IMG/VR virus record: IMGVR_UViG_3300032007_000068
Coordinates: 1 to 64,000 of that record
Origin: a virus
Taxonomy: Duplodnaviria > Caudoviricetes
Direction: 5' to 3' (one strand)
DNA: 64,000 nt
Shown here: piece by piece, positions 1-64,000 of the stretch
Layout: each line of letters begins with the position of its first letter
Position numbering within the stretch: the first letter of the stretch is position 1
Position numbers and translations under genes: made by a program
The notes under the pieces: generated by a model
Database searches by the model: none
Seen by the model: only the letters and a program-made list of their open reading frames with translations
Told to the model about the DNA's origin: nothing

Positions 1-307
1 TTACTATGTAGAACAGCCTAATGACAAAGTAGATGAAACATTGCTTGATACCAAACGATACTTGACCACTCTTGTTGAAAATGAAACTAATTTGTCCGCG
101 CTATTAGAAGATGCTATTAAAAATAACCTTAAAGAGGACGCCGCAGCAAAGGAAGCTGAAGATGGAGATGCTTCTTTGTTTGATGATATCGCGCAGGTTG
201 AACAAGATTTAACCGCGGACACGATGAATGAATTTAGTGATTTCTTAGACGCGGAACAAGACCTCGCAGCGGCCCTTGAAGAGGAGGATGACTTAGATGG
301 CACTTAA
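1..307 (+). CDS. 3' part of an acidic hypothetical protein upstream of the terminase (5'-truncated by the window)
   Basis: Frame is open from position 2 to TAA at 305-307; D/E-rich C-terminus; overlaps the terL start. Confidence 0.7.
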   Translation, partial: YYVEQPNDKVDETLLDTKRYLTTLVENETNLSALLEDAIKNNLKEDAAAKEAEDGDASLFDDIAQVEQDLTADTMNEFSDFLDAEQDLAAALEEEDDLDGT

Positions 308-3300
308 AGACCTTTTAGAAGTGCGGTCCCGCTCTTTAATTACTAATCTATTAAGTCCTACCCTCCGCAAAGTGTTACATTTAAACGAGGGGGCTGCTAA
401 ATAGGGCATTAGCGAAGAACGTGTTGAACTTGTTATTCCTATTGTTCGATAGTATATAGCTTTTTGGCGAGAATATCCAGATTTATTTGTTGATTTCTTA
501 GTGCGGGGATTCCGCGAAGAGGCTAGCGAAGGCGAATTCCATTTCTTCTTTTATCAGCGGATATTCCTGCGGGCCATTTTCCGATATTAGTATGTGTACG
601 CCGTCTATCCCAGAGCGTTTTCCAAATCATTCCTGTCTGTTCTCGCGCTTATTCTGCGAAGTATTTTATACCCTAGATGCCACCTTTTCGTTACTTCTGG
701 AGGTAAAGAGCAGGCCGCAGCTATTTTGCGCGATAAGGTAACCGAACTATGTTAGCTTATTCCCGCTCTTGATAAAGAAATAGACCGCCGCAGAGGTAAA
801 TCTACTGAAGGCAAAGACTCAGTGCGTTATTTATTTTATTCAGGTTCTATTCTTGAGAACATGGCTGCGCGAGAGAGCTCTAGAGGTAAGAGGTTCCATG
901 CTGGGCTGATAGAAGAGTGCGTAGGAGTTGATGGTAAAATACTTTAGGAAGTAATTATCCCTACAATGGCCGTTTCGCGACGATGCTTGGATGGCACGAC
1001 GCAAGAAGACGAGCCCTTAAATAAAAGCCAGGTGTACGTCACAACAGCTGGATACAAAGGAACATTCCCTTAGAATTTTTCATAGGGGCTTCTAGCAGCG
1101 ATGCTAGTTGAAAAACTTCGTGAACCTAGAAAACTAGGGTGTGATATTTTATTGAAAATATTGCTAACAGTGAAAGCTAATACAGCTAACGCTGTGCCAA
1201 GCCATAATTTTATTATGGAAGGTTCAGAGACTATCCCGGAAGGGAGTAGGCGATTGGTGAAATTCCAACGTCGAAGCGCGAAGGATCTAAATATAAAGTA
1301 TTTTTGGGCGGCATAAGATAACCCATTATTAAAATTTTTCATGTATTGTGCTAGGAGAATTAATCAAAATTTATGATTCTATAATTAGCGCAGTAAAAGC
1401 AGTTAATTTAAAAAGTCGTAGTGGTTTAGATAATGTTTTAAGAGGAACTGCTCATAATGCTGGAGGTTATTTTTGGATGTATTTAGATCAAGAAATAGTC
1501 CAATAATTGTATGAAAAATTGATATCGCTCTTGCTGCGGTCGGTGACTCAGCCAGATAAAGCAATTATTTTAGGTGGAACTTGGAGATTGCCCGTTGCAG
1601 TGGGCTTGCAGAGCCGGAACTTCATAAGAGATTAGCGTGAGGAGGGTGGACTTACATTGTCAGTGCCCTAGATAAAACTTTACCTGTGTTCTCGCAGGGG
1701 TTAGCCTTTAATGGCTAGCTAACGGGGAACCCTAAACCCTTTGGGCAAGGGAATCCCGTGGGAAACCATTTAAATACCTATATAAGGAATTGATTATATG
1801 AGAGGAATATATAAATTTACAAATAAAATTAATAATAAATCATATATTGGCTAGTCTATCAATCTAGAAGGAAGATATGCGTCACATCGACGTAATTATA
1901 AAAATCCCAATTTAGCAATATATAATACTCATTTTTATCAAGCACTAAGAAAATATGGTTTTGAAAATTTTGACTATACAATATTAGAAGAAAATGATAA
2001 TTTTACTTTAGAAGATTTAAATAGATTAGAAATTGATTATATAGCTAAATTTGATAGTTTTTATAATGGGTATAATATGAATCCTGGAGGCGGTAATACC
2101 GGTAGTGGCTATCTACTTGCTCCAGATACTATTTTAGCTATTAAGCAAGACTTAAAAGAGGCATTGAATTTAAGTTTTGCAGATATTTAGCGTAAATATA
2201 ATATTGCTAGTACTGGCTTAATGTCTGCTATTAATTCTGGTAAAGCATATGCGTTACTTGGTGAATATACTTATCCTATTCGAGCCAAAGAGGATATCAT
2301 GAAAGTTTATCAAGGAGGACGTAACGGTCGTGCTGTTTTTACTGATGAAGAAGTTATGTAGATGCGGCGATTATATCAAACCGAAGATTTAAATTAGATA
2401 TATGAAAAGTATAAAGACCGAGCCTCTTTTTCAGCCATCAAAAAAATTGTTTATGGCGTTAATCATTTGCATTTGCCAATTTATAAAAAGAAAATTAATA
2501 AATGGTATTTAAATGGAACCTGTATCGACTATCCTCGTGAAGAGGAGTAGAGTAACTAGTGAGAAGTTATTCGAAATGGTTTTCTCGTTGTTTCAACGAG
2601 TAAGAGATAGTCAGTACCAGTAGAAATACTGGATTAAATGACCTACAATGAAGCGTCGTTCGGACGAGAATATGAGTCGAGCTGGTCAGGAACTGCGGAA
2701 AACGGGTTCTTTGACGGCGAGGCGTTCGATAAGTAGCGCATTATTCCCCTAGCCGAATATGAAGCCAGTGGCAAGCGCGGAGAAAATAGTTATTACGTTT
2801 TGGCAGTCGACGTAGGACGTTTTGGTTGTCAAAGTGTAGTGTCAGTAATTAAAGTTAATCCCCGCACTCAAGGAGACTCTATTAAACGATTAGTCAATAT
2901 TGTTACTATGAATGATGAACACTTTGAAGCGCAAGCAATTAAATTAAAGCGTTTGTTTTATGCTTATAAGGCTCGGCGCATTATTATAGACGGTAACGGC
3001 TTAGGGGCTGGCCTATTAGACTTTATGACCCGCAGCCAGATAGATGAACTCGGTTAGTCTTATCCCGATTTTGGAGTTTATGGCGGCACTAATCCAGCTT
3101 CTGTTGAACAATATAAGAAATAGCATACCGAAGAAACCGAAGAGAATGCTATGTATATAATGAAAGCCAATTTACCAATCAATACAGCCGCGCATACTAA
3201 TCTATAGTCTTAGGTAGCAACCGGGCATATTAAATTTTTAATTGAGCCCGCTATGGCTAAAATTAAATTGCTTGGTACTAAAAAAGGCTAGCTAATGTCC

Positions 3301-3540
3301 CCAGAGCAGCGTAACGAGTATTTGTTACCATTTACACTTACCAGTATTTTAAAAGAAGAAATGCTTAATTTGCGCGAGGAAAATGCGGGCATTAATATTA
3401 TTTTAAAAAGTGTAAATAAGAGACTGGGACACGATAAAGTTTCATCTTTAGAATATGGCTTATACTATATTAAAGAAGAAGAAGAGACTAAGAAAAAGAA
3501 AAAAACAGGTCGCTTTAAAGATTATATGTTTATGTCTTAA
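297..3540 (+). CDS. terL: Terminase large subunit, split by two group I introns (exons 297-1070, 1510-1647, 2641-3540; ~603 aa with TAG=Gln)
   Basis: RBS GAGGAGG at 281-287 and ATG at 297. Walker A-like YPRAFSKS, Walker B-like GLIEE, coupling motif YVTTAG, RNase H-like VLAVDVGR, IIIDGNGLG and HDKVSSLEYG. Spliced junctions read GTFP|YEKLI and REEG|TYNEASF in frame. Confidence 0.9.
1071..1509 (+). mobile_element. Group I intron 1 in terL (439 nt, no intact ORF)
   Basis: Exon ends in T (TTCCCT) and intron ends in G (ATTG). P7 pairing GACTAT 1229-1234 / ATAGTC 1495-1500. Removal restores the reading frame. Confidence 0.88.
1336..1506 (+). pseudogene. NUMOD1-like DNA-binding remnant of a homing endonuclease inside terL intron 1
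   Basis: Startless frame reads GELIKIYDSIISAVKAV...LRGTAHNAGGYFW, resembling the NUMOD1 helix-turn-helix pattern; no nuclease domain upstream. Confidence 0.6.
1648..2640 (+). mobile_element. Group I intron 2 in terL (993 nt) carrying a GIY-YIG homing endonuclease
   Basis: Exon ends in GGT and intron ends in AAATG. P7 GACTAT 2527-2532 / ATAGTC 2607-2612. Core CTAACGGGGAACCC...GGGAATCCCGTGGGAAAC at 1719-1766. Confidence 0.9.
1798..2562 (+). CDS. Intron-encoded GIY-YIG homing endonuclease (254 aa, TAG=Gln)
   Basis: MRGIYKFTNKINNKSYIG[TAG]S...FYQALRKYGFENF...GYN. Missed by the ORF track because of in-frame TAGs; ends TAG TGA. Confidence 0.9.
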
Positions 3541-3542
3541 AA

Positions 3543-3595
3543 TTTTTGGGGCGAGTATGGTTTAAGTGTCTTGCAGTTTTTTTATATTATATAAG
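3543..3595 (+). promoter_or_regulatory. Phage-specific promoter-like motif (TTTTGG-N26-28-T-tract-ATATTATATA)
   Basis: One of six similarly spaced copies, each upstream of a gene start (see findings). Confidence 0.55.
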
Positions 3596-3618
3596 AGAGT
3601 AAAGGTGGTGATTGTAGA

Positions 3619-3975
3619 ATGAAAGCGAGTAGAGGAGAAATTAAAATCCATGAAATCCTCACTTAGAATGACATTCCCTTTAAAGAAGAGTACGAGTTTC
3701 CTGGCTTGATGTCTCCTAATGGTAGACCCCTTCGCTTTGATTTTGCGGTCTTTGATGATGATGGTGAACTAGACTTCCTCATCGAATTTCAAGGCAAATA
3801 GCATTATTAGGCTGTAGGTAAATTTGGTGGGGTGCGCGGTTTATATCAGCAATAGTTTAATGACAAAAAGAAACGCCGCTTTTGCGCTTTAAAGGGCATT
3901 AAATTATTAGAAATCCCTTATCAAGATGAAAGTTTACTCAATTATGATTATATTTTTTCAAGAGTAAATAGTTAA
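3619..3975 (+). CDS. Small PD-(D/E)XK / Vsr-like endonuclease (118 aa, TAG=Gln)
   Basis: SRGEIKIHEIL...LRFDFAV...LIEFQGK[Q]HY...ND..K..FC..KGIKLLEIPY pattern; RBS AAAGGTGG. Confidence 0.75.
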
Positions 3976-3988
3976 GGAGGTTGGAACC

Positions 3989-5620
3989 TTGTTACGAGAC
4001 AGACGCCAAGAAATAAAACGCAAAGGTTTTAATCTTGCGCAACAGACACCAATCTCTTCATAGGATGCTATTTGGGACGAAATTGATAGTTAGCAAGATT
4101 TTGCAAAACTGAAATTAGGATTGCGGACGCTGGATGATGCGACCCTTAAACTAGGGTCATTGTAGAAAGCGCACTCACAGTATGGGAGTAAAGATTTCGT
4201 CCTTCAAGCAATATCAAGTAGGAATTACGAAGAATTAAGAAAAATTTCTGATTTCTTTTATGAGTCTAGCGGCATTTATTATAGATTATGTCGCTACCTT
4301 GCTTACTTGTATAGATATGACTGGGTTATACAGCCATATATATTGAATTAGGACAAAGAAAAGAAGAAAACGGACACCATCTTAAAAGACTTCGCTAAAG
4401 TGTTGAATTACTTTGACCGCTCAAATGTATAGAAAATTAGCGGTGATATAGCATTAGAAGTTATTAAGCATGGAGTTTACTACGGTATGCTGGTTGACGC
4501 GGGCGACTATTTCTCTTTATAGCAGTTACCTAGTGAGTACTGCCGCACTCGCTTTTACGCGGGGCCGGAGCCTATCGTAGAATTAAATCTTAGGTTCTTT
4601 GACTCTTGTTTTTCCAATGTCCAATATCGCTTAGCAGTATTAAAAACCTTCCCTAAAGAAGTACAAAAAGCTTATGTTGCTTACAAAGAAGGCAAATTAA
4701 AAGGTGATACTAAAGATGAAACCACTTGTTGGTTTATCCTAGAACCGGGTACTGCGTTTAAAATCTGTTTAAACGATTCGGAAATGCCCGCTTTAATGGG
4801 TGTTATCCCCTCATTAATAGATTTGGATTTGGCGCAAGACCTCGACCGCAAGAAAACTATGTAGTAGTTGTTAAAAATTATCATACAGAAGCTTCCTCTT
4901 GATAAAAATGGTGACTTAATTTTTGATGTGGACGAAGCAAGAGATGTACATAATAATGCGGTCGCTATGCTTAGTAATAAAGCTGTAGGAGTTGATGTGT
5001 TAACCACTTTTGCGGACGTGGAAGTGGCGAATATGCGCGATAGCGCGACAGTTACTTCAACTGATGACCTTGAGAAGGTCGAGCGCACCGTGTATAATAA
5101 CTCTGGTGTTACTTCTAATTTATTTAATGCGGAAGGCAATTAGGGCGTTGCTAATTCAATATTAGTGGATGAAGCCTCTATGAGAGATTTAATCCTTCGA
5201 TTTAATAATATGTATAATACAATAGCATCGAAGTTTACAGTAAAACGACGCTACTATTTTGTATTTAATATGCTCGAAACAACTCAATTTAATTACAAAG
5301 ATTTGGCTAAATTATATAAAGAATATACAACTTTAGGCTATCCGAAGCTGTGGGCGCAAGTTGCGCTTGGTCATTCGCAAAGTGCGATACTTGCGGCGAT
5401 TACCTTTGAAAATGAGATACTTGATTTGGCTACTATTATGGTACCGCCCATGAGTTCGAACACTCGTAGCAATAAAGTAGATATTCATGGTAATGCGATT
5501 GGCGGTTCATCTTCTTCGACCACTAAAGTTGATGGGTCCACCGCAGAAACTGGTCGACCGGAAAAGTCAGAAACAGAACTGTCTGATAAAACTTTAGCCA
5601 ATCGAGAAAGTATGAAGTAA
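3989..5620 (+). CDS. Portal protein (543 aa, TAG=Gln)
   Basis: TTG start after GGAGG; one frame joins track ORFs 4868 and 5165; lies between terL and the protease; conserved-looking KLLKII and VERTVYNNSG blocks. Confidence 0.8.
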
Positions 5621-5633
5621 GGAGGAAATACCA

Positions 5634-6884
5634 ATGCACATTAGTGTTCCACTTAATAATACAATGGAGTTTATTGACAGTACTGAGGTTTCTCCTCTTA
5701 TTTCTCATTGTAGTATTAAAGTGTGTTATGTGGGGCAAGACCCCAACCGCAACCATTCCGTTATAACCAAAGAGGTTGCCACGGATATGGGACGAAGGTT
5801 ACCTGGTTCTCCTATTGTTGGTTTTTATAACCAAAAAAAGAAAGATTATGAGGGACACAATCGCGAGCTTATGGTTCAAGATAATGGTAAAATAGAATTT
5901 ATAGACACCACGAAAGCTTATGGTTTTGTTCCTACTAATGCCAAGGTTTGGTTTTAGAACTTTGTAGACGATGGCATTACACATGAATATTTGTGTACCG
6001 AGGGATATATTTGGACTGCGGCGTATCCTGAAGCTCAGCGTATAATCCAAAAGGGCAACAACTAGTCTATGGAAATTAATGACGAAAGTGCTCGCGGTTA
6101 TTGGGCAAACGACGATAAATCAGGTGACAGAATTTTTATTTATAATGAGGCGCTAGTAGAAAAATTATGTATCTTAGGTGAGGACGTAGAGCCTTGCTTT
6201 GAAGGTGCTTCTATTAATGCCCATTTTGCATTAGAGAATATCGAAGTATTGAAAAATACTTTGTTTTCTATGATAACTGAATTACAAGAAGTTTTTAAAG
6301 GAGGCTCTAGCCAAATGGAAGACGTCGAGAAAGTAGAAGACGGCCTCGTAGTTGAGGAATTTGCGCAAGAGGTTAAAGAAATGACCGAGCCTATTCAAGA
6401 GGAACCGGTTATCGAAGAAACTTTTGAGGAAGTTCATAACGAAGAGGATAATCAACAAGAAGAGACTCCTGCTGAGGAAAACATAGAAGAACAGTGCAAT
6501 TATGCACAACTTGAGAGTGATTATGCCACTCTTCAAGCTTCTTATTCAGCCCTTGAACAGGAGAATGCCGCTTTACGCACTGAGGTTGAGTCTCTGAGAC
6601 AGTTCAAGCTTAATGCTGACCGTCAGGCTAAGCAGGCAATGATTGATAGTTTTTATATGCTATCTGATGAAGACAAAGCCGATGTTGTAAATAACATAGA
6701 CAATTATTCTTTAGATGATATAGAAGCTAAATTATCTATAATTTGTGTCCGCAATCGAGTAAACTTCTCTATTGATGAAGATAATAAAGAGAAGGGAATC
6801 ACTCATTTTAGCTTACAAGCTATTGAGGATAATGATTGCGCTCCGGCTTGGGTTAAAGCCGTAAGACAAAAAGAGAACAATTAA
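5634..6884 (+). CDS. Prohead protease with C-terminal acidic coiled-coil scaffold (416 aa)
   Basis: Track ORFs 5634 and 6069 are in frame across TAGs (WF[Q]NF, NN[Q]SMEI); E-rich coiled-coil C-half; position before the capsid genes. Confidence 0.75.
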
Positions 6885-6898
6885 GGAGGAAATATAAA

Positions 6899-7534
6899 AT
6901 GGCACTTGCTAAAACTCGTTTAAGCGGGGCTCAGTATGTGGCCAGAGGTTACGCTCAGGTAGAGCCTAATCATCTTTCTGCTCGCAGAAACGGCCAGATT
7001 TATGCGCAGCTCCCCGCGAATGCTAATATTACCGTTCTTGAGAATGGTCAGTTTGTAAAATATGATTATGCTGCTCATGAGGTAAATTTCACTGGTAAGG
7101 GCGCTTGGATGCTCGTATTCAATGAGATTAAGGTTTATCGTGATTTCCAGGGCGATGCTGATTTCGCTATGATTAAGGATAATTACGAGTATAGCGTATT
7201 TGATGCGCTCGGTTCCGCGAACTACACCCACCTTTATGGTGAGTCTGAGACTACCGGCCACACCGCTGGTCTTGCGCGCACTGGCGAGAAAATGGTCCCT
7301 CGCGTATTCAAGATTTCTGTTGGTGACATCTACACCACGAATGCTATAAATGAGAAAGTTAGCGACATCGCTGCTGGCGATATCCTTACTGTTGGTGCTA
7401 ATGGTTGGCTTGTTAAGGCTGGCAATAGCGCCACCGATATTTCCAAACTTAGTGGCCCGGTGTTCCAGGTCGCCCAAGTTTATGTTATGCCTGATCTTCA
7501 GCCTGGTGTTAAACTCCAGTGCATTGCAGAATAA
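6899..7534 (+). CDS. Capsid decoration/cement-like protein (211 aa, no TAG)
   Basis: Strong RBS; highly biased codon usage; position between the scaffold and the major capsid gene. Confidence 0.6.
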   Translation: MALAKTRLSGAQYVARGYAQVEPNHLSARRNGQIYAQLPANANITVLENGQFVKYDYAAHEVNFTGKGAWMLVFNEIKVYRDFQGDADFAMIKDNYEYSVFDALGSANYTHLYGESETTGHTAGLARTGEKMVPRVFKISVGDIYTTNAINEKVSDIAAGDILTVGANGWLVKAGNSATDISKLSGPVFQVAQVYVMPDLQPGVKLQCIAE

Positions 7535-7551
7535 GAAAGGAGGAGCTTATA

Positions 7552-8580
7552 ATGTTAGAGAGAAAAGATATAATTGCTTTAATGAAGGCTGCGGCTGATA
7601 CTGCTCCTTCTACTTGTTTTAGTTTCAATGGCGAGAATCTTAGTTCTGCCGCTATTAATGCCACCCTTCGCGAGTAGCTTTCTGAGCTTGCTGGCACTTA
7701 TGACCTTTACCGCGCCAATAAGAATCAGCTCTTTAGTCTGATTGAGGAAGCTGTTAATGACATTCTTCCCCAGCGTGTTCTTGAGGCCTATGGCCGTTTC
7801 GCTGAAGTTCGTCAGTTCCCGCAGGGCACGATGCCCATCTTCACCCGTAAACTCGGTCGTGTGCGCGCGAAGCAGTTCATTACTCGCGTCGGGCTTGCCG
7901 GTGTTTATGAAGTTTTCAAGCTTGGCGAAACCAACTATGAAGTAAAGACTAGCGCTATCGGTGGAGCCGCTCAGATTGGCTTTGAGGAGTTCCTTGATGG
8001 CCGTGTTGACTTTGCTGAGGTTGTTCAGATTGTTATGGACGGTATGGACGAGCTTATTTATCGTGAGATAGCCGCAGCTCTTATGGGCGCTATCAATCAG
8101 CTCCCCGCCGCTAATCGTGTTGCTGTTGCTGGCTTCAATGAAGACGCTATGGATCAGCTGATTTCTGTTGCTAGTGCTTATGGCGCTCCTGCTATTTATT
8201 GCACTCGCGAGTTTGCGCAGAAGATGGTCCCGCAAACTAACTGGGTTTCTGACTCTATGCGCGAGCAGCGTTGGAACCTTGGCTACTTTGCTAATTATAA
8301 GGGAGTTCCCGTTATAATTCTCCCGCAGAGCTTTGAGGATGAAACTAATGCCAAGAAAGTAATTGACCCTGGCTATGCTTGGGTAATGCACTCTGACGAG
8401 AAGCCTGTTAAGGTTGCTTTTGAGGGTACTCTCCATGTTCGTGACCGCGAGAACGAAGACTGGTCCCGTGATATGCAATGCTACCAGAAGGTTGGCGTAG
8501 GCGTTATCATGACCAATAGCCTTTGCTCTTATATTGATACTCAGCTTCAGGGCAAGCTTACTTGGCCTGCTAGCTATTAA
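7552..8580 (+). CDS. Major capsid protein (342 aa; single TAG at codon 42, 7675-7677)
   Basis: RBS AAAGGAGG and ATG 7552, in frame with track ORF 7831; high-expression codon bias; size and synteny. Confidence 0.85.
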
Positions 8581-8596
8581 TTTAATAGAGATATAA

Positions 8597-8621
8597 GGGG
8601 ATAGGGTTAATCCCTATCCCC
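8597..8621 (+). terminator. Perfect 10-bp hairpin after the capsid gene
   Basis: GGGGATAGGG-TTAAT-CCCTATCCCC; lacks a U-tract, so it may be a stabiliser rather than a terminator. Confidence 0.5.
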
Positions 8622-8649
8622 AAATTGAGAAAAAGGAGATAATATAATT

Positions 8650-9189
8650 ATGAAAACTGTTACTGTTACTAACCGAAGCGGTGGTTTTGTTTATTATGAC
8701 CTGCCGGAATTAAATATTAAGAGGGCTTTTGCTCCTAAAGAAGTAAAGAAAGTTTCTAGCGATGAATTAGTCCAGCTTGGAATGAAAGAGGGCGGGCAGA
8801 GACTTCTACACGATTACCTCTTTATAGACGACGCGGATGTTAGATTAGAAGCTACTAATATCCAAGAGGAAGTAGAATATTTCCTCAAAGAAGAGCAAAT
8901 TCCAGGTTGGATGAATAATTGTTCTTTAGACGAGTTTAAAGACGCTCTTGATTTTGCGCCGAAGGGTGTAATTGAATTAATTAAAGATTTTGCGGTTTCT
9001 ATGCCTCTTAATGATGTGGCTAAGAGAGAAGCTCTTAAAACTCAATTAAAGTTTGATGTAGCAAAAGCCATTGAGATTAACACGGAAGATAAAGGAACTG
9101 CGCCGGCTCCGACTGAAGCTACTGGTAGACGCGCCACTAAGGTAGCCGCAGAAACCCCCGTCCGTAGAATTATAAAAACAACTAATTAA
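8650..9189 (+). CDS. Hypothetical head-assembly protein (179 aa)
   Basis: RBS AAAGGAG; intact ORF; synteny. Confidence 0.6.
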   Translation: MKTVTVTNRSGGFVYYDLPELNIKRAFAPKEVKKVSSDELVQLGMKEGGQRLLHDYLFIDDADVRLEATNIQEEVEYFLKEEQIPGWMNNCSLDEFKDALDFAPKGVIELIKDFAVSMPLNDVAKREALKTQLKFDVAKAIEINTEDKGTAPAPTEATGRRATKVAAETPVRRIIKTTN

Positions 9190-9209
9190 TATTTAAGGAG
9201 GTAGTAGGC

Positions 9210-9755
9210 ATGGCCGAATATCCAATTCAAGGAGAAGATACTACCTTCTCTGAAATATATAATAACTTTTTAGGACGAATTACAGATGATATGTATCTGG
9301 AACTGACTCCTGAAGACACTATTCGAGACATGAAAAGCATCCTACTCCTTTCAATTCCTGGCTTTGAATTTCCTCGCTTCCCTCTATATGACTATACTGT
9401 GTATAGTGCGGAAGAAATCGAAGCTGCTACCGCGAATGGTGAGGATTTACAAGACCATTACAACTGCCATTTAACGGCCGAAGAGATTAGTATCTTCGGT
9501 CTTTTAATGTACAATACATGGCTTCAAAGACAGGTTGCATCAGTTGAAAATACTAGAATGAAGTACTCTGGAACTGACTTTAAATTTACAAGTCAGGCTA
9601 ATCACTTGGATAAGCTAATTAAATTAAAGCAAGAAGCTGAACGCTAGGCGCATCATTACTAGCGTTTATATAAACGCCGCAAATTAATTGATAATAAAGG
9701 CTCTATTAAATCTAATTGGTCTACTCTTATGGAAGTTAGTGCGCTAGATGGATAA
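9210..9755 (+). CDS. Putative head-tail adaptor (181 aa, TAG=Gln)
   Basis: Track ORF extended through two TAGs to TAA 9753-9755; synteny. Confidence 0.55.
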
Positions 9756-10050
9756 ATATAATATAGGTTTTTCTGAAGAAGTAAAAACCTAGTGTATATA
9801 GAGGCTTATTAATCAATTATGGAAATTAATTCCTATGCGGGAGAACCAAGAAGATTGGATTACTCATTTAGATATTTTGATTGAGGAAATTAGTGGGTTA
9901 GTTGAAATCTATAAAGACAAAGTAGAAGGTTTAATTTTGCTTGCAAAACTAGAGGGGCTTACATCCGAAGTATGTAATGATTTTATAATATATCGTAAAA
10001 CAGTATTTAGATGTATTGATTTACTTCCGTAGGTGATACGATATGGATAA
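9748..10050 (+). CDS. Hypothetical protein (100 aa, TAG=Gln)
   Basis: ATG 9748 overlaps the upstream stop and is in frame with track ORF 9835; ends at TAA 10048-10050. Confidence 0.65.
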
Positions 10051-11047
10051 TTTAGATTTAATGCGGCTGAGGCTTAATTATTAGGGTGGCATCCATCAAG
10101 AGGATAGAATGATCAAAGATAAGTATAAAACTTTTCTTAAAACACTTTTATACTCTTACCAAGCAGCCACAGTAGCTAGAGTATAGGAAGCCGCGCAAGC
10201 TCCTTTATATGCAGAATATAATGCTGCGCCCGTTTCTCCTATTGCCGCAGATGCAGTGCGCGCTTTAATTAATCCTGATAAGGTTAAGCAAAATTATGAT
10301 GATAAGATCTTGTCTATTGATAAAGTATATAATTGGCAAGCTGGCGATGTGTTTGAGTGGTGCGGCACAGATACTAGATGGTTAATTACTTTGGAGCAAA
10401 AGACAGAGGATGCTTATATGCGGAGTTCAATACGCCGCTGTAAATATATGATAAAGTTCAAAGACTCAGAAGGCAAAATACGATACACCTGGGCTGCAGT
10501 TCGTGGTCCAATTGAAACTCAAATTAATTCTATTTAGAAGAATTAGATTAGAGTAGATTAGCCTAATCTTAGCTTAAACTTATTAATGCCAAAAAATCCT
10601 TATACCTTAGAGGCTTTCAAACGATATAACACGTTTTTCTTAGCTGACTAGAGTGAGCGTTGTTATAGAGTAGAAGCAATAGATAATATTAGTATGGATG
10701 GTATATTAGAAGTCGCGGCTGAGGAATATTATTATAATAAAGAGGAAGATGACCTCGAAAACCAAATCAGCAAAGGTTTGGTAGTTGAGCCAGTTGACCC
10801 AACTCCGCGAACGCCTATTCAGGGTGAGTGGAGTATTAAACCTATGATTTCTTAGCTTTACACTATTGATACCACTGGTGGTACTTGGAGTGTTAGTAAA
10901 GATGTGCCAGTCTTACTCGCTCAGTCAACTGATGGTACAAAGTGCGAAGTGCGGTGGACTAAAGCAATATCTGGCTAGTTTACTTTATCGTGGGAAAAAG
11001 ATGATATATCTTATGACCGTATTATTGTGGTCGAGTCTTTGTTTTAA
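10043..11047 (+). CDS. Putative neck/head-closure protein (334 aa, TAG=Gln)
   Basis: Continuous frame with only TAG interruptions; translationally coupled start. Confidence 0.55.
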
Positions 11048-11067
11048 TAGATGGGAGTAACAGGAGC

Positions 11068-11625
11068 ATGAAAAATAATACTTACGAATATCCAAAATCC
11101 AGTTTCTTAGGTATGTCAAAAGATACTGCGATAATAATGAATAAATTATTATCGGATGCGGAATTGCTTAAATTATTATATTACATGGATAGAGACTGGT
11201 CGCGGAAGTCTACGCTAACTCCCGCGCAATAGCAAGAATTATTTGACAGAAAAATTATTTCTTGTATTCCCAAAGTAGAAATTGACCCAGATATATAGAC
11301 TTATGTAAGAATATCTTATGATTCCTTTACTCCTAGTGGCAATGATTTTTATCGCGACCATTTGGTAGAGATAAAGATTATTTGTCATTTCGGCGTTTGG
11401 GATTTGGGCAATTTTGAAATGCGACCGTACCGGATAGCTGGCGAGATTGATGCTTTGCTAGATAAAAAGAAATTAACGGGCATCGGTGAGTTACAGTTCT
11501 TGGGTGCAGACCAGGATATTTACGATGAAGAGTTTGGTGGTATTACTTTGCGTTATCTGGCTATTAGGGGCCACGAGGACGACATAAATCCTTTAGATGG
11601 TCGTCCTATTGTTACTACCGAATGA
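11068..11625 (+). CDS. Putative tail terminator/completion protein (185 aa)
   Basis: RBS GGAG and ATG 11068, in frame with track ORF 11362; RPYRIAGEIDALLD block; position before the tail tube. Confidence 0.5.
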
Positions 11626-12350
11626 ATTATTTAGGGTCTTTATTAGGATTAAAAGTTCCTATTAAAGAATTGCAGCTAACTTTATCTTGTCCTACTATGG
11701 AAGATATAGGATATATAGGCGAACAGGATTTTTTTACTGCAATGCAATTACTATGTTTAGATAAAGATTAGCTAGTTTAGGACAAAACTCTTTTATCGAA
11801 CTTATCTAATTTTCAAGTATTAATGGAAGTACTAAAGTAGACAAGAGATGCTGAAAAGAAAACAGCTATTACAAATTTGTTAATGATATTACTTCCTGAA
11901 TATAAAACTGCGATTACCCCTAATGGATTTATTTTATTCAAAGAGGGCGAATAGCCTAAAACAATAGATGAGGGAAATTTTAATATATTCCAAGCAGCAA
12001 TTAAAGAGGTTCTTTGTGTAAATAGTATCTTCTAGGGTAAACACGTGGTATATAACCCCGCAAATAGTAAGGCTAAAGCAATAGCCGATAAATTAATGCG
12101 CGGGCGCCAGAAGGTGGCGGCGCAAAAGTCGGGGTAGGAAGGCGGTAGCGTCTTCGTTTAGTATTTATCTATATTAACAGTGCGTGGTGTTTTAGCCGTA
12201 TCTGAGTGGCGTTCGCTTACTCTGTTCGCATTGTTTGATTTGATATAGAGGAACAATTTATTTATAGATTGGGATATTGATTTAAGGGTTCGTTTGGCAG
12301 GCGGAAGCCCAGATTCAAAAGTTGAACCCTGGACTAAAAACTTATATTAA
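11622..12350 (+). CDS. Hypothetical virion-module protein (242 aa, TAG=Gln)
   Basis: ATGA overlap with the upstream gene; continuous frame to TAA 12348-12350; entirely missed by the track. Confidence 0.65.
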
Positions 12351-12364
12351 GGAGGAAACACTAT

Positions 12365-13516
12365 ATGCGTTTTGGTGTTCGTGAATGCGCGGATGTTGTT
12401 TTCCGTGCTAAGGGCAAAATGAAGGTTGGTAATAGAACCTTCTATAAAAATGAGCCTGTTTGTTATTTTGACACTTTAACGACTTCGGCCCTTGAGGGTG
12501 CTGCTACTACCGTGTATGCCACTGGTGGACGCGGCGGTGCTCGTTTAATGGGTTGGGACGGTGAGCGTACTGTTACGTTTAGTATGACCGACGCTCTTAT
12601 ATCTCCCGAGGGACTTATGATTCTTACTGGTGCTGGCTTAATAGAAGCTTCGACTACTGCGCCTCTGTATGTCCATACTACCTCTCAGGTAGCCGCAAAA
12701 ACCATTGGTACTGGTGCTGATGCTAAGGTAATTGTTGAGCTTCCTCAGGTTGCTTGCTGGAGCCACTCTGGTGAGCTGGAAGCCCTTGAAAACGATGGAT
12801 ATGATTTTACTCAGCTTTATCGTGCTGGCGCCGATATTTTCCTTATGCCGCTTCATAATGGTGAAGTCGTTTCTGCGCCTGTTATTCCGGCTCGCTCCGG
12901 TGTTTGCTATGTAATGGAGGACGGCAAGCCCGTTAAGACCCAGATAGTTTGCTATCCAAATGGCAAATCTCTTGCTGATGGCGATATCGTTCTTGTTGAT
13001 TATTATGTTAAGAGAACTGGTAATGTAAAGCAGATTGATATTGAGCCTGATAAGTTCGGTGGTTACTTCTATATCGAGGCTAGCACGCTGTTCCGCGATG
13101 AGGCTACCGGTCAGGATATGCCCGCTGAGTTTATAATTCCGAAGGCTAAGGTCCAGTCTAACTTCACCTTTACGATGGCTGCGACTGGCGATCCTTCCAC
13201 CTTCGATTTCACGATGGATGCTTTCCCTGACTATACGAAGTTTGATGGCGAGAAGAAAGTTCTTGCTTCTATTCAGATAGTTGAGGAAGTTGACGAGGAT
13301 ACTTCCGATGATGAGTATCGTAAGCATATTGACCTTGCTTCCGGCCAGGGCGCTGTAACGACCAAGGTTGATAATGACCATCGTTCTATGTATGCTACTG
13401 CGAATGAGTTCGGTAAGCTCCTTGGTGAGCATCCCGCTCCTCTGAGCAATGATCCTGATAAGGCTAAGGACGGCAACGGTTACGTCTTTAATACCAACGT
13501 GGCTGACACTAATTAA
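12365..13516 (+). CDS. Major tail tube protein (383 aa, no TAG)
   Basis: RBS AAGGAGG; high-expression codon bias; MRFGVRECADV...FTFTMAATGDPSTFDFTMDAFP; position before the chaperone and tape measure. Confidence 0.75.
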   Translation: MRFGVRECADVVFRAKGKMKVGNRTFYKNEPVCYFDTLTTSALEGAATTVYATGGRGGARLMGWDGERTVTFSMTDALISPEGLMILTGAGLIEASTTAPLYVHTTSQVAAKTIGTGADAKVIVELPQVACWSHSGELEALENDGYDFTQLYRAGADIFLMPLHNGEVVSAPVIPARSGVCYVMEDGKPVKTQIVCYPNGKSLADGDIVLVDYYVKRTGNVKQIDIEPDKFGGYFYIEASTLFRDEATGQDMPAEFIIPKAKVQSNFTFTMAATGDPSTFDFTMDAFPDYTKFDGEKKVLASIQIVEEVDEDTSDDEYRKHIDLASGQGAVTTKVDNDHRSMYATANEFGKLLGEHPAPLSNDPDKAKDGNGYVFNTNVADTN

Positions 13517-13525
13517 AATCCTATT

Positions 13526-13561
13526 GAGGGAGAGATGATTAAATATCTCTCCCTCTTTTTT
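13526..13561 (+). terminator. Rho-independent terminator
   Basis: GAGGGGAGAGAT...ATCTCTCCCTC followed by a T-tract. Confidence 0.8.
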
Positions 13562-13587
13562 GTTACGAGAGAAAGGAGGTAAGGATT

Positions 13588-15120
13588 ATTTCTATTGTTG
13601 TTCAATTAAAGCCATATGGAGAGAATGAGAATGGGAAACCTCGTGTACAATTATCCAACTTGGTATATGTGCATTTAGAACCCGAAGATGTAGATTAGGA
13701 TAAGATAACAAGTGAGATACCTTCAAAAATAATAAAATCTAATCCTGTTAATAAACTTGATGTTCTTTTAAAAAGCTATTTAAAGCGTCTAGGAAACACT
13801 GTCTAGGTCGGTTTATCCGCGGGGACTAAAAGCTTATATTAGGCACTTGTAGATGGCACTTTTTCAGAGGAACAGATAGATAATTTGTTAAAAAATGTTG
13901 CTGTCTCTTTGAACAAAGAACTGCTAGAAAAGACAGATAATTTGTTAGAAAGTGCTAATAACGAGCCGCCAAAGACAATAGTATCTAATATAGTGGCTAA
14001 TTTTGCTAGCTTTCGAGATAATAAAGACAATGAAGGTAAGAACTTGGCGGCTTTTTTTGATGCCATATATCAAGCAGTAGAAGAGGCTGAAGCATTAGAA
14101 GAAAATGATAAACAGGCTTGGGAGACTTTTAAAGACGAATTTAAGACAAATATAATGAATGCTAAATCTGGAATGAAATTAATAGAATATAGTTCAACGG
14201 GCAGCAAGGTTTTTAGTAAAATAACTCGAATTTTACAACGAGTGGCTAAGAAATATGCTGGCTTGCAGGGGGAATATAGCAACATCTCTTTGGCTGGTTC
14301 CTTAAACTATTTACTTAAAGGCCCTTTAGTAGGTGAAAAGAGTGGAGCCACGCGCGCTCTGAATTAGGTGCTTGGGGCTGCAGGACATAATATGGTAGAA
14401 ATTATGGAAAAAAGCAAGTTATTTGTAAAATCAATAGGTTCTGACCCTAGCGACTCTACTAAAAAATTTCAGAAAGCAGACTATGAGATAACAGGAGCAA
14501 CTATGAAGTACCGCGCTAGCATTGATGGTACAGCTAAAAATCCAGTTATTTTATAGGAGTTAATTGGAAGCCTTAAGTAGCTAGATAATTTTAATTTGAA
14601 TACTTAGAATTATGGTAACATTACCATCGAACATAAAGGTAGTTTATATAATTTGATGTTACAAGAAGGGTATAGTGCCTATGCTGCGGCGAATATTATA
14701 ACTCATTCGGATAAACAAGAGCCTGAGTTTTTCCCGCAGCAACTTCATTCTTTTTATTAGTTTTTATTGCGTAATTATCTTATTGATTTTTTGGCAGGAC
14801 GAGAAGGGGAAAAAACAGTATTAATGTTAGACGTTAATGGTTATAAATATCCTATTTTTTCAATTATAAAAGAATATATCAATACAATGAAAACCGATGG
14901 AAAATTTGATCAATATAATAAAAATAATTTAATTTATATAAAAACCTCTATTCCAGATAATAAAAAAGAAGGTTCGCAATAGAACAATATTTAGGATGCT
15001 TTGGAACGTAGTAACGCTGTATTGAAGATAATAAATAAACTAATTGTGGAAATTAAAATGAATAGTCACAAATTGGCTAAATTAATTAGCAATTTACCTG
15101 GTCTTAAACCTTTGACCTAA
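13588..15120 (+). CDS. Hypothetical protein (~510 aa, TAG=Gln, probable ATT start)
   Basis: One frame joins track ORFs 13885, 14368 and 14767; AGGAGGT lies 7 nt before ATT 13588; ends at TAA 15118-15120. Confidence 0.6.
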
Positions 15121-15140
15121 TTAAAAAAATATGGTATTAT
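15112..15140 (+). promoter_or_regulatory. Sigma70/sigma-A-type promoter
   Basis: TTGACC-17 nt-TATTAT with an extended TG. Confidence 0.65.
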
Positions 15141-15175
15141 TAAAATATCAAAAGAGTAAAAGGAGATTGATATAA

Positions 15176-15703
15176 ATGTTATATAACGATTTAGAGCTGA
15201 CTATTGCGATTCCCGAGCCTATAACTATTACCATAGGCGACAAAGAAATTAAAGTAGTTCAGTATTTACCTATGGATAAAAAGATGGAGCTTATTTCAGA
15301 TATTCTGTTTCTCGCTGTAGACCCGCAGACTGGAGTGTTTAGTCCCATGCGGACAGAAGTAGCTTTTTGCGTTAAGATGATGGACTATTATACTGATTTA
15401 GAGATGCCAACCGACCTGACCGAACTAACTGCGGCATACGATGTGCTTGAAACCAATGGTATTTTCGACCAGGCGATTGGCGCCATCCCGCAAATAGAAT
15501 ATGATGATTTAACGCAGTATCTTGAAGATTGTATTGCTTCTGCTACTGCTTATAATACTTCCTTTGCGGGGGTACTCCAGGCTATGTCCAATGATGCGGG
15601 GACGCTGAGTACCGATATGGAAAAACTAATGGAGAGTATTAAGAACCGTGAAGGTTTAGAGCTTTTATCTGAAATTAAGAATGCGGCGGGTAAAGAAGAT
15701 TAA
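15176..15703 (+). CDS. Putative tail assembly chaperone (175 aa, no TAG)
   Basis: Intact acidic ORF immediately before the tape measure gene; function inferred from synteny only. Confidence 0.5.
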   Translation: MLYNDLELTIAIPEPITITIGDKEIKVVQYLPMDKKMELISDILFLAVDPQTGVFSPMRTEVAFCVKMMDYYTDLEMPTDLTELTAAYDVLETNGIFDQAIGAIPQIEYDDLTQYLEDCIASATAYNTSFAGVLQAMSNDAGTLSTDMEKLMESIKNREGLELLSEIKNAAGKED

Positions 15704-15743
15704 TTTATCAGCGATATTTTTTATTTAATATAGAGAACTAATG

Positions 15744-15771
15744 AAGGGTTTGAGTTTCTCAAACCCTTTTT
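15744..15771 (+). terminator. Terminator-like hairpin before the tape measure gene
   Basis: AAGGGTTTGAG-TTT-CTCAAACCCTT plus a T-run. Confidence 0.65.
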
Positions 15772-15803
15772 CGCATATATTGAGTAAAAGGAGGAAAAAT
15801 TTT

Positions 15804-18800
15804 ATGGCTATCCAACAATATGGTATTAAATATCGTGTTGGTTTTGAAACCGATTAGGCTTCTTTATAGAAAACAGTAAATGAAGCTATAAGTGCTTTGT
15901 AGAAGATAGGTACTAACAGCTAGTTTGGTGTTGCTAAAGAATTATAGAATGCTAGTAGTGCGGCATATAAGCTAGGTAGTATACTCAAAAATTCCATTAA
16001 TATGGATACCGGAAAGTTTGAGATAGATAAATTCTAGCAAAAATTATAGCAAAGCGGCATGACTTTAGAGTAGTATCGCGATGAGCTAGCTTAGTTAGGT
16101 CCGCAAGGTAAAAATGCTTTTGGGCAGGTTGCTGATGCTATTACTTCAGCCGAGTTACCAATGCGGCGTGTAAATACTTTATTAGACAAGCTCTGGGCTA
16201 CTATGAAGAATACTATTAGGTGGCAATTTACTTCTAGGGCTTGGATGACACTATTAAGTTCTATTAGAACTGCTTATTCATATAGCTAGGACTTAAATAC
16301 AAGTTTAAATAATATTCGTATAGTAACTGGGCATAATGCGGACGAGATGGCTAGATTTGCGGAAAACGCGAATAAGGCTGCCGCTAAATTAAATACTACT
16401 ACCACTGAATATGCAGATGCTTCTCTTATCTATTTCCAACAGGGCTTCGATGATGCGGAAGTGGAACGTAGAACTGCTGTTACGATTAAGCTAGCTAATG
16501 CGGCCGGCATTTCCGCAGAGCAAGCATCTTCGCAATTAACCGCTATTTGGAATAACTTCTCTGACGGTTCGGACAATCTGGAACGATATGCGGATGTGTT
16601 GGTTAAATTAGGCGCTACGACTGCATCTAGTTCAGAAGAAATTTCCAAAGGTATGTAGAAGTTTGCGGCAGTTGCGGATACGGTTGGATTAAGTTATGAC
16701 TATGCTGCCTCAGCTCTTGCTACTATTGTTGCTGAAACGCGTACTAGTGCGGAAGAAGTTGGTACTTCATTAAGAACTATATTTGCTCGTTTTGAGAGTT
16801 TAAAGCTTGGAGAGACTCTTGAAGACGGTGTTGATTTAAATAAATATACTGCGGCTCTTGCTTCTGTTGGAGTTAATGTACTTGACTCTAATGGCGAGTT
16901 GCGACAGATGGACGATATCTTAGATGATATATTTAAGAAATGGCAAAATCTAAATCAAGCGCAATAGAATGCTTTAGCAACTACTGTTGCCGGTGTTAGA
17001 CAGTATGCTAACTTTATTGCATTGTTTAAGAATGCTGATACTTTCTATCAGAATGTTGAAACGGCGCAAGGCGCTACTGGCGCTTTGCAAGAATAGGCTG
17101 ATATATATGCTCAGAGTTGGGAAGCTGCGAAAGACCAGGTAAAAAATGCGGCTTAGGATATATATGATAGTCTAATTAACGCAGATTTCTTTATTGATTT
17201 TGATAACAACATTCTTGCTCCTCTTTTACACGGCATAGCCAGTGTTATAGATGGATTTGGTGGATTAAAGGGATTGTTACCCACTATTGCTGGTTATTTA
17301 ACCATGATATTTGGTCCTCAAATAACTAGCTTTATGGACAATTTTGCTTATAACCTACGAGTTATTTCTGGTATAGAGGCATAGAGGGCTAGAGATTTAC
17401 AAGCTGAGGCCATGCAACTCAAAGCTGGCATGGCAGTTGACACTGGCGATACTACAGAGCAAGAGAGAGTTGACTTAGAAAACCAAGTTTTAAAATTAAA
17501 AACAAAAATTTTATAGACATCAACTCAATATTCAGAAGCATAGCAAGAAGACATTAGAACTTAGGCTAATTTAATTGATGAACTGATAGCCCAATGGAAA
17601 GAGGCAGCCAAGCAAGCTAAAGAGTATGAGGATACGGTAGAATATACTAAATCAAATTTATCTAAAAAGGTTGAAGAAAAACTACCTCAAGCTTTACAAG
17701 CACAAGGTATCAAAGTAAAAGAAGGATAGACAATAGCAGTACATGAATAGCTATCCAAAGATTATACAGGAGATAAATATTATACTCGTCCAGAAGCCTT
17801 GCAGGGATATAAGGGGCAATCTGATAGTGATGTAACTTCTTTCTTTTTGGGCAAAGATACGGAAACAATTAAATAGTAGATTCAACAAGAGATTAATGTG
17901 ATAGAAGAAGAATTAAAACAACTAGATGGAATTGAGGTCGATGATGGTTATATAAAAGGGTTAAAAGCCAGTTTAAAAGAAGCCCAGGCTGATTTAGAAG
18001 CTTTAAATAATATTACGGTAATTCCTAAAATAGATGTTTCTTAGCTTGACTTAAAGGAAAGCGAGAAAATTCTTGAAGAAGGTTCAATATTAAATTTAAA
18101 GCTGAATTTAGAAGCTACAGACGCAAAGGGCAAGGTTGCCGAGATTTTAGGTAGTGTCGATAAATTGCAATCCTTGTTTAAATAGCTCGGTACACGAGAA
18201 GGCGGTTTAGAGGCTATTCGGCAACAATTTGCACAATTGGATACATCAACAAAGTTAAGTAAAGAAGAAGCAGAGGCTTTGTCTGCCGAGTTTAAGCAAT
18301 TAGGACTTAATCCTGACCAATTTGTCCATGAAGGAGATACAATACAACAGGTTTTAGACCAAATAAGCCAAGCTACAAAAGAGACTAAGACCGTAAGCGA
18401 GGAATGGATAGGGGCTTTAGAAAAAGTTGCTGGGACGGATCCTGATTTAAAAGGGCTTTTAGCTAATCTTAAACAAACTGCGGAAAGTAGTAGGTAGGCT
18501 GGACAAGCTAATGTAAACGCAGCCGGAGCTTATCATTAGGCAGCAAATGGAGTAGTAGTACTGGCTAAGAAAGCGGGAGAAGCTGAGAAGTAGGTAAAAA
18601 GTTTTTCATAGCAAACTACCATGGCTATTTAGGGTATTACTGCTGGCTTGGGCGCAGTTACTGCTTTTTCTTCTTCCATAAAAATACTAGGGGATTCTTC
18701 TGCGGACGCTACTGCTAAATTCGGCGCTGTTCGTTCAATGGTTTATTCTGCGATACCAGCGATTAATAGTCTTGGTAAAGCAATAGAAGGCATTAAGAAT

Positions 18801-21800
18801 AAGACAGCTGTAGCCGGTGGTTGGATAACTATTGTTATTACTGTTCTTGCCACTTTAATTTCTGTATTATCAAAAGCCGGTGTATTTAAAACACCTTTTG
18901 AAAAAGCTGCTGAATCAGTTAAGAAGTATAAAGAAGAATTAGAAGATTTAAATAATTCTATTGAGAGTAACGAAAAAGAACTTGAAACCATGCAGAAACG
19001 CATGAAAGAGCTAGAAGCTATTAAGGTTCCTAGTTTGGCAGAAGCTGAAGAATTAGAGAATTTACGCATTAAAAATAATTTATTAGCTTACTAGACTGAA
19101 GAATTAAAGAGATAGAGGAAAGAAACTTAGAAGTTATTAGCAGCCGAACGAAAAAGAATGGCTGAATCTGGTTCTGATGCAATGTCTGAGGCAGTGCGGT
19201 CCAAGAGAGGCGGTTTCTTTGCTGATGTTGGTGATTTTATAACTGGAAGTTCTAATGAGTCCCAAGCAGAAAAATGGGTTAGTCAAAAAGCATTTGCTAA
19301 TTTTATGGAAGATTAGAAGATGGGGCAAGTCGAGGCTTATTGGGCTATAGATTCTGGCAAGTATAACAAAGAGATAAAAGCCGCGAGAGAATAGGCTTTA
19401 TTGGAATTTAGACAAGAATTTAGAGAAACGGAACAAACTGCTTTACAAGATTTTCAAGATTATGTTGAATTATAGACAGAGCTGGGTTTAAAAATAGAAG
19501 AAGAGCAAGTTCAGCTATTGGCTAGTACTATGAAAGCGTATTGGCTTGAAGACTTTGAAACTGGTTATGTTGGTCCAGTTTTAAATGCCTTCTCTTAGAG
19601 TCATGGTGAGATTGTTGAAGCCTTAATCAAAGGAACAACATTGTCCGATGAAGAAAAATAGCAGTTATTAACTAGTGGGTTAACGATAGAAGATGCGGCA
19701 AGCGCGATAGGTAATTTAAAAGAACATTTTAGATAGTTTACTGGTGGAGAAAGTTGGCTAAATAGCCTTTCTGCGCAAGAAATTAGTTATTTGTTAACTT
19801 TAGATTTAGACGATAAATCATTAACCGATGCTTAGAAAATAATTGATAATTATAGAGGTGAGTTGGCCGCTGAAGTTGAGGCCGCTGGGAAGGTTTTATC
19901 TGCCTATAATAAGGCTAACCATTAGAGTATTTTGGATAAAATAGCTGCAACTAAAGATCTTACCGATAAAGAATTAGAATACTTGTAGGCATTAGAAAAA
20001 GAGTATGATTTATTAAATCTTTTAAGTGGCGATAGAAGTTCGGCGGCTTATCAAAGAGAACTATTTAACATTTAGAATATAGAAGAAGCAAGAGGGATTT
20101 TGACTCAAATTGATACCGTTTTAGAGCAAGGTGCTTTAGGTAAAGCCAAACATTTAGCTTCTTTATCTGAGCAACTTGAAACGGAAAGAGACAATAGAAC
20201 CAACTTAGTTTTTAACGCAACTAAAATGCATGGCCAAATTATCCAAGGCGATATTACTACTCCTTTATCTCAAGAACAAGAGGCAGCTTTATAGTATATA
20301 TTGCCCGGGGTAACAAATCTTTTATAGAGAAACGGGACTACTACTCAAGCGCAAGAATATATAAAAAAATATACAAGCGGGCTGTTTGATAATATAAATA
20401 TGACCGATTTTGTAGAGAACATAAATTAGGACCTGGATGCTGGATATACAACGGATGAAATTAATCAAAGAGCTACAGAAAGAATAAAGAGTTGGGTATC
20501 AGAGAGCGAAGAAGTTCAAAAATTAAAAACAGAATATCAAAAATTAAATGAAGAAATAGAGGATAGTACAAAAAAAGTAAATTAGTTAGAAGAAGATATT
20601 GACTCACTTGCCATTTCTAACATTTCCTTTAAAGAATTAGTAAAATCTGCGCAAGAGCTTGGTTCTTATTTAGCGCAAGATTTGGCTTCTGATATTGATT
20701 ATATTGCTGCTCGTTTTGATGCTATGAGCAAGGCTGATAAAATTTTAGCTTCTGGATTTACCGTTACTATAGATGAGGCTAAAGCTTTAGCTGAGGCCTA
20801 TCCTGGCATTTTAGAAAGCTATGAGACTACTAGTGATGGTTTAATAAAGATAGATGAAAAAATAGCAGAATCTGCTAAACAAACCGCTAAAACATAGATT
20901 GATGAAGATATTAAAGTAGCTTTGAGTAAGGCTCAAACTGCTATAAAATATTATGAAATATAGCTACAATTATATGATGATGCTATTACAGCCTTAAAGG
21001 AAAATCAAGATGATTCACAACAAGCTATTGAATAGCACGAAAAAGCAAAAAATGGGTTAGAAGAAAATGCAGCGTCTGTTTCTGCGGGGATTGCTAAAGA
21101 ATTAGCAGATGATGTAATTGGTTTTTCAGACGATTCAACTAATGCGGCTATTATTGATGCAGAAAATTACGCTGACGCCTGGACTAGTTCTTATGCAGCG
21201 GTAGAAAAAGCATATTATCAATATGTAAAATCATATGAAGCTGGTCAGAAAGTTCTTGCTGCGGCGGATGAACAACAATGGCTTTTGGCTAGGCAACATT
21301 TAGGTGAAATGGGGCGTGTAACAGCTGCTTATCACTCTGCGGCCACTCTACAAAACAATGCCTTGGAAGGAGATTTTACTTTTGGGTTTAGTTCTGAAGA
21401 AGCATGGAAAAAAGCCATGCTATCCGACGACCCAGAGCTTCGCAAAACGGCTAGAGACGCAGCGATAAAATAGTATCAAGCGTTACGAGAAGGAGCTGCA
21501 AGTACTTTAGATATGTTGCGTGCCTATGAAGGCGAACTAATGCTAAGGCAAGCGGGTACTTATAATACAGACAAGTCCAAAAAATCTGGTGGTTCTAAAT
21601 CTGAGGCAAAAGAAAAAGAGGCTTTAAAATGGCAATTAGAGCGTTACCACGAAATCTCTCGTGAAATAGCTTATCAAGAGCGTCAAGTTAGCAAATTAGA
21701 TAAAACTATTTCTAGAGCCTACGGCGCGAATAAGCTACAAGCGTTCGCGGATAAAGAAAAAGCTTTAAATAAACAGCTAGTCTTAGAGCAAGAAAAGCTT

Positions 21801-24572
21801 CAAGAAGCTAGTGAAAAGTGGCTCGAAGCTGATAAAGCGGCTTTAGAAGAGTTGGGTGTTGGAGTTTAGTTTGATGCGGGAACGGGCGAAATATCTAACT
21901 ATAGTGAGATTATGACTGCGGCCGCCGATGCACAGTAGAAAGCTATAGATAAATATAATGCTTATGTTAAAGAACATCCTAACGCTACTACAGAAGAGCT
22001 GAAGAAATATCAAGAAGCGATGGACGCAACTCAAGAGAGAATGTCTGATATTACCGATGCTATTAAGAATTACGAAGATAGCTTAACCAAAGTAGCTGAA
22101 TAGCAAGAAAAAGTAGCAGAGATTTAGAGGTCAATAGCAGATAATAGATTGGCTGCTTTTGATGCCACATTGCAACTTAAATTAGATGTACAATCGGTTA
22201 AGGATGCTGTTAATGAATTAAATAAAGCTTTTATTCAAGCCAACGGTGATGTGCTAGATTATGGCGTAGACTTACTTGGAGCCAGAGAAAAAGATTTTGA
22301 TGGGTTAATGACCAATATTAAAAGCAGGTTAGACTATGCTAAACAGTTAGCTTATGAATTAAAAAACCAAAAAGAAGAAACCGATGTTGCTAAAACAACT
22401 GAAAATCTTAAAAACACTATTTCTGAATTAATGTCAGATGCCAAATCTGCTTTAGAGTTTATCGCAGAATGGGAAAAGCTATATGCGGATGCAGTTAATG
22501 CGGCCATGGAACGATTTAACTGGTATATTTCGCGGCTATCTCATAATAGCACGGTTGCTAGTACAATTAAAGAGCTGCTTACTCTTTAGGGCGTTACTAA
22601 TAAGACAGCCGATGGATTCGGCAAGTTACAAAAGGTTTTACAAACCTAGCTCGATGCCGCTATTACCCAAGGTAAGCTTCAAAAAGATGCTTATGATTAC
22701 TGGACTGCGCAGGTAGCTATCGCTAATGAGAATTGGAACTCTGTAAAAGATAATGTAGACGATATTAACTATGACCGCTACAAGAATGATTTACAAGCCG
22801 TTATAGCATAGCAAGAAGCAGCCGAAGATGCTATGTTAGCTTCAGCGAAGGAATCTATGGAACTGGCTCGTACGATGTACGAGGAGTAGCTTGAAAGAGC
22901 TAAAATTGAGTTCGAATAGATAATGACTGACGGTTCTAGTATTAGCGAATTACAAAAACAGTTTGACCACTTCATCGACGAAAATGAACGATACTTTGAT
23001 GACGTTAATACTGCTTATCATATAGCAGATTGGCAAGCTAAGCTGCAGGCTGACATAGATAATACCACTAATGCGGCGCATAGGCAATAGCTACAGCTTC
23101 TTCAAGAAGAAATAGAAACTAGAGCTGAAGGCGGCAAATTAAACCAATATGACCTAGATATTCTGAATGCAAAGTACAACCAAATGCAAGCTCTTATGGC
23201 TTTGGAAGATGCCCGGAATAATAAGAATACTTTGCGGCTGGTGCGGGATAGCTAGGGCAACTGGAACTATCAGTACACCAACAACGCGGATGATGTAGCT
23301 GCATAGGAGCAAAAGCTCGCGCAAGCAAATAATGAGTATTACAATATTGCTAAGAAACAAACTCAAGATGTTACTAGCTAGATTATTTCATTATGGCAAG
23401 AGTGTGAGGATGAGATTGATGAAATCTTTAAAGATTCTACTCTTACTGAAGAGGAGCGCAATGCCAAAATAGCAGAGCGTAAAGCCTATTACGCGCAGAA
23501 GGCCGTAGACTTAGAACGTGAAAAAAACCAAGCCATTGCAGATATGACTGCGGCGGCTACTGCGGCGGGCATTGAGTTCTCTAATTCTTATATAGCTAGA
23601 TTAAGTGAAATGACTACAAAGAATGTTGATTTTGAAGCAAATTTAGATACTTTGTTAAACAAATGCTCTAATTATTATAATGACTTTTCTACTGTTGTTG
23701 CGGGGGTTGCCGAAGATACTGGTACTAATATTAGTAGCTTAGATGGCTATACGAACAACTTAGCTGAGTCAACCCGCAACTTTGGCGATGACGCAAAGGA
23801 GGCTTGGGGTAAAGCAAAAACTGCTTTGGAAGAATATGCAGAAGTATTAAATGGTCTGGTACCTACTATGGAAATGGCTAGCCAAACTGCGAAAAATTTA
23901 AAAGTAACTGGCGATGCAGTCGCAGAAGCTACAGAATAGGCTAGCGGTTTAGGATACCACGATGAAATTGTATATGACCAATTAGGAGCTTATGCCAAAT
24001 CTACGGGAGCTTCTACCGGTATTTTACGATAGATATATAATGAACGGCAAATGAAAATTTCAGCTAATCCAGAATTGAGTAAGTATTCTATGTCTTGGGA
24101 AGAATTTTTACAGCATATAAATGGATTAACTAAATATCAAGTTGGCAATATATCCGATGCCACTTTAGCTAAATTTAAAGATTGGCTTAATTTAATGGGG
24201 ATTCAAAGCCTAGCCACTGGCGGTTATACTGGTGATTTTTCAGATGGTAGATTAGCTCTGCTTCACGAAAAAGAACTAGTCCTTAATTCACAAGATACTA
24301 GGAATATTCTTACCGCAGTTGCCTTGACGCGCCAAATGGCAGCAACGCTTGAGGCAGCTATAGATGGTTCTGCGAACGCTGGCCTAGCTTTAATGCGGAG
24401 TCGCTTTGGTGAGCGTATAGAAATACCCGCTTTACCCGGCGATCAATTAGAGCAAATGATACATATAGATCAAATAGAGTTCCCCAATGTGACCACTGCT
24501 TCAGAAATCCAAGAGGCTTTCCGCAACTTAGCAGACAATGCGTCACAATGGGCTAGACGGAGGAAAAGCTAA
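15804..24572 (+). CDS. Tape measure protein (~2922 aa, TAG=Gln)
   Basis: RBS AAGGAGG; eleven track ORFs (16347 to 24051) share one frame; TP901-type TMP core (LTAIWNNF...DVLVKLGATTASSSEEI...GTSLRTIFARF); long helical A/E/K/Q-rich body; C-terminal LATGGYTG...LHEKELVLN. Not every codon was checked by eye. Confidence 0.88.
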
Positions 24573-24592
24573 GGGGAGCGCAATCTCCCCTT
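24573..24592 (+). terminator. Short hairpin after the tape measure gene
   Basis: GGGGAG-CGCAAT-CTCCCC-TT. Confidence 0.45.
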
Positions 24593-24620
24593 CCTCCAAG
24601 GAGAGAAAGGAGTTTTATTT

Positions 24621-27600
24621 ATGAATGAAGTACAAGAACAAATCTATCGTGCTGTTGATATATTAGGCGATGCATTAAAAGATACTTTACAGTATGACCG
24701 CACCTACCCAGCTACCGTAACAGAGATTGTAGACCCTCTCTTAGGGCAGTATAGAGTCAGGTATGAAAACTCTAATATACTAGCAAGGTCACGTAGCCTG
24801 AGTGATAAGTATCGTGTTAACGATGTCGTATTTGTCACTGAGCCAGCGGTGCATTGCGCTGACGTAGATACTAATTTTTATATAATTGGTAAAGTAAAGA
24901 ACTCTGCGTTGGACGCGGCAGATATTACAGCTTTATAGAATTATACTATTCCAGTTTCTACCAATTTATTGGAAGGTATTGTTCCAATTAATTATATAGA
25001 TGGGAATGAGACAAAACAATAGAATGGATTAATCGCCGGATGCGCGCCGTTGGCTCTTACCGCGGCGGTTACACCGCTTACTTGGGATGAGTCTTTTAAA
25101 ATAACACCTATTATTAAATTAGAAGCAGAGTTCCGCACGGAACTCTAGTCTGAGCATGCCGCGGGCAATTATGGTCTACGCTTGAAGTTTAATAATAATA
25201 AGACTTATACGCTAGACTTATCGTCCTTTAATGGCCGGCCCTATGAATTTAATGACTGGGCGCCGCAATCAGCGTTCTTCGTTGTAGAAAAAGATATGAA
25301 GCTTACTAAAGTAGAGTTCTTTTAGGAAGGTATGGCAGTAGACAAGGTCTAGGATGCCGCTACTTTGAGCTGGAAAGAAAATACCACGGTCCCCAATCTA
25401 TTTGTGCGGAATTTATCCCTTACTTTTGTTAATAAGAAAGATTTAACTCAAGAAGAGTATTATTTAGCTGTCTCAGCCCCGCAAGGTAGATATATAGATG
25501 AAAATAACTCTATTATCTTACAGGCTAGGTTATTAAACTATGGCGAAGAAGTTGCTCCTACTACTATTTAGTGGTATAAGAAGAATATCAATATAAAGAA
25601 TAGTGAAGATGCGGGCTATGATATTAATTTAGGTGCGATGTGGGAAGCTTTAGAAGGCGAAATTGATACCACTTTAGCATTGGCTTATGTGGAAAACATA
25701 GATAAGTATTAGACTTATAAAGTAAGAGTTACTTATAATGGAGCTGGGTATTTATCAGATGAAATTTCTGTATAGGCTTTCTCTACTAACGCGAATGATT
25801 TTGAAATTGAGCGGAGGATGGTAACAACTCAAGAAGAGCTATTTTTATCTCCTATGGGTGATGGTAAATGGGCTTCTTTGATTAATAATACATATACTAT
25901 ATTAAATAATGGCGAGACTACTAATTCTATTTAGCCCGTGGATTACGGTATGTATTATGCCTATGTTAGCGGTATCGGTATCAAGAGCTATAATTACTAG
26001 TCACGAAAAGTAGTGATGGGTGATGTATCTGGTGATGTAAGTGTTATTTGGAGCGGTTAGACTTCATATTTATATAATGCATATGGTATGGTCGATGATT
26101 ATACTATTACTGAAAAGGTGCGGCAGCTAACTGCTGCAATAAACTGGAATAAAGACAAACCAGCTAGTTATACTGTAGCTTGGGAGTATCCTACCGAAAA
26201 TACTCTGCTAACTAAAGTAGCGGCTATTACAGCAACGAACGCTGATACGGCTTCTATAAGTTATAATATTGCGTCAAGGTATAAAGAAAGTACGAATAAT
26301 AAACTTATTTTGCGTATAGTAACTGCGGGCGATATTTATACCTTTGAAAAAGAGATTTTATTTGCGCGAAACGGAGACCCCGGCACTAATGGTACCGGAT
26401 ATCTGGTTTATGTGCGGCCGCAAGATGAAGGATATCATTATCTAACTAATGATAATAGTATTATTTACGAGGTAACAGCTTATAAGAATGGTGAATTAAC
26501 CACACCGAGTCAATGCGTCTGGACCGGGCATAATGTTAAAGCTACGGAGAATGGAGCCATTTGTACAGTAGAAAAATTGCCGGTTACTGCGGAATCTAAA
26601 AATGAGACTTTGTATGATGCTAATGACGGTTGCTCTATTAAAGTTGCTGTGACTATTGATGGCTAGATAATTACTGCTTTTTGCCCAATTGATGTAGCTT
26701 TATCCAATGCCTCTATACCCAATGGGGTGGATTATTCTACTTTGCCTAGGTATGTGCAATACAATGCAGCGGGCTATAATCCTATTTGGGATAATTCTCC
26801 TATTGATGCAGATTTATCAAAACCAAACAATTTACTTACTATATCCAATGGTTAGATTGTTCCTATAAATACTTATAATTATAGTCGAGATGGGGCTAAA
26901 GTTGGCGCAGTAAATATAGATAATAAAGTTCGTCATTCTATTGTTTATTATCTCAATGTATATGGTAATGAAAATATTAATGGTTGGGATGGATAGGTTC
27001 TTATAGATAAAAAGAATAACTGTATCTATGCGGCTTAGGTTGGAGCCGGTTATAAAAATAATGATAATGAGTTTAGTGGTGTGGTAATGGGTAAAGCCGC
27101 GCTTCCTGGAGAGACCGGTGATGTACAAACTGGTTTATACGGTTTTAAGGATGGTGAAGCGAGATTCGGCTTTAGAGAAGATGGTACTGGTTTTATTGGA
27201 AAATCTGGAAGTAGAATTACATTAAATGAGGATGGGCAAGCTAATATTACTTTACCTGATACTGGTTATATTTCTTTTGACTCTGGGGGTTTTGCGACAA
27301 CTTCAAATTTAGATGCGTTGGCTTCAGATTTAGATGCGTTGGCCGAAGGCGAATATACCCCACCTAGTTCTACTTTTATTACTAAAAAGAAAATTCATAC
27401 TCCAGAAATCTATAGTGGGAAAATATATGGTGGCGAATTTTATGCCATAGATGGGGGCGATTCGCGTGCCATTATGAAACCAGACGGTTTCCGCGTACAG
27501 GTTTTGCAAGAAAATAGTAGCGGTGAAAAAGAAGTATGGTCTAAAATAAAAATAGGCGTCGCTAATAACGCAACCACTTGGAATGAGCCTTTTATTCGTA

Positions 27601-27929
27601 TAGGCACTGGTTACGGCTAGCAAGGTGCCGCAGTGATAAAAAAGACAACGAGTAGTTTATTAATGGGGTTCGCTAAGTATGATGATAGCGCACCTACTAA
27701 TTCGGGCGGGACTGGTTCAGACGTAAGTTCCACTAATCCTTGGGACAAAAATGAAAAATACACAAATACTTTACAAGCCGCAGAGGCGATTAGCGATAAT
27801 ACAATTGATAGTTCGGCATTTACTGGGTTACAATTAAAGAGTGGTACTGCTAATAAAATTGCGTTTTATATTAATGGGAATGAAGTGGCTGAAATTACTC
27901 CATAGGGTTTAACTGCGGTTTGGGGGTAA
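24621..27929 (+). CDS. Baseplate/tail-tip protein (~1102 aa, TAG=Gln)
   Basis: Track ORFs 24621, 25365, 26088, 27081 and 27633 are in frame; beta-rich; QVGAGYKN...FSGVVMG...GLYGFKDG..RFGFREDGTGFIG block typical of large tail proteins. Confidence 0.65.
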
Positions 27930-27938
27930 TAATAAATT

Positions 27939-28622
27939 ATGGCAACTTATTTTTCTGGACTAAAAATAACTTAGAAACAACCTTATTCTAATGATGGTGG
28001 TAATTTTACAGTTTCATTTACTGCTAAAGCCGATGGGTCTTGGAAATTTCTAGTTTAGTCGGTAAAAGCTAATTCAGAGGGAATATATAGTTGGTATCTT
28101 AAATATCCTCCTAAAGAAGATGATGATACTACTACTACTTCTGGAGAAACTTGTTCAGGAGATTTCTCTACTGATAAAGCTGGAGTAACATATAATGGCA
28201 AACTTGTTTTTACTACCACTGGGGGCGCCGTAGAAGAAGGAGCTATATCTTTTTATGTTGCCGTTCCTCGTCCTGCTACTTTTTCATGGGATACTGCGAC
28301 TATAGGAAAGGGAGAGACAATTAATATTGTTATCACACCAGGGGGAGAAAAAAAACTAGCTCCACTTACTGCGGAGGAATGGAATAAATATTGTGCCAAT
28401 GTTTAGGAAGTGGCAGAATATAAAGGGGTAACTCTTTCAAGTATGCCTACCGTATCTAGATATGCTACAATGGAAAAAGACACTATTAATAATATAATTA
28501 ATAAATTAAGAACCATACCAGATATTAATACTTCTAAAATACCGGCAATAGTAACTAAAGGTTAGCCTATTAAAGCTTCTACCTTTATCAGTTTGCGCGA
28601 TGCAATTAATAGTGTTCCTTAA
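27939..28622 (+). CDS. Hypothetical tail protein (227 aa, TAG=Gln)
   Basis: Continuous frame from ATG 27939 to TAA 28620-28622; missed by the track. Confidence 0.65.
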
Positions 28623-28624
28623 TA

Positions 28625-28653
28625 AGAGGGGGAGAGTTAATCTCTCCCCTTTT
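28625..28653 (+). terminator. Rho-independent terminator
   Basis: AGGGGGAGAG-TTAAT-CTCTCCCC-TTTT. Confidence 0.75.
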
Positions 28654-28732
28654 GGACTAATATGAATAATCTTTTTATAAGATTTTTTATATTATATAGA
28701 ACTTAAAATGAGTAAAAGGAGGTAATTTAAAG

Positions 28733-31700
28733 ATGCCTTTAGCATTAACGCAAATTAATTATACTGTAGACGACCGATGCTGTAGCGTTAGAGTAACAAA
28801 GGTAAAAGCGCCCGCTGGCATACCACGAGATTACTCTACAGTACCAACATATATGGTAGATCTAGAAGGGAAAGAAGTTTATACTGGACGTGCACCAGTA
28901 ACATATACTACTGCTCCAGGCACAAACAAAAGTGGCGGCGGCGGTGATGAACTAGCTATAATATAGGATGGCGAAGTTGTAGACAAAACCATAATAGAAC
29001 TAAATGATGGTGAAGAAAAAGAAGTCATTTTTTCTAATATAAATCCTAATGCTTCTATCACTTTCCGCTTAACCACTTGGGATAATGTAATAAAAGCAAT
29101 AAATTAGACACTGGCTTTACTTTAGCAAACTAATATTCCGGCTACTGCTCTTACACAAAAATTGGCTAATTATATCGTTACTTATAATAAGAATACTGGT
29201 CTGGTTAAATTTATAATAACTCCTAATTTAAATTCTAACTGTAATTGGTTCCGTTTCCATCTAAGAAAAACTTCCGATAATACCAGTGATTTATTAAAAA
29301 ATAGTGCGGTCGCCGATTCTTCTGGTCAAGTGTGGAAACAATCAAAAAATGGCGAAAAAGTTGAGTTCGAATTTACAATATCTAATCCGAACAATTCAGA
29401 TCAATTTTATGCGGCTAATGTATATTAGTCAGAAACAAAAGGTTACAAATAGGGAATTAATGCCGGCTTTTTGGGAGCGTATTACTTCCCCCGTAGTGCT
29501 AGCGATGATAGTATTACAACCAACTTACCTGGTAGGACCGAACCAGAAGATTTAACTACTGCTAAGTTTGTAGCTTCTGTATCTAGAATAAAAGAAAAAA
29601 ACTCTACAAATTATACGGATAATTTTAATATTGACATAGCACCTCTGGATAGTAATAGTCACAGTTATCAAATTACAATTAAAGATAAAACAAATAATGT
29701 AACACTATAGAATAGAGGGACCGCAACATCTTATACGCGTGAACTTCTTGGTGAAAATGATAAATCTATTATTCATCAAAATACCTATTATCTTGTTACG
29801 GTAACAGACAATGGCGTTTCATTAGGCACTTAGGAAATAATGGCGCCAGGAGTGGAGCTTAAGCTGGGCAGCTTTATCGTTCCAAAAGAAACTGTCTATT
29901 CTACTGGATTTTCTGTTGAAATAGCACCTTATTCAGAGGATAACGAAACTTCTGATTGTCCGTGGTATTATATTGTGGTAGAGAAAGAAAATGATGATGT
30001 GGGGCTTTATACTAAAAAAGCCTGGGTTTCTTTGCCTTTTAATATAAATAATGAAGATAAAAAAATATATAATTACAACTCTACAATTAAAGTATTCTTT
30101 AACCACTTGGCTGCCGAAACTAAATATTATATCTCTGTTTACCAATCAGAAAAACCAAATATAGTTTATGGACTTCATGCTGGGCAATTAGAACCAGATT
30201 CAGAAGATACCTCGTCTGTCGTTATACCAAATAGTGGTAAACCTTATATTAATACGCCAAGCGTGTTAAGCCGTGGAGCAGAAGCAATAGCTGGATATCC
30301 TCTTATATTAGACTCCACTTCCCCCGTACATACTATTAAGGATAATTTAGATTTAACTTATCATTTATCCGCGGGGACTAGTGATGAAGATGTCTAGCAT
30401 TTAGAAATTAAGGTTATGCGGCTTTCAAATAATAAATTACTGGGTAATAGCCCAGATGGTATTATTTATAAAGAAGTTAAATAGGACGAGTTAGGCGCCG
30501 TTACTATTTCTGCGGAAAAAGATTTAATTACTTAGGCTTGGGAACCTGGAGCTTTATATAAAATACAAATACGCTATGGGAGTGTGCCTTTAGAAGAAAT
30601 TTTAGGGAAACCTTGGGTTTATGATGCGGAATAGGTTAAGGCTTGGCGTGATAATAATTTACTATCTGAATGGTCTAATGTTCTGGTAGTAAAATACATT
30701 ACTGGGTTTAACGCAGTTATTTAGGAATTTGCGGAGGAAGATAGTGCCTCTGCTTTGCACGTTTTATCCCAATATACTCCTACTTTTACTGGCATAGTCA
30801 CCCCTCTGAGCGCCGCAGATAAAGAACCAGTCACTCAATGTAAATTTGATTTATATGATGATAATGATAATTTACTTGAGACTTCTGACTGGATAGTTGG
30901 TAATGGCAATGACCCATATAGATTTAGTTACTTGTTTGAAGATTATACTATATATCAAATATAGTATTCATATAGAACTTTAAATGGTTTTGAGGGTTCT
31001 TCTGCTAAAAACTCTTTTGAAATCATTATTAATGAATTAGAAGAATAGTTAGAAGGAGTAAGCCTTATCGCCACTTCTAAAGAAGAAGAATTTAATCGAG
31101 AAAGTGGAACTATTAGGTTATATTTAAATGGAGAAACTGACTTTACTGGTAGTTATGTATTAAGCAGAGCTAGCGAGGAAGATAACTTTCGCAGATATAC
31201 TGATTTATAGGTTTATAATTGGTATCAATAGAAAAAAGTAGAAGAATTGATCTTTACCGATTATACAGTTGAGAGCGGAGTTTTATATAGATATGCTTTC
31301 TAGAAGCTAGATGAAAGCGGCCTCCGCACCAGTTCAATCTTTTCTGACCTTGTAGAGATTAATTTAGAATATGCTTATTTGTATCGAGATGGGATACAAC
31401 TAAAGCTTGAACTTGATAATAAGATGAATAGCTTTAAACATACAGTATAGCGCACTAAACAAGATACTTTAGGTGGCCGCTATCCTAAATTCTTAGCTAA
31501 TGGATATACTTACTATGCGGAGTTCCCTGTAACGGGATTAATTAGCTTTTAGGCAGATGAACAACAGACTTTCATCTCCCAAAAGCCAGATGGTATTTAT
31601 GCTGGTACTAAATTAATCGCTCCGGCCCGCAAGTTTGAACAGCCCTGGCTCGAACAAAGAGTTTTAGATAACATTGTTGTTGAAACTGATGATAATCGTT

Positions 31701-32647
31701 TTGCTATTGATTATAGCTTAGGACACAATAATTACTTCGTTGAGCGTAGATTTAGAGAGGCTGTAGAAAGTTGGCTTAATGATTTTAATTATAAGCTTTT
31801 CCGTTCTCGTAGCGAAGGCAATATTCCAGTTATGTTAATGAATCTTTCAATGACACCTAATGAAACTTTAGGACGTTTGATATATAGTTTTACTGCTACT
31901 GCTTATGAAGCATTTGAGTCTGCTTTAGAAAATTACTTTACTTATGGTATTTAGACCAAAGATGAGGCCATTTCTCTTCCCGAGTTAGCTGGAACAATGG
32001 AAGGTTTTGGACAATATATAGTGACTGAAGTCGGTGAAGATGTTTATTCAGCTATTAGTAAAGCCATCGCAAAAACTAAGGTTTTAGATGGTAAATATAA
32101 AGAAAGTTTAACTGGTTTAACTTATTTATCAATAGAACAGGCTGCGGATGCCAGAGGGCCATATTCTATTATTGTGAATGGTACTACAATTACCTAGCCG
32201 GAGGGCCGAAAGTATGTGGTAACAGAAAAAGTAACTTCTTTAATAGCTAATACAGCGGGATTAATTATTAATTATAAATGCGAGAAAGAATTAGTTTTAA
32301 CGGAAGAAGCTAAAGTTATAGATAGCATGATTACGACGGTCCAATTTGGTCAAATAATATTAAACAATTCTATCTCTGATATAGTAGAATTAATTAAAGA
32401 ACAAATAAACAAAGATTCAGGGTTAGAAAAAGAAGAGCTTGGCCGCATCACCTATCTAGCTATTACCGATACGGACCCAACCGCGCACATTACTATTAAT
32501 GGTGCTGAAACTTATATAGTGGGAGAAACGTGTTAGTTTATTTTAGATAATCCGCCTATTACTATTACTTCTCTTGCTATTGACAAACCCGCAATTATTA
32601 ACTTTAAGGTTACAAAGATAACTACTAAATATTAGAAAGTGGGGTAA
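28733..32647 (+). CDS. Large tail/baseplate protein with Ig/FN3-like beta domains (~1304 aa, TAG=Gln)
   Basis: Track ORFs 28733, 29162, 29471, 29840, 30755, 31997 and 32216 are all in frame; DYTVESGVLYRY and TLGGRYP...Y.EFPVTGLIS blocks. Confidence 0.65.
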
Positions 32648-32651
32648 TTTA

Positions 32652-34832
32652 ATGAATTATTTAGATGATATAGAGTTTCTTGAACGAGTTGATTTAGTAC
32701 CTCGTCGAGTACAATATGCTAAAATTACTCTACTTGCTTTTGATACTGAACTGCCTATTAAAACAATAGAAGGATAGATTACTTCTGGTAATTTATCTGT
32801 CAATGGTGCTTCCGCAGTGCGGCGGACTCTTACCTTATCTGAAATAGCTAGTGTGGAAAATTCAGATATTGAAAATTTAGAAAATGAAATTTCTTTAAAA
32901 CGCAAAGTTAAAGTTGAAATTGGATATGAAAACCCCTTCGCCAACGAAGGGGTTTATCCAGATAAGATTTTATGGTTTCCTTGCGGAGACTTTGTACTCT
33001 CTTCCGCCAGCTTGTCCCGTTCTACCTCTGGCTTCAATATTAGTATTAGCGGTAAAGATAAAATGTGTTTATTAGATGGAACTGCGGGAGGTGTGATACC
33101 TAGCTAGACTGCTTTTCACGAGCGAGCAATCTAGGTTAATGATAAATTGACCAAATATGAGTCACCAACTATCCATTAGATTATATATGAAGCTGTTAAT
33201 CACTGGGGTGGTATTCCTGCGGACAAAATAGTAATTAGTGATATTGATGAAGAGGTGCGGATGCTAGTCAAATACATCGGCAGCGATCCTATTTACTTTA
33301 ATGATGAATTTACTGCTTTTTCTAGGCAGCAAGGCGATTCTTATAAGAATGTAGTGGTAAAAGGAGAAGACGTGGGTTATAAAATGACTCCTTTTACTTA
33401 TCCCGGCGAGCTCATACTCAAAGCGGGAGATACAGTAGTTACTTTATTAGACAATATCGTTAAAGTTTTAGGCAATTTTGAATATTTCTTTGATGTCCAC
33501 GGGAACTTTATTTTTAGAAAAATTCGCAATTATTTGAATACAGCTTCTCCTTTAGAGGAATTAAAAAAGGCTATAGCCCCTGAGGAAATTGAAGAAGATG
33601 CTGAGGAAATTGAAGAAGATGCTGAGGAAATTGAAGAAGATGCTGAGGTTTGTTATATAAAAGATTATAATAACGAAAAATATTTATATGATTTAACTTC
33701 TCTTGATAATACTACTTAGATTACTTCAACTCCTAAATATGATAATATAAAGAATGATTATTATGTTTGGGGACAAAGACAAAATCCATCTGGAGCCAAA
33801 GTAGATATTTGTTATCATCTAATTATAGATAAACGTCCTGAGAGAAATTACTTCGATAAGGATATATGCGGGGTAGTGAGTACTGCTGGCACTTTTGTTA
33901 CATACACCGATGGTTTAAAGCTACTGCGGGAAGGCGATTTGGGTGATAGTACTTCTGTGGTGACAAATGGGCCGCTAGAACTTGAGATTTCTAATATTAC
34001 CAAAATGCCATAGATTAATGAGTTATTCGCTTATCAAGCCAGCTCCGACGATAAAGATGAAAACGTCTATAAAATTACTTCTATAGAAGAGGGGCAGAGT
34101 AAATGCAAAGCCAAGCTTATTCCAACCTTTTGTAGGGCTCCCGCCATGAAGGACCAGCGCTTCGAGTGGAGGGAAGAGCTATATCGCCGCGCCTTACTCG
34201 CGCAATCCAATCCTTTAATTCTGGAAGACAACTATTATAGTTCTGAAATGCTGCGTTTTTGGCGCGAATTATATGACCCCCTTAAGTGGGGTTTGGAGAA
34301 TCCATGGAACCCAATCGTAACGACCGCTAACAAGCGCAGATGGAATGAATTAAATTATTGGATAGATATGATAGATACTTCTTCTGCTCTTGGTAATTAT
34401 TCTATTAATTCAATAGGTCGTCGGACAAAAGTGGTTAATAATACTTCGCTAAATTCCATATTTAATAAGGAAGTGAATGATACTATTTTTATTCCAAGCG
34501 ACATAAGCGAGGAAGAAAGAAATAGATTGATTAAATTAGTACCTAATTACTTCTTCTTGAATAAAGCTAATTAGGATTTATTCACTATCAGTTCTACTGG
34601 CGCTAGCTGTTTTGATGAAATGCGGAATGCTTTATATCAATATTTAACTTATAATACTTAGATACAAATTACTTGTTTGCCTAAGTATTATTTAGAACCC
34701 AATAATATTATCCATATAGAAGATATACAAAGCCATATTTCTGGTAATTACCAAATTACACAATTTAACTTGCCTCTAGCTTATAATGGCACAATGTCCA
34801 TTACTGCTACAGAGGTTGTAGCAAGAGTATAA
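32652..34832 (+). CDS. Tail hub/baseplate protein (~726 aa, TAG=Gln)
   Basis: Track ORFs 32817, 33255 and 34146 are in frame; hub-like ISGKDKMCLLDG and LGNFEYFFDVHGNFIFRKI. Confidence 0.65.
33582..33647 (+). repeat. Perfect 21-nt tandem repeat x3 (EEIEEDA)
   Basis: GAGGAAATTGAAGAAGATGCT repeated three times, plus GAG. Confidence 0.95.
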
Positions 34833-34849
34833 GAAAGGAGGAAGGAATA

Positions 34850-35109
34850 ATGGCAATAAAATAGACTTATATTTCCGATCAATCAAGCATACCTACAACC
34901 AATTTAATCACAGGAACCGCCACTAAAATAGGTATTTAGGCTTCTGCCGGTTCTAGTTTTCTATTAGATACATAGGAAATTAAAATTGGGCGTTCTGGGA
35001 TTTATGAAATAGAAGGCGTAGAGATAAAGGAAGTTAAATATCAAACAAGCGGTTCTCCCTTTATGCCTATTATTATAGATTATATTACAGAAGATGGGGT
35101 GACTAGTAT

Positions 35110-35113
<4 letters not shown>
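34850..35113 (+). CDS. Small hypothetical tail protein (87 aa, TAG=Gln)
   Basis: RBS AGGAGG; KIGI[Q]ASAGS..IKIGRSGIYEI; ends at TGA overlapping the next ATG. Confidence 0.7.
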
Positions 35114-36084
<971 letters not shown>

Positions 36085-36087
36085 TGA

Positions 36088-36519
36088 ATGGCTTTATTAA
36101 AAGGCTATGAGGGTAATAAAGCTACTCTCGATGAAAATGCTACTACCCACGATGGGTATGTATATTTTGTTCACGAAACTGGCAAAACCAAGGGTAAGCT
36201 CTATACAGATGTAGGGGATACTCGTATGGAAATTGCGGCCGGCGCTATCGTAGATGACGCTGGCGTAGAAAGGAAAACAACCCGATATACCACCACTTTA
36301 GCTGCCGTGAATTGGTCTAATGGCACATATACTTATTCTAATACTAATTTAAAATGTGGAGACGGAACCATTCCCCCTATCATATCTTGCGTGAGTAATT
36401 AGAATGAATATAACTATATCACTTCTGCGACTGCGACCGCTGGTACTGGAATTACCTTTATGACTTTTCCAGTTCCTTCGAGCGATATAGAGATTGCCAT
36501 TCTTGATTTCGGCTATTGA
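36088..36519 (+). CDS. Hypothetical tail-fibre-associated protein (143 aa)
   Basis: Track ORF extended through TAG 36400 to TGA 36517-36519. Confidence 0.65.
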
Positions 36520-36649
36520 TTTTTGGGTCAAAAAGATTAATTTATCTTTTTAATTTTTTAAATAATATGACGAGGTAAGATACCAAATCTGTAATAGGGA
36601 GAGGTATATGCCTTTCCCTATTTTTTCTTACCTAGAAAGGAGATTGTTT

Positions 36650-37975
36650 ATGCCAATAAATGCAATTTTATCTGGTCAGAAAAATGCGGAAACGCTTTTT
36701 CCAGACTTTGATAAAATGACTCCAGTAAAAACCTTAACTTTTAATGTATCTTCCACTTCGACTTATGAGATAGGCCGCAGAAATAATTCTGGACTTGCCT
36801 CTGCCGCCGATTTTGATGAAACGATTTTAATGCGTATTACGGTTACTGGTTCTAATATAGACCAAACTACTGATTTAATTATAAAAGGAAGCAAAGCTCT
36901 TTCCAATCCTATGGTTTATGCCTATACTAGAACGGCTAGCACGGCGAGCACAGCAACAGGAATTAAGTATTTATATTTTAGATATCCTTACGCTTTAAAC
37001 AGCGGCAAGGATTGGCTCATTGATTTTGCGTGTAATGATAGTGCTGCGAGAGTTGTTACAGTAGAACTTTTTATGAATGATGCGGCCTGGGCCTGGAAAG
37101 AAAGCTTAGCTGCTAGTTCTTATAGTTCTAGCGATTAGAGCTCTGCAACTTTAACAGTTTATACTTATAGAGGATTAATTGCGCTTGGTACTCAAAATAT
37201 TGTGGTTAGTAATGCTACAAATGCTGGTTATTTTACTTCTGCACAACCGGTTTTCGCGAGCGCAAATATGCCAGTATTGGGAGAAGCAGCGACAGACGTT
37301 TCTTTATTATATTTAAGTAATAATAATAAGCTTTATAGAGTATCTAATAAAACTAAACCTATTAATCCCGAAGCTGGAATATTTTTATTATCGACCGCTG
37401 TTGCTTCTGGCAGCGCTCCTAATTACAAAGATTTAAGACAAAAAACCGCTTGGACTACTTTAAATGGAGATTCTCCTACAAGTTTTAATGTTTTTGTCAA
37501 AGGAAGCCCTTTATATTTACGTTGTACCTTAGACACTAATAATAATATTTTATCAGATGCTTATATAGATACCGCAATGCGAGCTGGATATACGTGGTGC
37601 TATATTGGGGTAGGTTCTAGTGCTAGTTCAATAAGTTTAGACACTAGCCATTGTATTTTCTTGACTTTAGATGAGGATGGAAAATTAACCCACATTAATG
37701 GTAAAGAAATTGCGACAAGCGGCATTGAAGAGGGCCTCCCCACACTATCTAGCGCAGGAGTTTATTCTGCTATTGGTAGTAGTGTTACTACGGTAAGACC
37801 TATTGATAGTACTCCTACTTCTGGTAGTACTAACCCAGTATCTAGCGGTGGAGTTTATACTGCGCTTTAGAATATTCCTACCGTAGATGCTACACCTACC
37901 GCTAATAGTACGAACGCAGTATCAAGTGGTGGTGTATATGCTGCTATTATAGGTGCTATAGAGGGGAGCTATTAA
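36650..37975 (+). CDS. Tail fibre/receptor-binding protein (441 aa, TAG=Gln)
   Basis: RBS AAAGGAG before ATG 36650; joins track ORFs 36608 and 37202; S/T-rich C-terminus with two D.TPT..STN.VSSGGVY repeats. Confidence 0.6.
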
Positions 37976-37977
37976 TT

Positions 37978-39165
37978 ATGGCTAATCATAGTTCTTTAAC
38001 TGATTTATTCACTGATATTGCTAGCGCTATACGTGCTAAAACTGGTGATAGCGGTGCTATAGTAGCTGATGCCTTTCCGTCTGCTATTGCTGCGATACCC
38101 AGTGGTGGTGGCGGCAATACGGATGCGGAAGATGGAATGATTACACGAACTCTTAGTGGTTCTTATGAAAATTCTAGAATTACTGCAATAGGCAATTATG
38201 CTTTTTTTCTTTGTTCTTAGCTGGCTAGCGTATCTTTTCCAAATGTGAAGAGTATAGGCAGTTACGCTTTTTCTGGCTGTTCAAACTTAACTTCTGTGTC
38301 TTTCCCGCAAGCTACCAGTATTGGCAATTACGCTTTTTCTGGCTGTTCAAACTTAACTTCTGTGTCTTTCCCGCAAGCTATCAGTATAGGCAGTTACACT
38401 TTTTCTGGCTGTTCTAAATTATCTTCTGTCTTTTTCCCGCAAGCTACCAGTGTTGGCAATTATGCTTTTTCTGGCTGTTCAAACTTAACTTCTGTGTCTT
38501 TTCCGCAAGCTACCAGTATAGGCAGTTACGCTTTTTCTGACTGTTCTAAATTATCTTCTGTCTTTTTCCCTTTAACGACTTCGATAGCAGGTAATGCTTT
38601 CGGTAATTGTATCAGTTTAGTTACAGCTAGCTTTCCTGCGATAACTCATATTGGCTCTTGGGCTTTTTATAGTTGTAGCCGGCTGACAAATATAAGCTTT
38701 TCTTCAGTAAAGGTTATCAGCAATTACGCTTTTGCTGGTTGCAGTGCATTAGTTTCGGCTATTTTCCCAGCAGCGGCTAGCATAGGTGGTTCCGCTTTTA
38801 GTAACTGTAGAGTACTATCTGACACCAGTTTTCCTTTAGTTCGCTATCTAGGGGTGGGGGCTTTTTTAAGTTGTATCCAATTATCTACTATTAGTTTGCC
38901 AAACGTGTCTATCATTTATTCATATACTTTTAGTAACTGTACCCAATTAATGGAGCTGCATTTAATGAGTACTAGTGTTACCCGCTTGGCTATTTCTAAT
39001 GCTCTTAATTCTACTCCCATAGCAGGATATAGTACTATTACTGGTCAATATGGTAGTATATATGTGCCATCTTCTTTATATTCTGCTTATATTATATCTA
39101 CTAACTGGACTTATTATAGTTCACGTTTTGTTTCTGTAGATACTGGTTTTGATAATGATATATAA
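37978..39165 (+). CDS. BspA-like leucine-rich repeat (LRR_5-type) protein (395 aa, one TAG)
   Basis: About 12 copies of the 22-aa unit SIGxYAFxxCxxLxSVSFPxA; N-terminal LFTDIASAIRAKTG leader typical of fibre-associated proteins. Confidence 0.88.
38245..38574 (+). repeat. Five near-identical 66-nt LRR-coding units
   Basis: Units are nearly identical at DNA level (e.g. GCTTTTTCTGGCTGTTCAAACTTAACTTCTGTGTCTTTCCCGCAAGCT); downstream units are diverged. Confidence 0.9.
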
Positions 39166-39269
39166 CTAAAAATAAAACGGGTAGCAAAAGGGTCGCTCCC
39201 TATGTGAGATAATGCGCCATAACGCAAGCCGTTATTAATAAAATGATACTTTTATGGAGGTATTCTTAA

Positions 39270-40328
39270 ATGAAATTACAAATACTTGTTCCGCATTACC
39301 ACGAAACGTCGGAAGTTATTTAGCCTTTACTTGATAGTTTAGCTATCCAATAGAATATTGATTTTCACAAATTGGGCGTAATTATTTGTCATGATGGCGA
39401 AGAACCAGAATATGGTATAGCTCCCAATGAAAATCAAAGTAAAAATATTGATCTAGAGAAAGATTATCCCTTTGAAATAAAACAAATTCATATCCCGCAT
39501 TCTGGAGTATCCGCCGCGCGTAATGCAGCTTTAGATGCGGCGACCGCGGACTATGTGATGTTTTGCGATGCTGATGATATGTTTTATAACGCTTGCGGGC
39601 TTTGGATGATATTTAGGGAAATGGAAATAGGATTTGACTCTCTTGTTTCTATTTTTGTAGAAGAAAGTCGCATTCCTGAAGATATCCCAGGTAATCCGCA
39701 AATAGGCTAGCCCGCTATGAAGAAGGGTGATATTACTTATATCAATCATGAAATGGACAGCACTTTTGTTCATGGCAAAGTTCATAAGCGCAGATATCTT
39801 TTAGATTAGAATATTAGATGGAATGAAAAGTTAACTATCCATGAAGATAGTTTCTTTAATATTCTCTGCTAGAACTTGAGTCAAAATGTTAAATATTGTC
39901 AATCGCCTTTTTATCTTTGGAAATGGCGCGATGATAGCGTTTGTCGTCATGACCCCAAATATATATTAAAGACTTACCGTAATATGATTGATAGTAATGA
40001 CGCTCTTGTTGATGAATTTACTAAACGCAAAGTCAATGATAAAGCTATGTTTTATACTGGGTTTATGATATTTGATGCTTATTATACAATGAATAAACCC
40101 GAATGGATAAATCAAGAGAATAAAGAATATCGTGATAGTACGGAGTAGCGTTTTTCAGAATACTTCTTAAAGAGAAAGAGCATATGGGATAATATTAATT
40201 CAGCTGATAAAATGTTTATTTCCAATCAAGTCCGCACTCGTTCCGTCATGGAAGGAATGCAGATGGAAGCTATTACTATAGATGATTGGCTTAAACATAT
40301 TAGTGAGCTTGGAGGTTAGAATAAATGA
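39270..40328 (+). CDS. Glycosyltransferase family 2 (GT-A fold; 352 aa, TAG=Gln)
   Basis: MKLQILVPHY...HSGVSAARNAALD.A..DYVMFCDADD; RBS GGAGG; joins track ORFs 39372 and 39876. Confidence 0.85.
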
Positions 40329-40513
40329 TTTTACAAGAAAAATTTAAACTCGATGAGGGCGGTTGGACTTTAGTAAAGACTTGGTCTGACCGGGGAGTTT
40401 TAATTAAATAGATAGGAACTGGAGATTTGTATGCGGAAGCTACAGACCCAGATTTTACTAATCGGGAGTATGAGGAAACTGATATTCCTATTGAAAAAGA
40501 GGGGGTTGAATAA
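40325..40513 (+). CDS. Small hypothetical protein (62 aa, one TAG)
   Basis: ATGA overlap; TWSDRGVLIK[Q]IGTGDLYAEATD. Confidence 0.65.
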
Positions 40514-40515
40514 TT

Positions 40516-41118
40516 ATGGCTGATGCTATAAAAACTTTTTTAACCGATGAAGGTCCGAAGCCAGTTGATTATACTGCGCTAGCTAATTTACCGACTATAC
40601 CAAGTACAAGTGATATTAATACTTAGATAAATACTAAAATTGCTGCTAATTGTATTGGCTCTACGACAGATCATTATAGTACTTTATGGGCTAATTTATA
40701 GGCGTTACCCGATCCAATGTAGGCTTGTATAAGCTATAGCGCGAGCAATGGGTCTATCGTTTATTTTCCAGTAGTACGCTATAACGCGGGTCAATATACT
40801 TTCGCTGGGCATAAGCCAGCGGGAACAGGATTAGATTATAGTACAATTTATGAATATTATTTGGGTTCGTCTAGTTTTACTTTTAGCAGTGTGACTACTT
40901 TTAATAAAATGGCCCTTAGTAATATAACTGCTTCTGAAGTTGCTAATAATGATTTAGCATATCTTTATGACACGTCTGACTTTGCTGCAAAAAAAATAAC
41001 TGTATCAGAGCTTAAAAATGTGTTTGGTAGTTCTGGTCCTAATATTACTACTTCTACTTCTGAGCCCACTTCTTCCGATGGCGCGGTGGGCGATATTTGG
41101 CTTGTTTATGAAGCCTAA
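40516..41118 (+). CDS. Hypothetical tail-fibre-like protein (200 aa, TAG=Gln)
   Basis: Continuous frame; C-terminal TSEPTSSDGAVGDIWLVY fibre-type motif. Confidence 0.6.
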
Positions 41119-41132
41119 GGAGTTGAGAATTA

Positions 41133-42221
41133 ATGGCAACTTATAATATTACTTCAATAAGTTTATTAGAGCGAGATTTGTCAGAGACTATTGCCGTGGG
41201 CGATATTTTAATTTGTCCTTATGATAATTCTTAGGCCGAAGAAAAGATTACCTTACCCGTTGGTACTTATAAATTGGAATGTTGGGGTGCTTAGGGTGGT
41301 TAGAAAAATAATCAGTATCCTGGCGGGAAAGGTGGCTATGCTTCCGGAAATTTAAATCTTATAGAGAAATAGGCTTTATATCTCCATGTAGGCGGCAGTG
41401 GCAATAATGGTGGTCGAAATGGCGGAGGTAAGGCGATGGGCGTTGAGGAATATGGTGGGGGCGCTTCAGATATTAGTTTTCAAACAAAAAAGACTTTAGA
41501 TAAAGATTATAGGTTTTCTCGCGTTATAGTGGCGGGAGGTGGCGGCGGTGCGGCCCAGGGGCTTGCCGGCGGCGCGGCTGGCGGTATCACTGGCTTTAAT
41601 GGTGATTATAATGGATTAGTTGGTATGATAGGGTACGGCGGAGGCAATAATGAAATTTCCCCTAATACAAATGGTGTCGCTACCTATGCCGGGCTATCAG
41701 CCAGTTAGCCTAGTTCTTATTCTACTTCTGGAGACAATTTTAATGGCTTCGGCTGGGGCGGCAATAGCGGAGCCGATAACGGCTATATAGCTGCTGGAGG
41801 CGGCGGTTGGTATGGTGGCTGCGGCGGCTATGCCGCAAAGCCTGCGCTTAGTAGAAGGTACGCCGGTGGCGGTGGCTCTAGCTATGTTTACACTTCTGCC
41901 ACTGCGAGTGATTACCCGGTTGACCCAGCTGGCCTTATTAGTCTTTCTAGCGATAAATATTTAACCGATACCAGCATTATTGATGGAGACAGCTATAATG
42001 CTATGCTCCAGCCCGACGGAACTTATGCCACTGGGCGAGCTGGAGACGGTTATATTAGGATTACAGTAATAGCATTAGCCACAGAGATCGGATATTGCAA
42101 AACTAGTGCTTCTACTTGGAGTCCCATTGTTAAAGGATATTACAAGTATGGCGCATCGTCCTGGCAACCTATAAATAAAGGCTACACTAAAACCTCTTCA
42201 GGTTGGAAACAAATTTTCTAA
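41133..42221 (+). CDS. Glycine-rich domain protein (ALK/LTK GRD-like; 362 aa, TAG=Gln)
   Basis: YKLECWGA[Q]GG...GGKGGYASG...LYLHVGG...GGGASDI...RVIVAGGGGG...GGGGWYGG...GGGGSSY...GDGYIRIT. Confidence 0.8.
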
Positions 42222-42310
42222 TCGAACCAAATTTATCTAAAAATTTTTGGCAAAATCGGATAAAATGTCTTGCCAATTTTTCATATATAATAGAAAGGAG
42301 TGAGACAAGT

Positions 42311-42694
42311 ATGCAACAGTATATTAATATTTTTGTAGAGGTCTGTCTCATTCCCATACTAGCAGTATTAACTAAGTTTATTATCGACTGGTTAAACGCT
42401 AAACGCGAACAAATCAAAGAAACCACTAAAAGCGATATAGCTGACCATTATATTGATTTAATTTATGATACCGTTCGGCGTTGCGTAATAGCTACTAATC
42501 AAACTTATGTTGAAACTCTTAAAAAAGAAAATAGATTTACTGCGGAAGCTCAATAGGAAGCTTTTCATAAGACTTTAAATGCGGTAATTGATATTCTTAG
42601 TTAGGACGTTTTAGACTATATAGTTGCTGCTAGTGGGGATTTGGAGACTTATCTCACTCAGATTATAGAAAGCCAAGTGGCTCTGGAAAAATAA
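42311..42694 (+). CDS. Putative holin (LL-H-like; 127 aa, TAG=Gln)
   Basis: One N-terminal hydrophobic segment followed by V..CV.ATNQTYVETLKK...FT.EAQ[Q]EAF; RBS AAAGGAG. Confidence 0.55.
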
Positions 42695-42696
42695 AA

Positions 42697-42724
42697 AGAG
42701 AGCCCTAATTAATAGGGCTCTCTA
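42697..42724 (+). terminator. Hairpin after the holin-like gene
   Basis: AGAGAGCCCTA-ATTAA-TAGGGCTCTCT. Confidence 0.65.
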
Positions 42725-42784
42725 TATCTTTACTCGTCAAATGGCAAAATAGGCAATTTTATCTTAAAAGAAAGAAGGTTTTGT

Positions 42785-43162
42785 ATGAATTATTACAATG
42801 CGCCTATGGCACGATTTCCCACGACCGGAGGACTTAAAGGTCATCCAGTCTCCTCGTTAGAGGAAGTTAGAGCTACTGGAATTGATTTTGACGGTTCCAT
42901 CTTTTTCTTCCCCGACATAGCTAATAATCGAATCTATACTAAGTAGATTAATATGGATGGGACTGCATCATTAAATATGTATGAACGAAAAGAAATTCCA
43001 GTCACTCCAACAACCGGAGATTATGTAACAAGAGCAGAATTAGCTGAAATAGTACAATCTTTTTAGAATTAGTTCGCGGCGCTTGCGCAACCGGCCGAAA
43101 AGCCAGCTTCTACTCCGGCACCGACGCCCGCAACTACTAAAAAGACAGAATATAATTTTTAA
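42785..43162 (+). CDS. Hypothetical protein, first gene of the six-gene cassette (125 aa)
   Basis: GHPVSSLEEV.A..IDFDGS..FFPD....IYTK[Q]INMDG; missed by the track. Confidence 0.75.
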
Positions 43163-43175
43163 GGAGGACTAAATA

Positions 43176-43412
43176 ATGGGCTTTCAAGATATTGTACAAT
43201 TAATTAGAGGAACGCAAGACCCCAGACAATTAAGTTTGGACTTATTAAAATAGAAAATGGGTAATACCCCAATGGGAGAAAATCTTCTTGCTCTTGCTAA
43301 AGAAGGTAAGACGGAAGAGATAGAAAAAATCGCCCGCAACTTGTGTCAACAACGCGGAGTCGATTATGATAAAGAATTTAGCGCCTTTAAGCAATTAATA
43401 GGTGTTAAATAA
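43176..43412 (+). CDS. Small helical hypothetical protein (78 aa)
   Basis: RBS AAGGAGG; one TAG; ends at TAA 43410-43412. Confidence 0.7.
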
Positions 43413-43443
43413 TATATTATTATTTTAAAGGAGGAACATAAAT

Positions 43444-44334
43444 ATGTTCAACACAAACAATGGCTATAGTCTTTCTGATATAGCCGCAGTAACTCGTGGA
43501 AATGATGGCTTTGGCGGATTTGGAGATGGTAATGGAGCTTGGTGGTTAATCCTGCTCTTCCTCTTCGCCGGTGGAGGCTGGGGTGGTTTTGGCGGTGGCT
43601 ATGGAGGCTACGGCAACATGATGCTGGGTTACGACTTCCCATGGCTGCTAAATGGCCAAAATGCCATTAATGCTAACACCGATGATGGTTTTAATCACGC
43701 GGCGACTTAGTCTGCTCTTGGTAATATCTCTGGCGCTATTACTGCGGGCTTTGGTGACGTACAAAACGCATTGTGTAGTGGCTTCGCTGGAGTAAATGCT
43801 ACTGTTAATGGCGCTCAGAATGCTCTTGCGCAGTAGCTTTATACCAACTAGATAGCTGACCTCGAACGCAGTTTCGCCTCTCAGACCGCTTCAACGCAGG
43901 GTATGAACGCCATTCAGGGCCAGCTGGCTCAGTGCTGCTGCGATAATCGTGCCGCCACGGCTGACTTAAAGTACACCGTAGCCACCGAGGCTTGCGCGGA
44001 TAGGGCTGCCATTAATGATGCTCTGCGCGATGTCATTAGTGCTAATACCGCAAGCACTCAGCGCATTCTTGACCAGCTCTGCCAGGATAAGATTGACGCG
44101 AAAAATGATACTATTGCACAGCTGAGACAAGAGCTTCTTTACGCTCGTGGCCAGGCTTCGCAAGATGTCCAGACTGCTCGTTTACTCGCGGGGCAGACCG
44201 CAGAGGTAGATGCGCTTTATGACCGTTTAAACACTTGCCCGGTACCCACTACTCCAGTTTATGGTCGCACCCCTATCTTCACTTGCAACAATGGCTGCGG
44301 CTGCTCTAATGCCTATACTGGTTTCGTGGCATAA
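43444..44334 (+). CDS. Gly-rich membrane-anchored coiled-coil protein with QCCC motif (296 aa)
   Basis: Track ORFs 43444 and 43903 are in frame across two TAGs; WWLILLFLF hydrophobic segment; LAQCCCDNR. Confidence 0.75.
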
Positions 44335-44348
44335 TTAAGGAGGATATT

Positions 44349-44771
44349 ATGGAGATTGTAGCTAATGCAATACAAGCCGTAGAACCTAATGCAGACGTAT
44401 TATTTACTAACATATCGGTCTCTGGCTCCTCTAGTATAATATGGCGTATGGGTTCTGGCTTAATTACTTTAAGAGGTTTACCCAATGGGCAATGCAGAGC
44501 CAGATTTAGAATTTCTTTCGGTGCCAATATCGCAGTAGAAGAAACTGAAACTGTAGGTCCGATCTATTTAAGTATTGCCTTAAATGGAGAAGCTGTCCCT
44601 ACCTCCAGGATGATTTCTACTCCAGCGGCGGTAGATGAATATAATAATGTATCTGCCGATATATATGTAGATGTCCCCATAGGTTGTTGCACTCAATTAA
44701 GTATTAAAAATACTGGTACTTTAATCACTAATGTTTAGAATGCTAATTTAATCGCAGAAAGGGTGGCATAA
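44349..44771 (+). CDS. Hypothetical beta-rich protein (140 aa)
   Basis: Track ORF extended through TAG (NV[Q]NANL) to TAA 44769-44771. Confidence 0.7.
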
Positions 44772-44773
44772 TT

Positions 44774-45310
44774 ATGGAACAATTAAAAAAGATTAAAGAA
44801 TGTATGGTAGAAGAAGTTTATGAACAATTAAACCATAACCTCGAACACGTTGATACCCATGAACTTGGAGAAGCTGTCGATATGATAAAGGATATAGCAG
44901 AAGCTATGTATTATTGTTCAGTCGTTGATGCTATGGAAGAAAGTTAGAAAGATAAAGACCAAGAACGCCGCACCGTATATTACACTGAGCGCATTTATCC
45001 TCCTATGTATGATGGGACGCGCGGCCGCAAACCCCCTGAAATGAACGACTGGGATACCGACCGCACTAAATCAGAAACGGACTCTTACTTGCGCGATGCC
45101 CGGGAGGGCCGCAGTGGCATGACCCGCCGCACTTATATGGAAGGCAAAGCCACTAAGGCTCCAAAGGAAAAGCAAATGAAGGAATTAGAACAATATGTCC
45201 AAGAATTATCTGTAGATATTGCAGAAATGATTAGGGACGCTACCCCTGAAGAAAAGCAAATGCTACAGAAAAAATTAACTAGTTTAGCTACTAAGATAGA
45301 TAATGTTTAA
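44774..45310 (+). CDS. Hypothetical protein (178 aa)
   Basis: ELGEAVDMIKDIAEAMYY...; in frame with track ORF 45005 across one TAG. Confidence 0.7.
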
Positions 45311-45602
45311 AAGTAATGGAGAGACTTGGATGATTATCCTAGTCTCTCCAGAACACCCTCATTTGCGACTTAAAAAAGGTGGCTATACCGCTGGTGTATG
45401 CGATGATGCTACTAAAACAATTTATATTAATGAAGAACTGCCATTGTCTTTTATGGGCAAAGTGTTGAGACACGAAATTGCCCACGCTGTATTATTTAGT
45501 CATGATGTGTTATTATCTGAACAAGATGAAGAATTAATTGCGGACGTAGTAGCAAACTACGGACAAGAAATGATAGATATATTTAATAGGGTTACTATTT
45601 AA
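45303..45602 (+). CDS. Small HExxH metallopeptidase-like protein (99 aa)
   Basis: G.CD..TKTIYI......VLRHEIAHA......EE pattern. Confidence 0.6.
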   Translation: MFKSNGETWMIILVSPEHPHLRLKKGGYTAGVCDDATKTIYINEELPLSFMGKVLRHEIAHAVLFSHDVLLSEQDEELIADVVANYGQEMIDIFNRVTI

Positions 45603-45620
45603 TAGTAACCCTATTTTTTA
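45585..45620. terminator. Bidirectional terminator at the convergence of the two transcription blocks
   Basis: 15-bp perfect inverted repeat AATAGGGTTACTATT-T-AATAGTAACCCTATT plus a T-tract. Confidence 0.85.
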
Positions 45621-46142
45621 TTATGTCCAATCATTTGGATTAGCTTCAACCCGTGTTTCTTTAACAATAGGTGTAATCTTGTTAGCATAAATGCCAATAC
45701 AAATCGCATCAGCTTCATCTTGTGTGCATTTTATATCAAACTAATTTGCAACCAACTATTGCGCAGCCCGCTTCTATTCAGCTCGTTGCTTGCCCCGGAC
45801 CCCGCAATAACTTTTCCACACTGTAGAAGGAACCAGCGTGTACTCTATTCCTTCTTCTTTTGCTAATTCAATACATACGCCTAATACTTCTGCCAAAGCT
45901 TTATATGTTACTACATTATTTCCAACGCTTGATTGTAATTGAATATCTTCAAAATATAAATGAGTGGGCTAAAATTCTGTTATAAATTTCTTTAAGCGAT
46001 TGCGGATGTACATTAAACGAGCTGCTACATCTTCCTGCGCCACTTCAAATTTCCCGTATGTGATTAATGACTGTGTCTCTTGTTCCCAAATGGAGTAGCC
46101 AGTAATGCGAGAGGACTAATCTAAACAAATAACCTTACTCAT
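45621..46142 (-). CDS. RuvC-like Holliday junction resolvase (173 aa, TAG=Gln)
   Basis: ICLD[Q]SSRITGYS...LYFEDIQ...WKSYCGVRGK.RAE[Q]K...DEADAICIG; missed by the track. Confidence 0.85.
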
Positions 46143-46701
46143 TGGTACTACCAAATCCACCAAAACGCTCGCCTTGGCTCTGGTCGTCGTCTACAGTGGT
46201 GTAGTTCATAATCACCGCATTTACTAATCTATCGCCTTTTTTAATCTGGATGGCGAAAGGAGAAAGATTAATAAGTGGTACGAATATTTGGCCCTCGTTC
46301 TCCGGATTATCTACATAGTCAGCATCGATAGTACCAACCCCATTAGCGAGTATCAGCCAATCTTTGGTAGCAACAGAACTGCGGTTGGTAAGCATTAGCC
46401 ATTGGTTTTTATCAAGATAGCACTTTATACCGGTGGGGACAAGAGTCGGTTTAGCTTTTTGTTCTTTGGCGGCGGTAGCTAATTCACTTAAAGTAAAAGG
46501 TTTAAGATAAGACCAATAATCAGTTACTCTTTTACTTTCATAAGCCCAAATACTCAGTTTATCAAGTAAGTGTTCCATAGGAGGAATAACAATATCTTCC
46601 GCGGCTGCGAGGTCATACCCAGCTGAAGCCGAAGTGGCTCTAACTGGTAGAACCACTCCGGGGTCGTCCGCATATTTACTTACTACAGCGAAATGCGCCA
46701 T
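46135..46701 (-). CDS. dut: Trimeric dUTPase (188 aa, no TAG)
   Basis: SAGYDL, LVPTGI, NRSS, GTIDADY and RFGGFGST motifs. Confidence 0.93.
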   Translation of the reverse strand: MAHFAVVSKYADDPGVVLPVRATSASAGYDLAAAEDIVIPPMEHLLDKLSIWAYESKRVTDYWSYLKPFTLSELATAAKEQKAKPTLVPTGIKCYLDKNQWLMLTNRSSVATKDWLILANGVGTIDADYVDNPENEGQIFVPLINLSPFAIQIKKGDRLVNAVIMNYTTVDDDQSQGERFGGFGSTNE

Positions 46702-46949
46702 TACTCATTATCTCCATAGTAAACCTGAACAGTTGACTCGGGCTCCTTCTCGTTGTTAAAGGCTATCGTCGCTGTAACTAACTGGTACTCTTCCACTATC
46801 TCGCCCTTCTCTTTAATATACTTAGTTGCATACTTAAATGAAATTAGCTCGCCATAGTCATTATGCGAAAGGGCCTCTCGAAGCTTTAACGCAGCCTCAA
46901 CGGTCGGTACCCTATAAGTGTTAGTTACTTTAATTAAATATCCATTCAT
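46701..46949 (-). CDS. Hypothetical protein (82 aa)
   Basis: Intact ORF; RBS GAGAGG before ATG 46949. Confidence 0.65.
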   Translation of the reverse strand: MNGYLIKVTNTYRVPTVEAALKLREALSHNDYGELISFKYATKYIKEKGEIVEEYQLVTATIAFNNEKEPESTVQVYYGDNE

Positions 46950-46953
46950 TAGA

Positions 46954-47214
46954 TTATATCCTCTCAATCTTTAAATTTTGTGTTTCGTATAATTCCGCTT
47001 CTTGTTCGCGGATTCTGTTAGCCAGCTCGTCGAACATGAATTCTGGAGCCTGCAGCCGCAAAGTATCTTGCTTGTAGAAATTGCAGTATTGTGTAACTAT
47101 CTTTACAAATTCTTCAGGGTCAGAGTTAATAGTGCCGCGCACTACTTCTCCATTATCTGCAATACAATAAACATCAGATTTTACATCAAATAAATTATAT
47201 TTCACCGCAATCAT
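46954..47214 (-). CDS. Hypothetical protein (86 aa)
   Basis: Intact, translationally coupled ORF. Confidence 0.6.
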   Translation of the reverse strand: MIAVKYNLFDVKSDVYCIADNGEVVRGTINSDPEEFVKIVTQYCNFYKQDTLRLQAPEFMFDELANRIREQEAELYETQNLKIERI

Positions 47215-47576
47215 ATTTCAATAACTCCTTTATCATAAGGAAAAAACATAAATGCATTAACTTGATTTGTTTCTCTATTCTGTACCCAAAATTCAATATG
47301 GTCTTTTTCAACAACTTCTACACCTTTAATTTTACCAAGAGAGTCAAGTACTTCATACAATACATCTTCTATTGTTTCTTCGCCAAAGCCACGGTCCATT
47401 ACTACTGTATAGTAATGCAATTCGTTATTTAGCAACATATAGAAAGTATTTCCAACTCCTCTCCAGAAATCATAGATGCCGGCTCGGTCGAACTCATTTC
47501 TAGTTATTTCTGGGAGGCTGGCATAAGAAGCTTGATTAACTTGATAAATGGTTGCAACATTAAGTTTATCTGCCAT
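47211..47576 (-). CDS. Hypothetical protein (121 aa)
   Basis: RBS AAGGAG before ATG 47576; FYMLLNNELHYYT block. Confidence 0.7.
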   Translation of the reverse strand: MADKLNVATIYQVNQASYASLPEITRNEFDRAGIYDFWRGVGNTFYMLLNNELHYYTVVMDRGFGEETIEDVLYEVLDSLGKIKGVEVVEKDHIEFWVQNRETNQVNAFMFFPYDKGVIEI

Positions 47577-47609
47577 TTCAAGAACTCCTTTGTCTTTTTG
47601 TTTAATTAT

Positions 47610-47638
47610 ATTATACAATAAATTCAATATTAGTGCAA
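47610..47638 (-). promoter_or_regulatory. Sigma70-type promoter
   Basis: TTGCAC-17 nt-TATAAT with an extended TG. Confidence 0.75.
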
Positions 47639-47949
47639 TGTGGGACGCACAAAGGTGCGATAAAAGATTTTATATCAATATCTGCTAAGCGGTTGTCTAA
47701 AACAAGAGAGCGAATAAAGTCTCTCGGGTAAGGCTATTTTGATAAAGCAATTATCTACCACACTACACCAGCTTGCTCCCAAGCATTATGTGTATAACTT
47801 CGGTATAGAGGAGTAAAGTGATGCGCATAAAGCCATTCCTCAACGCGGGGTGTCCAATCTGCGATAATGATGGCCTAAATGCTCAAAGGATTTATAGGTT
47901 TGTCTTTATGGCATAAAGCACTTAACTCCTCTTGATATTCAGAAGTCAT
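47611..47949 (-). CDS. Hypothetical protein (112 aa, TAG=Gln)
   Basis: ATG overlaps the nrdG end; open only if three TAGs are read through. Confidence 0.5.
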
Positions 47950-48439
47950 TAGTTACATCTTCTTTCGTATGCAAATTCCAAATACGCTGATTGCGGGAGC
48001 CGCGCATTTTAAGTGTTATGTCCCGCTGATCTAGAATAAAGCGCCCATCTATTAAGTAATCTGCGCTCTCTAAGATGCGTTTTAAAGCCGGTGTTGGGTG
48101 ATGACTTAATTCTTCCATCGTATAACCAGACCAAATATAAATCTTTGTATTTGGTAACTCCTGTTTAACCTATTCAATTATTAAGGCTGTAAGAAACTGG
48201 TTTTCTGGACAGAGAGGCTCCCCGCCCATTATAGCGAGCGAGCGTTCTACTCCATTGGCCTATAAACCTTGAATAATGCGGTTCATCGTTTCTTGAGTGA
48301 ACTCTTTGCCGCCGCTATATTGCCAGGTTTCTGGATTGTGGCAGCCAGCGCATCGATGCGGGCAGCCCTGGGTAAAGAATGAAAAGCTAACTCCAGGTGC
48401 TGCCGCAAAATCATTGGAGACAATTCCTGCATAGCGCAT
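47939..48439 (-). CDS. nrdG: Anaerobic ribonucleotide reductase activase (radical SAM; 166 aa, TAG=Gln)
   Basis: QGCPHRCAGCHNPETW, GGEPL, DGRF and GSRNQR; missed by the track. Confidence 0.93.
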
Positions 48440-51400
48440 TATTCCATCACCCCGACGTGCTTGGTTCTATCGTGTACTTCAGCTTGTTTGCCAAGATTAA
48501 ATGCGCTAGTGTAGTCACCAGTTAAATAACCCGTTACTCGACGTAATTGCTGGATATGGGTGCTGCCGCAGACAGGACATTTATCATTAAACTCACCTGT
48601 GTATCCGCATTCCAGGCAAGTATCATTCGGTACATTTAAAGCAAAATACGGTATATCGTGGTCCATTGCGTAATTAACTAGAACTTCCAAGGCGTCAATG
48701 TTATTCTGCATGCCGCTAGGAAGCTCAACATATGTAATACAACCCGCATTAGAATATCCGGTTAGTTGACTTTCAATATCTATTTTATCAAAAGGCGAGA
48801 TTTGGTGCCACACTGGAACGTGCATGGAGTTCGTAAAGTACTCTCTATCACTAACATTAGGTATAATTCCATACTTCTTGCGGAAAGCTTTAAGAGCCGT
48901 ATAGGCAAGATTCTCGGCCGGAGTATAATACACTCCAAAATTAAGATGCTCTTGTTGTTTAAATTCAGCGCACCTAATATTAAAGAGCTATTCAATTTTC
49001 TTAGCGAGTTCCATTCCCTCTGGTGTAGTATGGTCGGTACCAATAAGGATTTGGAGTGCTTCAGCCAGCCCTAATTGTCCAATAACTAGCGTAAAGTGAC
49101 GCATAACGCTCCGTACGGTCTTGCCATCAAAGCCTATGCCTAAACCATTTTCATACATAAATTTTGCACTCTCAACAGGTTGCGAGCATATGTATTCATA
49201 TCGTTCTATTAGCATATCTTTAGCTTCGTGGATTTTTTTATCAAGAAGCTCCATAAAAATTGCAATAGTTTTATCTTCTGATTTCTCAGTATAAGTATCC
49301 GCAAGTTCTTCTGCTTCCATCGCTATAGTAGGCAGAATAATAGTGACGGGACAACAGTTTCCTCGGCCATCTTTAGTCTGCGGATTTGTGCCGGGGTCCG
49401 CGTTGATGTCGGCACCATTGCTGGTCCTACACCCCATTGTGCTAAAGTAGGTCTTCGGGTCAGTTGGGTCATAGCCCGCGTTAACTGACCAATCTACATT
49501 TGCGTAGTTGGGATAGAGGCGAAGCGCAGTAGATTTAAGAGCAAGTCTGTATAAATCATAGTTAGGTTCGCCTGGTTTGCGGTTGACCCCTTTCATACAC
49601 TGGAAAATTCCACACCTTAATACCGTTCCTTTCGGAATACTTTAACACTCTTTATTTCAAGAGTCGGAGTAGACTATATCATCATCTATTAAATAATAGA
49701 TGCAAGGCACTTCGATACATATCGCTATGTATCTACTCCCTCTCGGGATAGTCGTTAGACCTTATATTTAATCACACATAAACACTTTATCTTCACAAAT
49801 AGTTTTTCCTTCTTGCATATAGCGCCAAAAAGTAGAAAGTGAATATCCATATGCCTGCGCAGCTTTTGTATAAGAAGGATAGGTTTCTAAAAGCTCTCCA
49901 GTTAAAGAATAAACTTTAATATTATGTCCTTCTGCGTCACCAATTCTCTCATGGCGATTGTTGTAAGCATTATTATATGCTACTGTACACCATTCAAGAT
50001 TTTCAACAGTATTATTAGAAGGATTTTCATCTTTATGATTTATAACTGGCAAATTGTTTGGATTAGGCAAGAAAGCTTCTGCGACAAGCCTATGCACGAA
50101 TTGACGATTCTTCTTACCTGCTTCTACCAATGTCACTCGCAAATGCCCATCCCGCGTAACCTCTGGAATTAAGAGACGTTCCTTATAGTGTCGTGGTCCA
50201 GTTGCAGTATTTATTATTCGATCATTTGCTCGCACTCGACCGAGATTACTTACTGCATAATTATTATTATAAATATTTTTCCATATTTCTTCCATAGGAT
50301 TTCCTCCTTCCTTTAAAGATAGTGTGTGTTAAATATCTTGGCACAGGATTGCCATATCTCTCTCTCTAATGTAAGAGACTTAGGGTTTCCCTGTTAGCAG
50401 AGATATCTCAATGATCATTTCCTATCATATTTTATCTCCACACCCGCCTCTGGCGGTTCACCTTGTTTTCAATAATTATTACTAATTAAAGCCCCAGTAG
50501 TTTAGGGAAGATGCTAGTTTTGTGCAACTTACCGAGTCCCTCTATAGACACTTCAAGCAAGGCTTTTGTTACCATACGGCCCTCTATGAGAGTGCAAGTA
50601 CCGTAGTTGATAGAGGTAAAAGGTAACTAGTTCCCCGACCTGGACTGGAGTGTATTGAGGTTGTGCGCTAGGCCTTCCGCCGCTTGATGGATTTCTTTTT
50701 CAGTCATCCTTAAAGCATAATTATAAACTTTCGCGTCATATGCTTTCCATTCTGCATCTTCAATACTATAATCTTCTATGTCATCTAACATATAAGTAAT
50801 CTCATAATCTATTTCATCAAGCGACTTATTTTCTATATACTACCAGCCATCTTTGTAATGCTTAGCGAAGCTTTTCCGCACATATGGAACCATCGTCCAA
50901 TCCAAATGAGTCGCAGATACGCCACCAAACTACTAAAGGCTTTGGAGTTGGAATATGACCGCAACGAGCTGGAATGCTGTATTTACCGAACCGGCTGGCC
51001 GCACGTCGGTTTGACGGGTGTTAAATCCTTCAGCCAGTAACTTGTCGAAAGGGATAGATAAACAGTTATGAGAGCCAACTGGGTATGCGCTTAAGTCATG
51101 GATATAAATTTCATTATTTTCGTGATTGCGCCGCGCCATCGGAGACACGCAGTACTCCAAAGCGTACTTTTTCATTTGTAAATCACTAGCCGCTCCGACT
51201 CTACCGCCAAATGACCGCTCATCTACGTTAGCATTTTGGTTCTCTACATCAGTAGCCTCGATTTTAGATTTTAGCGCTTCAATAAAATCATTCTGACTAT
51301 TCCTCGCGGCTTCTCTTTTATAACGGTAACGGATATATGCCTTAGCTACATCTGGTCTTTCTGAAGCCATTAAAAATTGCTCGACTAAGTCCTAAATAGT

Positions 51401-51583
51401 TTCAACCGTAAGTGGAGTGGGATTAGCAAGAGCAACTAAGTATATTTCATCTGCTATATCTTTGGCAGTATCATCTTCATAAAGCTACCTATCAACTTCA
51501 ATAAAAGCTTTATTTATTGCAGTAATAATCTTCTCTTTATCAAATTCAATAATATCACCATTTCTTTTCTATATCAATACCAT
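48439..51583 (-). CDS. nrdD: Class III anaerobic ribonucleotide reductase, split by a group I intron (exons 51583-50504 and 49614-48439; ~751 aa)
   Basis: N-terminal ATP cone (I[Q]KRNG..EFDKEKI), HNCLS, QSL[QQ]FGG, GN[Q]LPFTSINYG, junction TSIFP|CGIFQ, MGCRT, TPAENL, Zn ribbon CLECG...CPVCG and glycyl-radical motif RRVTGYL. Confidence 0.93.
49615..50503 (-). mobile_element. Group I intron in nrdD (889 nt) carrying an HNH homing endonuclease
   Basis: Exon ends in TTCCCT and intron ends in AAGG. P7 GACTAT (49753-49748) / ATAGTC (49677-49672). Removal restores the frame. Confidence 0.9.
49768..50295 (-). CDS. NUMOD4-HNH homing endonuclease (175 aa, no TAG)
   Basis: WKNI...YAVSNLGRVR, VHRLVAEAFLPNP..LPVINHKDENPSNN.VENLEW. 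Confidence 0.9.
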   Translation of the reverse strand: MEEIWKNIYNNNYAVSNLGRVRANDRIINTATGPRHYKERLLIPEVTRDGHLRVTLVEAGKKNRQFVHRLVAEAFLPNPNNLPVINHKDENPSNNTVENLEWCTVAYNNAYNNRHERIGDAEGHNIKVYSLTGELLETYPSYTKAAQAYGYSLSTFWRYMQEGKTICEDKVFMCD

Positions 51584-51610
51584 ATTTTGAATTAAACCTC
51601 CTTGGCACAA

Positions 51611-51648
51611 ATATGGATATACAATTTCTTAGAACTGTATATCCATAT
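51611..51648. promoter_or_regulatory. 13-bp inverted repeat directly upstream of the nrdD RBS
   Basis: ATATGGATATACA-12 nt-TGTATATCCATAT. Confidence 0.5.
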
Positions 51649-51668
51649 ATAATGAAAAAACTTGTAGA

Positions 51669-52226
51669 TTAATTATCCCAATGCGCCCGCAATCCATTAG
51701 CAATATATTCGACGATAGCTTCAAACTCTTCTAAAGAATTATTGAACAAGAGCGTATAAGTAATATCACTCAAATCTGCGAAGTCAGCTTCATCGGTGCC
51801 AAAACGCCGTATAATTTCGTATACGTTAGGTTGTTCTTCCCTATTTAGCTGCCGCAAAAGCCGTGCTTTATCATTGGCTACTAAATAAATAGTAATTAAC
51901 TCAATATCACGACGTTCCATTAAATTGCGGACGCCATTTGGGCTAAAAACTCCAATATTTATCTTGTCTGGTGATAGAGTATGCGCGGCTGTGCCATAAT
52001 GCCAGTTATTAAAAACGGTTTGTTCTAGTAAGTCAGCCGCCGCGAACTCTTCTTCGGTTACAAAGAAGTAGTCTCGTCCTTCTTTTTCATTGGCTCTTGG
52101 TGGGCGGGTGGTGCAAGAAATTAAAGCGTTAAAGTAATGTGGCATATAACTAACCACATTCTTTAACAAAGTATCTTTGCCGCACCCGGCTTTCCCCATA
52201 ATTGCTATAATTTTATATTTCTGCAT
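51669..52226 (-). CDS. gmk: Guanylate kinase-like protein (185 aa, no TAG)
   Basis: P-loop GKAGCGKDT, ISCTTRPPR.NEKEGRDYFFV, WHYGT. Confidence 0.82.
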   Translation of the reverse strand: MQKYKIIAIMGKAGCGKDTLLKNVVSYMPHYFNALISCTTRPPRANEKEGRDYFFVTEEEFAAADLLEQTVFNNWHYGTAAHTLSPDKINIGVFSPNGVRNLMERRDIELITIYLVANDKARLLRQLNREEQPNVYEIIRRFGTDEADFADLSDITYTLLFNNSLEEFEAIVEYIANGLRAHWDN

Positions 52227-55200
52227 CTTCTTCCTCTTCTCCTGGTATTCGTTCACTTCTTAATTGTAAATCTCCATTTGGCAGAATACCATCAATTTTA
52301 TATAATTGGTGCATACCACTTGCGGCGTATTTTTTAGGGATAAAATTATCACCACGACGGATACCTTGTATTAATATCATTTGCCCCTTATTAAACCAAC
52401 TACGCTCTAGAACAGTTTTACTACCATCTTCGTTTTTGCGGAATATTTGCCTATCAAATAAAGCGAAATATTCTTTTCTGAACTTAACAGTAACTACTCC
52501 ATCTGTGGTTAATAAAGAAACATTTCCCTTATTTTTATCTTTTGCTATACAAGTGCCTATAATAAAACTTAATTTATAAATAGGAACAGTAAAATCACCG
52601 CGCTTAAAAGTTTTTTCTACAATAGGCTCTTCTGGTAATTTATTAAAGGGGACAATATTATATTTGCGGGTGTTGGTATCTTTAAGTTCATGGTCGTGAT
52701 AATAAAAACATAACGCATCCATTTCCCAAGCGGAAAGATTGCCGCGTCCTTTATATTTATTCCAATCGCTCATAAAAATGGTTTCATTTAAGCTATCTAA
52801 AACGGCTTGTGGGTCTGCCTTTATCCAGGCTCGAAATACATCCATATATGATTGATATACTTTATCCCAAGCTTTAATATCTAAATACATATTAGTATTA
52901 TCAGTTTCTAATAAAGTGTCACAATCTATTTTTGCAAGAAAATCTATAGCGCGAGTATCTAATTGATATTTATTAGCTCGCATTGAGTGCTTACACTCTA
53001 CTTTTAAATACTTATTAAATTCATATACCCGTAAAGCCATTTGCTGTTCTTCTGTATCTTGCGGGAGTAGCCCATATCGTATTAAACCTGGCATATTTTG
53101 AAGCGTTACACGCGACTTTTTATCGCACGTATGCCAAATAAATTCTACCAAAGTGCGCGCCCTGTCTTGAAAGCTATCAAAAGCACCGCCCTTTATAAGC
53201 ATTATCATAGCTGTTTTATTAGGTTTTACTTTTTCGTAAAAGTCTAACCAAGATGAATATGGACGATTTTCTATGATACTTTGAACTACTTCTTCTCCCA
53301 CGTTGCTAATACCTTTTAAACCATATAGTATTCGGTTATGTGCAACTTCAGGGTAAAATGTATAACTTGACTCGTTGATATCAGGCGGATAAATGGTAAC
53401 ACCCGCCGCAATCATATGCCCCATAGCTTGTGCCATTTTTCCGTATTTAGCACCTTTGTTGTTAGCATCTTCGAGTTCACCGCCACCAGAGTTAGCTATG
53501 AGACAAGCACAATTCCAAAATATTATCGGAAATCTAAAAGCGAGATTCATTTCTTGTAGGCCTACGAGCGAATAAGCTAGGCAGTGAGAACGGTTAAATG
53601 AGTATCCGCGTTGCGGAGCAAGCAGAGTTTCCCATACATAGCGAACCAATGCGGGGGAACAACCCTTTTCTTTTGCGTTGCGGTAATACGTCTCCTGACA
53701 CTCATCAAATAATTTTCCGATTTTCTTAGCTAGCGCCTTGCGACATTGGTCAGCAAAGGTTAACGTATTGCCACCTAACCGTTCGTCTTGGACTAGGCTC
53801 ATGAGCCCTTCTTGGGACTCACACATCCCGTCTGTGCAGGCGTCATGGTGAGATAACCAACTGATTTCATCGGCAGTTAAACCCGCCTGCCGCATTTCGT
53901 TGTACCATTGATTAATATCTCGTCTATATCTTGCCCACATTTGGAGTGGTTGTTCAGCGCCTTTCTCTGGAGCCATTAGACGAATAACTGAATTTAAAAC
54001 AGTTAGGTCATTAAGATTTTTTGGTTTAATTAAAGCTATACCTTGAATACCACTTTCTTTTTCCATCTGAAACAAATCCTGAATTTCATGGTTCCAAATC
54101 ATCTGCCACATTTTAGGGTCTTTGCGCTCTAAGTTGTATATACCTATTGTTTTTTCGTATGTTTCTTTTAGAGTAGCGCCAGGTTTTATATAATTTTGTT
54201 CGATGAGTAGGTCTAAACACTGGTGAATCTTATCAAGGCAGTTTACCGAAAGAAGGTCTATCTTAATCAAACCAGCAGCCTCAGCGTCGTGTAACTCATA
54301 ACTAGTTACTACGTCGCCATTGGGCGCCCGCATTAAGGAAGTAGCATTCGTGAATGGCTCATCTACAAAAATTACTCCACCCGCGTGTTCTCCCACTGAA
54401 CAAATTACGTATAATCTAACATTTCTGTTAGTACTGACTATATCTTAACTCTATTCATAAATGAATAGACAACACCCGTTTCGGTTTTCATGCGCTTCGT
54501 TGCCTAAAACGCAGGTACGTATTAATAGTACCCCTACTGGCAGCTTAACCTGCCATAGTCGATACAGGCTCATTTTCGATCTTTTGGTCTAATAGGATAG
54601 ATGCGGTCTTTCTCATAGTAATTTTTACCGGAATTAATTCTAGATACACAAGAAGCATCACAAGAAACCAAATTCGCTATTTCTTTATTATTTAATTGAT
54701 TTTCTTCTAGTAGCTATTTAATCCATTCAGCTTTTTCTTTAAACTTTTTTTGTTCTTTGGTTTCTGGCCGAATAGGATAAGTTAAATTTGGCTATTTATT
54801 ATGACGTCCCATATTAATTGCTGAAACTTGTCCAACGTTAGTATTAGTTAATTCGGCTATTTCAGTATTTTTATATCCTTGTTGTAATAAAAGAATAATC
54901 TCTTGTATCTATTCTTCAGAAAGGAAATTTTTATTATTTGTTCTAATAGGATATTCATTATCGTTTAATAGTCGATATTTTGTACCAGCATTAATTTGAT
55001 TTACCGTACTAGCAGAGATATTAAACTATTTAGCTATTTCTGTTTGAGGTATTACAGTAGTTTGTAACATCATAATGATTCCTTGCGCCTATTCTTTTGA
55101 TAAAGAACAACGTAAATCCCAATAATTTTCATTGTTTTTTCGTTTCTATCCACCAATAGTTAAATTATATCCATTTCCATTTTTCACATAACTATTTTTT

Positions 55201-57346
55201 TCTTTTATCCAAAACTATTCTCGTGCATCAAGCTATTCTTTATCTTCTACTTCTTCTAAAATTACTAATTCAAAATTATCAATGCCGTATTCTCGTATTT
55301 TTTGGTGAAACAGGCAACTATAATCTGAAGCTTTTTCATGTGTAGCACCAGATAAATGTAAACGATGCCGTTCTTTTAATGGCATAGTAGTTTGTCCTAC
55401 ATACCACTTATTATTAGTTTTGTTCCTATAGCCATAAATATAATTCATAATGCTATCATCTCCTTCATATTATGTGAAAATGTTAGCATCTCTTTTAAAC
55501 ATTTTTGACCAAAAGTTCTAAAAAGTTCCCACGGAATTACCTTGCCTTTAAAAGTTTAGGTTTTCCCGTTAGCATATAAAAATTTTATATACCCCTAATT
55601 ATATATTAGGTAAGGGTGTTTGATAGGACCAATCTTATAGTGATCCCTCTATTTCACTAGCTACTTGCCACAACTCTTTATATTCTTTCATTGCTTGAAC
55701 AAAAGGCGCAACAGGTTTAAATCCCTTTTCTTCATCACCGTAATAACATTCGTGTAAAGTGCGGGTTTGGCCTCTGTCTGCGGGGACGAGAGAGGCAATA
55801 TACAAAGATATATCATTATCTATTCCCAAACCTCTCGCCGCGGTCTGAATTGCGGATTTTGCTTTCTCTGTATGGAAAGTAATAACATTGGCTACTCTAT
55901 CTTCGCCATAATAGTCTTTTAATGCTTGTAGTACGATGGGGCGACGGGCTGACTCTATATCGGTGTCAATGTCAAGTACGCTGACACGGTCAGGGTTGAG
56001 AAACCTCCACGCATAAGTTCGTGTCTCCTCCCAGAGAGGATTAATCTGTATGACATCCAAGATGTACAGTAAAAGGAAACCTACCCCAGAGCCTCTACCC
56101 GGTCCTACTAGCGTTCCTGCGTCCCAACACACTTGAATATTATTTTGAAGGTTTAAAAAGTAAGCTGACCATCTTGCGTTATTAACTTCTGAACTTTGCC
56201 AAGTGGTTTCAAGATTATTATTTAATTCATTATATATTTCTGGAGCTTGTAATCTTTCATCAGATAATAATTTGTCAACAATAGCAAGAGCAAGAACTCT
56301 GTCACTTTGATGCGGAGACTCATAAAAAATTTGTAATTGCGGGATGCGCTGGAACCATACTTTCTCTATTGCTGTAATATTTGGAATTTTCCATTTTAAA
56401 GCTGGGATTTTTAAAGGTTTTAATAAGCTATAATCTTCACAACTGCTACGAATTGTTAAAATATTCTCATAGGCTTTATTAAGCTGCTCTTTTGTAAAGT
56501 AAGGAAAGTAACTTTCAAGTTCCTCTGTACCCATCATATAAGTAGAGGCATAAAACTCGTCGACTTCCCTTTCTCCTTCTTGCGCGGTTAGGAAAGCTTT
56601 ATGAATGGGGCGGTCGGTCTTGCGCAGATAATGGCTATCAGTGGTTATGATATATGGAATTTTTAACTGATTAGACAGCTCCACTAAAACTTGGTTAACA
56701 TAAATTTGGTCGCTATTATAAGAAGGTTGCATTTCTAAATAAAAATTATCTGTGCCAAAAATAGATTGCATCCAAGTACACCAAGTCATAATATTATTCT
56801 TATAATCTACAGCTTCTTGTCCCTGGAGTGTTTTTAATTTGAGAATTTTAGTAGCAAGAAATCCGCCTAGACAAGCGGTACTGCCAATTATATGGCCCGG
56901 GTTCGTACCAATAATTTCTTCTATGTCTTGGTAATAAGTAGGAACCCGTGCCATATTAAAAGATTTATAGGAACGAAGAAAAGCTCTGGTAGATAATTCC
57001 CGCAGTTGCTGATGTCCAACAGCGTCTTTAGCCAGAAGAATAAAGTGGAAATATTTATCTTCACCGCGCACGTAGTTAGAAGCGTCAAGCCCATCCCGCA
57101 CTAGATATATCTCATTTCCTAAGATGACTTTAAAATCTGGGTGCTCTTGTTTAATTTTTGTATAGTATTGTTCTACTTTTATATGGCTACTTAAACATTC
57201 ATGCTCGGTAATTGCAATAACTTGATGCCCCAATTCAATCGCATAGTCTATTAATGTATTATAACGATTAATACTATCTCGAAGGCGTGTATTGCTATAA
57301 TCTGTGTGGTTCAGTTATGAAGACTTCCTGGATAAGGTATCTTCAC
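52213..57346 (-). CDS. dnaE: DNA polymerase III alpha subunit (C family), split by a group I intron (exons 57346-55643 and 54407-52213), with a 5-nt insertion at 57309-57313
   Basis: PHP domain (YPGSLHN/HTDYS, ITEHE, ILGNEIY, TTDSHY), GPGRGSG, LDIDTD, junction EIEG-L-ICSVGEHAGGV, IKIDLL, GYSFNRSH, OB fold. No TAG in the two long exon ORFs. Confidence 0.9.
54408..55642 (-). mobile_element. Group I intron in dnaE (1235 nt) carrying a GIY-YIG homing endonuclease
   Basis: Exon ends in GGAT and intron ends in TACG. P7 GACTAT (54560-54555) / ATAGTC (54441-54436). Core resembles terL intron 2. Confidence 0.9.
54570..55448 (-). CDS. Intron-encoded GIY-YIG homing endonuclease (292 aa, many TAG=Gln)
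   Basis: YIYGYRNKTNNKWYVGQT...IREYGIDNF...GYNLT, then repeated YPIR-terminated helix-turn-helix modules; ends at TGA 54572-54570. Confidence 0.88.
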
Positions 57347-57548
57347 TTGGCATTCCCCCTTTCAACTCTTCTGCGGCAGCCTATTCCAATAAATTCATAT
57401 TAGTAGTATCGGTTTTGCAAGTATGGCGATAATGGTTCCAGACTTCCCAGAAATTATGCTCACTTAGCCACTCATAAGACATCTAATTCAAAGAAGGAAA
57501 GGGTTCCATAGAATCAGCAAAACTATTATCTGTCCCAAAAATACTTAT
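57315..57548 (-). CDS. Small hypothetical protein (77 aa; probable ATA start; overlaps the dnaE start)
   Basis: RBS AAGGAGG 8 nt before ATA; two TAGs; ends at TAA at the dnaE insertion site. Confidence 0.4.
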
Positions 57549-57578
57549 GTTCTTCCCCTCCTTTTTTTATATAATAAT

Positions 57579-57607
57579 ATTATAACATATTTACTGAACA
57601 AAATCAA
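57579..57607 (-). promoter_or_regulatory. Sigma70-type promoter for the dnaE-gmk block
   Basis: TTGATT-17 nt-TATAAT with an extended TG. Confidence 0.75.
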
Positions 57608-58254
57608 CTTGCTCGATGTATCCAATGCATGAGAGGTGGGAAACATCCATAGTTAATTAGTGTTTTATTCCACACCAGCCAACAATATGCCTGCGCGGAA
57701 GAGCCAGCGGGTTTTTCGCCGTTCTTCCAACACTGTATTCTATCAATATATTGATAGATCTCACTTGGTGGCTCTTTCGCAAAGATATTTTTATATCTGC
57801 TGGCTCCTTCAAGAGCCTGAGTACGGCAAAGCACAATCAGCTTTTCTTGAGCAATTTCAAGAGCACGAATAAGAAAAGGTTCAAGTGTTGCATAAGGCGG
57901 ATTCATAATGATTATATCTGCTTTATCTATAGGGTAATTATCACCTAAAAAGTCTAAATCGTCGCCATAAAGCAATATTGCTTCATTTGAGTGATAACCG
58001 CGGTCTTGAACATCCGTCCCCGTTGGCTGAGGACACTTATAGTTATTGGCATTAAGATATTGAAGAATGCCGTTCATCATATGACCACCACCAACACAAG
58101 GCTCAAGTATACTTTTATTGGAAAAGTCATACTTTAACGTATTTAATATATTGGTTACTTCGTTAGTGGGAGTAGAATAATAATCCAATTCTGCTCTTTC
58201 TTTATTATTTTTTTTATAAGAGTTATATAATCCTTTGTTGGTATATTGTCCCAT
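57604..58254 (-). CDS. DNA N6-adenine methyltransferase (216 aa, no TAG)
   Basis: DYYSTP, ILEPCVGGG and IIMNPPY. Confidence 0.85.
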   Translation of the reverse strand: MGQYTNKGLYNSYKKNNKERAELDYYSTPTNEVTNILNTLKYDFSNKSILEPCVGGGHMMNGILQYLNANNYKCPQPTGTDVQDRGYHSNEAILLYGDDLDFLGDNYPIDKADIIIMNPPYATLEPFLIRALEIAQEKLIVLCRTQALEGASRYKNIFAKEPPSEIYQYIDRIQCWKNGEKPAGSSAQAYCWLVWNKTLINYGCFPPLMHWIHRAS

Positions 58255-58255
58255 C

Positions 58256-58993
58256 TTATGCTCCTTTGTATTTATATAACCTTTCTACCGCCTTGAAAGT
58301 ATTATCTTTCCCCGCAGTCCTTTTACACTCTCGCTCCCATATTATTTCAAAATCTTCTGGAGCGGTTTGTTCAGAGATAAAAACTGAATTACAACTGCTT
58401 AACTCTCGTACCCAATTCCAGAAATGCTCATAATCCATACGGGGTTCGCTGGCGTAGCCGTAAAATTTAGTGTTCGCATATGGCGGGTCTAAGTAGATTA
58501 CAGCACCAGTTGTGCTAGGGTCAAGTTCCCAATAATTTTGACATTTAAAAATAATACCCTTTAAGTTAGGCGCTTGCTTTTCCATATTACGATAAGCTTC
58601 TTGATAATAATTGCGGGTACTAGAGTTCTTCGCATAGCCTCTAGGAAAACCACCATTACTAAAGCTAGCAAAAAATTCAATAGCACCAACATCAGCAAGA
58701 GACATAGTAGTCAAAGGTTTCCCGTCTTTTACATAAGCTTTGCCTTCATCCCACATTTCTCTATTACCATCTTTTGGAAGCGCTGAAAAATCAAGAGCTG
58801 CTTGATTTAAAAGAGCTATTAAAGTTTCGCTGCGGTCATAGCCATATCTATTATCACAGTTTATTTTATCTATTATATTAGCTCCACCAACAAAACACTC
58901 TATATAAGTATTTGTTTTTGTTTTATCTATCTCGGCCTGTAAAATTGGAACAATGTATTTGGCAAATTTAGCCTTACTTCCCATATAAACCAT
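58256..58993 (-). CDS. D12-class (Dam-like) DNA adenine methyltransferase (245 aa, no TAG)
   Basis: YMGSKAK, YIECFVGGA and IYLDPPY. Confidence 0.88.
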   Translation of the reverse strand: MVYMGSKAKFAKYIVPILQAEIDKTKTNTYIECFVGGANIIDKINCDNRYGYDRSETLIALLNQAALDFSALPKDGNREMWDEGKAYVKDGKPLTTMSLADVGAIEFFASFSNGGFPRGYAKNSSTRNYYQEAYRNMEKQAPNLKGIIFKCQNYWELDPSTTGAVIYLDPPYANTKFYGYASEPRMDYEHFWNWVRELSSCNSVFISEQTAPEDFEIIWERECKRTAGKDNTFKAVERLYKYKGA

Positions 58994-59005
58994 AACTTAT
59001 GTTCC

Positions 59006-59143
59006 TCAAATAGACTTAGCAATCGAAGCTTCTGATTTAGTAATAGTCCGATCGGCTATTGAATAAAGCATATCTTTGGCGGCATCTGCATAAAAATTAT
59101 AATTATTTTCATGATACTGATAATTCGTGGTAATAAGTGCCAT
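59006..59143 (-). CDS. Small hypothetical protein (45 aa)
   Basis: RBS AAGGGGG and ATG directly downstream of a promoter. Confidence 0.45.
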   Translation of the reverse strand: MALITTNYQYHENNYNFYADAAKDMLYSIADRTITKSEASIAKSI

Positions 59144-59173
59144 TTTTAAAACCCCCTTATACTTTCTATAAAT

Positions 59174-59202
59174 ATTATATCATATTTTCTATTAAAAGTA
59201 AA
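59174..59202 (-). promoter_or_regulatory. Sigma70-type promoter for the methyltransferase operon
   Basis: TTTACT-17 nt-TATAAT with an extended TG. Confidence 0.65.
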
Positions 59203-59229
59203 GAGAGAGACATTTAATTTATCTCTCTC
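59203..59229 (-). terminator. Hairpin after the helicase gene
   Basis: GAGAGAGAT...TCTCTCTC-TTTT on the minus strand. Confidence 0.6.
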
Positions 59230-60439
59230 ATTTCTATATAATCACTAATCTTTTTGCCGCTCGTGTTATGCCGGTATATAGGTAGCGTTGCCGCTCTTCC
59301 TTTCCACGAGGCCAATGCGGTTCATCGAACAGCAAAACCTTATCCCACTCTGATCCTTGCGCCTTCCAGACTGAAATGGCGTAACCGTAATTTAAATGGT
59401 GCGGTGGATTTTCTTCTAGCTTTTTCTTTATCCAATACTCATTTTCAGCGGTTAAAGCTGGAGCCTCTGTTAAAATTTCATTATAATCGGCGATTACACC
59501 TTGAAAAATTTCTTCATCGTCACCTATTAAATTACATTGAAAAGTGGGTACTACTATAGCTTCTGAGTTATTGCCACAACTAAAAGGTGGATATACTTTT
59601 TCGCCAATAACATAATCTTGTAACTTACTAATAACGCCATTGGTAAAAGGATTACCGCTTGAAGACGAGACATCCCAATCATTATTTAAATTAATAAGCT
59701 TATCTCCAATTTCTGGCATTTCTCCATAACCCAATTCTGCTCTACATAAACGATTTAAGACCCTACGAGTAGAATGAGTAGCACATAAAATTTCATCTGC
59801 CCAAGAACAAACACCATTGTTAATTTCATTTGCGGGCAGAAAACGTACTTCTTGTCCTTCTGGTTTATACTGATATAGAGGTTTCCCGTTTCTTATAAAC
59901 ATAGATAATCGTATGATTTCGCTTTCTTGCGCTTGCCGCATTACTTCATCGAGAAATATATGCGGGTTGTCTAGGACGTGATTGTCTGGGTCTTCGCCTT
60001 TTTTATTGGGGATAGGACTAAGTTGTGCTGGGTCGCCGCACGCGATAATATAGATTTTATATCGGCATAGCGCATCCCACATTTTCTTTGGCAACATAGA
60101 AACTTCATCAACAACCACTATTTTAGGTTCGCCTTCTAAAGTAGGACGTTTGGTATAAATAAAACGTCCATTGGGTAGTTGTTTAGAATAATAAATGAGT
60201 TTATGCGCCGTAGTAGCATTAGGGCAGCCCTTATTTTTTAATACGGTAGCTGCCTTACCCGTATAGGCTATGTAACGGACGTCTTTTTCTGGGTCAACAC
60301 CCAAAGCATCTATAATAAAACGCACTAAGGTAGACTTGCCCGTTCCGGCATACCCGGCTATTACGGTGTACTTTTCTCGCTATTTGCATCGCTCGACCGC
60401 AATCCGTAGTCCTTCAGCTTGCTTACGAGTCAATTCCAT
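59228..60439 (-). CDS. RecD/Dda-like superfamily 1 helicase (~403 aa, TAG=Gln)
   Basis: Walker A GYAGTGKS, YTGKAA, VDEVSM, GDPAQL, EVMRQ, YAISVWKAQGSEW and YTGITRA; ATG 60439; ends TAG AAA TGA. Confidence 0.88.
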
Positions 60440-60746
60440 CGGTTGGACCTCCATAATAATTAAAAGCACTATAAGGATAAGCGGTCGTACAAGGACGAAT
60501 TAATGTTGCAATAATCTCTTTAGGAGTGCCGTATTCGATATAACTTATATTACATCTATGGCCTTTACCTGAAGAACGAGCGGGGTATATTCTCCAAATA
60601 TCTTCATTATCACAATATAGAGCAATATTAGTTTTAGTTGCTCGAATCTTAGTTCCAATATTAAGATTTTCATAACCTCGCTGCATCTTTTTTAACAACT
60701 CAAAAGCTTGGTCTTTATTTTCATAATACCATATAATACCAATCAT
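60423..60746 (-). CDS. Hypothetical protein (107 aa)
   Basis: Intact coupled ORF without TAG. Confidence 0.6.
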   Translation of the reverse strand: MIGIIWYYENKDQAFELLKKMQRGYENLNIGTKIRATKTNIALYCDNEDIWRIYPARSSGKGHRCNISYIEYGTPKEIIATLIRPCTTAYPYSAFNYYGGPTDGIDS

Positions 60747-61499
60747 TTAATTCACCCCGCGGAAGTAATTATAAGCAATAGCCGCACAATTTTGGCGCGC
60801 ACTATAAGAACCGCTCCCACAACGCTCATAGACCTTAGCAAATGCCAGCGCAACTTGGCGAGGATCGGTTAATTCAAGAAAATCTTGATATGTAAAGCCA
60901 GATTTATAAACTTTTCCATACACCGTAAATTCATATTCCATAGTTTCCATTAAGAAGGCTATTTGCATTGGCGTATCCGCACCTTGCACATCTGGATAAT
61001 ATTTGCGGCTCCACTGAGCTAAACCATAATGCCCGCCAGATTTACTATATAAAAGTGGATTAATATCAAGGGTTTGCCCCGCCGTTTCAACCATAAAATT
61101 ACCAAGTAGTCCAGCGACAACGGCATCAGATAAGTTATATGACTTTAAGAGTATCCATACCCGCGTGGCGTCCGGGTATTCTAGTTCTTTCGCTTCCCAG
61201 ACCGCCCGCAGCTCTGTTTGCAAAGTATGGTATTCGTGGCGAGCATTTTCAGCAGCCCACCATGCTTCTTTAGCTGTTTGAATAATAATATGGTCGTCGG
61301 TATATCCCAAAGCCCGCGCGGCCTCGGCCATAATATGAGCATTTTCTTTTCGCTCTTGCTGCTCTGTAATTAATAGTTCTAATTCAATATAATCTTCGTA
61401 TGAATATGGAGTTGCCACTTCAAGTGAAGCGGCAGGAACTACAGACTGGCAGCCGCATAATATTAATACTAATAAAAATATAATTATCTTTTTCTGCAT
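60747..61499 (-). CDS. Secreted/lipoprotein cell-wall hydrolase with phage-tail-lysozyme-like domain (250 aa, no TAG)
   Basis: N-terminal MQKKIIIFLLVLILCGC signal/lipobox; C-terminal AGLLGNFMVET...GLAQW...Q..F...E...AF...YER pattern. Confidence 0.7.
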   Translation of the reverse strand: MQKKIIIFLLVLILCGCQSVVPAASLEVATPYSYEDYIELELLITEQQERKENAHIMAEAARALGYTDDHIIIQTAKEAWWAAENARHEYHTLQTELRAVWEAKELEYPDATRVWILLKSYNLSDAVVAGLLGNFMVETAGQTLDINPLLYSKSGGHYGLAQWSRKYYPDVQGADTPMQIAFLMETMEYEFTVYGKVYKSGFTYQDFLELTDPRQVALAFAKVYERCGSGSYSARQNCAAIAYNYFRGVN

Positions 61500-61508
61500 A
61501 TATTCTCC

Positions 61509-63248
61509 TTAAAAGTAATATTGTTGGCGGTTAGTAATTTCATAATCTTCAATAATAATTTGCGGAGTAATGGTATTGTAATATTTATTAGTGTTACAAC
61601 GTCCTACTAAAGTTATATAAACACAGCCAGTTTCGCTATATAATTCCTAATATTCCTCATATGAGGATTTAAATTTAATAAAGGCTACTCCATTTGGTAA
61701 CTGAATTTTAATAGCTGGTTTTTTATCTGGTGACATTAAAGTAAGTTTATCTGCGGTAATAGGTAAATTTTCTACTGCCACATAAGGCTCACTAATTTCC
61801 TGACCCCATAATGCCTTAGCATTTCCTATTGCTAAAATATTATCGGGAATTAAGTCATCTTGATGCCATACAAAGTCTACACGGTATATTGGTGCAAAAT
61901 GAATATTAGCCAATTCTTCATCAGCATAGTTAATAAATAAATTAATATACTCATCGGGGAAAGCTGTACCGAAAGCGTTTGGATGCCCCTCCGCATACAG
62001 ACTAAATCCGCTATCACGAACAAATTGACGAAAATCTGTTAGGCTGCCTTGCTAATAGCCTCGCGCAGAGCCAGACCAAAATATCTTTCCCTCTTCATCG
62101 AAGGTAGGAGAAAGTAAACAAACCGGCCGTTGGTATTTAGCCATAAGTTTGTTAGCGATTAGTCCGGTGATACCCTTGTCATAAGTTTCTATCATCTTGA
62201 TAACTAGTACTTTATGCTCTAAAAGCTAGTCTCGTGTGATTAAAGCCTCAACTTTCTCAACCATTTCATCCTGTTCTCTTGTTTGACGGTTTTTAATATT
62301 AATACAAGTACGAACAGCCTATTCTACCCTACTTTCTAAAGTATTTGACATACCCCTTTTAGTAGAAGGGATAAGTTCATCTGCTTTCCAAGTTAAAAAT
62401 GACTCAAACAAAAGTAGTTTCTCTGCCATATTTCCTACACGGGTAACTGCATTAATATAAGGTACAATGTAAAAAGCTACGCCAATAGGCGTTAATTCAT
62501 CACCTAATGAATATGAGTTTCTTTCTGCCATAGCCGCTATAAAAGGATTGCGGATGCTATTCAAGCCAGCCTGTATTAAATAGTGAGTTTCTAAATCTCT
62601 CGTATCCATCATATCAGCTATGAGCCCCAATGCAACTATATCACTGAACTGAGTAGCTAGTTCATCGCCACATAATTCATCTATATATTCACATAATTTA
62701 TAAACAATACCTACTCCACTTAGCGATTTAGTAGGATAGTCGCACAACTAATTATTAACAACGCAAGCGAAAGGACTCACATATTCAGCCTAGTGGTGGT
62801 CAAGCACTAATACTTCTACGCCCTCTTTAGATAAAGCTTCATGAATTTCATAGTCGTTGCTGGAACTATCGGGCGCTATTACTAATGCGATATCTCCATC
62901 TATAACTAGGTCGTGTAAACCATGGGTTTTTCCTTCGTGCGTATAATAAGTAAAGTTTCCTATGGCGCTAGGAAACCGAGCATAAATATAGTTTAAAAGG
63001 AGCGCAGCGCTAGTATATCCGTCGCAATCGCTGTCTATGCATATCATAATTTTACTTTCCGCAGAAATGTGCTTAAGTAAAAGTGCTGCCGCTTCTCTAA
63101 TATTATCTAATAGAATAGGAGGCAAATCATCATCACGAGTAACATTTAAATACTACTTAATTTTATCCTTTTCTATGCCTCTATTGGTTAATACCTATTC
63201 TAATATCGTATAATTTTCATTTCTTGGATTAATTAACTTATATTCCAA
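61509..63248 (-). CDS. recJ: RecJ-like ssDNA exonuclease (DHH family; ~579 aa, TAG=Gln)
   Basis: DSDCDGYTS, APDS, LDHH[Q], LSGVG, ALGLIADMMD, PYINA, GSARG and GH..AFG; joins track ORFs 62790, 62319 and 61647. Confidence 0.9.
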
Positions 63249-63256
63249 AATATATC

Positions 63257-64000
63257 TTACCTCCCTGATGGCACTATTCTTGTTTGTAATAATTGCTCAA
63301 AGACTTCTTTGCCGCAATCAGTGGGAGAAGCCTTATAGGGGGTAATCATTTCTTTATCAAATATGGCGGTAATTTTTATAGTTTTATTATATTTATCATA
63401 TAAATTAATTAATTTCTTTTTTAATTGTATAAATTCACTATCTGAGTTCCCTAATGCTTGGAATTGACGGTCAAATGCTAATACCACTTCTTTAGCTCCG
63501 CACTTCTTCAATAGTTCTATATGATAACTAGAAACATTACTTCCGCAGCAGGCTACAGAAATATCTTTATCATAACCGTAAAAACTACTAAATTGAAGGC
63601 AGCTCTTCTCCGATTCTAGCAAAATAGCGACTTGCGATTTACGAATATTGTCTTTGGAATTATTAAGGTTATATAAATTCATAGAAAGAGGATGGCTATA
63701 TTGGATACCATTAATTAATAATGGACGATATTTACCATATCTCTCGCCATCCTCTATAGATAAAGTACGTCCTCTAATACCAACTAACCTGTTATTAATG
63801 TCGTAATGAGGAATTGTAATTTGGTTATCACCGGGGTAATACCCGATGTGATTATGTAAACTTACTTCTCTTTTTATACCTTCTATTTCCCACCGAAGAA
63901 TGCGGGGATAGGAGAATTTATCTAGTATTGCCGCGTCGTATTCTGGCAATATAATACCTAATTGAGCTCGTTTACGATTAAACTTGTGACGTCGAAAAAC
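63257..64000 (-). CDS. DNA primase (TOPRIM) C-terminal part, 5'-truncated by the window
   Basis: ITIPHYD....LVGIRGR, LYNLN, LESEKS, CCGS and LAFDR; no TAG in the visible part. Confidence 0.75.
   Translation of the reverse strand, partial: VFRRHKFNRKRAQLGIILPEYDAAILDKFSYPRILRWEIEGIKREVSLHNHIGYYPGDNQITIPHYDINNRLVGIRGRTLSIEDGERYGKYRPLLINGIQYSHPLSMNLYNLNNSKDNIRKSQVAILLESEKSCLQFSSFYGYDKDISVACCGSNVSSYHIELLKKCGAKEVVLAFDRQFQALGNSDSEFIQLKKKLINLYDKYNKTIKITAIFDKEMITPYKASPTDCGKEVFEQLLQTRIVPSGR

Follow-up and report, generated by a model that had tools for sequence, protein, structure and literature searches.

Organization of the dnaE 5' end

The window, by which we mean the whole 64,000-nucleotide stretch analysed here, is part of a 75.9-kb IMG/VR contig from bovine gut metagenomes (completeness estimate 46%) and belongs to an uncultured phage of the cattle gut. 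Its minus strand carries a dnaE gene, the features of which are collected in Table 1. PHP, DNA_pol3_alpha, finger and HhH domains follow one another in order, with Pfam E-values from 1.8e-20 to 2.3e-36, above the cut-offs; the host gene is a DnaE-type Pol III alpha, the replicative polymerase of the phage. The gene is interrupted twice, by five bases close to its start and by a group I-like intron in its body. If the five bases are hopped over and the intron is spliced out, a single frame of 1297 residues results, with neither internal stops nor TAG codons.

Table 1. Features at the dnaE locus, in window positions.
Feature	Positions	Strand	Remarks
Promoter-like site	57579-57607	-	TTGATT, 17-nt spacer, TATAAT, TG before the -10 hexamer; 10/12 consensus matches
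RBS AAAGGGGG	57355-57362	-	8 nt ahead of the GTG start; identical in L067-L069
GTG start of dnaE	57346-57344	-	
Predicted hairpin	57317-57346	-	8 pairs, -10 to -11.5 kcal/mol, z = -3.0
dnaE codons 1-11	57314-57346	-	V K I P Y P G S L H N; GTG through take-off
Predicted take-off codon AAC (Asn)	57314-57316	-	
5-nt gap TGAAC, predicted to be untranslated	57309-57313	-	
Stop TGA inside gap	57313-57311	-	
Predicted landing codon AAC	57311-57309	-	Overlaps TGA
Resume codon CAC	57308-57306	-	Opens frame HTDYSNTRLRD...
dnaE exon 1 past gap	55643-57308	-	PHP and start of Pol III alpha domain (Pfam)
Group I-like intron	54408-55642	-	1235 nt; GIY-YIG ORF with 8 in-frame TAG codons
dnaE exon 2, stop included	52213-54407	-	End of Pol III alpha domain, finger, HhH (Pfam)

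The original prediction had singled out the string CAT AAC TGA AC CAC, which lies exactly at 57319-57306. It had also read a dnaE start at the GTG behind a ribosome binding site, a stop after SLHN and a frame resumed 5 nt on, all of which our coordinates confirm. In sequence comparison the 11-codon leader peptide matches the N-terminus of intact relatives, and skipping 57313-57309 restores their SLHNHTDYSN motif, as anticipated by the proposal that a slip from AAC to AAC would yield LHNHTDYS. A 77-aa upstream ORF had been drawn into the same feature. This ORF stays open only by reading through two TAG codons, and its RBS-like site is not followed by an ordinary start codon; it is missing from the gap-bearing L067-L069 (three ENA assemblies of one strain, described below) and is therefore outside the mechanism.

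The end of exon 1 was placed from an intron-less DNA contig (X5) and from L067, the 1235-nt intron being missing from the X5 DNA and from L067-L069. Rfam Intron_gpI scores this intron at 23.9 bits (E 0.0015), below threshold. Its GIY-YIG ORF contains eight in-frame TAG codons, and the phage therefore decodes TAG as sense. The promoter-like site is a match in a consensus scan only, in a spacer region that is replaced in the ENA strain. A tRNA search of the window and of the whole 75.9-kb record found none, which leaves no phage tRNA to connect with the hop, and megablast of the region against GenBank phages returned no match.

A stop flanked by matching codons is not by itself a telling arrangement. 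When the 75.9-kb record was scanned loosely for codon-stop-gap-codon sites whose downstream frame is open, 256 places were returned; the geometry is thus frequent by chance and uninformative without homology. What makes the dnaE site non-random is its place inside a conserved motif, together with the comparative evidence that follows.

The gap is genuine and the gene behind it is under selection

We aligned contigs from four runs, drawn from four studies (X1, X3, X5 and X10), to positions 54000-58500 and found no indels in them across this interval. The contig of an independent assembly of the source sample (X1) crosses the gap site with 0 gaps. Contigs from two further DNA studies do so as well, with 27 (X3) and 18 (X5) substitutions, and a contig from an RNA library (X10) is identical to the window and retains the five bases. 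The three ENA assemblies L067-L069 have an identical gap site in a dnaE whose DNA is 96.7% identical to that of the window; their upstream methyltransferase gene is 77% identical to the window's, and the spacer ahead of dnaE is a different and much shorter sequence. Judged in this way, from assembled contigs in which gap-free minority genomes could go unseen, the 5-base gap is genuine and no artefact.

These data also bear on a second reading offered in the original prediction, that AACTG is the residue of a group I intron, deleted or collapsed in assembly. Assembly collapse is contradicted by the presence of the five bases in the contigs of four studies and in three ENA assemblies. An intron residue finds no better footing: the insert is only 5 bases, with no indel or longer form in any contig; an intron at the gap site occurs in 0 of more than 100 relatives; the introns of the family lie elsewhere in dnaE and are at least 175 bases long; and no Rfam hit reaches the gathering threshold anywhere in the window.

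The frame behind the gap carries the substitution pattern of a working protein. Between the window and L067, codon changes in the downstream frame are 106 synonymous to 18 non-synonymous, and the ratios in two control frames (5:49, 2:52, 9:62 and 3:68) are the reverse of this. The listed differences of X3 and X5 comprise 23 synonymous and 5 non-synonymous changes. In L067, where the intron is absent, dnaE is open for 1286 codons from the resume codon. The dnaE gene behind the gap is under strong purifying selection, and the polymerase must therefore be translated across the gap. Conservation within the lineage of the window is shallow, with a divergence of no more than 3.3% among its strains, and protein identity falls to about 69% in the next relatives.

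Interrupted and intact relatives

In most relatives the motif is an intact GSLHNHTxYSN, and it is uninterrupted in all of the first 20 IMG/VR relatives (34-67% identical). Among 240 homologous protein clusters, however, about 50 have called proteins from which the motif is missing. When the DNA of twelve such clusters was read, some proved to be start-codon miscalls and others to contain short inserts in the motif. IMG/VR searches with three gap-bearing proteins returned few or no close relatives.

A first set of ten interrupted loci was read at the DNA level. Two of these, L030 and L072, share the TGAAC of the window at the same site while being only 62-68% identical to its protein. L053 has a 4-base version of the insert. 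In L029, L070 and L026, inserts of 5 or 7 bases follow the second histidine, and in L028, L032/L033 and L071 inserts of 7, 9 and 10 bases follow the serine codon. One further locus, L027 (P0081), was left out as a probably chimeric contig with unrelated GC-rich upstream sequence.

A second sample consisted of 80 metagenome loci picked through two internal motifs and thus blind to the 5' end of the gene; the search behind it showed at least 305 relatives. The motif is intact in 52 of these and interrupted by inserts of 4-12 bases in 20; the remaining 8 could not be classified by the anchors. The inserts lie after the first histidine (His1), the asparagine, the second histidine (His2) or the serine codon. 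With the ten earlier loci this gives 30 interrupted loci, and in every one (30/30) the first bases of the insert are TAA, TAG or TGA in the incoming frame. Most of the inserts close with a codon matching the one ahead of the stop. Of the landing codons in the 20 new loci, 13 are cognate, 4 agree in the first two bases and 3 are imperfect; imperfectly matched landing codons occur in 7 of the 30 gaps overall. Three inserts of the blind sample keep the frame, and a frameshift therefore cannot explain those three.

The inserts are confined to this motif. No short frame-breaking inserts were found elsewhere in the 1300-codon dnaE of about 70 loci, the other breaks being introns of at least 175 bases. 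Placed on a tree of 239 sequences, the verified gap lineages require 9 state changes, every one of these lineages being nested among intact relatives.

A predicted hairpin ahead of the proposed take-off codon

The predicted hairpin of the window is built from the beginning of the gene itself. Its 5' arm (57346-57339) includes the start codon, and its 3' arm (57324-57317) covers the Leu-His codons, the last base adjoining the take-off codon. The signal appears only with the fold limited to the stretch from start codon to take-off codon; a 131-nt fold around the whole site has z = 0.14.

In the first set, the minimum free energy fold of the 48 nt before take-off is a hairpin in 10 of 10 loci. 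Its 5' arm begins at the start codon and its end lies 0 to -2 nt from the take-off codon; the median energy is -11.7 kcal/mol against -7.1 in 36 intact loci that were given the best of three virtual sites (p = 5.9e-6). The second set had played no part in forming the hairpin idea. Here the hairpin is found in 20 of 20 loci, ending -3 to +2 nt from take-off, at a median of -10.5 against -7.0 kcal/mol in intact loci (p = 1.3e-6), and the sequences of its arms differ for His1 and Ser sites. By folds and energies, then, a hairpin abutting the take-off codon accompanies 30 of the 30 interruptions, and intact relatives are without one. A strict criterion (a strong, abutting, contiguous helix of at least 6 pairs) gives 10 of 20 interrupted and 8 of 51 intact loci, but it under-counts bulged stems, and we give more weight to the energy comparison and the printed folds.

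Pairing was compared across loci with an anchor-based table, which replaced RNAalifold on MAFFT alignments of the hairpin region; the covariation counts of the latter were unreliable because the 5' arms were misaligned. In 7 of 7 Asn- and His2-site loci the start codon region forms seven pairs with the Leu-His codons, and in L026 a compensatory GC-to-CG pair changes two amino acids. The helix gains three pairs only in loci where take-off lies one codon further on. The extension thus tracks the shifted take-off, and the helix therefore always abuts the take-off codon. We suggest from these comparisons that the hairpin may act as a stimulator of bypass. Since it also masks the start codon, it might act in the control of initiation.

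Homing endonuclease genes upstream of dnaE

Among the loci of the blind sample, 7 of 17 interrupted ones have a GIY-YIG or HNH gene directly upstream of dnaE, against 1 of 43 intact ones (Fisher p = 3.4e-4). Three loci of the first set (L029, L030 and L071) likewise have an endonuclease gene upstream, and Pfam assigns mostly no family to the ORFs upstream of intact loci. In the window itself this position is taken by a methyltransferase gene and a spacer, and no endonuclease gene was found upstream of dnaE, beside the gap, in either the window or the ENA strain. A decayed HNH or GIY-YIG remnant in the window spacer was considered and rejected: tblastn gave weak colinear hits, and an HMM scan of the whole window was at background level.

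An instructive precedent exists in phage T4, where the 50-base gap of gene 60 blocks self-cleavage by MobA and outlives the endonuclease in some lineages (Manning and Atkins, bioRxiv 10.1101/2022.08.31.505936). By analogy with the MobA gap, the dnaE gaps may be scars that render an endonuclease target in the conserved motif uncuttable, and the gap of the window would be the survivor of a lost endonuclease gene. The original prediction had suggested that bypassing throttles the replicative polymerase. Throttling of polymerase synthesis by the gap is possible; the endonuclease association points to a target-site immunity scar as its origin, rather than to throttling.

A model for bypass and its alternatives

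We consider it quite probable that the window dnaE is expressed through a programmed translational bypass of 5 bases, a stop-hop at codon 11 assisted by the hairpin. Ribosomes would start at GTG 57346, decode 11 codons and stall with peptidyl-tRNA-Asn on AAC 57316-57314 and UGA in the A site. The peptidyl-tRNA would then un-pair while the mRNA slides by 5 bases (4-12 across the variants), and tRNA-Asn would re-pair with AAC 57311-57309. Decoding would restart at CAC 57308 and give the metal-binding motif SLHNHTDYSN and, after splicing, the 1297-residue enzyme. The tryptic junction peptide expected from a +5 hop is IPYPGSLHNHTDYSNTR.

The position of the hairpin suggests how it might contribute. 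At the stall its 3' arm would be held in the E site and the exit channel, with the 5' arm already released, so that the hairpin could re-form only on forward movement of the mRNA. It would thereby exert a forward pull and block backward slipping. Pairing of the exiting mRNA has been proposed as the force behind forward bypassing in gene 60 (bioRxiv 10.1101/2024.12.09.627546). We infer the hop, its efficiency and the pulling role of the hairpin from sequence comparison. A single hop rule fits every gap variant and is the simplest account of them. The programmed stop-hop put forward in the original prediction is thus strongly supported by comparison: by DNA from several studies, by selection, by 30 stop-led gaps, by matched codons and by the hairpin.

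One consequence is uncomfortable. Short stop-hops in synthetic E. coli constructs are, so far as is known, inefficient, and a replicative polymerase made in low yield counts against the hop.

We considered how the locus might be expressed without a hop. The ribosome could terminate and re-initiate, or initiate independently, at CUG 57314-57312, producing a DnaE shortened by 10-12 residues at its N-terminus, with the first HxH histidine among those lost. The TGAAY-type gaps lend themselves to this, as the stop there overlaps a near-cognate or weak start (C/UUGA; UUG in L030, L072, L029 and L070), and gene callers place the start at this point in several relatives. Only gaps of this type would allow a CUG or UUG restart, however, and S-site, His1-site and in-frame 9- and 12-base gaps lack a start codon where decoding would resume. 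As a bacterial start CUG is very poor, and a Shine-Dalgarno sequence (SD) at a useful distance is absent. The HxH is found in all intact relatives examined, and a restart would remove these invariant histidines. The leader peptide YPGSLHN(H) is conserved in every interrupted lineage. Re-initiation would moreover leave this peptide, the matched codons, the register of the hairpin and the in-frame gaps unexplained, and we regard it as unlikely.

Other forms of recoding are more doubtful still. The frame change that is needed (+2 or -1) is formally reachable in a single shift, but the products, SLHN-L-NHT for -1 or SLHN-N-HT for +2, would carry one or two extra residues within the invariant HxH motif. 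The site lacks a slippery sequence for tRNA-Asn at -1, and the gap lengths that keep the frame (6, 9 and 12 bases) and those of 4, 7, 8 and 10 bases would call for a separate shift each. Removal of the five bases at the RNA level is an event of a kind that may escape contig data; the contig from the RNA library, however, retains them unchanged. A frameshift that simply inactivates a dying or dispensable gene, or an error of assembly or sequencing, might be suspected in a metagenome contig estimated as 46% complete, in a motif that most relatives have uninterrupted, but it is scarcely credible given the identical five bases in four studies and three ENA assemblies and the strong purifying selection behind them, and random frameshifts would not share a leading stop, a matched codon, a hairpin and one 10-codon stretch of a 1300-codon gene.

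Comparison with known systems

The closest parallel to the proposed stop-hop is the bypass of T4 gene 60 (Huang et al., 1988, as cited in PMC5009743). In both cases the break falls in a conserved metal-binding region of an essential phage replication gene and consists of bases left untranslated (by prediction, in dnaE), with a stop right after the take-off codon and a landing codon that matches it. A free-standing homing endonuclease gene lies beside the gap in relatives, and the gap also persists without it. The differences are equally clear. The dnaE gaps are 4-12 bases long (5 in the window) as opposed to 50 in gene 60, which is too short for a take-off stem-loop or an internal SD. The nascent-peptide signal in gene 60 lies 14-30 residues from the P site, whereas the dnaE nascent chain has 11-16 residues (11 in the window); with a chain this short a signal of the gene 60 type therefore cannot act. 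The dnaE hairpin is built from the start-codon region, the host gene is dnaE rather than a topoisomerase gene, and the linked endonucleases are GIY-YIG or of a different HNH group. Sequence homology to the T4 cassette is absent, and no endonuclease gene stands beside the gap of the window. The dnaE gap would thus work like gene 60 bypassing, yet it departs from gene 60 in gap length, nascent-peptide signal, internal SD and homology.

A second comparison is with the synthetic stop-hops and the +5/+6 hops in E. coli constructs, in which a stop lies between matched codons (Weiss, Dunn, Atkins and Gesteland, 1987, as reported through PMC5009743). In that account, as in our model, the peptidyl-tRNA re-pairs a few bases on and one amino acid is specified by the whole stretch. 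In contrast to the synthetic constructs, the dnaE sites are natural and recurrent, lie in an essential gene and are equipped with a dedicated hairpin. A natural in-frame stop-hop is described as unknown in PMC5009743, where short natural hops are said to have been long expected and not found.

The byps of Magnusiomyces capitatus mitochondria (Lang et al., 2014; Nosek et al., 2015; both as cited in PMC5009743) resemble the dnaE gaps, so far as they are described there, in that many short frame-breaking inserts are tolerated through bypassing and some codon matches extend to only two of three bases. By the same description, byps are 27-55 bases long, are spread over many genes, depend on an unused A-site codon and reflect relaxed mitochondrial decoding. 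The dnaE gaps, by contrast, occur in a single motif of a single gene, with a stop at the front of each gap and a hairpin ahead of it.

The programmed +1 frameshift of RF2 (prfB) takes place at CUU UGA C, with an SD three bases upstream. A stop in the A site serves as the pause and the P-site tRNA re-pairs, as we propose for dnaE. The window, however, reads AAC UGA A and would need a shift of +5, has no SD three bases upstream and offers a new codon that does not overlap the old one. As a separate observation, the exact string CUU UGA C occurs in L040, a few codons further on in dnaE.

To our knowledge, T4 gene 60 with its homologues and one yeast mitochondrial lineage are essentially the only sources of efficient natural bypassing, and our literature search for gaps in phage dnaE found no published description. 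It seems reasonably likely, from the comparisons made here, that the dnaE gaps form a new natural class of micro-bypass, in which 4-12 stop-led bases are crossed by a peptidyl-tRNA hop driven by a hairpin of the start-codon region, spread or created by free-standing homing endonucleases directed at the PHP motif of phage dnaE and present in about a quarter of a large gut and rumen phage family. If so, they would be the first natural short-range stop-hop and the second independent cassette of bypass plus endonuclease after T4 gene 60 and MobA, and selfish endonucleases would have repeatedly pushed an essential gene into non-standard decoding. There is a practical side as well, since about a quarter of these dnaE polymerase genes are truncated or given a wrong start by gene callers. 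Dozens of natural variants, differing in take-off position (four), stop codon (three), gap length (4-12 bases) and landing (perfect or imperfect), all of them behind a simple hairpin and with almost no nascent peptide, would provide a ready mutational series on how a ribosome leaves a codon and finds one again.

Selfish elements in dnaE

In these related phages, dnaE is a hotspot for selfish elements. Introns recur near residues 443-453, 608, 832-840 and 872-876 (numbering of the full-length relatives), at loci that include L011-L015, L018, L055, L058-L060 and others, and domains of the intein and LAGLIDADG types are present in at least one dnaE protein cluster (P0046). The window's own dnaE holds a group I-like intron, absent from the DNA contigs of run X5 (which belongs to another study) and from the three ENA assemblies of a single related strain (L067-L069). 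Substitutions cluster on either side of its insertion site, as expected for co-conversion tracts.

Positions of features in the window and in two related loci
Feature	Location	Strand	Remark
Group I-like intron in dnaE	54408-55642	-	1235 nt; Rfam Intron_gpI match at 54415-54676, only 23.9 bits
GIY-YIG ORF of the intron	54572-55469	-	terminator TGA
Substitution clusters flanking the intron site	54337-54373 and 55707-55757		
Replaced segment upstream of dnaE	57363-57718		X3 joint at 57362|57719
SD-like AAAGGAGGGG	57555-57575	-	
HNH-like gene	L125:24-710		upstream of dnaE
Single extra T in dnaE	L040:1790-1810		IMGVR_UViG_3300028048_000403

The GIY-YIG ORF has eight in-frame TAG codons, and table 11 ORFs appear broken up on the + strand between positions 1 and 45000; both observations are consistent with TAG being read as Gln (code 15). 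The dnaE gene itself has no TAG codons.

Among the intact loci of the blind sample, which lack an insert in the motif, L125 is the only one with an HNH-like gene upstream of dnaE. Because its HNH-like match comes as two pieces (39% over 100 residues and 33% over 122), this endonuclease gene may be decaying.

A mosaic boundary at the dnaE ribosome-binding site

The pre-dnaE spacer and the 3' end of the methyltransferase gene upstream of it are swapped out in other strains, namely in run X3, also from another study, and in L067-L069. Identity across the boundary is only 77% in the methyltransferase gene as against 96.7% in dnaE, and the boundary sits exactly at the dnaE RBS. Within the replaced segment, the strong SD-like AAAGGAGGGG directly follows a promoter-like site. 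No ATG, GTG or TTG lies at the usual distance from it, and the codons that follow are ATA and ATT; the element might act to stabilise the leader or might represent a non-canonical start.

A candidate frameshift site in a related dnaE

The dnaE of L040, which has an HNH gene directly upstream, gains a single T within its RLLDC segment, a few codons past the usual gap sites of the motif. With this extra base the sequence reads CUU UGA C, which is the heptamer of RF2-type +1 frameshifting. Either +1 recoding at this site or an error in sequencing could account for it.
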